From: an uncultured Methanosarcinales archaeon
GTDB taxonomy: Archaea; Nanobdellota; Nanobdellia; Woesearchaeales; CAYSVS01
DNA: 64,000 nucleotides
Assembly: GCA_964479425.1 (NCBI GenBank)
Contig: CAYZMD010000001.1
Span: forward strand, 936-64,935
Direction of reading: 5' to 3'
Below the pieces are notes generated by a model that was not told the origin of the DNA, ran no database searches, and saw nothing but the letters and a program-made list of their open reading frames with translations. A program made the translations under genes and the position numbers. The stretch's first letter is position 1. Every line of letters starts with the position of its first letter. This document shows positions 1 through 64,000 of this stretch, in pieces.

Positions 1-3000
1 CTCATTCTAATAAACTTTACCCTTTTAATATATTTTTCATATATATATGGGGCAGCTAAAATTAAAATGAATACTAATAATAACAAAATACCAAATGGTG
101 CAGACGTACAAACGTTTTCTTTTCGTAGGAATGTTGCACAATCTTTAGGACAATTTATTTCAGTTTCTCCATTTCCACAAAATCCATTTCCACATAGGCA
201 TCCTGTAGCATCATATACTTTATCGGGGTTTACTTTTTTACCAATTATAATATATTCTTTATTACATTTAACATCCATATCGTAATATTTAATATTCCCA
301 AGAATAGCTTTATTCTCAATATCTTTATTAATTTCTTCGGCGACAATTTTTTCAATAAGTCTACGCGAAAGTGGATTATCCAATATTTCTGTATGTGTTT
401 CTTCAATATCCCAGAAATTTTCACATCTATTATTTAGGATAACATCATTTATGGATTGTGCACTTTCAATTGATACAATTCCGTCGTTTATTTCTTTATC
501 TCCAAACATTTCTAGTTTTATTAGTTCTTTCCCAAATTGAAAAGTTTTGGTTCCTGCTATAGAATAATATTTAATGTTTGGAACTATTGGCGTATTTTTT
601 CCATTAATTAAATCTTGCATTCCTGGACTATTCACGTCGACTATTGCAGTTCCTGAATTTATATTTGTTAAAAATTGACTTAGAGAAATTAACGTTTCAG
701 CTCCAGGTGTTCCTTTATTTGGAACCCCAACCAGTATTACTTTTTTTATTTTATTTAAATATGTATATGTTCCTGGTTTTTCTAAATTCACAGCATAACT
801 GTAATACAGGGCGTCTCTTGTTACTAGTCCCCCCATTGAATGTGCTACAATATATGCATAATCAAACTCGTTTGCATTGGCTTCTAAGTGATTAGCTAAT
901 TCAACAGCATTTTCTGATACTGCTTTTTCTGTTGGGTATCCAAAGGTCCAAACTTGCCATGGTTGGTTTGTTAGCCTTATATCTTTCAAAATATTTTCAA
1001 AAGTTTTAGGAGAAGACCCAAATCCGTGAACGAGTAACAAAGCATCTCTTACATAATAGTCAGGTTCATAATTTTTCTTTAATGTACTAAACTTACAGTT
1101 TGCACATATTTTTCCTATTTGAGCAATAACAATTTCTTTATTTCTGTCTAAATATTTATAAGGATTTTTTAATTTTGCAACTAGTTTATCTTGCGTTATT
1201 GTCTCTAGTGGCAACCAGGAGTCCTTTGATGTTTTTATATAAAGCTTATTGCTATTACTTTCAATAATATCTTCTTTTATCTCATCAACAGATATTATGA
1301 TTTCTTCACTCAAATTTACATCAGAAGAAATGGCAATTGGATTTCCAAGTATTTTTAATAGGCTATTTTTTGGTTCTCTCACAATATTTTTTGGTTCTCC
1401 ATAAGTAATTGAGGCTTGTTGGTTAAATTGAAGTTCAAACTCATCTTTTCTAATCCTGCTACCACTAAAGACTGTTTCTATAAATTTTTCTTGTCCCAAT
1501 CTTTTTAGATATTTACTTTGTGTACTAAACTCTTTAAACTCTTCTCCACAACTTAAAGAATTAATTTCTTCTAAATTAACTGTCTTACACTCTCCATTAC
1601 AAGCATACGCTTGAATATCTTCATAATTATTAGGCAAAGATAAGCTTAATTTTCCGCTTTGTTCGCATTTTAGTTCAAATTTGTCAATCAAAATATCATA
1701 ACCCAAAGGAATATTAAAATTTAAATCCGAAGAAAATATTTTAAAATTATTTTGATATGATTTTTTGTCTTTTATGCAAGGCATGTTTTCAACATTAACT
1801 GATTTTATGTCAATAGAGCTTTCTAGTCTCTGTTTAAAAATATCAAAAACACTTGTTTCTTTTTCATTAATTATTTGTATTTCCAGCATGACTATGTCTG
1901 AGACAATTCTTCTGAGCTTTACCCTTATGTCAAATATATCATCATCATCTAAATTAATATTAATTATTTCATTAATAGATAAACCAAAATTAAAAGGCGT
2001 ACTTGCTACGGTCATATTAATTTTATATCCAATTTTATTAATTGTTAATTGATGCTCTTTTCCTTTTACACTGAAATTTCTACTTTCAAACTCAGGAATA
2101 TTTAAAAATATTATTTTAATTCCTGTATTTGAAGGAACTTCAGTTCTTGCTTCTTTTTTACATTTATTACAAGGCCCCCCACAGTCAGTTTTTTTCTCTC
2201 CTTGATTTTTTAATCCATCATTACATGTAGCAAGGCATGGCTGGCACGATCCCCCACAATCAGCACCAGTCTCGCCTTGATTTTTAATATTGTCTGTACA
2301 AGTCCCAATACCTGTACACATTCCATTAACACAAATATCTCCATTATTAGGACATCCGCAACTAGAACAATCATTAATTAGATTTAAATTAAAACCACAA
2401 TATTTTGGTTTTTCTATACTGCACTTTTCAACTTTAGTTCCATCTTTACATTCTAAAAAACATGCAGGACAACTTCCTCCACAATCTACATCGAGTTCAT
2501 CCCCATTTTTAATTTTATCTTTGCAGCTAGCGCAAGGTAGACAATTTCCTCCACAATCAATTCCAAGTTCATTTCCATTCTTTACATTGTCTGTACAGCT
2601 AGACATAACACATAAATTTGCAACACAATAATTGCTCAGGCAATCGATATCTAAAGAACAAGTTCTTCCAGCTCCACAGGCTTGACATGGACCTCCACAG
2701 TCTGTGTCCGTTTCTTCCTGATTTAAAATGGTGTCACTACAGCTTGCTTGTCTACATGTATTATCTTTGCAAAATAGACTTAAGCAGTCATAATTTATGT
2801 TACATTTTTCTCCAACTTTACAAGCATAACAACTTCCTCCACAATCTGTGGATGTTTCATCTCCGTTAAAAACTAAATCATTGCAACTTGCTTCTAAGCA
2901 TTTTCCATTGCTACAAAAATTAGAATTACAATCTGAATTTATATTACAGTTTTTATTTAAACTACAGGAAATACAACTTCCTCCACAATCCACATCAGTT

Positions 3001-5795
3001 TCACCCTGATTTAATGAATCATCTCTACAAGATGCAATTTTGCAAACATTATTTACACAATTCTTTGAATTACAATCAGTATCTATATTACAAATTTTAT
3101 CTAATGCACACTTATTACACAATCCTCCACAATCCACATCGCTTTCTTGATTATTCTTAAAATTATCTGCGCAACTTGCTGCAGAACAAGTATTACTTAT
3201 GCAATTATCATTTAAACAATCATTGTTTATATTGCAACTTTTGCCTTCATCACATTTACCACATATTCCTCCACAATCCACATCTGTTTCATCTTGATTC
3301 TGTAAAATATCTATACAGCTCGGAGTGATGCATTTGCCAAATAGACAAAAGTTATTTGAACAGTCTATGTTTGAATTGCATTTATCATTGTCACTACATT
3401 TATTACAACTTCCACCACAATCTACATCACTTTCATCCTGATTTATTATATTGTCAGTACAACTTTCTTGAGTACAAATATTATTTACGCAATTGTTTGT
3501 TATACAATCATCATTTATACTACAACCTTTTCCTGTCTGACACTTGGAACATATTACTCCTCCACAATCTATAAATGTCTCATCTTGATTTTTATTATTA
3601 TCTGTACAAGACGCTGTGTTACATATGTTATTCAAGCAATAATTACTTGCGCAATCTGTACTTATAGAACAACTTTTTCCAAAACCACACCCAATACATA
3701 ATCCTCCACAATCCATATCGCTTTCGTCTTGATTCAATAAATAATCAGAACAACTTTCTTCAAGGCAGATGTTATTAATACATAGGTTGGTCAGGCAATC
3801 ATCGTTTATGCTACAGCTTTTTCCAACATTACATTCGTTACAATTTCCTCCACAATCTACATCACTTTCTCCATAGTCTTTGATGTCATTATTACATCCT
3901 GATTCTACACACTTACCATTCATACACAATCCTGAAGTACAATCCATACTCCATGTACAATCCTTTCCTATATTGCATCCATCACATATTCCTCCACAAT
4001 CTACATCTGTTTCATCTTGATTTCTTATCCCATCACTACATGTTGGGATGTATGTACAACTTTTACTCTCACTATTGTCTCCTGTACAATCATTATTATC
4101 GGGACACAAACAACTACAGCTTCTTATTTGTGTGCCGCCAGGCAAGCAAGTTTCCCAATCACTACAATCCCAACTAGCAGAGCATATTTCTATTTCTGGT
4201 GGTTCATCATTTCCTCCTCCCCCCCCTCCTCCTGTAGATTGAGGTTCATTATCAATTGTAAATCCATGCAAGGTATTTATTTCATTTTCTCCTAAATCTC
4301 TACATACATAAAATTGAAAGTAAGTGTTCCCTTGTAAAACCGTTCTATTTACTTTGTGTAAAGTTCCATTAGACCATGTAAAATTAGCTCCATTTGTAAA
4401 ATTAAAAACAGAAAACCCATATTCACAATTTGCAAATTCGTTAGTAGATATTGTTAATTCTACTCTTGTTGTTGTATATGATAGAGTAACTCCACTATTT
4501 GGATTTTGTATACTTATTATTGGAGTAGTTGTATCAATAGTAAAATTTACATTTGTTGTATTAAGATTGCCTACGGTGTCGTTAGCATAAGCTAAAAGAG
4601 TATTGCTTCCTTCACTAAATATTCTATAAACAGGATTTGTGTATGTTTCATTTTCAGTTCCATTAAAGAACCAAATATTATTTCCATTGCTTGTTATATT
4701 TACTAGAACAGTTACATTATTGTATGTAATATTTTCTGGGGAATTTATTGATATCGTCGGAGCAGTTGTGTCAAATACAATGCTATAATTATCTTCTTCA
4801 CTCCAATTGTTGTTTTCTGCAGAATCATAACCTAAACAATTCCATTCAAATGTATCTTCATAGGGTAATGTATAAGCAAAAGTTGTAGAGTTTGATACTC
4901 CTAATAAATTTGTTGTGTTAGTATGTATATTATCTTCAGTTGAATTCCATAAATAAAGTGTTAAATTAGCAATACTTGTATCATCTGTAATATTACAGTT
5001 AAATGTTTGTAATGCTGTTGAAGTAACTGTTGCATTTATAGGATTTATTAAATGGATAGTTGGATCAACTATATCTTGTTCATTCTCACTAGTTACCAAT
5101 ATCAATTCAGGAGAATAAGTAATATTTTCTTTCGAATAAAAAGAACAACTACAATTAGAATTCTGATCTCTCCATAATCCAAAAGAGATTATTTTATCTC
5201 CATTTAAAACTTCTATTGTGTAATTGGTTACGTTATATGACATTGTTACCAAAACCAATGCTAAATCTTTATTATCAATTTTTGTACCTAAATTTGGTTT
5301 ATTTGCCCATAACAAAGTACTTTCTAACCATGAATCATCATTAACTTTGTATAATGCAACTTTATTATATTGTGAATCACAGTAGACGTTTCTAACGTTC
5401 ACAACCAAATTTAAAGTTGCATTGATTATATTACTTGAGTTATAGTCTGAAATATTAAATTTTAAAAATGATTGTCTATGAAAGCTAGTGCTATCCCATT
5501 CATCATTATCAACAGTTAATGGTTCTCCGTCATGGTTTGTGTCTCCGTAGAAAATACTTCCACAATATGCATCATCTGTTGGAATAATTCTTACATTGGT
5601 TTCGCTTATTTTTGTCTCTGGAATAAAACCCATAATATTAGACATATCTTCTTTTTCATTAATTAAATTTGTAAAATTAACACTATTATTATCGACAGTT
5701 GCCATTCCCGTTATCCCTGATCCTGTAAATATCATATTCAAAAGTAGCAAAAGAATTCCCCATTCCATGATTTCTTCTACTATTTTTTTATTCAT
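1..5795 (-). CDS. Giant secreted/membrane-anchored multidomain surface protein (partial, C-terminus beyond window start): signal peptide, NxS/T-rich region, poly-Gly hinge, ~13 Cys-rich 48-aa repeats, lipase-like alpha/beta-hydrolase domain, C-terminal TM anchor
   Basis: ATG at 5795-5793 overlaps the stop of the upstream gene (ATGA). By-eye translation runs without a stop to position 1, with frame consistent at both ends. The ORF track lists no minus ORF here, which is expected only if the ORF is open at the window edge. N-term MNKKIVEEIMEWGILLLLLNMIFTGSG. Repeats carry DVDCGG. LLVHGFG lies at ~1018-1035 and GxSxG AHSMGG at ~830-847. C-terminal TM APFGILLLLVFILILAAPYIY at ~50-110. Confidence 0.8.
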   Translation of the reverse strand, partial: MNKKIVEEIMEWGILLLLLNMIFTGSGITGMATVDNNSVNFTNLINEKEDMSNIMGFIPETKISETNVRIIPTDDAYCGSIFYGDTNHDGEPLTVDNDEWDSTSFHRQSFLKFNISDYNSSNIINATLNLVVNVRNVYCDSQYNKVALYKVNDDSWLESTLLWANKPNLGTKIDNKDLALVLVTMSYNVTNYTIEVLNGDKIISFGLWRDQNSNCSCSFYSKENITYSPELILVTSENEQDIVDPTIHLINPINATVTSTALQTFNCNITDDTSIANLTLYLWNSTEDNIHTNTTNLLGVSNSTTFAYTLPYEDTFEWNCLGYDSAENNNWSEEDNYSIVFDTTAPTISINSPENITYNNVTVLVNITSNGNNIWFFNGTENETYTNPVYRIFSEGSNTLLAYANDTVGNLNTTNVNFTIDTTTPIISIQNPNSGVTLSYTTTRVELTISTNEFANCEYGFSVFNFTNGANFTWSNGTLHKVNRTVLQGNTYFQFYVCRDLGENEINTLHGFTIDNEPQSTGGGGGGGNDEPPEIEICSASWDCSDWETCLPGGTQIRSCSCLCPDNNDCTGDNSESKSCTYIPTCSDGIRNQDETDVDCGGICDGCNIGKDCTWSMDCTSGLCMNGKCVESGCNNDIKDYGESDVDCGGNCNECNVGKSCSINDDCLTNLCINNICLEESCSDYLLNQDESDMDCGGLCIGCGFGKSCSISTDCASNYCLNNICNTASCTDNNKNQDETFIDCGGVICSKCQTGKGCSINDDCITNNCVNNICTQESCTDNIINQDESDVDCGGSCNKCSDNDKCNSNIDCSNNFCLFGKCITPSCIDILQNQDETDVDCGGICGKCDEGKSCNINNDCLNDNCISNTCSAASCADNFKNNQESDVDCGGLCNKCALDKICNIDTDCNSKNCVNNVCKIASCRDDSLNQGETDVDCGGSCISCSLNKNCNINSDCNSNFCSNGKCLEASCNDLVFNGDETSTDCGGSCYACKVGEKCNINYDCLSLFCKDNTCRQASCSDTILNQEETDTDCGGPCQACGAGRTCSLDIDCLSNYCVANLCVMSSCTDNVKNGNELGIDCGGNCLPCASCKDKIKNGDELDVDCGGSCPACFLECKDGTKVEKCSIEKPKYCGFNLNLINDCSSCGCPNNGDICVNGMCTGIGTCTDNIKNQGETGADCGGSCQPCLATCNDGLKNQGEKKTDCGGPCNKCKKEARTEVPSNTGIKIIFLNIPEFESRNFSVKGKEHQLTINKIGYKINMTVASTPFNFGLSINEIININLDDDDIFDIRVKLRRIVSDIVMLEIQIINEKETSVFDIFKQRLESSIDIKSVNVENMPCIKDKKSYQNNFKIFSSDLNFNIPLGYDILIDKFELKCEQSGKLSLSLPNNYEDIQAYACNGECKTVNLEEINSLSCGEEFKEFSTQSKYLKRLGQEKFIETVFSGSRIRKDEFELQFNQQASITYGEPKNIVREPKNSLLKILGNPIAISSDVNLSEEIIISVDEIKEDIIESNSNKLYIKTSKDSWLPLETITQDKLVAKLKNPYKYLDRNKEIVIAQIGKICANCKFSTLKKNYEPDYYVRDALLLVHGFGSSPKTFENILKDIRLTNQPWQVWTFGYPTEKAVSENAVELANHLEANANEFDYAYIVAHSMGGLVTRDALYYSYAVNLEKPGTYTYLNKIKKVILVGVPNKGTPGAETLISLSQFLTNINSGTAIVDVNSPGMQDLINGKNTPIVPNIKYYSIAGTKTFQFGKELIKLEMFGDKEINDGIVSIESAQSINDVILNNRCENFWDIEETHTEILDNPLSRRLIEKIVAEEINKDIENKAILGNIKYYDMDVKCNKEYIIIGKKVNPDKVYDATGCLCGNGFCGNGETEINCPKDCATFLRKENVCTSAPFGILLLLVFILILAAPYIYEKYIKRVKFIRM
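2150..4060 (-). repeat. Tandem ~144-nt (48-codon) intragenic coding repeats, about 13 copies, each encoding an 8-Cys module: SCxDNxKNQDETDVDCGGxCxKCxxGKxCxxNxDCxSNxCxNNxC
   Basis: Plus-strand motif tcctccacaatc (revcomp gattgtggagga = DCGG) recurs at ~2471, 2538, 2690, 2838, 2980, 3124, 3265, 3412, 3558, 3702, 3846 and 3994, i.e. a 141-152 nt period from 2538 onward. Confidence 0.8.
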
Positions 5796-6259
5796 TTTTT
5801 CTTTGCCCTATTATATGCTGTCCAGATTGTTTTTGGGTTTCTGTCTATCAATCTAGCAATATCTGTAAATCCTAAGTCATATTCTTTTTTTAGAAATACT
5901 GACATTGATTCTAAAGCAGATAATTTTTTCTTAAAAAACATTTTAATAGGAATATCAAAATCAGAATCATAAACGGTTATTTTATCTTTATTTTTTGCAT
6001 TATTATATGTTGTCCATATTGTTCTGTCGTCTCTATTCAAAATCTTAGCAATTTGACTATATTTATATTTACAATTTTCTTTAAGATATTTAACAACACT
6101 TTCTAGTATACTTAATTCTTTTGTAAAAGCAGATAAAGGAATTTTTTCTCTTCTTTCTTTTAATGAATTTGATTTGTTACTTAATTTTTTAAGAAGCATT
6201 TCTATTAATACCTCTTTATCTACGTTCTCTAGAACTTTTGCAATATTCTCTTTTTTCAT
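5792..6259 (-). CDS. Tandem helix-turn-helix domain protein (two ~45-aa HTH repeats, sigma-70 region 4/LuxR-like), putative DNA-binding regulator
   Basis: Internal duplication LSxLESxVKYLKE...IAKILNRDDRTIWTTYNNAK and LSALESMSVFLKK...IARLIDRNPKTIWTAYNRAKKK. Its stop overlaps the start of the giant gene (tcat at 5792-5795). Confidence 0.55.
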   Translation of the reverse strand: MKKENIAKVLENVDKEVLIEMLLKKLSNKSNSLKERREKIPLSAFTKELSILESVVKYLKENCKYKYSQIAKILNRDDRTIWTTYNNAKNKDKITVYDSDFDIPIKMFFKKKLSALESMSVFLKKEYDLGFTDIARLIDRNPKTIWTAYNRAKKK

Positions 6260-6279
6260 TAAACATTATTATTTTTGTA

Positions 6280-6300
6280 GTTTTTATATATAAATATTTC
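6280..6300 (-). promoter_or_regulatory. Putative archaeal TATA/BRE promoter for the HTH-giant surface protein operon
   Basis: Minus-strand sequence aaatatttatatataaaaactac lies ~25-40 nt upstream of the ATG at 6259, in an AT-rich 233-bp intergenic region. Confidence 0.3.
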
Positions 6301-6492
6301 CTTATTTCATAGAATAATTACTTAATTTATAGGTTATCCTATCGATTCTTACTGTATTTATATCAATATTTACCTATTATGTTATGTTTCTATCCTATTC
6401 TATAATAATTTCCACATTTTTATATATGTATATAACATGTTTTCGTATGTATTTGTCTTAAATTAGGATAATAAATACTTAATATGTAAGAA

Positions 6493-7716
6493 TTAAATTA
6501 CATTTATACAATCTGTTGCTAAATTCCCAATTACAATTTCCTGTTCTTGTTGAACATTTTTGTCAATGCCTATTACGTTGTTTAAGACATTAATCATCTT
6601 TCCAGAAATCATAAAATCTTTGATTGGTTTTCCATTATATATTGCATGTTCTACTTGCACGGAAAAATCAGAAGTTAATGAATTACCTGTATGTGCTCCC
6701 ATAATAGATTCTATTAATAATCCGTTTGGAATTTTATTTTTGTCTGAATTAAAGTATACATTGCTAAAGGCAATTCCTCCACCAGAACTATTTCCTGTTG
6801 TTTTTGTCTTTGTATGTGTTGCAGTATTATGATCGAAAATAAAATTTTTCAATTTTCCTTTATCTACTATGCACGTATTTTTACTTGCTGTTCCTTCATC
6901 GTCAAAACTACTTGCTTGCATTCCTTTTAATCCATTATCATGTATAGATATATTTTTCATAATATTTTCATTAATTTTTCCACAGAACAAACTTTTGTGT
7001 TTTTCTACATTCTTTCCATTAAAATTATCAAGTAAACTATATTTTGCTAATTCTGAAAAAACTTCAGGGTTTAAAATTACAACTTTTGGTTTATCACTTA
7101 ATTTTTTAGCATTAAGATAAAACAATGTTTTTTCGTTTACTCCTTGTCCCCAGCCACTTGATGTAAAAAACTGATTGCTTTCTTTGTCGTCAAACCAACT
7201 ACAGACCTTTCCTTTATGTTTTGCAACTGTACTTACTCCAATTCCATATTCTGTAGATTTTTCGCAGATATTTATTCCATTAGAATTAAGAATACAATTT
7301 TCGCTTACATTTGTTTGAACAGCCCCACTACTTAAAATTACATTATCTTTAACAATATCTTTTATTATTTTTCTTGCTTCGTCTACTAATATACTTTCGT
7401 CGATATTTGCAAGTTTTTTATCAAAGTTATTTATTTTCTTATATTTGTCTAGGTTGGGTATTCCATAAAAATATTCTTTATTTGCATTTAATTTTGCAAT
7501 TTTGATTGCTTTTTTTACTAATTCTTTATTGAGTTTATTTCCGCTTGCAAACCCTTCTTTATTATTTTTCCAAACCCTTATTGAATATAATGCTGTTTCT
7601 TTTTCCTGAAATGATTTAATGCTATTATTTTCTATGCTTAGAGATTTTTCTTGATTTTTATCTATATTTACTTGAATATGATCTACAAAATTATCTGCAT
7701 ATTTGATTACATTCAT
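6493..7716 (-). CDS. tldE: TldE/PmbA family metalloprotease component
   Basis: PmbA/TldD-fold C-terminal region (GAHTGNSLTSDFSV...). The internal ATG (MNVIKYADNF) gives an ATGA overlap with the tldD stop. The ORF-track start at 7797 is an upstream extension. Confidence 0.7.
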   Translation of the reverse strand: MNVIKYADNFVDHIQVNIDKNQEKSLSIENNSIKSFQEKETALYSIRVWKNNKEGFASGNKLNKELVKKAIKIAKLNANKEYFYGIPNLDKYKKINNFDKKLANIDESILVDEARKIIKDIVKDNVILSSGAVQTNVSENCILNSNGINICEKSTEYGIGVSTVAKHKGKVCSWFDDKESNQFFTSSGWGQGVNEKTLFYLNAKKLSDKPKVVILNPEVFSELAKYSLLDNFNGKNVEKHKSLFCGKINENIMKNISIHDNGLKGMQASSFDDEGTASKNTCIVDKGKLKNFIFDHNTATHTKTKTTGNSSGGGIAFSNVYFNSDKNKIPNGLLIESIMGAHTGNSLTSDFSVQVEHAIYNGKPIKDFMISGKMINVLNNVIGIDKNVQQEQEIVIGNLATDCINVI

Positions 7717-9065
7717 TGTCCGCCCACCCTTGCTTTTTTTATTAGTATGCTTGGACAAGGACCATATACTGGAACGTATTGTCCTCCTTTTCCACAATGT
7801 CCTGCAAAACTAGGTTCATATTCGTCAGATATCATTGTAATATCATTAAGTATTTTTAAGGTATTTCCTGATAGGCTAACTCCTTTTAATCTTCCTTTAA
7901 GTTCTCCTCTTTCTATGGCAAAGCCTTCTTGTGCTGAGAATGTAAAATTACCAGTTGTTGGATCAACCTGTCCTCCAACGCTTCCTTTTAGAAAAACTCC
8001 TTTCTTTACATTGGAAATAATATCTTCAAATTTATCTTTACCCTTTTTTATATATGTATTTGACATTCTTACTTGAGGCAAAAATGATGCAGATTGAGCT
8101 CTTGCATTTCCTGTTGGCATTGCGTTTAATTTTGCTGCAGTTTCTCTTGAATGCATAAGACCTTTAAGAATTCCTTTTTCAATTAATGTCGTTTTTTGTG
8201 CAGGTATTCCTTCATCATCGTAAAAATAACTACCCCATAAATTAGGCATTGTTGCATCATCATATATATTAATGAATTCTGGAGCTATTTTTTTTCCGCT
8301 TAGTCCTTTTAGACAGCTACTATTTTGTAAAATTTGATCTGCTTCTGCTGCATGCCCTAGTGCTTCATGTATAAAAACATCAGTCAAGGAGCCGTCACAA
8401 ACAACAGGTATATTTCCTGCTTTTGAATGCTTGGCGTTTAACATTTCTAGCGCCGTTTGTGTTGAGCTTTTTATTAACTCTGGCATTCTTTTTGTAACTT
8501 CATATCCTCTTAATTCCCCAACTCTTCCAAAGAAGTTCTCTATTTTATCATTCTTTTTTGTTGTTACTGAAGCTCCAATCATAGTATACTTTAGATTTTG
8601 TTGTATTTCGCTACCTTCAGAATTTACAAATAATAGTTTTTTATCAATTTCATTATAATTAACTAGACAGTTTTTTACTTTATCGTCTTTAATTTTGCTA
8701 TTTTTTAGGACTAGTTTCTTTTTTTCTTCTAGTGTAACATTTTGATTATCTATTTTCCATTTACTTTTTACATTCTTTTTTATTCTTTTTGTTTCAGCGA
8801 ATTCTCTTTTTTCTGTAGTATTTTTATCCATTAATTTAGCAATTTTTAACGCTTTTTTAACTCCTTTCTCAATATTATTAGAATATACAAAACCTTGTCC
8901 ATTGCCAGATATTATTCTAATGGAACTTCCTTGTCTTTGATTAGAATCAAAATTCTTGATATGGTTGTTCCAAGCAGAAACAGATAAATTATCTATATCT
9001 TGTCTTCTAAAGTCCCAATATTTAACATTCTCTTTTTTTAATAGTTTAGAAATTTTATTATACAT
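7713..9065 (-). CDS. tldD: TldD metalloprotease
   Basis: HEALGHAAEAD (HExxxH) zinc motif. TldD-like length (450 aa). Immediately upstream of the tldE/pmbA partner. Confidence 0.75.
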   Translation of the reverse strand: MYNKISKLLKKENVKYWDFRRQDIDNLSVSAWNNHIKNFDSNQRQGSSIRIISGNGQGFVYSNNIEKGVKKALKIAKLMDKNTTEKREFAETKRIKKNVKSKWKIDNQNVTLEEKKKLVLKNSKIKDDKVKNCLVNYNEIDKKLLFVNSEGSEIQQNLKYTMIGASVTTKKNDKIENFFGRVGELRGYEVTKRMPELIKSSTQTALEMLNAKHSKAGNIPVVCDGSLTDVFIHEALGHAAEADQILQNSSCLKGLSGKKIAPEFINIYDDATMPNLWGSYFYDDEGIPAQKTTLIEKGILKGLMHSRETAAKLNAMPTGNARAQSASFLPQVRMSNTYIKKGKDKFEDIISNVKKGVFLKGSVGGQVDPTTGNFTFSAQEGFAIERGELKGRLKGVSLSGNTLKILNDITMISDEYEPSFAGHCGKGGQYVPVYGPCPSILIKKARVGGQ

Positions 9066-9143
9066 ATTAAAATAAAAAAATAAGACATTAATAAACTTTA
9101 CCCTATTATTAATGAATCTTTGACTTTTTGTGTTACATTAAGC

Positions 9144-10160
9144 TCATAGATAAGCTTCATCATACAATTTTTGATTTTTTTCTAAAGCTTCACGAAGTGG
9201 CGTAATTAATTTAATTATTTCTTCAGCAACACCCTGCTTTAAATCAACTGAAGCTAATTCTTTCGCAGCAAAAGCTTCTTCTGCGTCTTCATAAGTTTTA
9301 AAAGTGATTTCTCCACCATATTCTTCTGGTCTATTAATTATAAAATTTCTTTTTTCTTTTTCAAGTTTATAGAAAATAATACTTTTAAGAATTGCTAAAA
9401 CTCCATTTGCTTCTATAATACCATCAACGCAAGCTGCTTTGTTAATCTTTTTTCTAATTTGTTTATCGGTATCTGAAAAATCAATTTTTGAGTTTGGTTC
9501 GGATGATGACATTTTTCCACTTTCACTAAGTCCCGGAATCATTGCATTCATTAAGTGTGATCTTTTAGGATAACCAACTTTAGGTAAAAATTCTCTAGCA
9601 AACATGAATATTTTTCTTTGATCCACTCCTCCAAATTGAACATCAACATCTAAATATTGTTCATCTAGTGATTGTAAAATAGGATAAAGAAGTCCAGACA
9701 GCTTGGGAGTTTCTAGTTGTTTTACAACTTCTGCTCCTGCTCTTTTTGTATCTCGAGTTGAAGCAAGGGCACTTATTTTGTATACATCCAATGTATATTC
9801 TTTGCTTAATTGAAATTCAGTACCTTTAACAAAATTTAATTTATTTATAGATACTCCAACACTTTTTAGCATTTCTTTAATTATGAATTCATAATAATTT
9901 GTTCTTTTCTCTAGTAGATCCCAATTACTCTTCATGTTATCTAAATATGCGTGAATATTAGCAAATAATATTTTTACTTCGCAACCTGCTTCTAGGAAGT
10001 CTGCAATTTTTAACATAGGAACAAAATATCCTAAATGAGGCGCTCCAGTAGGTGCAGTTCCCCAATAAATTTTAAGGTCTCTTTTATTGAGAATTTCTTT
10101 AATATTGTCTTCTCCAACAACTTCTTGTAAATTTCGAGTAATAAGCGCATATTTATCCAT
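9144..10160 (-). CDS. tyrS: Tyrosyl-tRNA synthetase (archaeal type)
   Basis: Class I motifs PHLGY (HIGH-like) and KMSSS. The region [32 protein letters not shown] matches archaeal TyrRS. 338 aa. Confidence 0.85.
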
Positions 10161-10316
10161 AATAATTCACCTAAATAGTGGATTTTAAGTATAATATATA
10201 AAATTTGCACTTTTACGTTTCTTCACTCTTGCGTGGCACCCTTTTAAAAAGCAAATCGCAAAGTTTAAATATACCTATGTGAATTCAATAACTATAATAT
10301 TTACGAGGGGATAATC

Positions 10317-10577
10317 ATGTCTGATGAAAAAAAATTTTCCAAACAACTAATTGGCAAGACTGTAGTTAGTAAAACTGGAAAGAAATTTGGCGAAGTTGGT
10401 GATATAATTTTTGAAGCTAGATCTGGTGAGTTAATTCACATGGTTCTGACTAATCCAACATCATATACTGAAAAATTAGAATTAGAAAAAGATAAAGCAG
10501 GATTAATCTTAATACCTTTTAGCGCAGTTATTGCTATTGGAGATTATATGGTTATTTCTGAAGAAGATATTCTTTAA
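10317..10577 (+). CDS. PRC-barrel domain protein
   Basis: LIGKTVVSKTGKKFGEVGDIIFEARSGELIHMVL matches the PRC-barrel pattern. 86 aa. Confidence 0.6.
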   Translation: MSDEKKFSKQLIGKTVVSKTGKKFGEVGDIIFEARSGELIHMVLTNPTSYTEKLELEKDKAGLILIPFSAVIAIGDYMVISEEDIL

Positions 10578-10643
10578 ATTATTTTTTTCTCTTACATTTT
10601 TTATTACATAAAATATATAAACTACTCCTATTTCTAAAATAAT

Positions 10644-11600
10644 ATGGTAGAACACAAAATCTGGATTGAGAAGTATAGACCTAAAAACTTCGATGAGATT
10701 AAAGGTCAAAAAGATATTATATCTAGAATTAAGGCGTTTGTTGAGCAAAAAAACATGCCTCATCTCCTGATGTCAGGTCCTGCCGGTGTTGGAAAATCTA
10801 CTACCGCAATTGTTATTGCTAAACAATTATTTGGAGATACTTGGCGTCAAAATTTTTTAGAATTAAACGCTTCTGATGAAAGAGGTATTGACGTAGTTAG
10901 AGTAAAAGTAAAAGATTTTGCTAGAACTAGAGCAATTGGCAATGTCCCCTTTAAGATTATTTTTTTAGATGAGTGTGATGCTTTAACTAAAGATGCCCAA
11001 CAGGCACTAAGAAGAACTATGGAGAATTATACGATTAATTGTAGATTTTTATTAAGTTGTAATTATAGTTCAAAAATAATAGATCCTATTCAAAGTAGAT
11101 GTGCGGTATTTAGGTTCAAGCCTTTGCCTGCAGAAGATTTATTTGAATTAATAGATTACGTAGCTCAACACGAAAATTTAACAATTGATGATGAAGCTAA
11201 AAAAGCGCTTGTTGATGTAAGTGAAGGAGACTGTAGAAGGATTGAAAACGTTATGCAGTCGTGTGCGGCATTAGACACCAATATAACCGCTGAAAATGTA
11301 TATAGTTTATCAAGCGTTGCTAGGCCTAAAGAAGTAAAGGAACTGTTAGAAATAGCTGTTAAAGGGGATTTCCTTGAAGCAAGAAATAAGTTGTTAAAAG
11401 TAATGCTTAACTATGGCTTGAGTGGTCTTGATATTATTAAACAAATTCAAAGAGAAGTTTGGAATTTAGATATAGACGCAAAAAGAAAAACCAAGTTAGT
11501 AGAAGTGTGTGGCGATATTGAATTTAGATTAGTTGAAGGAAGCGATGATTATATTCAGCTAGAAGCATTATTAGCTCAATTTACTTTAGCAAAACAATAG
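10644..11600 (+). CDS. rfcS: Replication factor C small subunit
   Basis: WIEKYRPKNFDEIKGQ, Walker A GPAGVGKST, DEAD-like FLDECDAL, and SRC motif SRCAVFRF. Confidence 0.9.
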   Translation: MVEHKIWIEKYRPKNFDEIKGQKDIISRIKAFVEQKNMPHLLMSGPAGVGKSTTAIVIAKQLFGDTWRQNFLELNASDERGIDVVRVKVKDFARTRAIGNVPFKIIFLDECDALTKDAQQALRRTMENYTINCRFLLSCNYSSKIIDPIQSRCAVFRFKPLPAEDLFELIDYVAQHENLTIDDEAKKALVDVSEGDCRRIENVMQSCAALDTNITAENVYSLSSVARPKEVKELLEIAVKGDFLEARNKLLKVMLNYGLSGLDIIKQIQREVWNLDIDAKRKTKLVEVCGDIEFRLVEGSDDYIQLEALLAQFTLAKQ

Positions 11601-11700
11601 TGGGACTGAACGAAGTGAAACTTTGAACTTGTTCAAAGGCCTAGACTTTGCATAAGACCCACTTAAGTGTCAGTTCAAATTCATTTGAACCTTACAAATC
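11601..11700. other. Relatively GC-rich structured intergenic element (candidate small RNA or terminator/regulatory structure)
   Basis: GTGGG...CCCAC closes a ~60-nt stem. Nested palindromes TTTGAACttgTTCAAA and GTTCAAAttcaTTTGAAC, then ACTGAttatTCAGT. Confidence 0.25.
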
Positions 11701-11796
11701 TGTGATTTTTCTTGACTGATTATTCAGTTGGCCCATTTCACATTAGCACAAAATTAATAAACACTAAAATATATATTTCTAAAAAGAGGTATTAAA

Positions 11797-12600
11797 ATGG
11801 ACTCAAAGAAAATAAAGGCATTATTAGCAAGTACTCAGAAGGTTAATAATCTTAATAAGAATTTGATAAAAGAAATAGAAACAAATAAGAATATAATTTA
11901 TGATTTAAAAAAAACTGAAGTCCAATATAAAAAATGTCAATTAGAATTTGATAAGAAGCAAGTCCATTCTAAATTATTACAAAAACAGGATGATAAGGAT
12001 AAAAATACAAATTCTAATTTAAAAAAGATTGAAAATCAATATAAAAAAGTTCAGCTTGAATTCAAAAAAAAATTAGATCAGATAAAAGAATTACAAAAAC
12101 AAACCGATAAAGACAAAAAAACAATTTCTAGTTTAGAAAAAATAAATTTTCAAAACAAAAAGGCTCAAGTAGATATTAAGAAAAAAACAGATTACATAAA
12201 ATCACTACAAAAAGAAATTGAAAAAAACATCAAAGTAAAAGCAGAATTAATTGAGATAAAAAAGAAATTAACATCGCCCTCAAAAACAATAGATAGACTT
12301 ATCTTAAATAATAATGAAAAAGACAAATTGATTGAAAAACTTCAAGATTTTGTTTTTAGGGCTGACGAAAAGAATAAAGAGTCTGAAAAATTAGTTGATT
12401 CTTTAAATAATGAAACTAATATGCTTAATAACAAAATTAAAGATATGCTTTCTTTACAACATAAATTAAGAAATCAAATAAATGCTATGAAAAATGAACG
12501 TGCTTCTTTTAAAAAACACATTATGCATTTAGAACAGCAGAAAGAAGAATTAGTAAAGGAAAAATTAAGATTTCAGAAAAAAAGAATGTATATTAAATAA
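11797..12600 (+). CDS. Lys-rich coiled-coil protein with ~41-aa tandem repeats
   Basis: Repeats of the pattern KKxEVQYKKxQLEFxKKxxxxKxLQKQxDKDKxTxSxLxKI. Oligo-T tract after the stop. Confidence 0.5.
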   Translation: MDSKKIKALLASTQKVNNLNKNLIKEIETNKNIIYDLKKTEVQYKKCQLEFDKKQVHSKLLQKQDDKDKNTNSNLKKIENQYKKVQLEFKKKLDQIKELQKQTDKDKKTISSLEKINFQNKKAQVDIKKKTDYIKSLQKEIEKNIKVKAELIEIKKKLTSPSKTIDRLILNNNEKDKLIEKLQDFVFRADEKNKESEKLVDSLNNETNMLNNKIKDMLSLQHKLRNQINAMKNERASFKKHIMHLEQQKEELVKEKLRFQKKRMYIK

Positions 12601-12619
12601 AAAAGAAAAAAATGTTTTT

Positions 12620-13573
12620 TTATTCTGTATGTCTTACGGCAATTTTTGTTTGAACTTTGTCTTCGTATGCATACTCTAAGTCTATTTTGATTTGTTTTTC
12701 GCTATCTATCCTTGTAGGAAGGGTTTGGGTACATACTATATTTCTTTTCTCATTACCACTATTTCCATATAGCTCAATGCTTCCTTCTGTTCCTTGTAGT
12801 CCTGTACATATCATCTGACCGCCAACAATATTGCTATCTACTTTTATGGTTACTCTATTTTTATTTTGTAATGTTGGTTCACAAGCAACTCCTCTTTTAT
12901 ACAATGCTCCTTCTCCTACATGTTCAACGTCAAAAGATAAACTTATTTTATCTTTTCCAATAGCGGATTGTTTTACATTTGTAACTTTTACTGGAGCGCC
13001 ACTATTTTGTGTTTCTTTATCATCATTTACTTCACATAATGCAGTTTCTCCTGTTTTTCTAGTACTGCCTAATAAATCTTCTAAAATGCAAATTTGAGCA
13101 ACAGCTTTTGTGGCATAAGGATAACATACTTCCGCTAGAATTGTTGGGTATATTGTCCCTGTAATAGTGTTTGCTTGCAGGTTAACAAATTCTACTCCAT
13201 CTATACTTCCTACAAGAGGATTCCCTTGAGGGTCTAAGCTAGCTCCCCTTAGTTCATTAACATTTTTTTTAACTAAGTCTGTAGCTATAACATTATAGTC
13301 TTGAGGAAAAATTCCTTTGATTCTTACAATTGCTTCATTGCCAGGAATATCTGTTTCTCCAACATTTTCGAGTCTTACATTTATATTAAAAGGATAATTT
13401 ACGTCGTAAACTTCTTCAGGAGGTGCTCCTGTGTTAAATTTAATATCTAATCCTTTGTCTCCTCCAATAAATGCAACACCTGAGCCGCCTGTTGAGGTTT
13501 TATCATCTGTTTGTTGACCATCACAACCAACAATTAATAACATTAATACAATTAATGCAATAATCTTTTTCAT
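12620..13573 (-). CDS. Lipoprotein, paralog 1 of 3 (CARDB-like beta-sandwich surface protein)
   Basis: Signal plus lipobox MKKIIALIVLMLLIVGCDG. Shared motifs with the next two genes (CYPYAT, GAPVKV, IKIDLEYAY). CARDB-like NINVRLENVGETDIPGNEAIVRI. Confidence 0.65.
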   Translation of the reverse strand: MKKIIALIVLMLLIVGCDGQQTDDKTSTGGSGVAFIGGDKGLDIKFNTGAPPEEVYDVNYPFNINVRLENVGETDIPGNEAIVRIKGIFPQDYNVIATDLVKKNVNELRGASLDPQGNPLVGSIDGVEFVNLQANTITGTIYPTILAEVCYPYATKAVAQICILEDLLGSTRKTGETALCEVNDDKETQNSGAPVKVTNVKQSAIGKDKISLSFDVEHVGEGALYKRGVACEPTLQNKNRVTIKVDSNIVGGQMICTGLQGTEGSIELYGNSGNEKRNIVCTQTLPTRIDSEKQIKIDLEYAYEDKVQTKIAVRHTE

Positions 13574-13588
13574 CTTTTCATCACCTTT

Positions 13589-14521
13589 CTAAGTAGGAAC
13601 TTTAATTATTTCAACTTTTTTCGAAATACTTTCCATATATCCATAATCAAGTTTGATTTCTAATGGTGTTTGGTAAGCAAATTTGTTTTCGCTAGGTATT
13701 ACAAATGTACAAAAAATAGTTGCTTTCCCATTAATCAATCTTACTTCATTGCTTGGACTACATTTTTCAGGTCTTTTTCCTGATAGTGTAACATAATATT
13801 TTGCTTTATTTAAATCATCATATTCTAAATCAAAAGGACATTCATGTATTCTTATTACTTTTCCTTTTCCTGCATTATTTACTTCAATTTTAAAATGTGC
13901 TTTATCTCCTATTGTATTTACTCTTACAGCGCTTACAGATACTGGACCTCCTTGCCCACTTCCCATTGGAACATCTCTTGGAACACATGCTTTTTCTTCA
14001 ATACTTATATCGTAAAATTTAGGATCAATACATACAATAGCATTAGATAAAGTTTGATATTCATAACACATTGTTGCAATAAGTGTTGGTTCATAGACAT
14101 CGGTTCCTGTTGGTAAATTGATTGAAGATGAACTAAATTCAATTGTTTCCATTTCTCCCTCTGTATTGTATTTTGTTCTACCTTCTAAAGGACCAAAACT
14201 TTTTTCGGTATCAATACCTCTTATTAAATTTTTATCATGTCCTCCTAAATAAATTTTCCCATTTGTTTTGTAGGCTCCTTTATTATTTATTTCAATAAGC
14301 ATATTAATGTTTGTTGTATCATATAGTCTAGATGGAGGCAAATCTTTCATAAAATCCATCGTTATTCCTTGTGTTCCTATATACACTTTGTCTGTTAGAA
14401 TTCCTCCTCCTGCTGTTTCGGTGCTTGTTTTTCTTAAATTAAATCTATCGCAACCTGTTAATAATAGTAAAGAAATTAATAACAATATAATCCAGACTCT
14501 TTTTTTTTTCATTTTATTCAT
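13589..14521 (-). CDS. Lipoprotein, paralog 2 of 3
   Basis: MNKMKKKRVWIILLLISLLLLTGCD lipobox. Motifs CYEYQT, GGPVSV, IKLDYGY. IEVNNAGKGKVIRI. Confidence 0.65.
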   Translation of the reverse strand: MNKMKKKRVWIILLLISLLLLTGCDRFNLRKTSTETAGGGILTDKVYIGTQGITMDFMKDLPPSRLYDTTNINMLIEINNKGAYKTNGKIYLGGHDKNLIRGIDTEKSFGPLEGRTKYNTEGEMETIEFSSSSINLPTGTDVYEPTLIATMCYEYQTLSNAIVCIDPKFYDISIEEKACVPRDVPMGSGQGGPVSVSAVRVNTIGDKAHFKIEVNNAGKGKVIRIHECPFDLEYDDLNKAKYYVTLSGKRPEKCSPSNEVRLINGKATIFCTFVIPSENKFAYQTPLEIKLDYGYMESISKKVEIIKVPT

Positions 14522-14554
14522 TATAAACCTATATTATAGTATATATAAATTTTT

Positions 14555-15478
14555 CTATTCTTTTACTTTAATACTTCCTTTATGTTCACTTCTATAATTA
14601 TAATTGAGCTTAACTGAAAAAATACTTTTGTAAACTCCTTCACTTCTTTCTATTAATGTTGAACATCTGAATGTACCTCTTTTTTCTTTTAATTTTACTT
14701 CCTTAGGTGTACATTCTAAATCCCTTATTCCTACAACAGCATCACTTATTATTATTTTTTCGTCAGTAACTTTTCCATCTCCGATATTACTTATTTCTAT
14801 GTCGTAATTAGCATATATACCACTACCTTTTGATGTTATATATTCTTTTATCTTTTTTACAGCCACGGGTGCTCCTTGATTATTTAGTGAGATTGTAGTT
14901 GGGTCGCAAGCGTCTTTCACAATTTTCATATGCTCATAGATATTTGGGTTTATGCAGACTTCTGTACTTGCTATTGTAGCATAAGGATAGTCTAATTCAA
15001 TAATATAAGGTTGTGTATATTCTTTGGCTCCATATTGTAGTTTTAAATTAACTATTCTAAATTCAATAATCTCTTGTTCTCCTTCTGGTAGGTATCTACT
15101 TTTTCCTGCAAGCGTAACCAATCTTTCGTCTTTATATGGAGAGAAGTAAAGAGAATTTAGTGCAGATAATATTACTTTTGCATCTGCAACATCTTCTGTC
15201 CCAGAATTTTTTAATTCCATTCCTATTGTGAATTCTTCTCCTTCAAAAATTTCTTTTGGAGGCATTCCTGTAATTTCTTTTATAGTTAGTCCATCATCTC
15301 CTTTTCTATAATCTTCTGTAGGCGGGACTTTTCCTTGTGCTGATAATTTACCAAAATTACCGAGTTTTAAATATTGACATCCACCTAGTAATATGACGAC
15401 AATTAATAAAATAATTATTTTTTTCATGCTTAAAAATCTACGATTTCTTTGATGCTGAAAATTTACAATTTTCATCAT
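14555..15478 (-). CDS. Lipoprotein, paralog 3 of 3 (alternative start 15427)
   Basis: MKKIIILLIVVILLGGCQ lipobox follows a 17-aa N-extension. Motifs DYPYAT, GAPVAV, KLNYNY. ELKNSGTEDVADAKVIL. Confidence 0.6.
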   Translation of the reverse strand: MMKIVNFQHQRNRRFLSMKKIIILLIVVILLGGCQYLKLGNFGKLSAQGKVPPTEDYRKGDDGLTIKEITGMPPKEIFEGEEFTIGMELKNSGTEDVADAKVILSALNSLYFSPYKDERLVTLAGKSRYLPEGEQEIIEFRIVNLKLQYGAKEYTQPYIIELDYPYATIASTEVCINPNIYEHMKIVKDACDPTTISLNNQGAPVAVKKIKEYITSKGSGIYANYDIEISNIGDGKVTDEKIIISDAVVGIRDLECTPKEVKLKEKRGTFRCSTLIERSEGVYKSIFSVKLNYNYRSEHKGSIKVKE

Positions 15479-17373
15479 GATACAAAATCACCTACTCGTA
15501 CATTATATTTTTTTTCAATGGTATATGAATATGTAACTCTTCCTTCAATATCTTTAGGCTCTTTTCTTGCTTTTGTTAGTTCAATTCCTAAATCATCAGT
15601 TTCATCAATTTTAAGTTGACAGGTCGCTATTCTTGTTTTTTTATTTTTTGTTATTTTACTAAAATCACTTTTGTATTCGTTAATAACCCAAGTTCTTTCA
15701 CCTGCATTCCATTCACTACATGTTTCTTCACTTTTTTTAGTAATTCCTGGAATCATATCAATTTCAATTCTTTTAATCTCTTTTATTTTTCCAACTTGGT
15801 TATTTGTTATTGAGTATGAAAAAGACAAATCAATATCTCCCGCAGGATTTCTTATGTTTGATATTATAGGATATGTTGGGGGCTGTCCGATAAAAAAGAC
15901 TAATGACGCAAATTCTTCTGCAGGAGTAAATGGAACATATATACCATTCTGAAAACATTCAGGACAACTTCCAAGGACTAAGGTCTGGATTAATTTATCT
16001 TTATTTTCTTTGTTTAATTTTTCATCTCCAACAAAAACTTTTGTTAATATGGATGTAGTTGTAACATCTTTTACGTAAAATACAAATTCTGCTGTATATT
16101 TTCCTTTCCCGAGTCGCTCAATTGGTCTACAAACAATTTCTGCTTCTAGTGGATAATCAGTGTCTTCAATCTTTGGAATAATAAAACTTGCATAAGAATC
16201 TACACTTCCTTTTATTGTCTTTTTATCTTTTTCACTTGGTTTAAAAAAACAACTCATTTCAACTGGAATTTCTTCTATAGCACTTCCATATTCTAATGCA
16301 ATTTGATATCCGCTAATAGGATCAATGTTTGCAATTGTTTCAGCAAGTGGGTATACTGATGATTTTTTTATTCTAAAAACCAACCCTTTTGCTCTTTTTG
16401 ATGTTGCTACAGTCATTTTTTTCTCTTCTTCTTCAGGAGGATGCATACAATCATAATAGTTTTCTCCATACCACAAACTTCTCCATGTACAATACATTGG
16501 ATTGGCAATAACTTTCTTAGTATCTTCAAGCTGGTCTTCTCGCGCTAACGCAACTTCTTCTGATTGACCAAATGCTGAAATTTGTTCCCCCATACCGCTT
16601 ATTGCAATTACAAATATTACAAAGTAAACAAGCGCTAGGCTTGTAATCGCTTTAGAAAATCCTTTCTCTGTGGTTGTTCTTGTATAATATGCAAATAATA
16701 CCCACCACGGCCAGAAAACAGAAAGAAAAAATGTATTTCCTGCAAGCCCTGCAATTGTTACAATTTCTGTATGTAAAAAAGTTAGAATTGCTGCAAATAT
16801 TGCTGTTGGTCCCAATAAATCAAGTGTATAAAAAATCATTAAAATATTAAGGAACATATAGCTAGTTCTTAATCCTGTACTGCTAACGTCAACAATATAT
16901 GGTAGTACCCAGATGAGTATTCCAAACAATAGAATTTTTTTATATTTTTTATCTTCAGATTCAGAAAGTTTTTGTTTTTGTGATTTTGCTTTACCTACTC
17001 CTTTTTTTAATCCCCATAAGCCCGCTGCTCCAAGGCCACCCAATGCCCATTTTATTCCCTTGCCTATGCCTTTAACTCCTTTTTTTAATGTAGGCGTATA
17101 AACATCAGTATAGTTGCCTACTGTTTCGGCACCTGATTTTACTGCATTTACTCCTGTTGATACTTTATCTTTAGTCCATTTGTGTGTATCTTTTGCCCAT
17201 TGAGGAGTTGCATTTTGAGCAGCTTCTTTTGCTACTTGCCCTACTCCTTTAGTCCACAAAGTTTCTTCTTGTAGATTTACTTTTGCAAGCTTTTCTTTCC
17301 TATCTGCATCTTTTTTTTTAGCTTCTTTATCCCATTGTTCTTGAAGGAAAGTACCTTCTTCTTCTTTAGCCAT
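15475..17373 (-). CDS. Polytopic membrane protein: Lys-rich cytoplasmic N-domain, ~4 TM helices, ~380-aa extracytoplasmic C-domain
   Basis: Hydrophobic segments ILLFGILIWVLPYIV, MFLNILMIFYTLDLLGPTAIFAAILTFL, TFFLSVFWPWWVLFAYY, ITSLALVYFVIFVIAISGM. ATGA-style overlap with the downstream lipoprotein gene. Confidence 0.6.
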   Translation of the reverse strand: MAKEEEGTFLQEQWDKEAKKKDADRKEKLAKVNLQEETLWTKGVGQVAKEAAQNATPQWAKDTHKWTKDKVSTGVNAVKSGAETVGNYTDVYTPTLKKGVKGIGKGIKWALGGLGAAGLWGLKKGVGKAKSQKQKLSESEDKKYKKILLFGILIWVLPYIVDVSSTGLRTSYMFLNILMIFYTLDLLGPTAIFAAILTFLHTEIVTIAGLAGNTFFLSVFWPWWVLFAYYTRTTTEKGFSKAITSLALVYFVIFVIAISGMGEQISAFGQSEEVALAREDQLEDTKKVIANPMYCTWRSLWYGENYYDCMHPPEEEEKKMTVATSKRAKGLVFRIKKSSVYPLAETIANIDPISGYQIALEYGSAIEEIPVEMSCFFKPSEKDKKTIKGSVDSYASFIIPKIEDTDYPLEAEIVCRPIERLGKGKYTAEFVFYVKDVTTTSILTKVFVGDEKLNKENKDKLIQTLVLGSCPECFQNGIYVPFTPAEEFASLVFFIGQPPTYPIISNIRNPAGDIDLSFSYSITNNQVGKIKEIKRIEIDMIPGITKKSEETCSEWNAGERTWVINEYKSDFSKITKNKKTRIATCQLKIDETDDLGIELTKARKEPKDIEGRVTYSYTIEKKYNVRVGDFVS

Positions 17374-17374
17374 C

Positions 17375-18577
17375 TTAGTCTTTTTCGTAATAGTCTATGT
17401 TGAATTCTCCAACATAAAAGTCATTTCTTGGCAAAATTTTAACAATGTTTGTTCCTTGATCAACAAAAATTTTAATCTTATCACTATACCCTACATCTGT
17501 AGTATCCAGAACAGTTTCATGACCATTGATTATTATTCTTGCTTCTTTTTCTTCTATGTCGTCTGCAAATCTCATTGTTAAATTGACATAAGCATTGTTT
17601 CTTTGTAGTTCACTATACTGCGTACTATTCAGATAGAAATCATAGATAAAGTCTCTTGATTCTTTTAAGTCACTTTTTACTTGAACTTGGTCTAGTAAGT
17701 AGCTTCCTTTATCTGCACTAATTTCAAGAATATTTTCTCCTTGAGCAATACAATAAGGTAGAATTTCATGTATACTTAATTGATTACAATCAGGAACTCC
17801 TGCAAAAACTTTACAGTCATTCAGATTAACTCTAAGAACTCCAACATCTCCAGGAGTACAGTCTGGAAAGTATCTTAATTTAATTCTATTCAAATTATCT
17901 TTTTCAAATTCATCTACAATAAATCTTAATTTGCTACTTCGTGCACTAACATCGGTTAAGTCTCCTGTTATTTGTACATTTTCTAGGCTGAACTCATGTG
18001 TTTTCCAAAATGCAGCTCCTACGCTAGATGCGCTAAATTCTATTAAATTTTGGTTTTTTAAGAAGTCCTTGGATATTTTTATAGGCGATATCTGTCCTTC
18101 TGATAATTCTTTATTGAAAATTTCATTACCATTAATTTTGATGTTTAACATACCAGCACTAGATATTATTTCAAAATTTAATAATAAATTTGCACTATTC
18201 TCTATGTCTTTCAATGTAAAACTAAAATTATCTTTCTCGTCGCTAAAAACTGCTCTTTTTACATAAATACTGTTTTTTTCTTTTAGAACAGTTCCTTCTG
18301 TTTTAGTATACAAATAAACCGAGGCGAGATCATGCTCTACTTCTTTTTGTTGTAGATATGTTAGTTTGCCAGGTATTTCAGAAAGTAAATTGGTTTGTAT
18401 ATAATCTTCGCTATCAGTAGACACGCTATTACTTGAACTGGAGCTATCTCCTTCAAGGATTCTTTGTCTATCTTCAGGAGGAATAAACATGATGTAAACA
18501 ACAATAAGAATTGTTATAACAACTACGAGTACCGCAGCACTTCCTCCTCCTTCTTGACCTCTTTTCTTTCTGAACAT
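17375..18577 (-). CDS. N-terminally anchored extracytoplasmic protein (signal-anchor)
   Basis: MFRKKRGQEGGGSAAVLVVVITILIVVYIMFI, then a ~360-aa Ser/Asn-rich soluble domain. The ORF-track start is GTG; the first ATG is at 18577. One nt from the next gene. Confidence 0.55.
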   Translation of the reverse strand: MFRKKRGQEGGGSAAVLVVVITILIVVYIMFIPPEDRQRILEGDSSSSSNSVSTDSEDYIQTNLLSEIPGKLTYLQQKEVEHDLASVYLYTKTEGTVLKEKNSIYVKRAVFSDEKDNFSFTLKDIENSANLLLNFEIISSAGMLNIKINGNEIFNKELSEGQISPIKISKDFLKNQNLIEFSASSVGAAFWKTHEFSLENVQITGDLTDVSARSSKLRFIVDEFEKDNLNRIKLRYFPDCTPGDVGVLRVNLNDCKVFAGVPDCNQLSIHEILPYCIAQGENILEISADKGSYLLDQVQVKSDLKESRDFIYDFYLNSTQYSELQRNNAYVNLTMRFADDIEEKEARIIINGHETVLDTTDVGYSDKIKIFVDQGTNIVKILPRNDFYVGEFNIDYYEKD

Positions 18578-18755
18578 AAATATCACCTTTTTATATTATT
18601 TTATATTATAGAGAACTTTGATTCATTTCTAAAAAATGTAGTTTTCATTTATTTATCATACATCAAAGTTCGCTATATAGGGTTATTAAACCCTCTATAA
18701 TCTTTATTACTTAAAAATAAATAACTTTATATATAAATATATTTCTATTTTGAAC

Positions 18756-19814
18756 ATGAAGAAGCTCATGTCTGATTTTAAGAAGGGTATAGTTAAGATT
18801 AAGGTTGAAAACTTAGATGATTTATGGTATTTAAGCCAAATTGTTGACGAAGGAGACTTGATTAGTGGTAAGACTGAAAGGAAAGTTAAGCTTGGTGGCG
18901 AAGGGGATAGGGCAGGGAAAAACGTAAGAAAAGTTGTATTTCTAGAAATTAAGGCAGAAAAAGTAGAATTTATTGATAATGTATTACGAATAAACGGAAA
19001 AGTTACTATAGGAACAGATGATGTTCCGGCAGCTTCATATCATACTTTTAATATTGATTTAACTCAACACACATTTACTTTAAAGAAAGAAAAATGGTTA
19101 ACTTATCAAAGAACTAAATTAAACGATGCATTAAATAGCGTTGCTTCAAAAATTATAATTCTTGTACTTGATAGAGAAAAGGCAATATTTGCCCAATCTA
19201 CTACTTCAGATTATAAAATTTTAGCAGAATTACAAGGTAGCGTAAATAAAAAGTCTGAAGAGAATCAAGCAAAAGGTTCATTTTATTCTGATGTTGAAAA
19301 AGTATTGAAAGATTACATTTTAAAATATAAACCCAATCATGTTATTTTGGGAAGTCCTGCTTTTTTTAAGGAAGATTTTTTGAAAACAATTAAAAGTAAA
19401 GAATTAAAAAAAATTATAACTTTTGCAACGTGTAGTAGTGTTACATCTAATGCAATTAATGAAATTTTGAAAAGGCCTGAAATAAATCATATATTAAAGC
19501 AAGATATGATAGCAAAAGAAACAAAGCTAGTTGCAAAATTAATGCAAGAAATATCTAAAGATAATCTTGCAGTTTATGGAATTAGAGAAACAAAAAAGGC
19601 TGCTGATTCTGGAGCAATCCAAATTCTTCTTGTTACAGATTCAAAAATAAAAAAATCACGAGAACAAAAAACATTTGCTAAACTTGATTCAGTAATGAGA
19701 CTTGTAGATGATATTAAAGGAGAAGTTCATTTGATTAGCTCAACGCACGAAGCAGGAAAGCAACTAGATGGTCTTGGCGGAATCGCTGGAATTTTACGAT
19801 ATAAATTATTATAA
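18756..19814 (+). CDS. pelA: Pelota/Dom34 mRNA surveillance factor
   Basis: eRF1-like three-domain layout with C-terminal AVYGIRETKKAADSGAIQILLVTDS. No GGQ motif, so not aRF1. The track start is TTG; ATG at 18756. Confidence 0.75.
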   Translation: MKKLMSDFKKGIVKIKVENLDDLWYLSQIVDEGDLISGKTERKVKLGGEGDRAGKNVRKVVFLEIKAEKVEFIDNVLRINGKVTIGTDDVPAASYHTFNIDLTQHTFTLKKEKWLTYQRTKLNDALNSVASKIIILVLDREKAIFAQSTTSDYKILAELQGSVNKKSEENQAKGSFYSDVEKVLKDYILKYKPNHVILGSPAFFKEDFLKTIKSKELKKIITFATCSSVTSNAINEILKRPEINHILKQDMIAKETKLVAKLMQEISKDNLAVYGIRETKKAADSGAIQILLVTDSKIKKSREQKTFAKLDSVMRLVDDIKGEVHLISSTHEAGKQLDGLGGIAGILRYKLL

Positions 19815-19871
19815 TTTTTTTTCAGACAATTATTAATTTAAACCCCTTATTTTTTTAATCATTAATAAAAA

Positions 19872-20921
19872 TTAAATTAACCTCATAACATCTTCTACAA
19901 TCATCAACTCTTCATTAGTCGGAATAACCATTACTTTTATTTTACTTTCATCAGAAGATATTATTGTGGAATTTTTTTTATTTTTACTCTTATCTAAATT
20001 TAAGCCTAGGAATCCAAAATTCTCGCAAATGTCTTTTCTTATATAATGTTCATTTTCTCCCATACCTGCTGTAAAAACTAAAGTGTCCAACCCCTTTAGT
20101 ATCGCAATAAGCGCACCAATTTTTTTAATTGCTTTATATACAAACATTTCTTTTGCAAGTTTTGCATTTTTAGAATTTGATTTATAAATATCTCTCATGT
20201 CATTACTAATTCCGCTAATACCTAGAAGTCCAGATTCCTTATTAAACATGTTCAATATTTCAGATATATCCATTTTATACTTTTTTGCTAGATACTCTAC
20301 AACAGCAACATCTATATCTCCACATCTTGTCCCCATAATAAGTCCTTCTAATGGTGTAAATCCCATTGTTGTGTCTATTGCTTTTCCATCTTTTATTGCT
20401 GTTATGCTACATCCATTTCCTAGATGACAAGTTATTACTTTTCCCTTTAACTTTCTGCTTACAAATCTATGACTTGTTCCATGAAAACCATATCTTTTGA
20501 TATCTTTGAAATATTTTTTAGGTATTGCATAATATTTTGCAACATCTGGCATGTTTGTATAAAAAGAAGTATCAAAAACACCTATTTGTTTTACTTTAAA
20601 CATTTTTTCACAAATTCTTATAACTTCTAATTCAGGAATATTATGTAATGGCGCTAATTCACAGCAATCTTCTATTATTTTAATTTTATTTTTCGTAAGA
20701 ATGCAGCTTTCTGTTAAATTCTTTCCATGAACTATTCTATGGCCAATAGCTTCAATTATTATTTTTTCTTTATCAATCTTTTTTATTATCTTATTAATAC
20801 ATTTTTCTCTAGATTTTTTTGTAAGTATATTTTGAAAATAATCTCCTAATATTTTTTCTTTCTTTTTATATATTGAATATTTTATTGAAGAACTACCTAC
20901 ATTTAAAATAAGAAAATTCAT
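19872..20921 (-). CDS. ackA: Acetate (or butyrate) kinase, ASKHA family
   Basis: N-term FLILNVGSSSIKYSIY, GFHGTSH, CHLGNGCSITAI. 349 aa. Confidence 0.75.
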   Translation of the reverse strand: MNFLILNVGSSSIKYSIYKKKEKILGDYFQNILTKKSREKCINKIIKKIDKEKIIIEAIGHRIVHGKNLTESCILTKNKIKIIEDCCELAPLHNIPELEVIRICEKMFKVKQIGVFDTSFYTNMPDVAKYYAIPKKYFKDIKRYGFHGTSHRFVSRKLKGKVITCHLGNGCSITAIKDGKAIDTTMGFTPLEGLIMGTRCGDIDVAVVEYLAKKYKMDISEILNMFNKESGLLGISGISNDMRDIYKSNSKNAKLAKEMFVYKAIKKIGALIAILKGLDTLVFTAGMGENEHYIRKDICENFGFLGLNLDKSKNKKNSTIISSDESKIKVMVIPTNEELMIVEDVMRLI

Positions 20922-20922
20922 T

Positions 20923-21897
20923 TTAATCCTCCATTATTGAAGTAATAGCAATCATATTTACAATATCGTCTACTGCGCATCCTCTGCTTAAGTCGTTTAT
21001 TGGTTTTGCCAATCCTTGTAATATTGGACCAACAGCTTTTGCTTTTGCTAATCTTTCTACTATCTTATAACCTATATTTCCTGCATTAAGGTCTGGAAAA
21101 ATTAAAACATTAGCATCTCCTTTTAATTTACTTTCTGGACATTTTATTTTTGCAACTTCAGGAACTATTGCTGCATCAATTTGGATATCTCCATCAATTA
21201 TTAATTTAGGATTTTTCATTTTTGCAATAGATGTTGCTTTTCTAACCTTTTCAACCATTTCGTGTTTTGCACTACCATGCGTCGAAAAACTTAACATAGC
21301 AACTTTTGGTTTCTTATCTACTAATTTTTTGAATGTGTTTGCGCTACATAATGCAATCTCTGCTAATTGTTCACTATTTGGATTAGGATTTACTGCGCTA
21401 TCTCCAAACAAAAATGTTTTTTCTTTTGTTATCATCAAAAAAACGCCACTAGCTATGCTTCTTCCCTCTTTTGTTCCGATTATTTGAAATGCAGGCCTGA
21501 TTGTATCAGCGGTTGAATGTATTGCACCACTCAAAAGTCCATCTGCATCTTTCATTTTAACCATCATTGTAGAAAAATAATTCGCATGTTTCAATAATTC
21601 TTTTGCTTTTTGAGTAGTCATTCCTCTATGTTTTCTTATTTTTACTAATTCAGAAATATAGTTTTCAAGCTTTTCACTTTTTAGATAATCTATAATTTCA
21701 ATGCCTTTCAAATCAAGATTTAAATTTTTAGCTTTTGCTTTTATTTTATTTTTTTCGCCCAATAAAATAATTCTTGCTAATTTTTTATTTGTGGCTATAA
21801 CTGCTGCTCGAAGTATTCTTTCTTCGTATGCTTCAGGAAGAACTATTCTTTTGTTTAACTTTTTACTTTGCCTAAAAATTTTGTTTAATATATCCAT
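20923..21897 (-). CDS. pta: Phosphate acetyl/butyryl-transferase
   Basis: PTA_PTB N-term KRIVLPEAYEERILRAAVIA. One nt upstream of ack. Track start GTG; ATG at 21897. Confidence 0.75.
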   Translation of the reverse strand: MDILNKIFRQSKKLNKRIVLPEAYEERILRAAVIATNKKLARIILLGEKNKIKAKAKNLNLDLKGIEIIDYLKSEKLENYISELVKIRKHRGMTTQKAKELLKHANYFSTMMVKMKDADGLLSGAIHSTADTIRPAFQIIGTKEGRSIASGVFLMITKEKTFLFGDSAVNPNPNSEQLAEIALCSANTFKKLVDKKPKVAMLSFSTHGSAKHEMVEKVRKATSIAKMKNPKLIIDGDIQIDAAIVPEVAKIKCPESKLKGDANVLIFPDLNAGNIGYKIVERLAKAKAVGPILQGLAKPINDLSRGCAVDDIVNMIAITSIMED

Positions 21898-22097
21898 TTT
21901 ATTCACTTTATGTTTTCCTATTTATTTACTTTTTGTTTTGTCATCACAAAGTTTAAATATGAGAGTGATATTTTATTAGTCATTGTTGTGTGGTTTCAAG
22001 GTTTTTCCAACTTCCAAAGGTAACAAAATCCGCATTTTTGGGATTACTTGTTCATGGTAAAAAATCTGATGTTTTTTGAAAAAAACGAGGGGTTAGT

Positions 22098-22904
22098 ATG
22101 ATTGTAAAAGATGAATTTTTAGGTAAGCTTAGACGATATTTCGCACTTAATTTATATGAGGTTAAAATTTGGACTGCTTTACTTTCTAGGGGAGTTTCTA
22201 CAGCTGGAGAACTAAGTGATATAGCTGATGTTCCAAGATCAAGAAGTTATGATGTATTAGAAAGTCTTGAGAAAAAAGGCTTTGTTGTTATGAAATTGGG
22301 TAAACCAATAAAATATTTGGCAGTTCCTCCTGTTGAGGTTGTTGAAAGAGTTAAGAAAAATATGAAGAGCGATGCTGATGAAAGAATACAAAGACTTGAA
22401 AATTTAAAAACTACCGAAGTTATTGGTGAACTTAATTCTTTACATGATCAAGGTATTGAACTTGTTGAACCAAGCGATTTGGCAGGAAGTTTAAGAGGCA
22501 GACATAACTTATATAATCATATTGAGTTAACATTAAGAGGCGCTCAAAAATCTGTTAATTTGATGACTACAGCTCAAGGTTTTATAAGAAAATCTGAAGG
22601 TTTAAAGTCCGTTTTTGAGAAACTAAAGAAAAAAGGTGTTAAAATTAGAATTGCAGCACCGATTACAAAAGAATCTAAAAATTCTATAAAGGAATTGGCA
22701 GGAATTGCAGAGGTTAAGCATATTGATAAGATTAGTGCAAGATTTGCAATAGTTGATGGTAAAGATATCGTATTTATGGTTGCTGACGATAAAAAAGTAC
22801 ACCCTACATATGATGTTGGTATTTGGGTAAAAACTCCTTTTTTCGCAAGCGCAATGGATGATATGTTTAATCTTGCTTGGAAAGACTTAAAACCATCTAA
22901 ATAA
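22098..22904 (+). CDS. trmB: TrmB-family transcriptional regulator
   Basis: N-terminal wHTH LYEVKIWTALLSRGVSTAGELSDIADVPRSRSYDVLESLEKKGFV. SD-like gagggg upstream. Divergent from pta-ack. Confidence 0.75.
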   Translation: MIVKDEFLGKLRRYFALNLYEVKIWTALLSRGVSTAGELSDIADVPRSRSYDVLESLEKKGFVVMKLGKPIKYLAVPPVEVVERVKKNMKSDADERIQRLENLKTTEVIGELNSLHDQGIELVEPSDLAGSLRGRHNLYNHIELTLRGAQKSVNLMTTAQGFIRKSEGLKSVFEKLKKKGVKIRIAAPITKESKNSIKELAGIAEVKHIDKISARFAIVDGKDIVFMVADDKKVHPTYDVGIWVKTPFFASAMDDMFNLAWKDLKPSK

Positions 22905-22943
22905 AAACTTTTATATATTATCCTTTTCTTTTTTTTATTCATA

Positions 22944-24482
22944 ATGAATGATTCAGATTTAGCTACAACTTTAAATAATATAGAGAGAAAGATTCTTCCT
23001 TTAATTAAAGAGAATCATGAATTCTTAGACTTAGTTGATGAATCAGGATTAAAAGATATTGAAGTTATGCGTGCGTTACAGTGGTTACAAAATAAAAACT
23101 TAGTTGAGCTAAAAGAACAAATTACTGAGTTTGTATCTTTGGACGTTAATGGTAAAGAATATTCTAAGAAGGGTTTACCCGAGATAAGATTTCTTAAGTC
23201 ATTAACTGACAAATTTCAAGATTTGAACAGTATTCTAAAAATTTCAGGATTACAAAAGGAAGAAGTGAATATCTGTATAGGTACGTTAAAGAAAAAGGCA
23301 GCGATAGATTTGAAAAAAGATAAGGGCTTAACTTTTAAGATAACTGACCAGGGTAAAAAACTTCTTGAAAAACCAAGTTTAGAACAGCAATTTTTAGAGA
23401 AGATAAGGAATTCTCCTATCGATTTTGCTCATCTTGCTCCAGAAGAAAAATTTGCGTTTGATAATTTAATTAAAAGAAAAGGAATAATTAAAAAAGAACA
23501 AATTAAAAAAAAATATGCTAATTTAACTGAGCTTGGAAAATTAGTATCTAAGCAAGACCTATCTGCAGATTATATTGAAAGACTAACTCCAAAGATGATA
23601 AAATCTAAAGAATGGAAAGATAAAAAGTTTAGAAAATATGATGTTAAAGTAAATGTTCCTAAAATTAATTATGGAAAAAGACATTTTGTTAATGAAGCAA
23701 TAAATTATATTAAAAAAATATGGTTAGAACTTGGATTTAAAGAAATGCAAGGAAATATGTTACAGACTAGTCTTTGGGATTTAGACGCATTATTTGTTCC
23801 ACAAGATCATCCAGCACGAGAAATGCAAGATACATTTTATATAAAAGATCCAAGAACAGGCAAAATTGATAAATCATGGTTAAAGAAAATTAAAGCAGTA
23901 CATGAACATGGTGCAGATACTGGAAGTAAAGGTTGGCAAGCTCCATTCTCAGAAGAAAAAGCTAAAGAAAATCTTTTGCGAACCCATACAACGGTTTTGT
24001 CTGCTCAAACTATTGCTAAACTAAAAGAAAAAGATCTACCACAAAAGTTTTTCACAGTTGGAAAAGTTTTTAGAAATGAGACGCTAGATTGGAAACACTT
24101 ATTTGAGTTTTATCAAGTTGAAGGTATTGTTGTTGATCCTGATGCCAATTTTTCAAATTTAATCGGTTACTTGAAAAACTTTTTTGGAAAGATGGGCTTT
24201 AAAGACGCAAGAATAAGACCTGCGCACTTTCCTTATACAGAACCATCTGCAGAAATTGATGTATTACATCCAGTAACTGGTAAATGGATTGAATTAGGTG
24301 GCTGCGGAATATTTAGACCTGAAGTTACTAAAACATTAATCGGAAAAGAAATACCAGTTCTAGCATGGGGCTTTGGTATGGGCAGAATAATTAGCGCATA
24401 TTTCGGAATAACTGATATTAGAGATTTATACAAGAACGATCTTAAGCAATTAAGAGAAATGAAATCATGGTTGAAGAGTTAA
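22944..24482 (+). CDS. pheS: Phenylalanyl-tRNA synthetase alpha subunit (archaeal)
   Basis: 512 aa. Class II motif 2 FFTVGKVFRNETLDWKHLFEFYQVEG. Motif 3 GFGMGRI. Confidence 0.9.
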   Translation: MNDSDLATTLNNIERKILPLIKENHEFLDLVDESGLKDIEVMRALQWLQNKNLVELKEQITEFVSLDVNGKEYSKKGLPEIRFLKSLTDKFQDLNSILKISGLQKEEVNICIGTLKKKAAIDLKKDKGLTFKITDQGKKLLEKPSLEQQFLEKIRNSPIDFAHLAPEEKFAFDNLIKRKGIIKKEQIKKKYANLTELGKLVSKQDLSADYIERLTPKMIKSKEWKDKKFRKYDVKVNVPKINYGKRHFVNEAINYIKKIWLELGFKEMQGNMLQTSLWDLDALFVPQDHPAREMQDTFYIKDPRTGKIDKSWLKKIKAVHEHGADTGSKGWQAPFSEEKAKENLLRTHTTVLSAQTIAKLKEKDLPQKFFTVGKVFRNETLDWKHLFEFYQVEGIVVDPDANFSNLIGYLKNFFGKMGFKDARIRPAHFPYTEPSAEIDVLHPVTGKWIELGGCGIFRPEVTKTLIGKEIPVLAWGFGMGRIISAYFGITDIRDLYKNDLKQLREMKSWLKS

Positions 24483-24489
24483 TAGAAAA

Positions 24490-24834
24490 ATGAAAATAAA
24501 AGAAGCACAGCAGGAAGTAAAAGATTTTACATTACGTCAATCCTGGCTAGATGTTCCAAACATTGATAAGATAGACCATATTCACGAAGAGTTAACAGAA
24601 ATAAGTCGATTATTAAGATATAAAACTGAAGATGAAAGAAAAAGTGTTGTTATAGAACATAAGGAGAAGCTTCAAAAGGAGATAGGAGATGTCTTATTTT
24701 GTACATTAAGATTGTCAAACCAACTTGGTGTTGATGCACAAAAAGGTTTTCTTGAAACCTTGCAAAAAGTACAAATAAAATTTGCGAGTCAATCTGAGAG
24801 TCAAAGTTCAGATAATGAACGTGAAGCTATTTAG
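24490..24834 (+). CDS. MazG-like all-alpha NTP pyrophosphohydrolase
   Basis: EELTEISRLLRY...KEIGDVLFCTLRLSNQLGVD is a typical MazG/NTP-PPase EExxE...D arrangement. Confidence 0.55.
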   Translation: MKIKEAQQEVKDFTLRQSWLDVPNIDKIDHIHEELTEISRLLRYKTEDERKSVVIEHKEKLQKEIGDVLFCTLRLSNQLGVDAQKGFLETLQKVQIKFASQSESQSSDNEREAI

Positions 24835-24845
24835 GTGGATGAAAG

Positions 24846-24996
24846 AATGAAGAAAAATGTTGATACATATATTGGAGTTTTTTTGATTGCACTAGTAGCT
24901 TTAAATATATTAGGTGTGCTTAGAACAATAGGCGTAACACAAAAATTTGTTGATATTGTTGTATTATTAACAGGACTATATTTAGTATTTAAATAA
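24846..24996 (+). CDS. Small (49 aa) two-helix membrane protein (not in ORF track, <60 aa)
   Basis: MKKNVDTYIGVFLIALVALNILGVLRTIGVTQKFVDIVVLLTGLYLVFK. Coordinates approximate. Confidence 0.3.
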
Positions 24997-25012
24997 AAAG
25001 AAAGATGAAAAA

Positions 25013-25291
25013 ATGGATGAACAAAAAATTTTAGCTTATATATCTATTGTGTTGGGAATATTAGCATTAGGTTTTGCAATATTTTTAACTAATGACACTA
25101 CGCTTCAAATAGGCTATATAGTATTAATAATATTATCAGCATTTGTTTATTTTATTTTTGAAAATAAAAATTCAATAAAAGTAAATGATAAAAAGTTAAA
25201 AAAAACAAAATTAGACATAAATGAGATAAATAAATCAATTGATTTCCATGAAAGATTGTTAAAGATAGAAAATGAGGTTTTTAAAAAATGA
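25013..25291 (+). CDS. Small membrane protein (2 TM) with Lys-rich C-terminus
   Basis: ILAYISIVLGILALGFAIFL and IGYIVLIILSAFVYFIF. Confidence 0.45.
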   Translation: MDEQKILAYISIVLGILALGFAIFLTNDTTLQIGYIVLIILSAFVYFIFENKNSIKVNDKKLKKTKLDINEINKSIDFHERLLKIENEVFKK

Positions 25292-25380
25292 ATAAAAAAG
25301 GTCAATCTGAGGTTGTATTGATTATATTACTTGTATTATTTTTAATATTTTTGATATTAAAATCTTTAGGTAAAATATAA
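25288..25380 (+). CDS. 30-aa hydrophobic micro-protein (class-III-signal-like N-terminus KKG/QSE)
   Basis: MNKKGQSEVVLIILLVLFLIFLILKSLGKI. Its ATG overlaps the stop of the upstream gene (ATGA), and its stop lies 1 nt before the pheT ATG. Confidence 0.3.
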   Translation: MNKKGQSEVVLIILLVLFLIFLILKSLGKI

Positions 25381-25381
25381 A

Positions 25382-27040
25382 ATGCCACAAGTAAAACTGA
25401 ACAAAAAAGTTTTTGAAAAATTGGTTGGAAAGAAATTACCAGACGCTAAACTTAAAGATAGGATTAGTTATCTAGGTACTGATTTAGATAGTATAGATAA
25501 TAATGAAATTAATGTAGAAATTTTTCCAAATAGACCAGACTTGTTAAGTGAACAAGGTTTTGCAAGAGCATTTAGTAGCTTTATTGGTGTTAAAACAGGA
25601 TTAAAAGAATATAAAGTAAATAAAAGTAATTACAAATTAATTGTTGAAAAATCCGTTTCTAAGATAAGACCCTATACTGCTTGCGCTGTTATTAAAAATT
25701 TAAAGATGGATGATGAAAAAATTAGAGAGATAATTCAAATTCAAGAAAAACTACACATAACTTTTGGCAGGAATAGAAAAAAAATGGCAATAGGTATTTA
25801 CCCAATGGAAAAAATAAATTTTCCAATCAGATATTTAGCTAAGTCACCTCAAGAAATAAAGTTTAAACCCCTTGAGTTTCCTAGAGTTATAACAGGACAT
25901 CAAATATTAAGTCAACATCCTACAGGTAGGGATTATGGACATTTATTGGAAGGTTATGACAAATTTCCAATTTTTATTGATGCAAAAGAAAAAATATTAT
26001 CGATGCCTCCTATTATTAATAGCCACGATGTTGGAAAGATTTCTAATCAGACAAAGGATGTATTTATTGAATGTAGTGGCTTTGATTTTTCTGTTCTTAG
26101 TCAATGTTTAAACATAATAGTTACTGCTTTAGCTGATATGGGTGGAAGTATCTATGAAATTAAATTAGAATATTTAAAAGAAAAATATGTTACTCCAAAT
26201 TTAAAACCAAGAAAAGAAAAAATTAGATTAGATTATGTAAATAAATATCTTGGACTTAATTTGAAAGAAAAAGAGATGAAGGAATTACTCGAAAAAATGG
26301 GATACGGATATTCTAAAGGAAACGTACTTGTTCCTGCATATAGATCAGATATTTTACATGAGATAGATTTTGTTGAGGATATAGCAATTGCTTATGGTTA
26401 TGAAAATTTTAAGGCAGAAATACCTAATGTTGCAACAATTGGTCAGGAAGATCACGAGCAGATTTTGATAAATAAGATTGCTGATATTTTAATCGGGTTT
26501 GGTTTGTTAGAGGTCAACACTTATAATATTACAAATAAATTTAATCAATCAGAAAGGATGAATGCAAAAATTTCTGTTATTGAATTAGCTAATGCTTTAA
26601 CAGTTGATTATGATGCTCTTAGAACCTGGGTCATTCCAAATTTAATACAGGTATTATCTGATAACAAACATAATGAGTTTCCACAAAAAATATTTGAAGT
26701 TGCTACTTGTTTTAAAAAGAATGAAAAAGAAGATACTAATGTTTCTGAATTTAAAAGATTAGCAGTTCTCTTAACACATGCAACTGCAGACTACACAGAA
26801 ATTAGGCAAATATTTGATGCACTTATGAGCGCACTTGATTTAAAGTACGAAGTTAGTGAGGTTGAACACCCTAGTTTTATTTCTGGAAGAGTTGGTAGAG
26901 TAAAAGTTGAAGGAAAAGATATTGCATATATTGGCGAGATCCATCCACAAGTTTTAGAAAATTGGGATTTAGATTATCCCATTGTAGCTTTTGAGTTAAA
27001 CATAACAGAAATAGTTAAAATTATTTTAGCAAAGGAATAG
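25382..27040 (+). CDS. pheT: Phenylalanyl-tRNA synthetase beta subunit (archaeal)
   Basis: 552 aa. B3/B4 and B5 regions. Typical archaeal PheT layout downstream of pheS. Confidence 0.85.
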   Translation: MPQVKLNKKVFEKLVGKKLPDAKLKDRISYLGTDLDSIDNNEINVEIFPNRPDLLSEQGFARAFSSFIGVKTGLKEYKVNKSNYKLIVEKSVSKIRPYTACAVIKNLKMDDEKIREIIQIQEKLHITFGRNRKKMAIGIYPMEKINFPIRYLAKSPQEIKFKPLEFPRVITGHQILSQHPTGRDYGHLLEGYDKFPIFIDAKEKILSMPPIINSHDVGKISNQTKDVFIECSGFDFSVLSQCLNIIVTALADMGGSIYEIKLEYLKEKYVTPNLKPRKEKIRLDYVNKYLGLNLKEKEMKELLEKMGYGYSKGNVLVPAYRSDILHEIDFVEDIAIAYGYENFKAEIPNVATIGQEDHEQILINKIADILIGFGLLEVNTYNITNKFNQSERMNAKISVIELANALTVDYDALRTWVIPNLIQVLSDNKHNEFPQKIFEVATCFKKNEKEDTNVSEFKRLAVLLTHATADYTEIRQIFDALMSALDLKYEVSEVEHPSFISGRVGRVKVEGKDIAYIGEIHPQVLENWDLDYPIVAFELNITEIVKIILAKE

Positions 27041-27752
27041 CTTTTATTATACTAGATTTAATTCTATATATTATTGAACTTTTATAATTTATATCACTCA
27101 CATCTGGATTAATTACTTTTTTATCAACAATAGCCTGTCTAATATCTTCTGTTTTAGTCATTGAATATAATTTACCTATTTGAGATTTAAAATGGGAATC
27201 ACTACCATAAACAACTGATAAGTCAAATTTTTTAGCAAGTTCAATTGCTTTTTTATTCTCTTCAACTTTCATGCATGCCCCATTAATTTCTGTATAATCA
27301 AAAAAATTAATTATTCCCGTATACGAATATAAGTAACCTGTCTTATATAATGCTTCAAAATCAAATCCTCCTCTTATCCCCCCACTATAGGGATGCATTA
27401 ATCCAACAATTAATTCTTTATTATTTTCTTTGAGTTCATTTCTTTTTTCGCTCAATTTAATAAAATCAAAAGCATCTTTTTTCTTAATTTTCATAAGTTC
27501 ATAACAATTTTTTACAGTCAAATAATCAATGGATATCTCGCCAAATTGTGTTTTTGCTTCGAGGCTTCTAACAACATTTACATTATATCTTCTAGAAAGT
27601 TCTGCTGCACGCAAAGTTCCGTCGCAAGTATTGTGATCTCTAACAAAAATAGTATGTAAGTCATGTTCTTCTGCTAAATCTAGAATATCTTTAATTTCCA
27701 AATTACTACATGGACTATATTTAGTATGAATATGTGTATCAAATTTGTACAT
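27021..27752 (-). CDS. PHP-domain metal-dependent phosphoesterase
   Basis: FDTHIHTKYSPCS ... RDHNTCDG is the PHP motif. Convergent 20-nt overlap with the pheT end. Confidence 0.7.
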   Translation of the reverse strand: MYKFDTHIHTKYSPCSNLEIKDILDLAEEHDLHTIFVRDHNTCDGTLRAAELSRRYNVNVVRSLEAKTQFGEISIDYLTVKNCYELMKIKKKDAFDFIKLSEKRNELKENNKELIVGLMHPYSGGIRGGFDFEALYKTGYLYSYTGIINFFDYTEINGACMKVEENKKAIELAKKFDLSVVYGSDSHFKSQIGKLYSMTKTEDIRQAIVDKKVINPDVSDINYKSSIIYRIKSSIIKAIPLLK

Positions 27753-27784
27753 AATAATAAAAGAAAAAATAATAAATAAAAAGC

Positions 27785-28195
27785 TTACTCTTTTTTAGTT
27801 TCAACTGAAGGTTTTTCTTCTGTTTTTTTCTCTACCTTTTTAGTCTCTTTTTCCTTCTCTACTTTTGGAGCTACTTTTTTCTTTGCTTTTTTAGGCTTTT
27901 TTTCTTTTAGAGTATGCTTGATAACTTTTTTAGGTCTTTCTTTTCTTTCTTTACTCTTTTTCTCTTTAAGTTCAATACCTAATTTTTTGAATTCAGCCAT
28001 AACAACACTATGCTCTGCATTTTTAGCTAATTCAACTTTAGTCTCTGACGGCTCTAGATGTAATACATTACATTTCTTTCTTCTAGTCTCTCCATCAACC
28101 ATAACAAACCTATCATCTATTATATCAATAATTAAACATTTTTTACCAGCATCTCTGCCTGCTAATTTTACACATAATCTACCAATTTCTAACAT
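27785..28195 (-). CDS. rpl14e: Ribosomal protein L14e (eL14)
   Basis: MLEIGRLCVKLAGRDAGKK KOW-like start, with a K/E-rich tail. Track start TTG; ATG at 28195. Confidence 0.8.
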   Translation of the reverse strand: MLEIGRLCVKLAGRDAGKKCLIIDIIDDRFVMVDGETRRKKCNVLHLEPSETKVELAKNAEHSVVMAEFKKLGIELKEKKSKERKERPKKVIKHTLKEKKPKKAKKKVAPKVEKEKETKKVEKKTEEKPSVETKKE

Positions 28196-28287
28196 TTTTA
28201 GTTCCTCCAAGAAATAGCCATAGTCCCTTTAAACAACAATAAGGCGTTGCCGCGCAAATTTATAAGTTAAAAGAGGCTATTTCTGTT

Positions 28288-28548
28288 TTATTGATTATTT
28301 TTTATTGTTTTTCTCATACATTTACTGCATAAGTTTCCGCCGTAAAGCCTTTCAACAGTCTTTTGTGATTTAGACATGTTCTTAAATTTTGACATAATTT
28401 TGTTTGGAATTCCATGTAATTCTGCTTTACAAATTCCACATTTAGCCTTGCTTGGCTTTCTAATTCTATAATGCTGAACTGTTTCTCCACCAGGAGTTTT
28501 TACCTTAAGTCTTCTTTTCGATCTTGATTTTTTTTTACCTTCAACCAT
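28288..28548 (-). CDS. rpl34e: Ribosomal protein L34e (eL34)
   Basis: RRLKVKTPGGETVQHYRIRKPSKAKCGICKAELHGIP ... CSKC zinc ribbon. Confidence 0.85.
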   Translation of the reverse strand: MVEGKKKSRSKRRLKVKTPGGETVQHYRIRKPSKAKCGICKAELHGIPNKIMSKFKNMSKSQKTVERLYGGNLCSKCMRKTIKNNQ

Positions 28549-28666
28549 TTTGTTTCCTCTGTTCTTGAATAATTTGATTTATTTATAAAACTTTCTGTTA
28601 AGAAAGTAAGGAACACCAGTGACGCAAGTTACTGAAAGTAACCTTTGAATATCAATAAAAGTGCTT

Positions 28667-29413
28667 CTAATGTAGCTTTAATAGTTTTCTCAAACTCATG
28701 CTAAAGAGTATTGAAAATATGATATATGTCCCAAGCCATCCTATTTGCCAACCAAATAGGTTTAAAGGTTTCATTTTTTGATTTCCTATATTTAGTGTCT
28801 TAATACTATTATCGTCTATTTTCTTAACAGGTTGCTCATACATTTGATCATTAGTTATTAATATTAATTGATTATATGATTTTTCTTTATACTTGTATTC
28901 TACCATATGTTGCCCTATTTTTCCTTTCATTGTCCAGAATGCTTTTGAATTCTCAATATCAACTGTCTTTCCAGATAATAATGTTATTTCTTTTGGTGTT
29001 ATAATTTCAATTTCTCCATTCATTCCTGTTTCAAATTCAATAAAAGTGCTAAACTCATTGTCAGGAGTTATTGGCATATAAGCAAGGTGCATATTTAGCC
29101 ATCCAAAAATAAGTATTATCGGAAGAAATGTTACTAGAGTTGGCTTCATACTCTGTGTCATGTATTTCATGTTTGTTGCCATTGCTCTTTTTTGTACTTC
29201 CATAACTTGAGCAGGATGATCTCTTAATTCCTTCATTTCTTTTTGAAAGCTTTTCATGTCTTCTTTTAGAATTTTCATAAGACTCTGATCAGTCATCCAT
29301 TTGTATATTAAAGTCATAACTATTGCAACAAAAAAAGAAATAATAATTAATGCAACTAATGGCGACAAATTCAACAATGGATTTAATAATGGGTCGAGTA
29401 TAGCCATTTTCAC
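28667..29413 (-). CDS. DUF106/EMC3-TMCO1-like (archaeal Oxa1/YidC-superfamily insertase homolog)
   Basis: Conserved position next to secY. TM-coiled coil-TM layout (LVALIIISFFVAIVMTLIYK ... KEMKELRDHPAQ...). Confidence 0.65.
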   Translation of the reverse strand: MKMAILDPLLNPLLNLSPLVALIIISFFVAIVMTLIYKWMTDQSLMKILKEDMKSFQKEMKELRDHPAQVMEVQKRAMATNMKYMTQSMKPTLVTFLPIILIFGWLNMHLAYMPITPDNEFSTFIEFETGMNGEIEIITPKEITLLSGKTVDIENSKAFWTMKGKIGQHMVEYKYKEKSYNQLILITNDQMYEQPVKKIDDNSIKTLNIGNQKMKPLNLFGWQIGWLGTYIIFSILFSMSLRKLLKLH

Positions 29414-30810
29414 TCCATCATTTTACGCATCATTGGATGCATATCCATCATGTGTTGCTTTGCAATCTCTTCATATAGCTTATAGATAATCATAACAGCT
29501 AGTAAGATACCCGTTCCAGTTCCAAGTGCATTACTTAAGTCAGCAACAGAAGCTAAAACACCTACAGCAATTCCACCCATTACAGTTAATGGCCAGATAT
29601 ATCTATCAAGTAATCTTTCTAAAACTCTTTGATCTTTTCTAAAACCAGGAATTTGTAGTCCGCTTGACATAATTTGTTTAGCTTGACTTCTAGCGTCCAT
29701 TCCACTTGTTTGTACCCAAAATATGGAGAACACTACAGCTCCGCCCACCATGAATAACATGTAGCTTAATGCGTGCATCATATCTCCAAAAACTAAGGTT
29801 CCTGTGAAAAATTTATTAATAATATTAGGTGCATAAATCCAATATACAAATCCTGAAGCAGGACTTTGTCCTACAAAAGTTCCTAATAATGGATATCCCC
29901 AATTTTGTAATAATCTTGCCCATAATTGAACATTTGCAATAAGTGCAGCAATCAAGATAACTGGAATATTTGAAGTATATAAAAAGTTTAAAGGCCATCT
30001 AATTCCGTGTCCTCTAATTCTTCCAAAGCTTAAAGGAATTTCAATTTTCATACTTTGTGCATAAACAGCTACTGCAAAAACTAATGCTGTTGCTAGTATT
30101 ACTGCTAAAGCAAGGCCCGCTGTTGTTGGGTCTCCTGTTGATAATGAATAAAATAATTCAAATATTTTTCCTACTGGTGCTTCAGATCCAAATGGCCAGC
30201 CTAAAATTCCTGAATTAGTAAAGGGACTTAATAATCTTACAAATATTGTTTCTGAAACTCCTGCTGCAATAAACAAACTAAGTCCAGACCCAAATCCCCA
30301 TTTACTGATAACCTCGTCCATAAACATAATAAGCATTCCACCCAGAATTAATTGAAATATTAATATTAATTGAAGTGTTCCGTATGATGCAGCGCCTATT
30401 GCCGGTGCAAGACCGCCCATATAAACATATATTCCTGCTTCAAATATAATAAAAAAGATTGCTAATAATTTTTGTACTCCTTGAAATTTTTTCTTACCTT
30501 CATGGCTAGTTAAATCCATATTAATGATTCCACTACCGTTTAATAACTGTAATACGATTGAGGCAGTAACAATTGGACCAATTCCTAATGAAATTATACT
30601 TCCAAATTTAGCTCCAAGAATTATTGATAAATATTGAAATCGTGATAATGCGTTTTGTCCTAATCCAAACAAAGGTATTAATCCAAGCACAAAAAATAGT
30701 ACAAGTGTTATTCCTGTCCATTTTAATTTTTCTTTAAATGATAGTTTTCTTTGTTGTGGTCCTGCAACTTCTGGCAGGTTTGATAATAACGAATTCCAAA
30801 ATGACATCAT
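29410..30810 (-). CDS. secY: Preprotein translocase subunit SecY
   Basis: 466 aa. 10-TM layout. GIGPIVTASIVLQLL. Confidence 0.9.
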   Translation of the reverse strand: MMSFWNSLLSNLPEVAGPQQRKLSFKEKLKWTGITLVLFFVLGLIPLFGLGQNALSRFQYLSIILGAKFGSIISLGIGPIVTASIVLQLLNGSGIINMDLTSHEGKKKFQGVQKLLAIFFIIFEAGIYVYMGGLAPAIGAASYGTLQLILIFQLILGGMLIMFMDEVISKWGFGSGLSLFIAAGVSETIFVRLLSPFTNSGILGWPFGSEAPVGKIFELFYSLSTGDPTTAGLALAVILATALVFAVAVYAQSMKIEIPLSFGRIRGHGIRWPLNFLYTSNIPVILIAALIANVQLWARLLQNWGYPLLGTFVGQSPASGFVYWIYAPNIINKFFTGTLVFGDMMHALSYMLFMVGGAVVFSIFWVQTSGMDARSQAKQIMSSGLQIPGFRKDQRVLERLLDRYIWPLTVMGGIAVGVLASVADLSNALGTGTGILLAVMIIYKLYEEIAKQHMMDMHPMMRKMME

Positions 30811-30864
30811 AACACCTCGTTAGTTTCAAGATTCCATTCTTATTTAAAAATGTATCGGTAAGAA

Positions 30865-31317
30865 TTACTCTTTTTTCGGCTCAGGTTTAGCAACTTTTTT
30901 CTCTACAATTAAGCCACCTACAGCCTCAAGTTTTTCTTTAGCTTTAGTAGAATATGTATCAATTTTAATTTTAAAATTTGAAACAGCTTTACCATTACTC
31001 AATAATTTATGATATCCTAATTTTGTTAAATCTAAAATACCATTTTCTTCATTGAATTTTGCTTTGTGAGCTTCAATATACCCGATTGTTATAGTTTTAA
31101 TATCCTGTCTTTTTACTGAGTAAAATCCAGTTTTTCCTTTATATTTTTCACCCTTTTTCCATAATAAACTAGGTTTTTGAGAATCTCCTTTTTTACCGCT
31201 TCCAGCCCTTCCTCTTCCGCCTCTGCTTCCTGCACCTCTATGCTTTTTCATACTACCATAGCCGTGAGTTTTGGTTCCTCTCTGTTTTACATTTTTTTTT
31301 CTTTTATTAACAACCAT
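30865..31317 (-). CDS. rpl15: Ribosomal protein uL15
   Basis: GGRGRAGSGKKG Gly/Arg-rich N-term. Position before secY. Confidence 0.85.
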   Translation of the reverse strand: MVVNKRKKNVKQRGTKTHGYGSMKKHRGAGSRGGRGRAGSGKKGDSQKPSLLWKKGEKYKGKTGFYSVKRQDIKTITIGYIEAHKAKFNEENGILDLTKLGYHKLLSNGKAVSNFKIKIDTYSTKAKEKLEAVGGLIVEKKVAKPEPKKE

Positions 31318-31749
31318 CTAAATCATCTTTTTTACTAAATCGTTCATTTTATCTGCTCTATAACCAAGAGCCCCACCCATAGTATATGGTGTTTTTATTC
31401 CTTTCTTTTCATAACCGCCCTTAGGTGGGTGCATTCTAAATACTGGTTTTATTTTTTTACCATTAATTTCTATATATTTTTTAGAATAATCAATTTTACC
31501 TGATTTATCTTTTAGAGGACCTTTGTATTCTTCTCCTCTTTTTTCCATTAACAATGTATATGTTTCATCATCAATTTCTCCCCATGCAACATAATCTTTT
31601 ACTTTTACTAACATACCTTTCATTGACGGTGTATTTTCAAAAACTGCACAAACATGTTTGTTAAGCAGCTTTAAAACAATTAATGTTTTTCTTATATTTA
31701 CATCAATTCCAATTTGTCCTCTAATTCTTATTGCAGCTAGTTTACTCAT
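31318..31749 (-). CDS. rpl30: Ribosomal protein uL30
   Basis: LAAIRIRGQIGIDVNIRKTL. Confidence 0.85.
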   Translation of the reverse strand: MSKLAAIRIRGQIGIDVNIRKTLIVLKLLNKHVCAVFENTPSMKGMLVKVKDYVAWGEIDDETYTLLMEKRGEEYKGPLKDKSGKIDYSKKYIEINGKKIKPVFRMHPPKGGYEKKGIKTPYTMGGALGYRADKMNDLVKKMI

Positions 31750-32546
31750 TTTTCTTCATCCTTAATTTTTTCTTCAACTTTAATTTTTCCTTCAATTATT
31801 CCGATTTTTTCAATAGCTTCTGGTCTTATTTTTGTAGTCATAAGAGACTTTAAAGCGGCCATACATGCTTTTATTAAATTTATTTTACTTGTTGTTTTTC
31901 CAAAACTTTTACTCCATACATCCTTAACTCCAGCCATACCTACTATTTTTTGAATAACTTTTTCAGCAACTAGACCAGTACCTTTTGGTGCAGGAAATAA
32001 ATGAACTATAACACTTCCACATTTTCCTGTTACTGCAAAAGGAATTGTGTGTGGTTCTCTGCATCCACATTCCCATGAACCGCAGCCTCTTCTAATTTTT
32101 ATAAGATTAAGTTTAGCATTTCTTGTAGATTTCTCTCGTGCAGGAACTGTCTCTTTACTCTTTCCATACCCTGTTCCAACAAGACCATTTTTATTTCCAA
32201 CTAAAGCATAAGTTGCAAACTTAGGTTTGTTACCTTCTCTAGTTTTCTTTTGTGTTTGTTTAAAGACTCTTCTTTGTCCTCCTCCAAACTTACCTTTTGA
32301 TTGTCCAATAAGTAATAATTCAGTATCTAAATCAGGAATCAGAATATCTACAATTTCTGTCTCTGATATGTTAAATCCGCTATCTAAAATAACTTCTATA
32401 TCTGTAATTTCTTTATTTTTAACTTGTTTACCAAGTGATGTTTTAGGTTTCCATTCTTCAGCGTTTAATTTAGGCTTTTCTCTTTTATCTCTACGATTTT
32501 TATCCCCTCTCTGAGGAGTTCTTCTTCTTTTCTTTTCTTCAGCCAT
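31746..32546 (-). CDS. rps5: Ribosomal protein uS5 with K/R-rich N-terminal extension
   Basis: GNKNGLVGTGYGKSKE ... GTGLVAEKVIQKIVGMAGVKDV. Confidence 0.85.
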   Translation of the reverse strand: MAEEKKRRRTPQRGDKNRRDKREKPKLNAEEWKPKTSLGKQVKNKEITDIEVILDSGFNISETEIVDILIPDLDTELLLIGQSKGKFGGGQRRVFKQTQKKTREGNKPKFATYALVGNKNGLVGTGYGKSKETVPAREKSTRNAKLNLIKIRRGCGSWECGCREPHTIPFAVTGKCGSVIVHLFPAPKGTGLVAEKVIQKIVGMAGVKDVWSKSFGKTTSKINLIKACMAALKSLMTTKIRPEAIEKIGIIEGKIKVEEKIKDEEK

Positions 32547-32548
32547 TT

Positions 32549-33115
32549 TTACACCTTTAAAATTTTGGATTTTGCATCTTCAATTTGTTTTGATAAATTT
32601 TCAACTTCAGATTTTGTAAATTGATTTTTGAATTTAGTTGAATCTTCTTTTGAAATTGTTGCAAATTTTTCAATATGTTTTCCGCTAGTTCTTTCGTCTG
32701 ATGGTAGCATCTTTTTATCAACAGTAATTACTAGTCCTGCTTCTAATGCTCCTTTTACAATAGCATACATTTTTGAACCTTTTGCGCTTTTTGTAAATCC
32801 TAAATCCAAAACTGCTTCTTTTATTTCAGCTTTAACGGCTTTTTTTCCTAATAATAAACCCACCAGATAAGCTGTTGGAATATTACTTCTTATTTGCTTT
32901 AAACCATATTTTTCAAGTTCTCTTGAGTGACATGCTGTAACAACCACATCTCCCTCTGGTTGATAATTTATAATTTGAGCAAATATATTAGCAGATGATT
33001 TTCTAACTACTAATCTAGGCTTTCTTGATTTTAATAACCCTAATCTTTTTTTATAGTTGGTCTTATTCTCTCTCTTTCTTCTGAATGCGACTGTATATCT
33101 TTTTGATTGTTTCAT
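32549..33115 (-). CDS. rpl18: Ribosomal protein uL18
   Basis: Conserved order; RLVVRKSSANIFAQII. Confidence 0.8.
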   Translation of the reverse strand: MKQSKRYTVAFRRKRENKTNYKKRLGLLKSRKPRLVVRKSSANIFAQIINYQPEGDVVVTACHSRELEKYGLKQIRSNIPTAYLVGLLLGKKAVKAEIKEAVLDLGFTKSAKGSKMYAIVKGALEAGLVITVDKKMLPSDERTSGKHIEKFATISKEDSTKFKNQFTKSEVENLSKQIEDAKSKILKV

Positions 33116-33561
33116 TTTTTAACCAACTCTTGATCTTCAATATAAAGTTTGATGTGCCTTTTGCTTCTAAAAAATCCACCTTTAGCTTTTCTCATTAGAT
33201 TACTATAAATTTTTTGTTCAATTATTTCTTTTTCTTTTAATAATTTTAAAAATTTTCTTTGAAGTCTTATTTTTATAACCCATAATTCTTTTTTACCAGT
33301 TCTTGCAGTTTTTTTACCTTTCTTTGCTCCTGAACCTTTTTGTCTTCCTTTTCTTTTTTGCTCTTTAGCTTTTCTGGTTCTAGCTTTAGAAATTCCTATT
33401 TTGGGTTTTTCTCTTATTGCACCATCAGAAATTAATCTTCTGATATCTGCTCTTGTGATTGATTCTTTAACTTCTTCCAATCTCTCGGTATCAAACCATA
33501 CTCTGTCAAGACCTATGTCCATTACCTGAGCTGCAAGTCTTCTTTGAATTGTTAGTATCAT
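33112..33561 (-). CDS. rpl19e: Ribosomal protein L19e (eL19)
   Basis: LQRRLAAQVMDIGLDRVWFD. Confidence 0.85.
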   Translation of the reverse strand: MILTIQRRLAAQVMDIGLDRVWFDTERLEEVKESITRADIRRLISDGAIREKPKIGISKARTRKAKEQKRKGRQKGSGAKKGKKTARTGKKELWVIKIRLQRKFLKLLKEKEIIEQKIYSNLMRKAKGGFFRSKRHIKLYIEDQELVKK

Positions 33562-33562
33562 T

Positions 33563-34129
33563 TTATTGTTTAGTTCTTAGCACTTTATCTTTTTCGGCTT
33601 TGTCTTTTTTTTGCTTTTCTTCGTCTGTTAATTCTTCTTTCTTCTCTTCTTTTTTCGGTTTAGCTTCTTTTTTCTTTTCTGTCTTTTTCGCTGTTTTTGA
33701 TTTTTTATTCTCTTTATTTTGCTTTAACTTCTCTTCAATTTCTTTTATGAAAGCATCAGAGTCAGAAAGATTTAAAATTTTAATATTAGCTTCTTTAGCT
33801 TTTTTTACTATCTCAACTTTTTTCCTTATACCTACTGTTCCAGCAATTATAATTCCGTCTTTATCTTTATCGATTGTTGATAATTCTTTAACATTATGAA
33901 CATTTTTAATTATTAATCCAGACTCATGCATTCCTTTTACTTCTGCAGGACTTTTCCAACCAGTACTAACACTTCTACAGTATCCTTTTCTGTGAAGTCT
34001 CATTTTGGATTGTAATCCTTTTGGTCTTCTCCAATTAAAAGAGATTTCTCCTTTTTTGTGAGCATCCTGTCTAATAAAATCGGGTTTTTTAGCTTTCAGC
34101 TTTTTTCTTAATTCTAGTTTTTCTTTCAT
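33563..34129 (-). CDS. rpl32e: Ribosomal protein L32e (eL32) with Lys-rich C-terminal extension
   Basis: FIRQDAHKKGEISFNWRRPKGLQSKMR. Confidence 0.85.
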   Translation of the reverse strand: MKEKLELRKKLKAKKPDFIRQDAHKKGEISFNWRRPKGLQSKMRLHRKGYCRSVSTGWKSPAEVKGMHESGLIIKNVHNVKELSTIDKDKDGIIIAGTVGIRKKVEIVKKAKEANIKILNLSDSDAFIKEIEEKLKQNKENKKSKTAKKTEKKKEAKPKKEEKKEELTDEEKQKKDKAEKDKVLRTKQ

Positions 34130-34674
34130 TTTAACTCTTTACCCGCTTTTTCAGTAATATATATACCGTCTTGAAATATTCTTCTATCAAATCCAGTTCT
34201 TCTTGTTAATTGTTCAATATCTGCAGCCATTTGACCAGCTGTTTCTTTATTAATACTCTCGACGGTGATAATATCTCCCTCTACCTTTACTGTTGATCCA
34301 TCTCTTATTTTTACAACTCTTGGGATTTTTTCACCGAACAGATTTTTAACACTAAATGAATCACCTTTTATAGTTACATTCATTGGAAAGTGCCCTGAAC
34401 ATATTTTTAATTTATATACAAATCCTTCTTCTGCACCTTTAATCATATTTTTTATGTGCGCTACAAAAGTATGAAGTATTTTTTTTTCTTTTTTGTTTGT
34501 TGTTTTACTTTCAGCTTTGATTTTATCTTTTTCAATTATGATAGATATTTGTTTACTTGCCAATCTCTTTTTTATTTCTCCTTTCGGACCTTTCATACTA
34601 AGTTCATAATTATCAAACTTAGCCTCAATGCCTTGTGGCAATTCAATTTCCTTAATCATATTTGTTTTTTCCAT
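34126..34674 (-). CDS. rpl6: Ribosomal protein uL6
   Basis: Order and length (182 aa); duplicated alpha/beta domain pattern. Confidence 0.8.
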   Translation of the reverse strand: MEKTNMIKEIELPQGIEAKFDNYELSMKGPKGEIKKRLASKQISIIIEKDKIKAESKTTNKKEKKILHTFVAHIKNMIKGAEEGFVYKLKICSGHFPMNVTIKGDSFSVKNLFGEKIPRVVKIRDGSTVKVEGDIITVESINKETAGQMAADIEQLTRRTGFDRRIFQDGIYITEKAGKELK

Positions 34675-34675
34675 T

Positions 34676-35068
34676 TTAATAACAGTAAGCTATTAGCCTT
34701 CCACCAATATTTTTCTTTTTTGCTTCTTCGTGTACAAGTAGATCTTGATTTGTTGATATAATTATTATTCCAAATCCTGATGCAGGAAGATATCTTTTCT
34801 CAAATTTTTCATAACCAGTTTTATCAATAGTATATCTTGGCTTGATTGCGCCACATTTATTGATATTTCCTAGTAAGTTTACTTTTAGGTAGTTGCCTTT
34901 AATATCTTTTACTTCTTCATAATCTCCTATGAATCCTTTTTTGTTTAAGATATCTAACACTTTTTTGATAACTTTTGAACTCGGTTTGATAACTACTTCT
35001 TTCTTTCCAATTTTTTCTGCATTCATTATCTTTGATAATGTGTTTGACAAAGGATCGTTTAATGACAT
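34676..35068 (-). CDS. rps8: Ribosomal protein uS8
   Basis: LSNTLSKIMNAEKIGKKEV ... KGFIGDYEEV. Confidence 0.85.
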   Translation of the reverse strand: MSLNDPLSNTLSKIMNAEKIGKKEVVIKPSSKVIKKVLDILNKKGFIGDYEEVKDIKGNYLKVNLLGNINKCGAIKPRYTIDKTGYEKFEKRYLPASGFGIIIISTNQDLLVHEEAKKKNIGGRLIAYCY

Positions 35069-35077
35069 TTTTTAACC

Positions 35078-35308
35078 TCAACCGTATTTCTTGAAACCTA
35101 TGTCAGTTGCAATGTCTCTAAAACATTGTCTGCATAATCCCAATCCATATTTTCTAATGTGTCCTCTAATTCTTCCGCATCTTTTGCATCTTCTTAATGC
35201 AATTCCGCAACTTCTTACTTTTGGACTATTATGTTTGATGAACTTTTTTAGCTTAACAGGTTTAACCTTAAGTTGCTTGAAAACTTTCTTATGATTACTA
35301 TAAGTCAT
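35078..35308 (-). CDS. rps14: Ribosomal protein uS14 (type Z, zinc-binding)
   Basis: [27 protein letters not shown] has a CxxC...CxxC motif. Confidence 0.8.
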
Positions 35309-35309
35309 T

Positions 35310-35825
35310 TTATTCCTCAGCTCCTAATTTAACTTTGAAACTTTCTTTCATAAAGTTAATTGCTTCTTCTTTGTTAATCCTGTGTTTTTTACCTATTTTT
35401 TTCTTTTGAATTTTTCTATTTTTAACTCTGAATCCTGGTCTTGATAATGTTACACATACTTCAAAACCCATAATTCCGATTTCAGGATCATATTTAATAT
35501 CTCTTATATCTATATATTCAGTTAAACCAAACGCTAAATTTCCATTATTATCAAATTGTTTTTCTGATATTATAAAATCTTTAGCTTCAATTAATTTCGC
35601 TAATAATTCTTTTGCAGCTTCCTTTCTTAATGTTATTTTACATCCAATAGGGAGTCCTGGTCTTAAATTCCATGCAGGAATTCTTTTGCTTGTAACAGTT
35701 TTTACTGGTGTAATCCCTGTAAGTTTTTTAAATAGTTTAATGCCTTTTTCAAGTCTATTAGCATCTTTACCAGCACCTATGTTTAAGGTAACTTTCTCTA
35801 TCCGGATATTTTTCATGTCATTCAT
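35310..35825 (-). CDS. rpl5: Ribosomal protein uL5
   Basis: [15 protein letters not shown] ... order. Confidence 0.85.
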
Positions 35826-36514
35826 TTTTCTATTGTTATTACCGCTTTTTCTTCTCCGATAACAAAAGCAAATTTCTTTAAAGTTTCATATACGTCATTT
35901 TCTTTAGTTTTGAATATGATTTTTTTGTTGTCGATTGTTTCAATCTTTCCAACTGAACCGATATGTTTTCCTCCAGTTAAATAAATTAAAGCTCCTTTTT
36001 CCAGTTTTAAGTGTTGAATTATTTTTTGTTTTTCAAACTCGATTACGACGCTATCTCCCACTTTGTAGGTATCTTTCTCAACTAAGATATTTCTTCCGTC
36101 AGTAGTATTAAGTTGTGTTTTTCCTTTAGACAATTTTTTTTGTCTAATTTTACAAACTTTTATTTTTGATTCTTTATCGTCAATTTTTACTGCTGAGATT
36201 TTTCCTTTTTTATTGAATAATAGCCTATGGTTTTCTTTAATTTCTGGTATACTTATAACATCCATTAATCCAACAGGATAAGCAAGATCTTTTCTTCTTT
36301 TTCCGTCGATTAAAACTTCTTTATTATATACTATGTGTTTTACTTCTCTTGTAGTTTTTGCATGTTTAAGTAAATCTCTTAATGCAATTGTTAAAGGAAT
36401 ACTATTTGCTAATTCATGAGCTCCTGGGTTAGGTCTAATTATCCAAATTGCTTCTTTTTTCTTTATTGGCCAGCTTTTTGGCGCGTTTAGTCTTTTTAGA
36501 TGATTTTTAACCAT
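35822..36514 (-). CDS. rps4e: Ribosomal protein S4e (eS4)
   Basis: HLKRLNAPKSWPIKKKE. Confidence 0.85.
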   Translation of the reverse strand: MVKNHLKRLNAPKSWPIKKKEAIWIIRPNPGAHELANSIPLTIALRDLLKHAKTTREVKHIVYNKEVLIDGKRRKDLAYPVGLMDVISIPEIKENHRLLFNKKGKISAVKIDDKESKIKVCKIRQKKLSKGKTQLNTTDGRNILVEKDTYKVGDSVVIEFEKQKIIQHLKLEKGALIYLTGGKHIGSVGKIETIDNKKIIFKTKENDVYETLKKFAFVIGEEKAVITIEK

Positions 36515-36887
36515 TTTTAACCTCTGTTAATCTTTTTTTGTCTTCAAGTTTTAGCTCAGTAATTATTAAATTTGATGGATCAATAGGATATTTTGTTTTA
36601 CTCCCATCTTTTTTTGCAGTTTCAATTCCAGTGATATATGCTTTAAGATCTTTTCTGTCAACTTTTTCAACAGTCCCTGTTTTTCCCTTGAAGTTTCCTC
36701 TTAATATTTCTACTTTATCTCCTGTAATTAAAGTAATGCTTCTTTTATTATATTTTTTAATTAATTCTTTTGATAAATGTGATGAAACTAATTTCTTTTT
36801 AATATGAAGTGGAGCATTATATCTATATTTTCTTTGCTTCCTTGGTTGGATGCTTCTATTCCATGAACTTGAAAATTTTGTTTTCAT
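36507..36887 (-). CDS. rpl24: Ribosomal protein uL24 (KOW)
   Basis: GDKVEILRGNFKGKTGTVEKV. Confidence 0.85.
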   Translation of the reverse strand: MKTKFSSSWNRSIQPRKQRKYRYNAPLHIKKKLVSSHLSKELIKKYNKRSITLITGDKVEILRGNFKGKTGTVEKVDRKDLKAYITGIETAKKDGSKTKYPIDPSNLIITELKLEDKKRLTEVKNG

Positions 36888-36894
36888 TTTTTCC

Positions 36895-37296
36895 TCATAC
36901 TATTATACTTGCAATTTTTGCAATTCCCGGATATCTTTCGCAAGCTTCTTTTGCTATTGGGCCTTTGAAAATTGTTCCTTTTGGGTTTCCTTTCTCGTCT
37001 TTAAGAACAACGGCTGCATTATCTGCAAATTTTATTCTTGTTCCGTCAGGTCTTCTATACTCTTTTTTTTGTCTTACGATGACTGCAAAGACAACTTGTT
37101 TTCTCATATCTGGCTTTCCTTTTTGTACAGAAACCATTATTAAATCGCCAATTCCTGCAGCTGGGACTCTTCTTTTTACAGTTTTATGTCCTTTTACACC
37201 AATAATTTTAACTAATTTAGCTCCACTATTATCGCATGTAGCTACTTTTGAACCAACTAGCAAACTTTTTACAATTCTTGCTTTGATTGGCTTCAT
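36895..37296 (-). CDS. rpl14: Ribosomal protein uL14
   Basis: VATCDNSGAKLVKIIGV. Confidence 0.85.
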   Translation of the reverse strand: MKPIKARIVKSLLVGSKVATCDNSGAKLVKIIGVKGHKTVKRRVPAAGIGDLIMVSVQKGKPDMRKQVVFAVIVRQKKEYRRPDGTRIKFADNAAVVLKDEKGNPKGTIFKGPIAKEACERYPGIAKIASIIV

Positions 37297-37694
37297 TCTT
37301 CTTTTTCCTCTTCTTTTTTCTGAGGTTTAGTAGCATATTTTTCTTCTTTTTCTGCAATTATTTTATGCTCTATTTTTTCAATAATAACAAAGTTTTTTGT
37401 TTTGCTTAATGGTTTACATTCAACAATTTTTACAATATCTCCTTCTTTTGCATTGATGCAAGTTGGATTATGTGCTTTAATCTTTGTTCTTTTTTTCTCA
37501 TATCTTTCATATTTTTGAATATAACTACTTCTTGGCATTTCTATTGTTGCACTTTTTTGCATCTTTGAACTTATTACAGTACCTACTAAAGTGTTAGTTC
37601 TAATTTTAAGCTGTCCGTGGAATGGGCAATATCTATCATCGCACTTCTCTTTAGGCGCTTTCACGTCAATACCAATTGTTTTATTTTTTTTCAT
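37293..37694 (-). CDS. rps17: Ribosomal protein uS17
   Basis: CPFHGQLKIRTNTLVGTV; order. Confidence 0.8.
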   Translation of the reverse strand: MKKNKTIGIDVKAPKEKCDDRYCPFHGQLKIRTNTLVGTVISSKMQKSATIEMPRSSYIQKYERYEKKRTKIKAHNPTCINAKEGDIVKIVECKPLSKTKNFVIIEKIEHKIIAEKEEKYATKPQKKEEEKEE

Positions 37695-37900
37695 TTTTTA
37701 ATCCTTTCTTCTGGTCTTTTTGTTTCCAATTTTATTTTTTTTCCGTTGATTGTGATTGTTGTGTTTTTTTTTAGTAATATTTTTTTGTTGATGTTGATTG
37801 TGTTTTTTGTTTCATCCAAAATTTTACCCTCAATTCCCTCACAACATTTGTTAGGGGAATCAACAACTTTGGCTGTTTTTCCAATCAGTTCTTTTTTCAT
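37691..37900 (-). CDS. rnp1: RNase P protein component 1 (Rpp29/Pop4), short form
   Basis: LIGKTAKVVDSPNKCCEGIEGKILDETKNTI; conserved location between sui1 and rps17. Confidence 0.65.
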   Translation of the reverse strand: MKKELIGKTAKVVDSPNKCCEGIEGKILDETKNTININKKILLKKNTTITINGKKIKLETKRPEERIKK

Positions 37901-38208
37901 ATTCTTATTTTGATTGTCTCTGGAGGAAAGCCCATTTCAATAAGCATATCCTTTACCTTTTGTTTGTGATCGCCTTGAAGTTCAATTTTTCCTTCTTTTG
38001 CTGTTCCACCACAGGCAAATTTTGATTTTAATTTTTTTGCTAAATCTTTTAAATTGATTTCTTTTTGATCAATTCCCGTAATCACAGTGTAAAGTTTTCT
38101 GAACTTCTTTTTTATGATTTTAACGATGATTTCTTGTGTCTCCTTTGCGATTATTTCGCAAACGCAAAGTTCTTGTGGTAATCCACATTGAGTACAAACA
38201 TCTCCCAT
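37897..38208 (-). CDS. sui1: Translation initiation factor aSUI1 (eIF1)
   Basis: CTQCGLPQELCVC zinc-ribbon-like N-term plus LAKKLKSKFACGGTAKEGKIELQGDH SUI1 fold. Confidence 0.8.
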   Translation of the reverse strand: MGDVCTQCGLPQELCVCEIIAKETQEIIVKIIKKKFRKLYTVITGIDQKEINLKDLAKKLKSKFACGGTAKEGKIELQGDHKQKVKDMLIEMGFPPETIKIRI

Positions 38209-38427
38209 TTATTTTTCCTCTTTTTTATTAGCTTTAGGTTCTGCCAATATTGTATGTATTCTAGCAATTGTTTTTTTAATATTTCTTACATTTCCTGGGC
38301 TTTTTGGAATTGTTCCAGTAGCAATTTGAGCATTTTCTTTCATTAATTCCATTTTAAGCTCTTTTATTTTTTTATCTAGGTCAGCGACATCCATACTTCT
38401 TAGTTCTTTTGTTTTTATTTTCGCCAT
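38209..38427 (-). CDS. rpl29: Ribosomal protein uL29
   Basis: ELRSMDVADLDKKIKELKMELMKE. Confidence 0.85.
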   Translation of the reverse strand: MAKIKTKELRSMDVADLDKKIKELKMELMKENAQIATGTIPKSPGNVRNIKKTIARIHTILAEPKANKKEEK

Positions 38428-38429
38428 TT

Positions 38430-39242
38430 TTATTCTTCTTTAGTCTCGGATTTTTCTTCTTCCTTAACTTCTTCTTTTATTTCAGCCTTAGGTTCTTCTT
38501 CCTTCACTATTTCTTCTTTTTTGGTTTCTTCATTTTTATCTGCTATTTTTTTCTTTTTTTCTTTTTTAGGCTTTTTTTCTTCCTTTACTGTTTCTTTTTC
38601 AGAAGTTTCTTCTTTTTTAGTCTCTTTCTTATTATCTTCTAGAACTTCTTCTCTTTTAGTCACTTTGTCAGGAAGTTTAGTGTCTGGTAACATTATTTTT
38701 ACTTTAACGCCAACAACTCCAGTTTTAAGCATAGCTTGCGCTTCTGCAACTTTTACATCTGAAACCGCAACGTCTCCGCATTTTTTTAAATATCCTTTAT
38801 AAAATCGCCATGTTTTAGCTCTTGAACTTGGAACTTTGCCTGATATTAATATCTCTACCCCAAGTGCTCCAGCGTCCATTACATCTTGAATTGATTTATG
38901 ACCAATTCCTTTGAATCTTTGTGTTCCAAATCTTTCGAGTGAACTTATAATTCTTTCAACAACAATTTGTGCATCAAGATTAATATTTTCAACTTCGTTA
39001 ATTTCAATTTGTGGATTTTCAAGACCAAATCTGCTTTTTAATGTTACAGTTAATTTTTTGATATTAGCACCTTTTCTACCGACAACAAGGCCAGGTCTTG
39101 AAGCAAAAACTATTATTTTTTCTCCTAGTGGAGTTCTTTGTAATTTAGTATGTGAATGTCCGACATTTCCAAGAGTTTCACTTATGTATTCTTGTATTTG
39201 GAATTCTTTTAATTTTTGATTAACGAAATTTCTCTCAATCAT
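38430..39242 (-). CDS. rps3: Ribosomal protein uS3 with ~70-aa K/E-rich C-terminal tail
   Basis: KH domain KLKEFQIQEYISETLGNVGHSHTKLQRTPLGEKIIV. Tail KKETKKEETSEKETVKEEKKPKKEKKKK. Confidence 0.85.
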   Translation of the reverse strand: MIERNFVNQKLKEFQIQEYISETLGNVGHSHTKLQRTPLGEKIIVFASRPGLVVGRKGANIKKLTVTLKSRFGLENPQIEINEVENINLDAQIVVERIISSLERFGTQRFKGIGHKSIQDVMDAGALGVEILISGKVPSSRAKTWRFYKGYLKKCGDVAVSDVKVAEAQAMLKTGVVGVKVKIMLPDTKLPDKVTKREEVLEDNKKETKKEETSEKETVKEEKKPKKEKKKKIADKNEETKKEEIVKEEEPKAEIKEEVKEEEKSETKEE

Positions 39243-39694
39243 TTTTTCGCCTCAGGTTTTCTCTCTTCAACTACCATTTCTAGATGTGTGCTTTTCGCTT
39301 TTCTACCATATCTTCTTCCGTGTCTGTATTGAGCCGCAGCTTTTTGTGGAATTATATGTGAAATGTATAAGTCTGCAGTATTTAATCCTTTAAATTGAGC
39401 ATTGCTTTCTAATGATGCAATTAATTTTAAAATTTCACCACACGCTTTCATTGGATATCTACCTGGACCAATTTTTGTTTTATGTCCCATATCCATATTA
39501 AATTTAGTAAATTTAACAGCTCTTTTTTTATCAATAACTTCTGCAAGATATTTTTTAGCGTATGCTATATTTTTATTTCTTATAGCGTTACTTATCATCT
39601 GCGTTTGCTTTATTGAAATAGGCATGTCTCTACCTACAACTCTAGCCATGTGTTCTTTTTTATACTCTTTCATTGAATAATTGTATTGACTCAT
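39239..39694 (-). CDS. rpl22: Ribosomal protein uL22
   Basis: Order; HMARVVGRDMPISIKQTQMI. Confidence 0.8.
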   Translation of the reverse strand: MSQYNYSMKEYKKEHMARVVGRDMPISIKQTQMISNAIRNKNIAYAKKYLAEVIDKKRAVKFTKFNMDMGHKTKIGPGRYPMKACGEILKLIASLESNAQFKGLNTADLYISHIIPQKAAAQYRHGRRYGRKAKSTHLEMVVEERKPEAKK

Positions 39695-39696
39695 TT

Positions 39697-40080
39697 TTAT
39701 TTAACACTCACTGATGAACTTGATTTTGTTGCACCTACCCCAGGTGAGCTATGTGCAATTCTTTTTCTTGTTAAAGCGAATTCTCCAAGGAAATGTCCAA
39801 TCATTTCAGGCATAATTTTTACTTGTCTAAATTCTTTTCCAGTATGAATTCTAAAAGTTAGATCAATCATATTAGGTAATATAATTAAATCTCTGCAATG
39901 TGTTTTAATATCTGTTTTTCCTTTTTCAATGGCTGAAATAACTACTTTTTGAGCTTCAGTAAATCCTCTTTTGATAGTTCTCCTTGTTCTTGATGGAGCA
40001 ATCTCTGCGAACTCGTTTGGACTCATTTTCTTTAATTCCTCTTCGCTGAAACCTTTGTATGTGAATTCTTTTTTAGCCAT
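39697..40080 (-). CDS. rps19: Ribosomal protein uS19
   Basis: KIMPEMIGHFLGEFALTRK. Confidence 0.85.
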   Translation of the reverse strand: MAKKEFTYKGFSEEELKKMSPNEFAEIAPSRTRRTIKRGFTEAQKVVISAIEKGKTDIKTHCRDLIILPNMIDLTFRIHTGKEFRQVKIMPEMIGHFLGEFALTRKRIAHSSPGVGATKSSSSVSVK

Positions 40081-40084
40081 TTTT

Positions 40085-40813
40085 TCACCTAATAATTATT
40101 CTCTTTCTTTGACCAGTTCTTCTAGCTCCAACCTGTCCTACTTTTCTTCCAGGTGGTGCATTTTTAGATATTGGTTTTGATTTAGTTTTTCTTGATGACC
40201 TAGCACAACCAAACGGATGGTCAACAGCGTTCATTGCTGTTGCTGATACTTTAGGCCATAATTTATTTCTTGCTTTGTTTTTATAATAAGCATTACCTGC
40301 TTTTAGTAATGGTTTATCAAGTCTACCGCCTGCAGAAAGCACTCCAATAGTTGCTCTACAGTTAGCACTAAATTGTTTATGTCTTTTTGATGGCATTTCT
40401 ACAATAATTTTATTACCTGTTTTGCTTACAACTCTTGCAGAACATCCGGAACTTCTTACGAATTTTCCGCCATCTCCTAGATTTTGTTCAATATTATAAA
40501 TAGTAGTTCCTTCAGGAATCGCGCCTAAGCTAAGTGTATTGCCAATTGTAGGTTTTGCACTATCTCCTGAAAACACTTTATCTCCGATTGCTACTCCTTC
40601 TGCAGATAAAGATAAGACCTCTTCGCCATCATCATATTTAATTTTCATTAATGGAACTGAATGTCCTTGGCAATGTATTAGTTCTACAATTGTTCCTTCC
40701 CGTAAATTCTCTGATATTTTGTTATGGGTTGCTGCTCCTTTATATCTAAAGCTAGGTGCTCTATATGTAGGTCCGCCTTTTCCTCTTGCTTGTGAAATTA
40801 TATTTTTACCCAT
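40085..40813 (-). CDS. rpl2: Ribosomal protein uL2
   Basis: GGRLDKPLLKAGNAYYK ... VDHPFGCA. Confidence 0.9.
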   Translation of the reverse strand: MGKNIISQARGKGGPTYRAPSFRYKGAATHNKISENLREGTIVELIHCQGHSVPLMKIKYDDGEEVLSLSAEGVAIGDKVFSGDSAKPTIGNTLSLGAIPEGTTIYNIEQNLGDGGKFVRSSGCSARVVSKTGNKIIVEMPSKRHKQFSANCRATIGVLSAGGRLDKPLLKAGNAYYKNKARNKLWPKVSATAMNAVDHPFGCARSSRKTKSKPISKNAPPGRKVGQVGARRTGQRKRIIIR

Positions 40814-41074
40814 TTACATCAAACCCATTTTAGTTGCAACGTCAATTGCAGGTGTATCAGCTGAAAGCTTAACATATGCCTTTTTGTTGCCTTTTCTATC
40901 AATATAAGTGTTAACTTTTTCTACTTTTACTTTGAATAATTCTTCAACTGCTTTTTTTACATCTTGTTTCTTTGACGCTTTTGTAATTACAAAAACTAAT
41001 TTATTCTCAGCTTCCATAAGCCTGATGGCTTTTTCTGTTGATATCGGATATTTTACTACGTCCATTTTAATCAC
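40814..41074 (-). CDS. rpl23: Ribosomal protein uL23
   Basis: ISTEKAIRLMEAENKLVFVI. Confidence 0.85.
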   Translation of the reverse strand: MIKMDVVKYPISTEKAIRLMEAENKLVFVITKASKKQDVKKAVEELFKVKVEKVNTYIDRKGNKKAYVKLSADTPAIDVATKMGLM

Positions 41075-41877
41075 ATGAATAATTTATCTTTATTAAGCGC
41101 TTCAATTGCACTTTTTGTAAATAAACTTATTCTACCCATATCTGCACCTGGTGCAAGTAATTCAGCATTAAGTTCTTTTACTGTGACGATGTCTGTGCCT
41201 GCAATGTTTTTTGCGCTTTTTGTTAATTCGCATTTATCTTTTACGACTAATAATATGCCTTTTTTTCTTTTATATTTTCTAGATCTTGCTTTTCCTTTTC
41301 CTGCTCTTACTTTTTTCTCTTCTGATCTTATTAATTCGTTTGCAAAACCTAGTTCTGTTAAAATATCACTAACTTCTTTAGTCTTTTTTATTTTTTCAAA
41401 ATCGTCATCAATAATAAATGGATAATTTTCAGGGACATTGTGTCCTCTTTCTTCTACCATTTCTTTTATCATTACAGCAGCTAAAGCGCTTCTAATAGCT
41501 TTTCTGTTTTCTTTTTTATTTATTTTTTGGCCCCATTTCTTCTCTGCTTTAGGTCCGTGAGCTCTTCTTCCGCCTCTAGTACCAGATATCTTTGCTCCTA
41601 CCCAGTTCATCCTTGTTCCTCTTCTACTCATTACTTTTCTTGGAACTCTAGATATACCTTGACCATAACATCCTCTGTAATCTCTTCTTCTTTTTGAAAC
41701 TCTTGCTGAATGTTTTAATCCTGCTCTAGAATCTACTCCATATGCTTGTCTATTATTAGCGTGTAATGCAAGGACTGCTCTTTTAACAATATCTTGTCTT
41801 ATTTCTTCATTAAATTGTACTGGTAACTCAATGCTTCCATTTTCCTTGTTTTCTTTATTAATTATTTTGAGCATCAT
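41071..41877 (-). CDS. rpl4: Ribosomal protein uL4
   Basis: Order; GQGISRVPRKVMSRRGTRMNWVGA. Confidence 0.85.
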   Translation of the reverse strand: MMLKIINKENKENGSIELPVQFNEEIRQDIVKRAVLALHANNRQAYGVDSRAGLKHSARVSKRRRDYRGCYGQGISRVPRKVMSRRGTRMNWVGAKISGTRGGRRAHGPKAEKKWGQKINKKENRKAIRSALAAVMIKEMVEERGHNVPENYPFIIDDDFEKIKKTKEVSDILTELGFANELIRSEEKKVRAGKGKARSRKYKRKKGILLVVKDKCELTKSAKNIAGTDIVTVKELNAELLAPGADMGRISLFTKSAIEALNKDKLFM

Positions 41878-41878
41878 T

Positions 41879-42847
41879 TTATAATCCTTCCAAATGAGTG
41901 TAGTTTATTTCAGGTGCTTGTGTAGGCACTTTTTTGCTAGGTCTGATTGAATGATTGAATCTTATGATTCTTTTTCTTGGACCAGGCACACTACCTTTAA
42001 CTAATATATAACTATTTTTAACAACACCAAATCTTTTAATTCCTGCTTTAGATTTAACTTCTTCAGGATTATCGCTAATTTTAATTATTTGATGATTATA
42101 ATGTGTTCTTAGATAATATCCTTCTTTTCCAGCATTAGGATTTCTCCACATTGTTTGATTTTCTCTATTCCAAGCTCCTGCTGGGGACGCTGTTCTCTTT
42201 CCTTTCTCGGATTTATGCTGTTTAATAGAAACACCAAATCTTTTTACAACACCACAGAAACCTTTTCCTGTAGTTACGCCGTGTAGGTCAACTTGCTGTC
42301 CTTCTTTGAATATATCTTTAACTGTAATTTCTTTACCTAACATTTCTTCTGCATATTTTGCTTTTTCATCTTTACTTCCGCCAATCGCCAATTCAAAGAT
42401 ATCTGGTATTTTTTTACCGATACCTGTTAATTTAGGTTGTGTATATACTATAAGATGAATATTGTCAAAGTCAATATCTTTAGAATCTTGTTTTTTCTTT
42501 GGTTTAGTTACTTTTTTTAGAATATCTTTGTCTAGGTTTTCAGCAAGTTTATCATGAACCGCCTTTATACCATAACTAGTTGTTTTATAGTATCTTATTG
42601 CCATAACTTTCATTGGTGGGCATTCAATTACCGTAACTGGAATTTGAATGTCTTGACCTTTTGTTAATGTTTTAGCTCTATTATCTGTAACTATTAGATG
42701 CATCATTCCTGCTTTGTATCCAGCAAATCCTAGTGCAACTGGTTCTTTAATATCGGCCCAAGCTCTAACTAGTGCTGTCTGTTTCTTGGCTCTTCTTCTT
42801 GGCCAAAATTGCATTGTTCCAAATCTCGGATTTTTTCTTGTAGGCAT
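41879..42847 (-). CDS. rpl3: Ribosomal protein uL3
   Basis: HLIVTDNRAKTLTKGQ ... GKGFCGVVKRFG ... WNRENQTMWRNPNAGKEGYY. Confidence 0.9.
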   Translation of the reverse strand: MPTRKNPRFGTMQFWPRRRAKKQTALVRAWADIKEPVALGFAGYKAGMMHLIVTDNRAKTLTKGQDIQIPVTVIECPPMKVMAIRYYKTTSYGIKAVHDKLAENLDKDILKKVTKPKKKQDSKDIDFDNIHLIVYTQPKLTGIGKKIPDIFELAIGGSKDEKAKYAEEMLGKEITVKDIFKEGQQVDLHGVTTGKGFCGVVKRFGVSIKQHKSEKGKRTASPAGAWNRENQTMWRNPNAGKEGYYLRTHYNHQIIKISDNPEEVKSKAGIKRFGVVKNSYILVKGSVPGPRKRIIRFNHSIRPSKKVPTQAPEINYTHLEGL

Positions 42848-42879
42848 GTTTTATCCTCAAATTAACCTATTATGTAAGC

Positions 42880-42935
42880 TTTTCGTTAGAAACAGTTTTA
42901 TTTATCAAAACTGTACTGAAAAAGCTTTTTTCAGG
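42880..42935 (-). promoter_or_regulatory. Two adjacent hairpins in the 5' leader region of the rpl3 operon
   Basis: AACAGTTTTatttatcAAAACTGT and CTGAAAAAGCTTTTTCAG perfect palindromes, 35-90 nt upstream of the rpl3 ATG. Confidence 0.3.
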
Positions 42936-43138
42936 CTGTTTATGACGGGAATTTAATTGAATTAAATACCCTTCTTTCTCTTTTTTTACATAGAAATTAT
43001 GGGGCATTTATAAAGCTTACTGTTTCTTACACTAAACCTCGAGTATTAATGAGATTGTATGTGTCTTTAGGTATATTCTCAACATTTAAATATTACTTCT
43101 TTATCTTTTTGTTAGATTTTAATATATGAGGTATCAAG

Positions 43139-43825
43139 ATGGATGAAATTGTTATTAGGCTAAGGCCAAAGCATGTCGAGAGATTAATATTTATCGTAGT
43201 TATTTTATTGTTACTTGGTGTAGTTTTTTGGCAAAGAGGATTAACACCATTTTCAACAGAAACAAAAACAACTGCCTCAGCAGTTGCTGAAGAAGTAAAG
43301 GCTGCAGATACTGTCGCAACAAAAACAGAAGTCGCGACTGAAGAAGCAGTAGAATCTCTTGTTAAAGAAGACCCCGAGAAAATAGAAGATCCCGTTGTAG
43401 AGGAGCCTATTGTAGAAGCAGAAGAAGAAATAGTAGCTGAAGAGGTAATTGATAACACACCTAAAGCAACTTCAGGTAAGAGAACTTTTACTATTACTGA
43501 TATTGAAACTACAATTAAAGGTGAGGATTGGGCAAAATTAAACACTTTTAATTTAAAGATTGAAAATGGTTTGTCTGGAATTAATATTACTTATAAAGTA
43601 TATATCTATAATTCAGGAGATACTGCTTCTGATAATCCTTTTGAAACTGTAATTCTAAGACAGATTGAAGATGGAGAAATTTATGATGAAGTACAAAAGA
43701 TTGCAGAGAAGGTGCACGGAGAAAGTTTCAATGAAATTGATGAAGACAAGAAATTAAAGGTTGTCTTTGAAAATTCTGCAGGAAATACTTTAGAAACCAT
43801 AGTCATGAATTTTAAAGCATCTTAA
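43139..43825 (+). CDS. Membrane-anchored acidic extracytoplasmic protein, unknown function
   Basis: N-terminal TM LIFIVVILLLLGVVFW, then an acidic Ala/Glu/Thr-rich linker and a ~130-aa C-domain. Confidence 0.5.
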   Translation: MDEIVIRLRPKHVERLIFIVVILLLLGVVFWQRGLTPFSTETKTTASAVAEEVKAADTVATKTEVATEEAVESLVKEDPEKIEDPVVEEPIVEAEEEIVAEEVIDNTPKATSGKRTFTITDIETTIKGEDWAKLNTFNLKIENGLSGINITYKVYIYNSGDTASDNPFETVILRQIEDGEIYDEVQKIAEKVHGESFNEIDEDKKLKVVFENSAGNTLETIVMNFKAS

Positions 43826-43841
43826 TTTTTTTTATTTTTTT

Positions 43842-45191
43842 TTAATTATATTCTATTTCGTATTTTTCATCTGGATTTTTCTGTTTCTTAGTTTTCTTCT
43901 TATCTCCTGAAAAAAAAGTTTTTCTTCTAGAATATTGTAAAGGATTTCTTACTTTATTACATAAATTATCTGGAGAACAAACCTGTAAATCTTTATAGAA
44001 TGTAGAAGTACAATTGTGAGGTAAAACTCTCTTTTTATTTTGTTTATGATATCTTATTTGTCCTTTTATCATTACTTCTCTTAATGGTTCGGGATTAGCT
44101 TTATTCCATTCTACTAACCTTTTTTCAATCATTTCATGACTCCATCCAGAGGATGCCATAAAATTAACTAAACAAAATAAAGCCCTTTTCCTTCCATCTG
44201 CAAGTCCTTCTAACATTTTTTTAATGCAAGGTGGAAATAAATCTTCAATAATTGCTTCTTCTGGAATTTCGTACTCCTTTTTGTCTTCTACAATTTGTTT
44301 ATATTCGTCCTCTATTTGCGGTTCAAAATCATATGCCTGAACAAATAAATTCTTAGCTTCTCCCTCAATTGCACTTTCTCTGTCTAAAAACTTTATTGAA
44401 AAATCATTCACATTCTCAGGCTTTGCTTGTTTCTTACTAAAACTTAGTATTTTATCTAATTCCACAGGAATGCTGACTAGTCCAGATTTTTCATTAAATG
44501 AATAGTTATGTCTAAGTAAATGCCTTGAAGAAATTAGAATAGTATCAATTTCTAATACTAAGAAAGGATCAAACTCTCCTTTATCCATTATTTCATCTAT
44601 TCCGCTCTTTTCTTTTATTGTTTCAAAAGAGTCCTTGATCATCATTTTTTTAAGATGCCCTCTAATCATATCTTTAAGGTAGGCAGCAATTCTTCTTGGA
44701 GCTTCAGGAAATAATTTTCTTATTTCTTGATTACTAACTGTTTTAGGAAATGCTTCAAATGGCACGGCAATATGGTATCCATGATTTCCAGAAAATTTCA
44801 CACTGACAGAATCTATACCATGATGTTTTAGTGCATGCACTAGTAGGTGTGCTGCCATTCCGCTATATCCCAAATCTTTACAGTCAATATCAAGTATTAA
44901 ATCCCATCCACTTCTTAATGTTTCTATCTCATTCTTTTTCATTAGTGGATCAATAGCAAGAGGGTTATTCCAAGTCTCTTCAGAAAAATGAAAGGAAGTT
45001 ATGCCTTGTTTTACTAATTCAAGAATATCTCCTTCATACATGATTGTATCTGGTCTTCTTGCATAGCCTTTTCCGCCATAGCTACCAACAACTTCTTTAT
45101 TCTGGCTAATTCTAACTATCTCTTTTTGAACTTCCTTTCTAGAATAATGTTTGAGTACAATATTTTTATCAATCTCAATCATGTCAGCCAT
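43842..45191 (-). CDS. priS: DNA primase catalytic subunit PriS fused to a PriL-like C-terminal (Fe-S) domain
   Basis: AEP motifs LILDIDCKD (DxD) and SGNHGYHIAV. The C-terminal LFPPCIKKMLEGL ... CLVNF ... C ... C resembles the PriL-CTD FPPCM region. ATG at 45191 (MADMIEID). Confidence 0.7.
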   Translation of the reverse strand: MADMIEIDKNIVLKHYSRKEVQKEIVRISQNKEVVGSYGGKGYARRPDTIMYEGDILELVKQGITSFHFSEETWNNPLAIDPLMKKNEIETLRSGWDLILDIDCKDLGYSGMAAHLLVHALKHHGIDSVSVKFSGNHGYHIAVPFEAFPKTVSNQEIRKLFPEAPRRIAAYLKDMIRGHLKKMMIKDSFETIKEKSGIDEIMDKGEFDPFLVLEIDTILISSRHLLRHNYSFNEKSGLVSIPVELDKILSFSKKQAKPENVNDFSIKFLDRESAIEGEAKNLFVQAYDFEPQIEDEYKQIVEDKKEYEIPEEAIIEDLFPPCIKKMLEGLADGRKRALFCLVNFMASSGWSHEMIEKRLVEWNKANPEPLREVMIKGQIRYHKQNKKRVLPHNCTSTFYKDLQVCSPDNLCNKVRNPLQYSRRKTFFSGDKKKTKKQKNPDEKYEIEYN

Positions 45192-45299
45192 ATGTTTTTT
45201 AATTTTTAGCAATCTTATATAGTTTGTTATAATACAAACAATAATTAATGAAAAGTAAATTCTTAGCAAATATAGTATTATAATAGTATTATAAGAGTT

Positions 45300-47516
45300 T
45301 TAATTAACATACATCTCATCAAATATCTGTTTTAGGTTCTTTGCTTTAATTGTTCCAATTTTATCTATCTTTTTTAATTCTTCAACATCAGCATTAACAA
45401 TATTCTTTACACTACCAAGCTGTTCTAATAGGGGTTTTGCTAGCGTCATTCCAATTCCAGGAAGGCTACTTATCAAATATTCTTGTTGCTCTTTGAAACT
45501 TTTTGGTTTCATGCTTCCGTGTGGAGTGAAAGCATTTCCATCTTCTTTTTGTTCTCTTTTAGCAATCATTGCGAGCATTGCAGCGCTCTCTTTAAAATCT
45601 TTAGTGAATAATATAGGTATACCATAACTCACAGTTATTGTCGCTAATAAGCCCCTAATCGCATTCGGGTGTATGTTTTTAATTCCATATATATCTTGTT
45701 TTCCTTCAATTAAAATAATCGGTCTAGAAAAGTTTTGTTTAAGACTTTTTATCTGTTCCATAATCCGTCCATCAAGGAGACTATTTACAAAATCTTCTTG
45801 ATTTTTGTATTCAATAGCGCACCTATTGCTCAGGACATAATCTCCTACATCTAATTTTTCTAATTTAATTTCGCAACCATTTTCTATTAAATTCTTAATT
45901 ATTGCATTTCCTTTTTCTCTATAATCAACATGAATTTTAATTTTGTCATACAAATATTTGTTAAGATTACTCTGTTCTTTATTCTCAGTCCTAAACTTTT
46001 TTCTCTTGAAATTATTTTTTAATAATTCTAAATTTCTATACATCCTATTTATTTTATGATGAGCACTCCATCTATATGCTTCATCTCTTGTGCCTTGTGC
46101 AAGTAGGATTAACACTCTGCCCTTATCGAGCCTTCCAGTCCTTCCTTTTCTTTGAATTGTTCTAACAGCGCTAGGGATTGGCTCAAAGAATACGACTAAG
46201 TCAACTTGTGGAATATCAAGACCCTCTTCTCCCACACTTGAACTTACTAAAACATTGAATTTTTTATTTCGAAATCTATCAAGCATTTCAATTTGTTTTT
46301 TTTGTGATAATCCAGACCCATTTCTTTTAGCTTGTCCTACAAATAATTCTGCATTAATATTATCTATAGAATTCATTTCCTCGACTATTCTTTTTGCATT
46401 ATCTCTATATTGGTTGAAAACAATTATTTTTGTTTCTGGATTTTTTTTATATTCTTGTTCAATTATTTTTCTTAATTCGCTAAGCTTAGGATGCTCTATG
46501 TCTTTATCATACAATGCTTTAGTTTTAATTAAAGCACTTCTAAAATTAAGATCTTTTGCTAAATTAATTGTTGCTTTTGTTTTTGTCGTATAACTTTCTC
46601 TTTGAATTTTATCTAAGTATTGATATAGTGCATAAATCCCTTGCGTTTCTAATAATTCAAGACCATGATGCACTTTCATAATCTCTGCTAGTAAACTTAT
46701 CGTCCTCAATATTTCTATACTTTTATTCCCAGACATTATCTCTTTTTTAACTTGCGCTTGCATGCCAAGCAAGTCTCTTTTAGAACTTTCGAGTACAATA
46801 TTACTAATAACTCCCATCTCTTTTATATCGCCAATTTTAGTCCTAATACAATCTTTCAAATACTTTTGAATTTCTTTGAATAGCGGTGGAAGTTGAACTT
46901 TTACCCACTCAACTTTTACATCTTGGACATATGGTTTTACGTCTGGATCTTTGTCTGTTCTTATTTCAATCTCGTCTATATATAAATTTTGACAGACTTC
47001 ATTAATCACATCTAAATCGCTACCAGGAGAAGCAGTTAGTGCTAAAATTCGAGGATATCTAGCTTTTTCATTGTATTGTTTACTTATCCAAACATATGAA
47101 TATTCTTTAACAGCTCTATGTGCTTCATCAAATACCATTAAGCTAACATCATCCAATTTTATTCTATTTCCTATAATATCATTTTCAAGCCCTTGAGGAG
47201 TCGTTGCAATTATCTGTTTTTCTTTCCATAACTCTTGCCTTTTTTCTGGACTTATGCTGCCAGTAAACATTGCAATTTTATTATCATCAATAGTGGTCTT
47301 CGCAATAAAAACTTGCATTATTTGTTCAACTAGAGGTTTAGTTGGTGCAAGAATTAGAACTTTTGAATTAGGGTATTGTTTTAATCTTTGTATTGCGAGC
47401 ATTAAAGCAATCGCAGTTTTACCCATTCCAGTCGGGAGAACAACTAATGTATTATGGTTAACAGTTGTCCCAAATATTGTTTCTTGGTAAAGTCTTGGTT
47501 CAAATTCTCTTAGCAT
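45300..47516 (-). CDS. hef: Hef helicase-associated ERCC4 (XPF-family) nuclease
   Basis: SF2 helicase core (LPTGMGKT, DEAH-like FDEAH, QRKGRTGR), an ERCC4 nuclease domain (DYREKGNAIIKNL ... GDYVLSNRCAIEYKNQEDF), and a C-terminal HhH2. Confidence 0.8.
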   Translation of the reverse strand: MLREFEPRLYQETIFGTTVNHNTLVVLPTGMGKTAIALMLAIQRLKQYPNSKVLILAPTKPLVEQIMQVFIAKTTIDDNKIAMFTGSISPEKRQELWKEKQIIATTPQGLENDIIGNRIKLDDVSLMVFDEAHRAVKEYSYVWISKQYNEKARYPRILALTASPGSDLDVINEVCQNLYIDEIEIRTDKDPDVKPYVQDVKVEWVKVQLPPLFKEIQKYLKDCIRTKIGDIKEMGVISNIVLESSKRDLLGMQAQVKKEIMSGNKSIEILRTISLLAEIMKVHHGLELLETQGIYALYQYLDKIQRESYTTKTKATINLAKDLNFRSALIKTKALYDKDIEHPKLSELRKIIEQEYKKNPETKIIVFNQYRDNAKRIVEEMNSIDNINAELFVGQAKRNGSGLSQKKQIEMLDRFRNKKFNVLVSSSVGEEGLDIPQVDLVVFFEPIPSAVRTIQRKGRTGRLDKGRVLILLAQGTRDEAYRWSAHHKINRMYRNLELLKNNFKRKKFRTENKEQSNLNKYLYDKIKIHVDYREKGNAIIKNLIENGCEIKLEKLDVGDYVLSNRCAIEYKNQEDFVNSLLDGRIMEQIKSLKQNFSRPIILIEGKQDIYGIKNIHPNAIRGLLATITVSYGIPILFTKDFKESAAMLAMIAKREQKEDGNAFTPHGSMKPKSFKEQQEYLISSLPGIGMTLAKPLLEQLGSVKNIVNADVEELKKIDKIGTIKAKNLKQIFDEMYVN

Positions 47517-47544
47517 AAATTATAACAGGATAAAAGTCCTTTAA

Positions 47545-47640
47545 ATAGCTTACGCGTACCTGTCCAGTGTGTCCAGTGCTCTAAAAGAGAAACTGGACGC
47601 CAGGAACGATAGTGACAGGATGTCCAGTGCCGTTTTATCA
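47545..47640. other. GC-rich intergenic island with three copies of TGTCCAGTG (candidate operator array or small RNA)
   Basis: tgtccagtg at 47561-47569, 47570-47578 (tandem) and 47611-47619. Inverted copy ctggac at 47594-47599. Sits between the divergent hef and HIT genes. Confidence 0.3.
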
Positions 47641-47707
47641 TTATTTGATATAGAATTGTTCAACAAAAAGCAAAAAGGCTTATAAGTTATTATGACCTAT
47701 CTGATTT

Positions 47708-48478
47708 ATGAATAGGAATAGTATCAATGAAGGATGTGTTCTTTGTGATGGAATATCTAATGACTTTTTAAGTATGAATAAAACATATCCGAACTTGACT
47801 GATTCTCCTGTCCTTTTTAGAACAGACAATTATGTTATAATTCCGGATAAATATCCTTTGGGTGAGGGCCATGTACTTGTTGTACCTAAAAAACATGTAA
47901 ATTCTTTTGCAGAATTTGATAGCGAAGAATCTTTAGAAATTGGATTTATTTATGATAAGCTTCGGCAAATTACAAATGCTGATTCTTTTTTAATCTTTGA
48001 ACATGGAACTAGCAAACTTGAACAAGCTACAACTGATCCGAAGATAAAGTCTATTTTTCATGCTCATTTGCAATTTATTCCAAATTTGGGGTGTACTTAT
48101 GAAGGTTTAGAGGATTTTTTTGGAGTAAAGGATGTTCAACTATTAGATGAGTTAGGCAAATCTAGATCTTTGGAGGAATATAGACAAGATTATGTAGGAA
48201 ATGGTGAGATTGTAAATTTTCTTAGAAAGAATACAGCTTATGATGATGAATCTATAAATTCTATAGCATCTTACCTGTATATAAGGACATCAGATGATAA
48301 TCAATTTTTCTTTCCAGAACATTTAATCACTCCAAAATTGCCATCGCAATTTTTACGAGAAGCTTTATCGGATGTTAGTAATACTCCAGAATGGAATTGG
48401 AAGATTGCTATGACTGATGAAGGGTTAGCGAAGTATTTTGATAGAATCATTAGAACAATTGATTTATTTAAAAAATGA
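47708..48478 (+). CDS. HIT-superfamily protein, GalT-branch-like (HxHxQ), putative nucleotidyl-transferase/Ap4A phosphorylase-like
   Basis: GHVLVVPKKHV substrate-loop motif and FHAHLQFIP (H-x-H-x-Q). 256 aa, larger than Hint-type HIT proteins. N-terminal CVLCD. Confidence 0.55.
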   Translation: MNRNSINEGCVLCDGISNDFLSMNKTYPNLTDSPVLFRTDNYVIIPDKYPLGEGHVLVVPKKHVNSFAEFDSEESLEIGFIYDKLRQITNADSFLIFEHGTSKLEQATTDPKIKSIFHAHLQFIPNLGCTYEGLEDFFGVKDVQLLDELGKSRSLEEYRQDYVGNGEIVNFLRKNTAYDDESINSIASYLYIRTSDDNQFFFPEHLITPKLPSQFLREALSDVSNTPEWNWKIAMTDEGLAKYFDRIIRTIDLFKK

Positions 48479-49494
48479 AACTAAAAGATATGCCTAAATT
48501 TAAAAGAGAAGAATCTCCAGAACATATAAGAAATATAATAGATTCTTTTTTTAATTATTTTCTAGATTTATCATATTTATTACACGAACCCGTTAAAATT
48601 CATTCAGGGATTGATACTTCAGTGCATTATATTGGGGCCCATATAAGCGTGTTAAAAAAATATCTTATAAATGATAATGTTCCGGAAAAAGGATTTGTGA
48701 TGTCTCAACCTTGTGTTAGAACACAAAATCTAAAAAAATATTCTGATGATTTTTATATTCCTAATTGGGGTTCTTTCTTTCATAGTTTAGGTGCTTTAGT
48801 AAGAATTGATAAAATTGAAGAAGCAACCGCACAAACTTTTGATTTGCTAAGAAACGTGTGGGGAATTAATGAAGAAGATATAATTTTAAGGGTAAGTAAA
48901 AAAGACAAGGATTTAATGGCTTTAGCAAAAGCAAATGCTTCTTCAGAATTTCTTGAAGTAGATACTATGAATCCTATATATTATAGACATAAATTTGGAT
49001 TGGAAACAATTTTCGGACGAAGTTTTAATATTGCTTTAAGAGATTATGAAAAAAACACTTATTCAGATATAGGAAATATAATAATTCTTGAAGATAGGAA
49101 TAAACCTGTGGGTGTTGAGATTGCTTTGGGAACTTCTACTGTGCTTAAGCAAGTACATGGTTTAAGTCATGTGTTGGATTGTCATCCTCTTTTGGGAACA
49201 GATATAATTGAACAAAAAAGTATTCGTTTAAAATTGGAAGATTGTATTATAACATCAATGCATCTTTATCATCAAGGTTTGGAACCTTCTAATAAACATA
49301 TTACAAATAGATTAATGAGAAAATATATGAAAAATATTGCAAAGGTTTTAGAAAAAGGATATTTTTCTGAAGATAATTTTTTAAATATGATTAAAAGATA
49401 TGAAAAATCTGAATTTGGAATTAATTCTCATACGCAAAGATTTATTTCCTATTTAGAATATTTTAATACAATTACGAAAAAAACTGTTTTGTAG
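48475..49494 (+). CDS. Stand-alone class II aaRS catalytic-core-like protein resembling the AlaRS N-terminal domain (no editing, tRNA-recognition or C-Ala domains)
   Basis: IRNIIDSFFNYF aligns with AlaRS EIRQAFLDFF. SQPCVRT aligns with SQRCVRAGG (motif 2). NWGSFFHSLG aligns with HHTFFEMLGNFSFG. GVEIALGTSTVLKQV aligns with DTGMGLERIAAVLQ. The AlaRS consensus is recalled from memory. ATGA overlap with the HIT gene. Confidence 0.45.
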   Translation: MKLKDMPKFKREESPEHIRNIIDSFFNYFLDLSYLLHEPVKIHSGIDTSVHYIGAHISVLKKYLINDNVPEKGFVMSQPCVRTQNLKKYSDDFYIPNWGSFFHSLGALVRIDKIEEATAQTFDLLRNVWGINEEDIILRVSKKDKDLMALAKANASSEFLEVDTMNPIYYRHKFGLETIFGRSFNIALRDYEKNTYSDIGNIIILEDRNKPVGVEIALGTSTVLKQVHGLSHVLDCHPLLGTDIIEQKSIRLKLEDCIITSMHLYHQGLEPSNKHITNRLMRKYMKNIAKVLEKGYFSEDNFLNMIKRYEKSEFGINSHTQRFISYLEYFNTITKKTVL

Positions 49495-49560
49495 ATTATG
49501 ATTTGATATTAGTAAACACGTATAACATCGGGTCATGTTATATCCAATCAAACTTAATTA

Positions 49561-49944
49561 CTAAAGAAGACCATCTTCCAATAATTTAGGAATTAATATT
49601 GTTTCAATTGTATATCTCATTTTGGGCAGATTATCTCTTGAAAACCAATCACACCCACCAATTTCTTGTGATGGAATAGGAGTTCCTCCATGTTTAACAA
49701 AATAACAATATACTTCTTGTTTTTGTTTATATACTTCATTAAAAGTTTTATAATTAATATATTCCCGTGTCGATACCAAATTTATTTTCAATTCCTCAGA
49801 AAGTTCTCTTTTAAGAGCTTCTTCATGGGTTTCACCTTCATCAACTTTTCCTCCCGGTGTCCAATAAACTTTTTTTTCTTTGTCTGTTACTAGAAGAATC
49901 TTTTTATCTTGAATAATTACCGCTGAAATACGATTAGCTAACAT
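49561..49944 (-). CDS. NUDIX hydrolase (stand-alone)
   Basis: Nudix box GGKVDEGETHEEALKRELSEELKI. Confidence 0.8.
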   Translation of the reverse strand: MLANRISAVIIQDKKILLVTDKEKKVYWTPGGKVDEGETHEEALKRELSEELKINLVSTREYINYKTFNEVYKQKQEVYCYFVKHGGTPIPSQEIGGCDWFSRDNLPKMRYTIETILIPKLLEDGLL

Positions 49945-49990
49945 AGAATTTGGGAAGGGTATGTAATTTAAAAGTTTTATGCAACTAAAC

Positions 49991-50004
49991 TCAAATCAAT
50001 TTGA
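49991..50004. promoter_or_regulatory. 14-bp palindrome TCAAATCAATTTGA (16 bp with flanks CTCAAATCAATTTGAG), putative operator
   Basis: The identical 14-mer recurs at 50750-50763. Each copy lies 37-38 nt upstream of the ATG of a wHTH-NUDIX paralog and next to a TATA-like stretch. Confidence 0.55.
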
Positions 50005-50041
50005 GGAATTCTTTATAAGGTTTCTAATTTTTCTTATTTTT

Positions 50042-50737
50042 ATGAATGATACTCAAAGGCAAATTCTATTGAAACTTATTCATCATCCTAAATTATCATT
50101 TACACAATTATTAGCTGGTAGGCGTGATTCTAATTTATTTGCTTATCACCTGACTACGTTAAAAGAGAAGAATATTATAGAATTAAATGATGGATTTTAT
50201 TCTCTATCTGACGAAGGTAGAAAGATGTCTGCTTTTATTGAGGGAGATACTGGTAAAAAGGCATTATTTCCTACGTTTGTTCATGGGCTTATTATAGAAA
50301 AAGATGGTAAAATCTTGGTACAAAAACGACTAAAAGAACCATTTTATGGATATTGGAGTTTAATCTCCGGAAAGATTAATTTAGGACTGAATATTGAAGA
50401 ATGTGCAAATCATGATCTTACAGAAGAAACTGGATTAATTGCAAATAGTAGTAAGATTATAGGTATTAACCAGATAAAAACACTAAAGGATAATAATCTT
50501 TCTTTTCATTGTATAGTATTTTTAGTAAAACTGTTTGGTATTCAAGGAGAGCTTATTGAAAAAACTCATAAAGGAATAAACAAGTGGATGACAATTGAGG
50601 AATATAAAAAACAGAAAAGGTTTCCGGATCCTTGGCTAGATGATGTGCTTAATGCTAAGGAATTCATTTTTTTAGAGACTGAAAGAACATTTGAAAATAA
50701 AGAGTTCGTAGATTTTAAAATTATTAAACAAAGGTAA
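50042..50737 (+). CDS. Winged-HTH + NUDIX fusion protein, putative Nudix-related transcriptional regulator, paralog 1 (the ORF-track start 49979 would include the operator)
   Basis: N-term QRQILLKLIHHPKLSFTQLL ... HLTTLKEKNIIE wHTH. Nudix box SGKINLGLNIEECANHDLTEETGL. Confidence 0.65.
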   Translation: MNDTQRQILLKLIHHPKLSFTQLLAGRRDSNLFAYHLTTLKEKNIIELNDGFYSLSDEGRKMSAFIEGDTGKKALFPTFVHGLIIEKDGKILVQKRLKEPFYGYWSLISGKINLGLNIEECANHDLTEETGLIANSSKIIGINQIKTLKDNNLSFHCIVFLVKLFGIQGELIEKTHKGINKWMTIEEYKKQKRFPDPWLDDVLNAKEFIFLETERTFENKEFVDFKIIKQR

Positions 50738-50749
50738 CACCAATTAAGC

Positions 50750-50763
50750 TCAAATCAATTTGA
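50750..50763. promoter_or_regulatory. Second copy of palindrome TCAAATCAATTTGA, with downstream TATA-like ttttatatttatata
   Basis: Exact repeat of 49991-50004. 38 nt upstream of the ATG at 50802. Confidence 0.55.
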
Positions 50764-50801
50764 CTTTTATATTTATATACTTCTAGATTTTTCCCTAAAT
50801 C

Positions 50802-51509
50802 ATGGGAAACGAAATCCAAGAATACATCATCAAAAAATTAATTCATAATCCTAATATGAGGTTTAATGAATTGCTGGATAAAAAATTTGAAAGTAATAAG
50901 TTTTCTTATCATATTAAACAATTAGAAGCAGTTGGATTAATTGAAAAAAAAGATGAAACCTATAGTTTAAGCCATGAGGGTAAAAAGTATTCAACCTTTA
51001 TTGAAGGAAATACTGGGGCTAAAGCCAAAGCTCCTTTGTCTGCTGTAATTATGTTTGCGATTAAAGGAGATAAAGTTCTTTTAATGAAAAGGTTAAAGGA
51101 ACCATTCTATGGTTGTTCTGGAGGACATGGTGGAAAAATTAAATTTAACCAATATCCTGATGAATGTGCAAAAGAAGAATTCAAAGAGGAGACAGGTCTT
51201 GATGCGGATGTTGAACTAAAAGGAATATATTTATCAAAAACATATAATAACAAAAAACAAAGTTATAATCATCAATTTTATATTTACTTATGTACTAATT
51301 TAGAGGGTGAATTGATAGAAAAAGATAGAGAAGGAGAGAATTATTGGATAGAAATTTCTAAAATTTATGAATTGTATATTTTTCCAGATGTTCCTAAATT
51401 GATAGAAATGTGCACTCGCCCAGGTTTTACAGTTTTTGAAGCTGATAGACACCAAGAAAATGACGAATTTAAAAACATGGTAATCAGAAAACACATTCAG
51501 TATTCATGA
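50802..51509 (+). CDS. Winged-HTH + NUDIX fusion protein, paralog 2
   Basis: IQEYIIKKLIHNPNMRFNELL ... HIKQLEAVGLIEK wHTH. Nudix box GGKIKFNQYPDECAKEEFKEETGL. Confidence 0.65.
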   Translation: MGNEIQEYIIKKLIHNPNMRFNELLDKKFESNKFSYHIKQLEAVGLIEKKDETYSLSHEGKKYSTFIEGNTGAKAKAPLSAVIMFAIKGDKVLLMKRLKEPFYGCSGGHGGKIKFNQYPDECAKEEFKEETGLDADVELKGIYLSKTYNNKKQSYNHQFYIYLCTNLEGELIEKDREGENYWIEISKIYELYIFPDVPKLIEMCTRPGFTVFEADRHQENDEFKNMVIRKHIQYS

Positions 51510-52060
51510 CCCGCACATAGAATTTTAAAATTATAACCAACTAATTTAACAATTGTATCTTTCATTTTTTCTTCATCTGATGTAGGTAAATCAGTTCTTC
51601 CAGTACCTTCATTTAGAAGAGTATCCCCACTATACAATATTTCATTTTCTTTATCCCATATACAAATGCTACCATTTGTATGCCCAGGAGTGTGTATTAT
51701 TTCATATTTTTCTAAAAGCTCTGATTCTTCAACATCAAGTAATTCAATATTAAATTTGTTTGCCATATCCTCATTCAAAATTACATTATTTTTATTCTCT
51801 TTAAAATCACAAATTGCTTCTTTGCTTGCATAGAATTTTGCGTTAGGAAATAAATCAAAATTACCTATGTGATCGTAATGTAAATGAGTAAAAATAACTT
51901 TATCAATTTTTTCTAAAGAAACAACTTTACTCAAAAAACTTTTTACCATTTCTCTATTCTTTCTATCTCCGGTATCAATTATAGCATTAATATCCTCAAT
52001 ATAATATAAATTAGAATCTGCATTTATTTTCCATACACCGTTAATAACTTTAGTAATCAT
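51497..52060 (-). CDS. Metallo-beta-lactamase-fold hydrolase (glyoxalase II-like)
   Basis: HLHYDHIGN (HxHxDH) and HTPGHTNGSICI. Confidence 0.75.
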   Translation of the reverse strand: MITKVINGVWKINADSNLYYIEDINAIIDTGDRKNREMVKSFLSKVVSLEKIDKVIFTHLHYDHIGNFDLFPNAKFYASKEAICDFKENKNNVILNEDMANKFNIELLDVEESELLEKYEIIHTPGHTNGSICIWDKENEILYSGDTLLNEGTGRTDLPTSDEEKMKDTIVKLVGYNFKILCAGHEY

Positions 52061-52389
52061 ATGTATCCTTTTCTATGTATAAAATGACTTAGGTATGCTG
52101 ATACTATTGCCAATAAAAATATTATTTTTAATGTAGCATTGCTTCCTACTAAAGCTCCTAATAAGAATCCTATCAGTGTAGCAATTGATACAAGATAGTA
52201 TGGAAAAATAGGATGTTTTCTTGCTAGCCATAAAGTTCTTCCAGCAACAATTCCACCAACACTACTAATAACATACAATGTATATTCATTTCTAAGCAAT
52301 AATGCTATGATAAAACCTAAAATAAACCCTAGAGCGGAATATCCTTCAGCCCAATGTTCCAAAAAACTAAGTCCTTTCTTATTCATCAT
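52057..52389 (-). CDS. Small integral membrane protein (3 TM)
   Basis: Hydrophobic profile; overlaps neighbours by 4 nt on both sides. Confidence 0.45.
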   Translation of the reverse strand: MMNKKGLSFLEHWAEGYSALGFILGFIIALLLRNEYTLYVISSVGGIVAGRTLWLARKHPIFPYYLVSIATLIGFLLGALVGSNATLKIIFLLAIVSAYLSHFIHRKGYI

Positions 52390-53129
52390 AGTTCTTTCTC
52401 ATATTTCCAATAGTATGTTCCCCAAATTACAGTCCCAATTACGAGCGCACCTAATAGGGTTATCAGTGTACTAAGTCTTAAGTAAATAAGTAAAGCTGCC
52501 CCAAGCAAAGCACCATATGAGAACGCATACGTTAATCTTGAAGCAAATAATAAATTAAACCCGTCTAGTGGCGGAATAAATAAATTTGTAAAAACTGCAT
52601 ATAATAAATTAACAACGATTGCTTTTTCAATCAAAACATTTGTAGATAAAAATGATATGTTAGATAAAATTCTGAAAAACAATGCCAATATTATGTTTGC
52701 CAAAGGACCAACAAATCCAATTAATCCTAGTGGCCAGTAATTTATTCCATATCTGAATTTCCCAAGTCTATGTTTTTCTAGCATTAAAGCAACAAATCCT
52801 CCAGGAAGCATAAACCATAGCTTTCCGTTGCTGATAAATGTAACAATTAAGCTTGCAGCTAATCCATACCACCAAACTTTATACACGAGTTTAAACCCCG
52901 CATGTAACGCAACAATTCTTTGAACAGAAATATGTACTAACACAGCAAGAGCGACAATTAATAATGAACTAAGCATATTCCAACCATAAAATATATCTAC
53001 AGTACTTGAAATCCTGCCGTCATTAAATCCCACTATAAATCCTAATATTAAAATTACAATAGCTAAACTTTTAATTTCTTCTTTAGAATATGCAAAAAAT
53101 TTTTGTATTTTTACTTTTAAGTCTAGCAT
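52386..53129 (-). CDS. Polytopic integral membrane protein (~7 TM), unknown function
   Basis: Hydrophobic profile; no recognisable catalytic motif. Confidence 0.45.
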   Translation of the reverse strand: MLDLKVKIQKFFAYSKEEIKSLAIVILILGFIVGFNDGRISSTVDIFYGWNMLSSLLIVALAVLVHISVQRIVALHAGFKLVYKVWWYGLAASLIVTFISNGKLWFMLPGGFVALMLEKHRLGKFRYGINYWPLGLIGFVGPLANIILALFFRILSNISFLSTNVLIEKAIVVNLLYAVFTNLFIPPLDGFNLLFASRLTYAFSYGALLGAALLIYLRLSTLITLLGALVIGTVIWGTYYWKYEKEL

Positions 53130-53218
53130 TGTTTACCTCTTTTTTTCTTCAGGAAAAAAGGGACTAGTAAATAAATTTCACTTACGTTGCCTCTTTTATA
53201 TGAATTATTTGATTTTGA

Positions 53219-53947
53219 TTATTTAAAGTTTTCTACAGTAAGGCTATAGCTGATTTTGTTATTCTCTTGAATCATCTTAAACATTTCATCTTCATGTCCT
53301 GCTCCAACTACTGCTAATATATGTTTATCGGGATTTTGTTGCATTATTTTTGATAAATTTCTTGCCATTATTACATTCCTTTCATGAACAAGGACTCTAT
53401 GAATATTTGGATATCTTTTTTTTAAAACCCTCATTATTTGTTTTATAACTTTTTTTCCAGGAACTTTAGTTAAGTCTAATTTTTCCATACCATATTTTTT
53501 CATTTCTCTTTTTTTGAAAAACACACCTTTAAGCATATCAACAAATAATTTCCACATTTCTTTTATTGTAAATGCCTTTGATAATTTTTGTAATGTAATA
53601 GAAATGTTTTGGTCAATTAATGCAATTTTGGCATTATGTTCTTTTGCCATTTTTACTGCAGTAAGCATATCTTCTCCTGGCTGTATTTGTACAATCTTAC
53701 CCATCTTCTTTTGAATCCAGCCTCCAATGACTGCAAACATGAATCCTTTAAATCCGATGTGTCTAATCTGTTTAAAGCTAATATGTTGTTGTTTCTTTTT
53801 TTGTAATAAAGCAGAAAGTCTATTTCTATCAAGTTCAACTGCTACAATATTAGGATTATTATCTATGATATACCTTTTTATCTCATTAACGCTTTGTTTA
53901 GCTATATGACTTGTTCCAATTATTGTTAAATTATGAATTCTATGCAT
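53219..53947 (-). CDS. TraB/PrgY/GumN-family protein
   Basis: LTIIGTSHIAKQSVNEIKRYIIDNNPNIVAVELDRNR matches the TraB family N-terminal signature. Confidence 0.6.
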   Translation of the reverse strand: MHRIHNLTIIGTSHIAKQSVNEIKRYIIDNNPNIVAVELDRNRLSALLQKKKQQHISFKQIRHIGFKGFMFAVIGGWIQKKMGKIVQIQPGEDMLTAVKMAKEHNAKIALIDQNISITLQKLSKAFTIKEMWKLFVDMLKGVFFKKREMKKYGMEKLDLTKVPGKKVIKQIMRVLKKRYPNIHRVLVHERNVIMARNLSKIMQQNPDKHILAVVGAGHEDEMFKMIQENNKISYSLTVENFK

Positions 53948-54057
53948 TATTTTAGTAATATCTCTATTTTTTATAACCTTTTCTATGAATACTATATATT
54001 GTTGAACAGAAAAGTATATAAATAAGATTTGAAATATCTAGAACTAGGTGGTAATAC

Positions 54058-54333
54058 ATGCTTAAACTTAAAAGAATCTCTGAAACTTACGAAATGAAGG
54101 TTTTTACAGACCAAGGCGATTATTTTGGTGATATTGAAGAAAGTATTTTAACAAGCAACAAAGTGTTTGGTTGGAAAGTTAAAGCTTCAAGAAACTCATT
54201 TTTGAATAAAGTTTTGGGTAGCGCTAAAGGCGTAATTGTTCCACATCAGCTTGTAAAGAGCATTGGAGACATTATGATTATCAGCAAAGCTGCTGTACCA
54301 AGTTATAATTCAGAAGATGCAGGAGCAGAATAG
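54058..54333 (+). CDS. Small PRC-barrel-like protein
   Basis: YEMKVFTDQGDYFGDIEESIL ... GDIMIISKAA. SD-like aggtgg upstream. Confidence 0.4.
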   Translation: MLKLKRISETYEMKVFTDQGDYFGDIEESILTSNKVFGWKVKASRNSFLNKVLGSAKGVIVPHQLVKSIGDIMIISKAAVPSYNSEDAGAE

Positions 54334-54431
54334 ATTTAAACAGGATCTTATTAGATCCAATTTATTTTTGATTAATTATTCTTATCCTAGATTGCCCGAG
54401 GCAAAGGATAACATTAATTTACCAAACTAAG

Positions 54432-54782
54432 ATGAAGATAACTATTGACACACAACATGATTCTAAAGAAGATATTTTGAAAGCTATTGAACTATTAAGA
54501 AATTTGAGTGGAAACGTTAAAACAAATACAGCTACAAATATTTTTGATAACAATACTTCATCTTCAGAACCATCAAACATGATGAATATGTTTGGAAATA
54601 ATTCTTCAACTTCGTCTTCTGAAAACAATTCAAGCGTAATGGATATTTTTAATTCTACTCCGAAAGTAGAATCTCCTTCAAACTCAACAGATGCCATAAC
54701 TAACGTTTTTAGTGGTGTAAATGAAGATCCAAAAGAAGAAAAGGTTGAAGAACAAGCTCCAGGATTAATTTTCTTAGATTAA
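54432..54782 (+). CDS. Ser/Asn-rich low-complexity protein
   Basis: N-terminal structured ~30 aa, then NNSSTSSSENNSSV-type low complexity. Confidence 0.35.
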   Translation: MKITIDTQHDSKEDILKAIELLRNLSGNVKTNTATNIFDNNTSSSEPSNMMNMFGNNSSTSSSENNSSVMDIFNSTPKVESPSNSTDAITNVFSGVNEDPKEEKVEEQAPGLIFLD

Positions 54783-54815
54783 TTTTATATACTACTCTTA
54801 GCAATTTCTATCATA

Positions 54816-55226
54816 ATGAAAAAATTCGAATATTTAGAACATACAGCCGACGTTAAAATTAAGGCTTATGGTAATAATTTAGAAGAAACTTTCACAAATG
54901 TAGCTTTAGGGATGTTTAATCATTTAACAGATATTGAAAAAGTTAAACCAGTAATAAAGCACGAATTAAATATTAAGGCTAAAAGAGTAAAATCTCTATT
55001 ATATGATTTTTTAGAGGATTTACTTATTTTACTTGATACTGATGGATTTATTTTAAACAAAATAGAAAAAATATCAATAAAAGAAGAGGGCGAAGAATTT
55101 ATTCTTCATGCAATTTGTTATGGAGATTCTTATAAAAATTATGATGTGAATGGAAATATAAAATCTATAACTTATAATGATATGGAAATTACAGATAAAG
55201 AAATAATTGTGGTGGTAGACGTATGA
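54816..55226 (+). CDS. Archease (RtcB activator)
   Basis: FEYLEHTADVKIKAYGNNLEETFTNVALGMFN is the archease N-term signature. ATGA overlap with rtcB. Confidence 0.85.
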   Translation: MKKFEYLEHTADVKIKAYGNNLEETFTNVALGMFNHLTDIEKVKPVIKHELNIKAKRVKSLLYDFLEDLLILLDTDGFILNKIEKISIKEEGEEFILHAICYGDSYKNYDVNGNIKSITYNDMEITDKEIIVVVDV

Positions 55227-56644
55227 AATTAAAAAAAATAAATGATCATGAATATGAAATTGAAAAAGAAGGGGATATGAATGTTCCTGTTAAAATTTTC
55301 TCATCAGAAAAACTTATGGAAAATTTGAAAGGGGATAAAAGTCTTCAACAAGCTATAAACGTATCAAAGCTTCCAGGAATCTATAAAGCAAGCTGTATGT
55401 GTCCTGATGCTCACCAAGGATATGGCTTTAGTATTGGCGGTGTTGCAGCTTTTGATATAAAGAAAGGTCTAATAACTCCTGGCGGAATTGGATTTGATAT
55501 TAATTGTGGCGTAAGATTACTAACTACAAATTTAACTAAAGAACAAGTAGAACCTAAAATCAAAGAATTATTAGAAGTTTTATTCAAAAGGGTTCCTAGT
55601 GGTGTTGGTAGTGAATCCAAAATAAGATTAACTGACGCTCAGCTTGATTCCGTTCTTAAAAATGGAGGACAATGGGTTCTCGATAATGGATATGGCACAA
55701 AAGATGATGTCGAATTAGCAGAAGAAAACTCTAGAATGCCAGAAGCTGATCCAAGCAAAGTTAGCCAAAAAGCAAAATCAAGGGGTAGAAAACAATTAGG
55801 CACTCTTGGAGCGGGCAATCATTTCTTAGAAATTCAAATTGTTGATGAAATTTTTGATGAAGCCATTGCAAAAGAATTTGGTATTATAAAAAAAGATCAA
55901 ATTGTTATTATGATACATTGTGGAAGTAGGGGGTTAGGGCACCAAGTCTGCTCAGATTACTTAAGACGAATGGAAGAAGAAAATCCAGAGCTAGCAGATT
56001 CTTTACCTGAAAGAGATTTAGTTTACGCTCCTGCAGGAACAGAATTAGCAGAGGATTATTTTAAAGCAATGTCTGCTGCGGCTAATTATGCGTGGGCCAA
56101 TAGAACTGTTATAGCACACGAAGTTAGAGAAGGATTTAAGCAAGTTTTTGGCGACGTTGAAGTTTTACCAGTATATGATGTCGCACATAATATTGCAAAA
56201 AAAGAAAAACACATTATTGATGGTGAAGAAAAAGAAGTTTATTTGCACAGAAAAGGTGCAACTAGAAGCTTTCCTCCAGGACATCCTGACTTACCTGAAA
56301 AATATAAAAAAACAGGCCAGCCAGTATTAATTCCTGGAAGTATGGGAACCTCTTCATATATTTTGGTTGGCACACAAAAAGCAATGGAAGAATCTTTTGG
56401 TTCAACGGCGCACGGAGCGGGCAGAGCAATGTCAAGGCATGCAACAAGACAATTTAGAGCTGAAGATATTAAAAAAGAACTTGAAGAAAAACATATTTAT
56501 GTTAAATCAGCGTCGTGGAAAGGTATAGCAGAAGAATGTCCTCAAGCTTATAAAGATATAGACGAAGTAATTAAAGTTAGTCATGAAGCAGGAATCGGAA
56601 AATTAGTTGCTAAAGTTAGACCTTTAGGAGTTATTAAAGGTTAA
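55223..56644 (+). CDS. rtcB: RtcB RNA 3'-phosphate/tRNA-splicing ligase
   Basis: CMCPDAHQGYGFSIGGVAAFD, GAGNHFLEIQ and HCGSRGLGHQ metal-site motifs. 473 aa. Confidence 0.9.
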   Translation: MKLKKINDHEYEIEKEGDMNVPVKIFSSEKLMENLKGDKSLQQAINVSKLPGIYKASCMCPDAHQGYGFSIGGVAAFDIKKGLITPGGIGFDINCGVRLLTTNLTKEQVEPKIKELLEVLFKRVPSGVGSESKIRLTDAQLDSVLKNGGQWVLDNGYGTKDDVELAEENSRMPEADPSKVSQKAKSRGRKQLGTLGAGNHFLEIQIVDEIFDEAIAKEFGIIKKDQIVIMIHCGSRGLGHQVCSDYLRRMEEENPELADSLPERDLVYAPAGTELAEDYFKAMSAAANYAWANRTVIAHEVREGFKQVFGDVEVLPVYDVAHNIAKKEKHIIDGEEKEVYLHRKGATRSFPPGHPDLPEKYKKTGQPVLIPGSMGTSSYILVGTQKAMEESFGSTAHGAGRAMSRHATRQFRAEDIKKELEEKHIYVKSASWKGIAEECPQAYKDIDEVIKVSHEAGIGKLVAKVRPLGVIKG

Positions 56645-56659
56645 TTTTTTATTTTATTT

Positions 56660-57004
56660 TTATTTAGAATATCGTTTAAATATTTTTGTATCATAGCCTA
56701 TATTTTTTTTCTTCTTTCCAGAATATAATTTATATGTTATGTCCTTTTTTCTTCTTCTACATATTATTTCATTACTGCTCATTACATAAGACTCTAATTT
56801 TTTAATAATATTTTCTTTATTGGATTTTTTATTTATTATATCAATGTCTGAATCATACTCAACAAGATTGTTTTCAGCATCATAGTTCACGATATAGATT
56901 TCTTCAGGGTTCTTAAGTACAAAAACAAGTCTTTCAAAATTATCTTTTAGAATTATATCTGTTAATTCTTCAATAACTTTATCTTCCTGAACAGCTTTAG
57001 CCAT
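56660..57004 (-). CDS. Hypothetical protein
   Basis: ORF only; Lys-rich C-terminus. Confidence 0.35.
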   Translation of the reverse strand: MAKAVQEDKVIEELTDIILKDNFERLVFVLKNPEEIYIVNYDAENNLVEYDSDIDIINKKSNKENIIKKLESYVMSSNEIICRRRKKDITYKLYSGKKKKNIGYDTKIFKRYSK

Positions 57005-57041
57005 ATTTAATAGAATAATTAAGATTAATTATAAATTTACT

Positions 57042-57644
57042 CTATAATTCAATTATTTTTCCTTCTTTTCCAACATTAATTACTTTAGTATTTCCAATCA
57101 TTTCCTCAATACCTTCAGCTTCATGAACATGACTGCAAAGCATTATATCGGGCTTGAAAGTTTCTATTGCTTTTCTTATGCCACTAGAACCTTTGAAAAA
57201 AGAAGTGAATTTTTCCATTTTTGTACCTGTTGGATGTACGTGTGTAACCATAATTTTTTTCTTTAAATCTTTAATATATTCATGTCCCTTTTTTAATAGG
57301 TCATAAAATTCATCTTCAGAAATTTGATGCATTCCAATATTTGCGCCACCTGCTCCAAATAGCCCCACACCTTCTGCTTTTATTGAGTATCCGTGTAAGT
57401 TTGTAGCACCATATAATTCAGCTAAAAAATCAACTGTAGCATTACTCTCATGGTTACCAGGTATAATTATTACTTTTTGTTTACGCTTAACAAATGGACC
57501 AATAATTCCTTCTGTAGACATTTCACTCATAGTCAAATCTCCACATAAAACTACCATATCTACGTTTTCTTTTTCAGCACGCTCAGCAAGCTTTTCAGCT
57601 AAACTTGTGTCTCCGTGTATGTCTCCACTTGCTAATATTTTCAT
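57042..57644 (-). CDS. Calcineurin-like metallophosphoesterase
   Basis: ILASGDIHGD ... VLCGDL ... PGNHE motif series. Confidence 0.75.
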   Translation of the reverse strand: MKILASGDIHGDTSLAEKLAERAEKENVDMVVLCGDLTMSEMSTEGIIGPFVKRKQKVIIIPGNHESNATVDFLAELYGATNLHGYSIKAEGVGLFGAGGANIGMHQISEDEFYDLLKKGHEYIKDLKKKIMVTHVHPTGTKMEKFTSFFKGSSGIRKAIETFKPDIMLCSHVHEAEGIEEMIGNTKVINVGKEGKIIEL

Positions 57645-57666
57645 TTTATTATTTATAATATTAAAC

Positions 57667-58224
57667 CTATATAAGTTTTATTACTTTTAGAAGAGCTTCT
57701 TTTTTATCTCCTTTGAATTTCCATCCATCTTTTCTTTGAGATATTTTGTCTTTTTTAACTCTAGTATATGGTACTTGTTCCATTTGTTCTGCATCATAAA
57801 TAAGTAAAATATTTCTTGGAACATATTCTAAATCATGTTCTTCATCTTTTTCTTTGAATATACTTAGACATTTGTATAATGTACTTTTTTCAATATTTTC
57901 ATCAACTAAATGTTTCAATCCATAAATTTCAATATCTTCTGTTCCTTTTCTTTTATAGCCCCTGCCTTGTTTTTTTTCAACAGACCTAGTATCTAATCTA
58001 TCCCATCCTGTTTCTTCAATTTTATTACAAAATTGCTCTAATACTAACCCTGAATTATCGTTACAAATCTCCGCATTTATAAATCTAAAAACTACATTTT
58101 TCCCTTCATAATGTTGCATTAGATACTTATTTATTATTGAAGCAGAAGCTCTCATTGTATCATATTCTGCACGCTCAGTAGACCAATATTTTTTTGGCAT
58201 TTCCAAAATATGTTGCTTATTCAT
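57667..58224 (-). CDS. Hypothetical protein (185 aa)
   Basis: ORF with good coding character; no confident family assignment. Confidence 0.4.
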   Translation of the reverse strand: MNKQHILEMPKKYWSTERAEYDTMRASASIINKYLMQHYEGKNVVFRFINAEICNDNSGLVLEQFCNKIEETGWDRLDTRSVEKKQGRGYKRKGTEDIEIYGLKHLVDENIEKSTLYKCLSIFKEKDEEHDLEYVPRNILLIYDAEQMEQVPYTRVKKDKISQRKDGWKFKGDKKEALLKVIKLI

Positions 58225-58285
58225 ATAAGAATAAATATGAATCTATTATATAAACCTTTCGAAAACAACCACTACAAAGTGACAA

Positions 58286-58858
58286 CTATCTTTTCTTAAT
58301 ATTAACAATATTTCCTTCTAAATGAATAATATTACTAGCACTACCCTTTTTCTCGCCTTCATATATGCAGAAATGAACGCTTTTTTCAATATCGGGGTCT
58401 ATATCTTCTTGTGTTGTCATGAAGCTTTTACCAGTAATATTTGCACTAGTAGTACAGATTGGTTTTCCATATGATTGTACAAATCCTGAGAACCAATGGT
58501 TTGGAATTCTAACTCCTAAAGAATTTAATTCATGATTTACTAATTTACTTACACAATTATTATTTTTTAATTTTAAAATTAAAGTATATGGTCCAGGCAA
58601 TTTATCTATCCATTCTTGTGCCTCAGAATTAACCTCACAATTTTTAATAATCCATTCCTTGCTTGGAGCAATCACAGATATTGGTTTTGTTGGCATCTGT
58701 TTTATTTCTCTTAATTTTTCGACTGCTTTGTCAGAAGTGGCGTCACATCCGAGTCCATAAATTGTATCAGTAGGGTGAATAAATACATGTCCATCATCCA
58801 TTTCTTTAGCAAAAATATGTCCTTCGTACTGTAATTCTTCTTTTGTGACGTTTTTCAT
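58286..58858 (-). CDS. tsaC: L-threonylcarbamoyladenylate synthase (YrdC/Sua5 family, short form)
   Basis: HVFIHPTDTIYGLGCDA ... ISVIAP signature. Track start is TTG at 58939; ATG at 58858 (MKNVTKEEL). Confidence 0.75.
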   Translation of the reverse strand: MKNVTKEELQYEGHIFAKEMDDGHVFIHPTDTIYGLGCDATSDKAVEKLREIKQMPTKPISVIAPSKEWIIKNCEVNSEAQEWIDKLPGPYTLILKLKNNNCVSKLVNHELNSLGVRIPNHWFSGFVQSYGKPICTTSANITGKSFMTTQEDIDPDIEKSVHFCIYEGEKKGSASNIIHLEGNIVNIKKR

Positions 58859-58935
58859 ATTAATGGTTAAAGTACTGGCATTTTTAAAGCTTTTGCCATT
58901 AGGATAAAGTAGAAAATAAAAGGCGCTGATGGACC

Positions 58936-58958
58936 TCAACCTTTTAAGAAAAGGTTGA
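58936..58958. other. Perfect 10-bp hairpin TCAACCTTTTaagAAAAGGTTGA
   Basis: Downstream of tRNA-Cys on the minus strand, after an oligo-T tract; ~80 nt upstream of the tsaC ATG. Confidence 0.4.
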
Positions 58959-59003
58959 CCAAAACATAGTATTTCGTTTAACTCAATACATAAAGAAAAT
59001 AAA

Positions 59004-59075
59004 AGGCGCCGCTGGGACTTGAACCCAGGATCATCGGGTTGCAGCCGAACGCCTTAGCCGCTTGGCCACGGCGCC
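59004..59075 (-). tRNA. tRNA-Cys (GCA), no intron, no encoded CCA
   Basis: Minus-strand GGCGCCGTGGCCAAGCGGCTAAGGCGTTCGGCTGCAACCCGATGATCCTGGGTTCAAGTCCCAGCGGCGCC+U73. 7-bp acceptor stem. T-loop TTCAAGT. Anticodon loop CTGCAAC. Confidence 0.85.
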
Positions 59076-59094
59076 ATGAATATGAAATTAAAAA

Positions 59095-59250
59095 CGGGCC
59101 TGGAGGGATTCGAACCCACGGTCTATAGCTTACTTCTAAGCTTGCTTTGAAGTATTACAAAGCTTGCCTTTGAAATAGAAGGCTATCGCCCTATTTGCAC
59201 TACGTGCTAATCCTTGCGGTTAGCAAGTATCCAGGCTAGGCTACAGGCCC
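59095..59250 (-). tRNA. tRNA-Arg (UCU) with two putative introns: ~36 nt in the D-loop region (59192-59227) and 45 nt at the canonical 37/38 site (59131-59175)
   Basis: 155 nt between perfectly paired acceptor arms GGGCCTG/CAGGCCC, with T-arm GTGGGTTCGAATCCCTC. Anticodon arm ATAGC-CTTCTA|intron|A-GCTAT. The intron contains TAGAAG, complementary to the anticodon loop (BHB-like). Confidence 0.7.
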
Positions 59251-59328
59251 ATTGAACAGAAGAACTTTCTGTTAGTTTTTAAATATTTCGTACAAAACTA
59301 TTTAATTAGCAAAATACTTCTTAATTAT

Positions 59329-59949
59329 ATGTCCATTATTTCACTTATTCCGAGAAAAGTTAAAGCAAAAGGAAGCAATCCTAATTCTATTTTAGATTAT
59401 ACTTTATTGGAAAATTTTTTGTTTGAAGAAGAATTGATGTCCATTAGGCTACTTGATTCAGTAGATAAAATTTCAATAAATAAAGCACCAATAATTTTGT
59501 TTTATCCAGGCTGTGGTTCAGACATCTTAACACCATTAATTTATTTAGAGAAATTGTTTTGTAATAATAATTATTTTCATTTTATTTTTAATGATATTGA
59601 CAATACTTTTGATTTAATCAAAACAATTTTAGATGATGTTCAAATTCCATTTTCAGAAGATAATTCAAAAATCAATTTTTTTATTAATAATAAAAACATT
59701 ACTTTGGAATTTTTACAAGGAGATGTCTTTGAATTAATATATAATATAAAATATGATATTTATTTTGAAAGAACATTTAGAATAATGAAAGATAATCATC
59801 CAGAATATGAACATATTGCATATAATAATCTTAATAAAAATGGGGTTCTAATTTCTGACTCCGGTTTTCATAACGTAAAAAAACTTAATATTCCTAAGGA
59901 ATTAAGCGCTTACAAAGAAATGGTTATAGCAATAAAGGAACAGGATTAG
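59329..59949 (+). CDS. Hypothetical protein (possible Rossmann/methyltransferase-like PGCGSD motif)
   Basis: ILFYPGCGSDILTPL resembles SAM-MTase motif I; weak. Confidence 0.35.
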   Translation: MSIISLIPRKVKAKGSNPNSILDYTLLENFLFEEELMSIRLLDSVDKISINKAPIILFYPGCGSDILTPLIYLEKLFCNNNYFHFIFNDIDNTFDLIKTILDDVQIPFSEDNSKINFFINNKNITLEFLQGDVFELIYNIKYDIYFERTFRIMKDNHPEYEHIAYNNLNKNGVLISDSGFHNVKKLNIPKELSAYKEMVIAIKEQD

Positions 59950-60256
59950 CAAGATATTCTTTATGATCTTTTACTTCAAGTTCCAAATCATTTCCTGTTC
60001 TTCTTGCAATATCTTCTAGGCGGTCTTTTTCATTATAAAGAATTATTTTTAATATACTTAGTCCTGCTCTTCGAGCACTATTGACTCTTTTGTGTCCATC
60101 AGCAAATGAATAGAAATTATTAAACTTAATTGCAGGAATTCGTGGAATATCATCTGTCCATCCTTTTTCTTTGAAATGAAAAACTAGTTCTGGAATATAA
60201 TCAGTTGTAGGGTAACATTCTTTTACCAAGTCGCTATTTATTTCAAGTTCTTGCAT
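59924..60256 (-). CDS. ParB/sulfiredoxin-like nuclease-domain protein
   Basis: FADGHKRVNSARRAG resembles the ParB-N DGxHR motif. 110 aa. Confidence 0.45.
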   Translation of the reverse strand: MQELEINSDLVKECYPTTDYIPELVFHFKEKGWTDDIPRIPAIKFNNFYSFADGHKRVNSARRAGLSILKIILYNEKDRLEDIARRTGNDLELEVKDHKEYLANPVPLLL

Positions 60257-60288
60257 TTAATTTAATAAAAAAAGAATAAATAAAAGCT

Positions 60289-61389
60289 TTATGGTAACCA
60301 GCTTTTAGGATTATTTAACTTTTCAGGCAAATAATCTGAAATTACGAAATTAAGACCGTGCGCTGCTAACGCTTGCTGCTCTGCTCTTATTTTCATCTTT
60401 GCTAAATCGAGTAAGCATTTTTGCCATTCTTTATGATGATTAACAAATGGATCATTTTTAATTCCATCTTTTATCCTCTTTAAATCAACTTCTTTTAATG
60501 GATGTGATGGCAAATCATATTTTGTTATATCTTGCGCTGTTATTCCGAAAAATTTAGCTTTAGGTACACAAAAATATTCATTGATATGTGCTGCATTTCC
60601 ACTTCCAACCTTTAGTGTTCTGTAGATATTTAACCATCCGTATGGGTCTCCATCAGTAAATACATATACAGGAATCTTTTTCTCATCTGATAATTTTCTG
60701 ATAAATCTTCGAGTAGCTCTTGTTGGAACCCCTCCAAGAGAAATAAGAATACCGTTTGCTTTCTTCCAAAATTTATGTTTTACTAATCTTTGAAACATAC
60801 CGGCTGTCTCGATTGCTAAAACAAAGTCAGCATTAGTTTCAAATTTTAATTGTTCTACTGACGAAGGTATGCTATAAGCTCCGCTTCCAAATTTAGTACA
60901 ATCAATTTTTATTTCTTTTCCAGTTTCACTATCATAATCAATAACTGTTAGTTTTCCTGCAATATCTCCGCCCTTTTCTTCTGGCAAAAATCCCATTTGT
61001 TCTCTATTTACTCTCATCATGGCTTCAATATCATCCATAACAGTATCTGATTCGGGTTGCTCTTTGAATCTTGCTTCAGCCCAATTTTTACTTACATAAT
61101 ACGCTTCTCTTTTAGTTGCAATATCTTTAGTTTCAACTAGTTGTTTACTAAGCGCCATCATTCTTAGAGTTTGAGCAAATGTTTTTACTGTGTTTGCAGT
61201 CAATGTTCTTGACTTCATTTTACCAATTAGTTCAAAGAATCCTGCTTTCGCTTCATATTTTACATTACTTAATGATCTCAAAGGCATGCTAATCTCGGGT
61301 GGAATCTTTTTAATAATCTTTTTATATATATCATTAGAAACATCTTCTATCTCTTTGATGATATTTTTATTCTGTTTACTCATCATCAT
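60289..61389 (-). CDS. top6A: DNA topoisomerase VI subunit A (Spo11 homolog)
   Basis: Active-site region [10 protein letters not shown]. Toprim [11 protein letters not shown] (DxD). Track start is GTG; ATG at 61389 overlaps the top6B end. Confidence 0.85.
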
Positions 61390-63025
61390 CACCCTTATCT
61401 TCTGGATCTTCTTTTCCTATTTTTGCAAATTCTTCGTCGTAGTCTTCATTCACTACTTTTATCTCTTCTAGTTTTCCACGCTTTTGTTCCAGGATTTCTT
61501 CTAGCATATGTACTATATTGCTTTCTTCAGAATCTTTTAATTTTAGAATTTCTTTAAGTCCAATTGCAACATGTGGAATATATTTTTCAATGTAGCTTCT
61601 TTTTTTAGCTTCGTCTGAAATATTTTTTCTTTTTCTAACGTAGCTTGCTAATTTTCTTCCAATTTCTTGCAAAGCTAATTTTATTTCTTTGATTATTTCA
61701 GGATAATGAGCAATTGCTTCTTTACTTTCACTAGTAAATGGAACCCATACCGATGCAATATGTACAACAATTGTACATGGTCCAATAGGCATATTCCCTG
61801 AACTTTGATTCATTCCATAACTTCTCCAGCCTGTTGTTACGACTGATTTTGTAACCGCGCAAGCTCCTTGTTGGAATAATAAAGGTACTCTATTTGCAAA
61901 TCTAACAAGCCTGATTGCATCGTCTCCTTTTTGCTCTCCGCCGTATGCTACTGCAGCTTCAATTGCGAAAGGATTACCTCTATATACAACAGGTGCTCTA
62001 GAAACAGAAGCATAAAATTCTGCATTAATTTCTTTTCTTAATCCTTTTTCGAGTAAGTCTGCTCCTATTGGAGAAATACAATCTGTTGGTGGATTAATTA
62101 ATTTAGTTTTCTTAATACCTTCCATTAACTTTTCAGCCATGTCTCTTGACATTTTTGTTGGTTTTGTTTTAGGAAGAAGTGCAGAATTTTCGCAAATTTG
62201 CTTTGCTGTTCCCGCTCCAACTCTTGAGAATTCTGTTGTTAAGAATTGTTGTAGAGTTTTTTCTTGAGAATATTTCATCATTCTCATTAATATTCCAAGT
62301 TCAACTCCATATGGATGTGGTTTAATCTCTTTTGGTTCTGCAGGTAAAGAATTTGCAGCTCTTGGAAAAATAATTTGTTCTGCTTTTGGATTAGTATATA
62401 TTATTGTAGCATGTGGATTTGAAATTGCTGTTTGTTTTAGGTATTCATCAATGCTCTGAAGTCCTTTGTGATAGCTTGCTTCAATATCTATTTCAATTTT
62501 TGTACCATGCTCTTTTGCCCAATCAACTATATCATCTTTAATAATTTCTGGAGCATTTTTTTGAGTATTAATTTTTAATTCATAATAATGTGCATCTTTT
62601 CCTTCTCCAATCGTAGAAGTTATTTTTGCAGGTCTTCCAGTAGTTAATTGTCCATACATGACACTTGCAGAAATACCAATACCTTGCTGTCCTCTACTTT
62701 GTTTCATACTATGAAATTTACTTCCATATAATAATTTAGCAAATATTTTAGGGATTTGTGCTTTTACAATTCCAGGTCCATTATCTTCAATAATAATTTT
62801 GAATCTATCATTTCCCATGTCAATAACTTCAACAATGATTTCTGGTAGAATTCTAGCTTCTTCGCATGCATCAAGTGAGTTGTCTACTGCTTCTTTTATA
62901 GTAGTCATTAAAGATTTTCTTTTGTTATCAAAACCTAATAAATGTCTATTTTTTGCAAAGAATTCACCTACTCCAATATCTCTTTGTTTTTTTGCTAATT
63001 CTTCAGCGCTAACTTTTCCTACCAT
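61376..63025 (-). CDS. top6B: DNA topoisomerase VI subunit B (GHKL ATPase)
   Basis: Bergerat fold [15 protein letters not shown] and G-rich GQQGIG boxes. 549 aa. Confidence 0.9.
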
Positions 63026-63083
63026 AGTATACCCTCTTTTATAACAAAAGTGGATTATAACTCATATAAAAAGTTTTTGTAGC

Positions 63084-63647
63084 TTAAGATTCGTTTAGAA
63101 TTCCTATTTGTCCTTCAATTTCTCTTCTTTTTGATTCTCTTCTTTTGTTTTCTAGCCATTTGTAAACATGAGAATGAGGACTTCCTGTTAATAAACTTTC
63201 AACAGCTTTTCGTGCATTAGCGACGTATTCTGGGAATCCAATAATTGCAATTGTTTTTCCATAAACACTAATGTAGGTTTCAGTTAACTGCTCTATTGTT
63301 CTTCTACTTTTTCCTTCTTGACCAATAACTCTTCCTTTTAGTCTTAAAGCCTTTTTTTGATTATCTCCAACGAAATCTTTTATATTGATAATTTCTAAGC
63401 TATAATCGCCTTTTAGAAGTAATCTTGCAAGTTCTGGATTAAATCCTCGACTTATTGCTCTAATAACTTCTTTTGCATTAAATAGTCCTAATGCATCTTC
63501 TCCATAAATGAAAACATCTCCTTCTTTGCTGTCCACTTCTAGTCTTGTAAGTGTCTGTTCTTCTATTTCTTCTTTAACGTCTCCTTTCTTACCTATTAGA
63601 ACAGCAATCCTATCTTTTGGTATTTTTAATTCATAATGGAATTCCAT
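63084..63647 (-). CDS. KH-domain RNA-binding protein (Dim2/Pno1-like ribosome biogenesis factor)
   Basis: Two KH-like modules with IGKKGDVKEEIE and IGQEGKSRRTIE GxxG loops. Located beside the RIO kinase gene. Confidence 0.7.
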   Translation of the reverse strand: MEFHYELKIPKDRIAVLIGKKGDVKEEIEEQTLTRLEVDSKEGDVFIYGEDALGLFNAKEVIRAISRGFNPELARLLLKGDYSLEIINIKDFVGDNQKKALRLKGRVIGQEGKSRRTIEQLTETYISVYGKTIAIIGFPEYVANARKAVESLLTGSPHSHVYKWLENKRRESKRREIEGQIGILNES

Positions 63648-63679
63648 AAATGAGAAGTAAATTTGCTTGTTTTTAAAGG

Positions 63680-64000
63680 TTATCTTTCTAATATCGATTT
63701 TAGAACTTTATCCTGATCAATTGTTAATCCTATTTTTGTAAAAAAGTTACATACATTCTTAACATCTCTTTTGATAAACCTTCCTGCATCAACACTATTA
63801 ATAGGACTAGTTTGACTAAAATCAATAAAATAAGGTTTGTCATCTTTTAATAATATATTGAATGCAGATAAATCAGCGTGAATAAATCCTGCCTTAAACA
63901 ATTTTTTCATGTTTACAATAACATCATCAAAAATTTTCTTTTTAGCTTTTGGTCTACAATTAACTAATTTTGGCGCGGGATCGTTATCTCCTATATATTC
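63680..64000 (-). CDS. rio: RIO-type serine/threonine kinase (partial; N-terminus beyond window end)
   Basis: Catalytic loop FIHADLSAFNIL and metal-binding FIDFSQ. The reading frame stays open from 63911 to 64000. Confidence 0.7.
   Translation of the reverse strand, partial: EYIGDNDPAPKLVNCRPKAKKKIFDDVIVNMKKLFKAGFIHADLSAFNILLKDDKPYFIDFSQTSPINSVDAGRFIKRDVKNVCNFFTKIGLTIDQDKVLKSILER

Follow-up and report, generated by a model that had tools for sequence, protein, structure and literature searches.

Organization of the locus

The window (the whole 64,000-nt stretch of DNA analyzed here) carries on its minus strand, from 59250 to 59095, a tRNA-Arg(UCU) gene in which three exons alternate with two short inserts, one of 36 nt in the D-loop and one of 45 nt at the canonical position 37/38 (Table 1). 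Counting the discriminator base, the gene measures 156 nt; leaving this base out yields the 155 nt given in an earlier note on this DNA. The intact acceptor arms and T-arm listed in that note are all present, on the minus strand. The acceptor strands GGGCCTG and CAGGCCC are followed by discriminator G, the D-stem is formed by GCCT and GGGC, the anticodon stem ATAGC/GCTAT encloses CTTCTA...A, and the T-arm (GTGGG-TTCGAAT-CCCTC) contains a U50·U64 mismatch. In silico removal of both inserts leaves a 75-nt cloverleaf. All three exons are collinear within the 156 nt and stand behind a single conserved promoter, which sets this gene apart from split or permuted tRNA genes. No CCA is encoded, and a T5 run follows the discriminator.

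Table 1. Features of the tRNA-Arg(UCU) gene and its neighborhood (window coordinates)
Feature	Position	Strand	Content and basis
Promoter, archaeal	59276..59290	-	BRE-like CGAAA (~59286-59290) and TATA box TTTAAAAA (59276-59283); -40 to -26 from tRNA position 1
Exon 1, tRNA positions 1-19	59231..59250	-	acceptor 5' strand GGGCCUG, U8 A9, D-stem 5' GCCU, D-loop AGCCUGG to G19; sequence, ARAGORN on the spliced construct; predicted cut after G19 backed by covariation in 52 related genes
Intron 1, 36 nt, D-loop between G19 and A20	59195..59230	-	AUACUUGCUAACCGCAAGGAUUAGCACGUAGUGCAA
Exon 2, positions 20-37	59176..59194	-	A20 U20a A21, D-stem 3' GGGC, G26, anticodon stem 5' AUAGC, loop CUUCUA with anticodon UCU
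Intron 2, 45 nt, canonical 37/38	59131..59175	-	ARAGORN call of a 45-nt intron, BHB scan, constrained fold, L016 alignment
Exon 3, positions 38-73	59095..59130	-	A38, GCUAU, variable loop AGACC, T-arm GUGGG-UUCGAAU-CCCUC, acceptor 3' CAGGCCC, discriminator G
tRNA-Cys(GCA), intronless	59004..59075	-	ARAGORN; Rfam 59 bits; 19 nt downstream of tRNA-Arg with the T5 run between
Archease	54816-55226	+	Pfam PF01951, E 1e-34
RtcB RNA ligase	55223-56644	+	Pfam PF01139, E 1e-172

Upstream of the gene, a comparison of 50 nt from ~65 distinct related genes revealed the motif cGAAAtaTTTAAAAg at a fixed distance (-40 to -26), with column frequencies of up to 0.8; its counterpart in the window is CGAAATATTTAAAAA at 59276-59290. 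Among the arginine codons of window ORFs, AGA accounts for 81% and AGG for 12%. Since these two codons dominate, tRNA-Arg(UCU) would be heavily needed, and the share of AGA alone implies that its splicing has to be efficient.

Detection by tRNA finders and in silico splicing

Both ARAGORN in default mode and Rfam at the gathering threshold missed the tRNA-Arg gene and called only its tRNA-Cys neighbor, while a permissive Rfam scan of 58900-59400 (E up to 10) returned nothing else meaningful and no intron family. With both inserts deleted, ARAGORN produced a clean 75-nt tRNA-Arg(tct), and when the D-loop insert alone was deleted it again called tRNA-Arg(tct), interrupted at 37/38 by a 45-nt intron. 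These calls, together with the intronless counterpart described below, bear out the earlier assignment to tRNA-Arg(UCU) and the placement of a 45-nt insert at 37/38. In the ARAGORN run that had been proposed as a check, tRNA-Arg(tct) with its 45-nt intron appeared once the D-loop insert was removed, whereas the raw sequence in the -i mode was called SeC(tca) i(31,70), i.e., with a 70-nt intron. We rejected the latter call as an artefact, as its D-stem is 3 bp long with two standard pairs only, its long extra arm is poorly paired, and it has no relatives. A T-loop motif search for further hidden tRNAs found none beyond tRNA-Arg and tRNA-Cys.

Folding of the junctions, likewise proposed as a check, accommodated a relaxed bulge-helix-bulge (BHB) at both of them under constraint, but did not yield it as the unconstrained minimum free energy (MFE) fold of the pre-tRNA (-56.2 vs. 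-45.1 kcal/mol under BHB constraint, placing the BHB fold 11 kcal/mol higher). The MFE fold of the mature tRNA-Arg is not a cloverleaf either, and folding energies are therefore uninformative for this gene. A BHB scan of one sequence alone gave many chance matches at similar score; the intron assignment is secure because a valid mature product was required and comparative data were used, rather than through such a single-sequence scan.

Related genes and distribution of introns

GTDB genome contigs were scanned for exact matches to a 24-nt query taken from the 3' part of the gene, within exon 3. Of the 22 loci recovered, most are in Woesearchaeota MAGs, and several are labelled "uncultured Methanosarcinales" in third-party assemblies. 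Seventeen of these loci are tRNA-Arg(TCT) genes, six of them intronless (75 nt); other GTDB relatives carry an insert at 37/38 only or an insert in the anticodon stem. A metagenome scan, in which only exon sequence was specified and 20-50 extra D-loop bases were required, added 60 further loci with a D-loop insert. Some 65 related genes, drawn from genomes of Woesearchaeota-like archaea and from metagenomes, display 0 to 3 inserts, with the D-loop, position 37/38 and the T-loop as hot spots. Three inserts, one at each of these sites, are found in 18 of 62 parsed genes, and this is the maximum seen, in line with the literature. The T-loop inserts of relatives (14-100 nt) fit a BHB at 59/60 with central helix UUCR/YGAA, bulges AA^N and AG^U60 (^ marks the cut) and the T-stem as the outer helix.

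Two close relatives share the neighborhood of the window gene. In L017, tblastn revealed the same gene order: TopoVI-B, TopoVI-A, small ORFs, tRNA-Arg, second tRNA, Sua5, metallophosphoesterase, RtcB and archease; the 4-kb contig of L016 spans TopoVI-B to Sua5, and the identity of TopoVI-A to the window protein is 87% for L017 and 88% for L016. The intronless L017 gene at this locus equals the spliced product of the window gene except for the compensatory pair 29-41 (C-G in L017, U-A in the window), so that exon 2 is identical save for U29. It scores 67.4 bits with Rfam RF00005 (gathering score 29), and the two intronless genes L017 and L003 both fall at 67-68 bits on the Rfam tRNA model, each with a second tRNA within ~8 nt after it. 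The joined exons of the window gene thus form a canonical cloverleaf, both by ARAGORN on the spliced sequence and by the Rfam score of L017.

In L016, homologous inserts occupy both sites and the exons match those of the window save for the 29-41 pair, while Rfam detects only the second tRNA, as in the window. The introns have diverged between the window and L016 (one pair of the intron 1 hairpin shows a compensatory change from A-U to G-C, and intron 2 differs in length by 21 nt), i.e., exons stay fixed while introns diverge. Overall, close relatives with a shared neighborhood have either no introns (L017) or two (window, L016) at the same locus. The succession of tRNA-Arg and a second tRNA is also common to L017, L003 and L016.

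The D-loop intron

In the window gene, the predicted D-loop BHB consists of a central helix with three of four pairs (GCCU/GUGC, with a C17·U mismatch), an h helix of 4 bp and an h' helix of 3 bp. A14-U20a and the D-stem together make up the outer helix (a 4-bp alternative is CCUA/UAGG), and the bulges are GG^A and AA^A. The inner helix comprises UAC/GUA, a 1x1 mismatch and then UGCUAA-CC/GG-A-UUAGCA, capped by a GCAA tetraloop. The last six intron bases supply the 3' side of the central helix (GUGC) and of the bulge (AA). The C17·U mismatch is common to 10 of 51 distinct relatives, and when the intron is shuffled at fixed cut sites, 0.4% of trials attain a BHB of this quality.

The earlier note had described an insert of ~36 nt in the D-loop; the length of 36 nt stands, and its boundary, placed after ...GGATA, moves three bases upstream, to a cut after G19, with the same product. 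An A-U-A repeat allows the insert to be drawn at four equivalent places with identical mature sequence, and it is BHB geometry combined with family covariation that favors cuts at G19^A (59231^59230) and A^A20 (59195^59194). When every cut pair leaving a D-loop of 8-12 nt was scored in 58 distinct genes with a D-loop insert, the best solution was the same in 43 of them: a 5' cut after G19 and a 3' cut three bases before the 3' strand of the D-stem (..NN^A-U-A-RKGC). In these 43 genes, the central helix pairs G15-U17a with the four intron bases preceding the last two, with 4/4 paired in most. A second register, with a cut at U20a^A21 and a central helix over C17-G19 (CUGG with CCGG, CUGG or CCAG), was found in five genes (L006, L019, L040, L042 and L074).

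Next, the 52 non-class-II sequences were all set to the first register, and pairs were counted in a gap-free core alignment. In this G19^/^A20 register, 94.1% of BHB cells form standard pairs, compared with 78% in column-shuffled controls (none of 500 shuffles reaches 94.1%) and with 25-44% when the 3' partners are slid by 1-3 columns. All four inner-helix pairs (4/4) show changes on both sides among the 52 D-loop introns, and pair 16 of the central helix alternates between C-G (34), U-A (10) and U-G (4). This structure was not built into the data set, because the pattern of the metagenome scan constrained exons only. A competing register (UGGA/UGCA, with a cut after A21) has a similar score for the window sequence alone; we rejected it, as it requires a 12-nt D-loop that is absent from intronless relatives and fails in relatives such as L039. 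Judged by pairing and covariation, the D-loop site is a real BHB intron with a predicted cut after G19, its junctions fitting a relaxed BHB in the window gene, supported family-wide (52 sequences).

The intron at 37/38

A BHB scan of the 37/38 junction in the window gene revealed a fully paired central helix (4/4, CUUC/GAAG over C32-C35) with flanking helices of 5 (h) and 1 (h') bp. GAAG is followed by the last two intron bases, UA, and the 3' bulge U-A^A38 adjoins the 5-bp anticodon stem, whereas a lone U-A pair closes the 5' bulge. Under BHB constraint, an 8x1 internal loop separates this part from the next helix (AGGC/GCUU), and an alternative pairing joins CUUCUA and UAGAAG in a 6-bp helix. 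The first description of this intron as a "classic" BHB is thus accurate for the central helix and the 3' bulge, which are canonical, and not for the 5' bulge with its single closing pair: as predicted from the pairing, the motif is relaxed and hBH/BHL-like, not a strict BHB.

Shuffled introns reach the observed BHB quality at 37/38 in 0.3-0.8% of trials at fixed cut sites. Across 37 distinct related 37/38 introns, at least three of four central-helix pairs form in 95% and all four in 51%, as compared with a mean of 1.3-2.3 pairs in slid registers; the inner helix reaches at least 2 bp in 23 of the 37. Intron 2 of the window gene contains an internal duplication (UUCAAAG(G)CAAGCUU twice), and the 45-nt intron looks like the 24-nt intron of L016 with an internal duplication of ~21 nt. 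By direct sequence reading, neither intron of the window gene contains box C/D guide motifs (RUGAUGA/CUGA), and neither is of the tRNA-Trp type.

Host and processing machinery

The archaeal origin of the window is apparent from its gene content (Topo VI A/B, eRF1-family domains, RFC and a ribosomal protein operon) at 30% GC, and homologs of a neighboring window protein are named Woesearchaeota, Nanoarchaeota or Nanoarchaeia. As a side observation, the first 7.7 kb of the window looked poor in genes only through the choice of ORFs and because ORFs that extend beyond the window are omitted from the ORF list; this part contains a giant ORF (at least 1935 aa) along with a second PmbA/TldD gene.

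In BHB splicing, cleavage of both bulges by the endonuclease EndA generates ends with 2',3'-cyclic phosphate and 5'-OH, which are substrates for ligation by the 3'-P RNA ligase RtcB and its cofactor archease. The host encodes both of these ligation components, as established by Pfam, in genes overlapping by 4 nt; the end of RtcB lies 2.45 kb from the tRNA-Arg gene, in agreement with the 2.5 kb stated earlier. They are the presumed exon-joining enzymes, neighbors rather than a physical part of the tRNA gene. Their nearness reflects conserved gene order that is not linked to introns, because the intronless L017 locus keeps the same neighborhood, and it is therefore not evidence of functional coupling.

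No EndA domain (PF01974/PF02778) was detected among the window ORFs scanned with Pfam, which lie outside the ribosomal block at 32.5-43.8 kb, and an approximate EndA motif expression, weak as evidence, matched neither the window nor any relative locus. A 206-aa ORF beside the tRNA, considered as an unrecognized EndA, was discarded, as structure prediction gave it the fold of a class I SAM-methyltransferase. A need for a relaxed-specificity endonuclease is plausible by analogy with the literature, in which relaxed hBH/HBh' motifs and non-canonical positions accompany (alpha-beta)2 or epsilon2 endonucleases (PMC4090602, PMC3239211).

Alternative explanations

A decaying tRNA pseudogene that acquired two unrelated insertions and is never processed to functional tRNA would agree with the failure of default ARAGORN and Rfam to call the gene, with the imperfection of both BHB motifs (C17·U in the D-loop; a 1-bp closure of the 5' bulge at 37/38) and with the U50·U64 mismatch of the T-stem. 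This mismatch, however, is common to intronless, high-scoring relatives; the exons match relatives exactly save for one compensatory pair while the introns diverge; dozens of lineages carry inserts at these sites, and BHB covariation is seen among them; the promoter is conserved; and the tRNA would serve 81-93% of arginine codons. We therefore consider decay highly improbable. Very unlikely as well is a different exon structure, e.g., one long intron with another anticodon (SeC(tca) with its 70-nt intron), or a D-loop insert that is either excised with a 21/22 cut or kept in the tRNA as an enlarged D-arm. The raw ARAGORN -i call, the four D-loop cut positions that the A-U-A repeat renders equivalent, and the about equal single-sequence score of the UGGA/UGCA register speak for it. 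Against these stand the defects of the SeC model (a 3-bp D-stem with only two standard pairs, a long and poorly paired extra arm, no relatives), the base-for-base match of the Arg(UCU) model to intronless relatives, and the fit of the 19/20 register to 52 sequences with 94% pairing, as opposed to the A21 register with its 12-nt D-loop, unseen in intronless relatives, and its failure in L039.

Removal of the inserts by a route other than EndA and BHB, such as group I-like self-splicing or RNase trimming of a structured insert, is the least probable of the explanations considered. Group I introns are known from archaea, Woesearchaeota among them (PMC6125680), and no EndA gene is seen among the Pfam-scanned ORFs of the window. 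Nevertheless, an insert with a group I core (P1-P9) needs at least ~200 nt, far more than the 36 and 45 nt present here, the Rfam scan of 58900-59400 (E up to 10) detected no intron family, the conserved and covarying features correspond exactly to a 3-4-3 BHB geometry, and the window encodes RtcB and archease, the pair that ligates EndA products. The reading as a tRNA-Arg(UCU) gene with a 37/38 intron and a non-canonical D-loop intron is upheld because in silico splicing, intronless and intron-bearing relatives at the same locus, and BHB covariation in the D-loop all support it.

Discussion

The locus very probably represents a functional tRNA-Arg(UCU) gene, interrupted twice, in a DPANN archaeon of Woesearchaeota/Nanoarchaeota type, with splicing and exact cut sites as predicted from sequence comparison. 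In the proposed pathway, the gene's own BRE/TATA promoter, recognized by its conservation, would drive transcription of a ~156-nt pre-tRNA, in which each insert and its flanking exon would fold into a BHB, a pairing that is present in the sequence of both and borne out by covariation in the D-loop. In the D-loop, G15-U17a would pair with intron bases GUGC, leaving 3-nt bulges G18 G19^A and A A^A20 between an outer helix (A14-U20a and the D-stem) and an inner helix (the intron hairpin). At 37/38, C32-C35 would pair with GAAG, placing the 3' bulge U A^A38 beside the anticodon stem. EndA would cut both bulges of each motif, and RtcB with archease, encoded 2.45 kb away, would join the three exons, as expected from the established roles of these families. 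CCA would be added post-transcriptionally, because none is encoded in the gene, and the product would be a 75-nt tRNA reading AGA and AGG.

Multi-intron and disrupted archaeal tRNA genes were reportedly described by Sugahara in 2007 and 2008. Multi-intron genes with non-canonical BHB introns are known from Thermoproteales/Crenarchaeota, Nanoarchaeota, ARMAN-2 and other DPANN (Fujishima 2011, PMC3239211; Yoshihisa 2014, PMC4090602; Kaneta 2018, PMC5829648). Non-canonical introns occur at 20/21, 22/23, 25/26, 29/30, 59/60 and other positions and are combined with a canonical intron in one gene (PMC4090602), and 1 to 3 introns per gene have been reported (PMC3239211). The window gene resembles these examples in being continuous, with one canonical 37/38 intron and one non-canonical intron and with a BHB or relaxed BHB predicted at each junction, in its intron number (within the range of 1 to 3 per gene), in its short, fast-diverging introns (36 and 45 nt) between fixed exons, and in its archaeal host with RtcB and archease. 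It differs from earlier multi-intron examples in its Woesearchaeota-like DPANN host, and from the examples of the review (20/21, 22/23, "etc."; PMC4090602) in its D-loop site, placed here at 19/20 (20a/21 in five relatives). No paper on this tRNA-Arg(UCU) intron family came up in a full-text literature search, which is not proof of absence.

A further comparison can be made with ARMAN-2 (Ca. Micrarchaeum; PMC3239211, PMC3488258), likewise a DPANN host with non-canonical introns in which relaxed hBH/BHL motifs are tolerated and disrupted tRNAs are cut by a broad-specificity epsilon2 EndA (PMC3239211; PMC3488258). The T-loop introns at 59/60 in relatives of the window gene are ARMAN-2-like; the described ARMAN examples are T-loop introns, unlike the D-loop intron of the window. 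Intron 2 shares with strict hBHBh' introns the 37/38 position, the pairing of bases 32-35 with the intron and the 3' site in a 3-nt bulge beside the anticodon stem; it departs from them in having virtually no helix to close the 5' bulge (1 bp), which would put the 5' site either inside a larger loop or where a 6-bp helix ends. Canonical examples of the strict type are Haloferax tRNA-Trp and the M. jannaschii substrates.

For DPANN, Kaneta et al. (2018; PMC5829648) predicted tRNA genes for one Woesearchaeota and one Pacearchaeota genome, against a background of disrupted tRNA genes known in DPANN. They noted that incomplete tRNA sets point to still-unidentified disrupted genes and reported, for several DPANN lineages, an alpha4-type EndA with an "L3" insert and not epsilon2 (PMC5829648). 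The window gene fits this case of a previously unidentified disrupted tRNA, of a kind already known in DPANN and with no new mechanism. As a more tentative idea, to which we give less than even weight, the Arg(UCU) tRNA may be a hot spot of ongoing gain and loss of BHB introns (sites 19/20, 37/38 and 59/60) across a broad Woesearchaeota-like clade, with the two D-loop registers, 19/20 and 20a/21, suggesting independent insertions.

The finding has value for annotation, in that default finders miss a gene expected to decode >80% of the arginine codons of the window, and DPANN genomes annotated in this way would appear to be without an essential tRNA. The set of ~65 genes, with 0 to 3 introns and with presence/absence at the same locus, provides a dataset for tRNA-intron turnover and for the substrate range of DPANN endonucleases. 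If the EndA of this lineage is of the alpha4 type with the L3 insert (Kaneta et al., 2018), the family would constitute a natural substrate set; if this holds true, the alpha4 enzyme could be shown to process non-canonical, relaxed BHB introns, and the family could be used for studying BHB-intron movement.

Intron variation in tRNA-Arg(UCU)

A comparison of closely related loci shows intron presence and absence at one and the same position in the genome: the tRNA-Arg gene of the related locus L017 (its positions 3217-3291) has no intron, whereas its counterpart in the window carries two, despite 87% identity of the neighboring TopoVI-A gene and the same gene order, including the RtcB-archease pair. 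Another related locus, L016 (TopoVI-A 88% identical), has two introns in tRNA-Arg, like the window. The 45-nt intron at 37/38 in the window contains a direct repeat (UUCAAAGGCAAGCUU ... UUCAAAGCAAGCUU), and compared with its 24-nt counterpart in L016 it looks like the product of a ~21-nt duplication.

Intron positions vary among the related loci. The majority site of the D-loop intron among relatives is 19/20, vs. a second register in L006, L019, L040, L042, and L074, where the cut falls at U20a|A21 with the central helix CUGG/CCGG; the mature D-loop is identical from either register. The existence of these two registers suggests that D-loop introns of tRNA-Arg(UCU) were inserted independently into the same loop.

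An intron in the T-loop (14-100 nt), fitting a bulge-helix-bulge motif at 59/60, is found in 19 related tRNA-Arg(UCU) loci (L025-L028, L032, L040, L043, L051, L052, L054, L055, L057, L059, L062-L064, L073, L074, and L081). Eighteen of the 19 genes have three introns, with D-loop and 37/38 introns present alongside the one in the T-loop, and L026 has D-loop and T-loop introns only; the three-intron genes reach a length of up to 240 nt. Further intron sites in this tRNA lie in the anticodon stem, within its 5' strand at ~29/30-30/31 in L004 and L022, and on its 3' side or in the variable region in L042, L077, and L083.

A U50·U64 mismatch in the T-stem (GUGGG/CCCUC) is conserved in the window and in all loci of the exact-match scan, which share the 24-nt 3' part of its tRNA-Arg. 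The mismatch is common to high-scoring intronless relatives and extends even to two tRNA(CAU) genes from Planctomycetota whose 3' 24-mer is identical.

Genes of the window

Features of the window and their coordinates
Feature	Position	Strand	Remark
Giant ORF	3-5807	-	at least 1935 aa; extends past left edge
Tandem repeat	2468-2602		72-nt unit, 1.9 copies
PmbA/TldD-family metallopeptidase genes (adjacent)	6493-7797; 7713-9065	both -	~85-nt overlap if upstream TTG start of first gene is used
Sua5/TsaC-family gene (L-threonylcarbamoyladenylate synthase)	58286-58939	-	TIGR00057, 129 bits
tRNA-Arg(UCU)	59095-59250	-	two introns
T-arm	59095-59147
37/38 intron	59131-59175	-	45 nt
206-aa ORF	59329-59949	+	divergent from tRNA-Arg promoter

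The giant ORF, with a CBM96 domain at its N-terminus plus a DUF7379 domain, probably encodes a large surface protein. The Sua5/TsaC-family gene lies immediately downstream of the tRNA-Arg/tRNA-Cys pair. Enzymes of this family act in the synthesis of t6A37, a modification received by the ANN-decoding class of tRNAs, to which tRNA-Arg(UCU) belongs, and base 37 of this tRNA is A. The adjacency itself is probably just conserved gene order.

In several relatives, tRNA-Arg also adjoins a homolog of the 206-aa ORF. This ORF has no match in Pfam or NCBIfam, and all 158 of its homologs are annotated as hypothetical, those with named organisms being labeled Woesearchaeota, Nanoarchaeota, or unclassified archaeon. 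The family is characterized by invariant motifs (YPGCGxD, D89, YFE..FRI, and DSGF). An AlphaFold model (pLDDT 91.8) combined with Foldseek revealed a class I SAM-methyltransferase fold, with remote matches to TrmR (8k1f, the top match; E 9e-6, TM ~0.47) followed by Dot1L, MnmC, and Trm1. The ORF may represent an undescribed, lineage-specific methyltransferase family.
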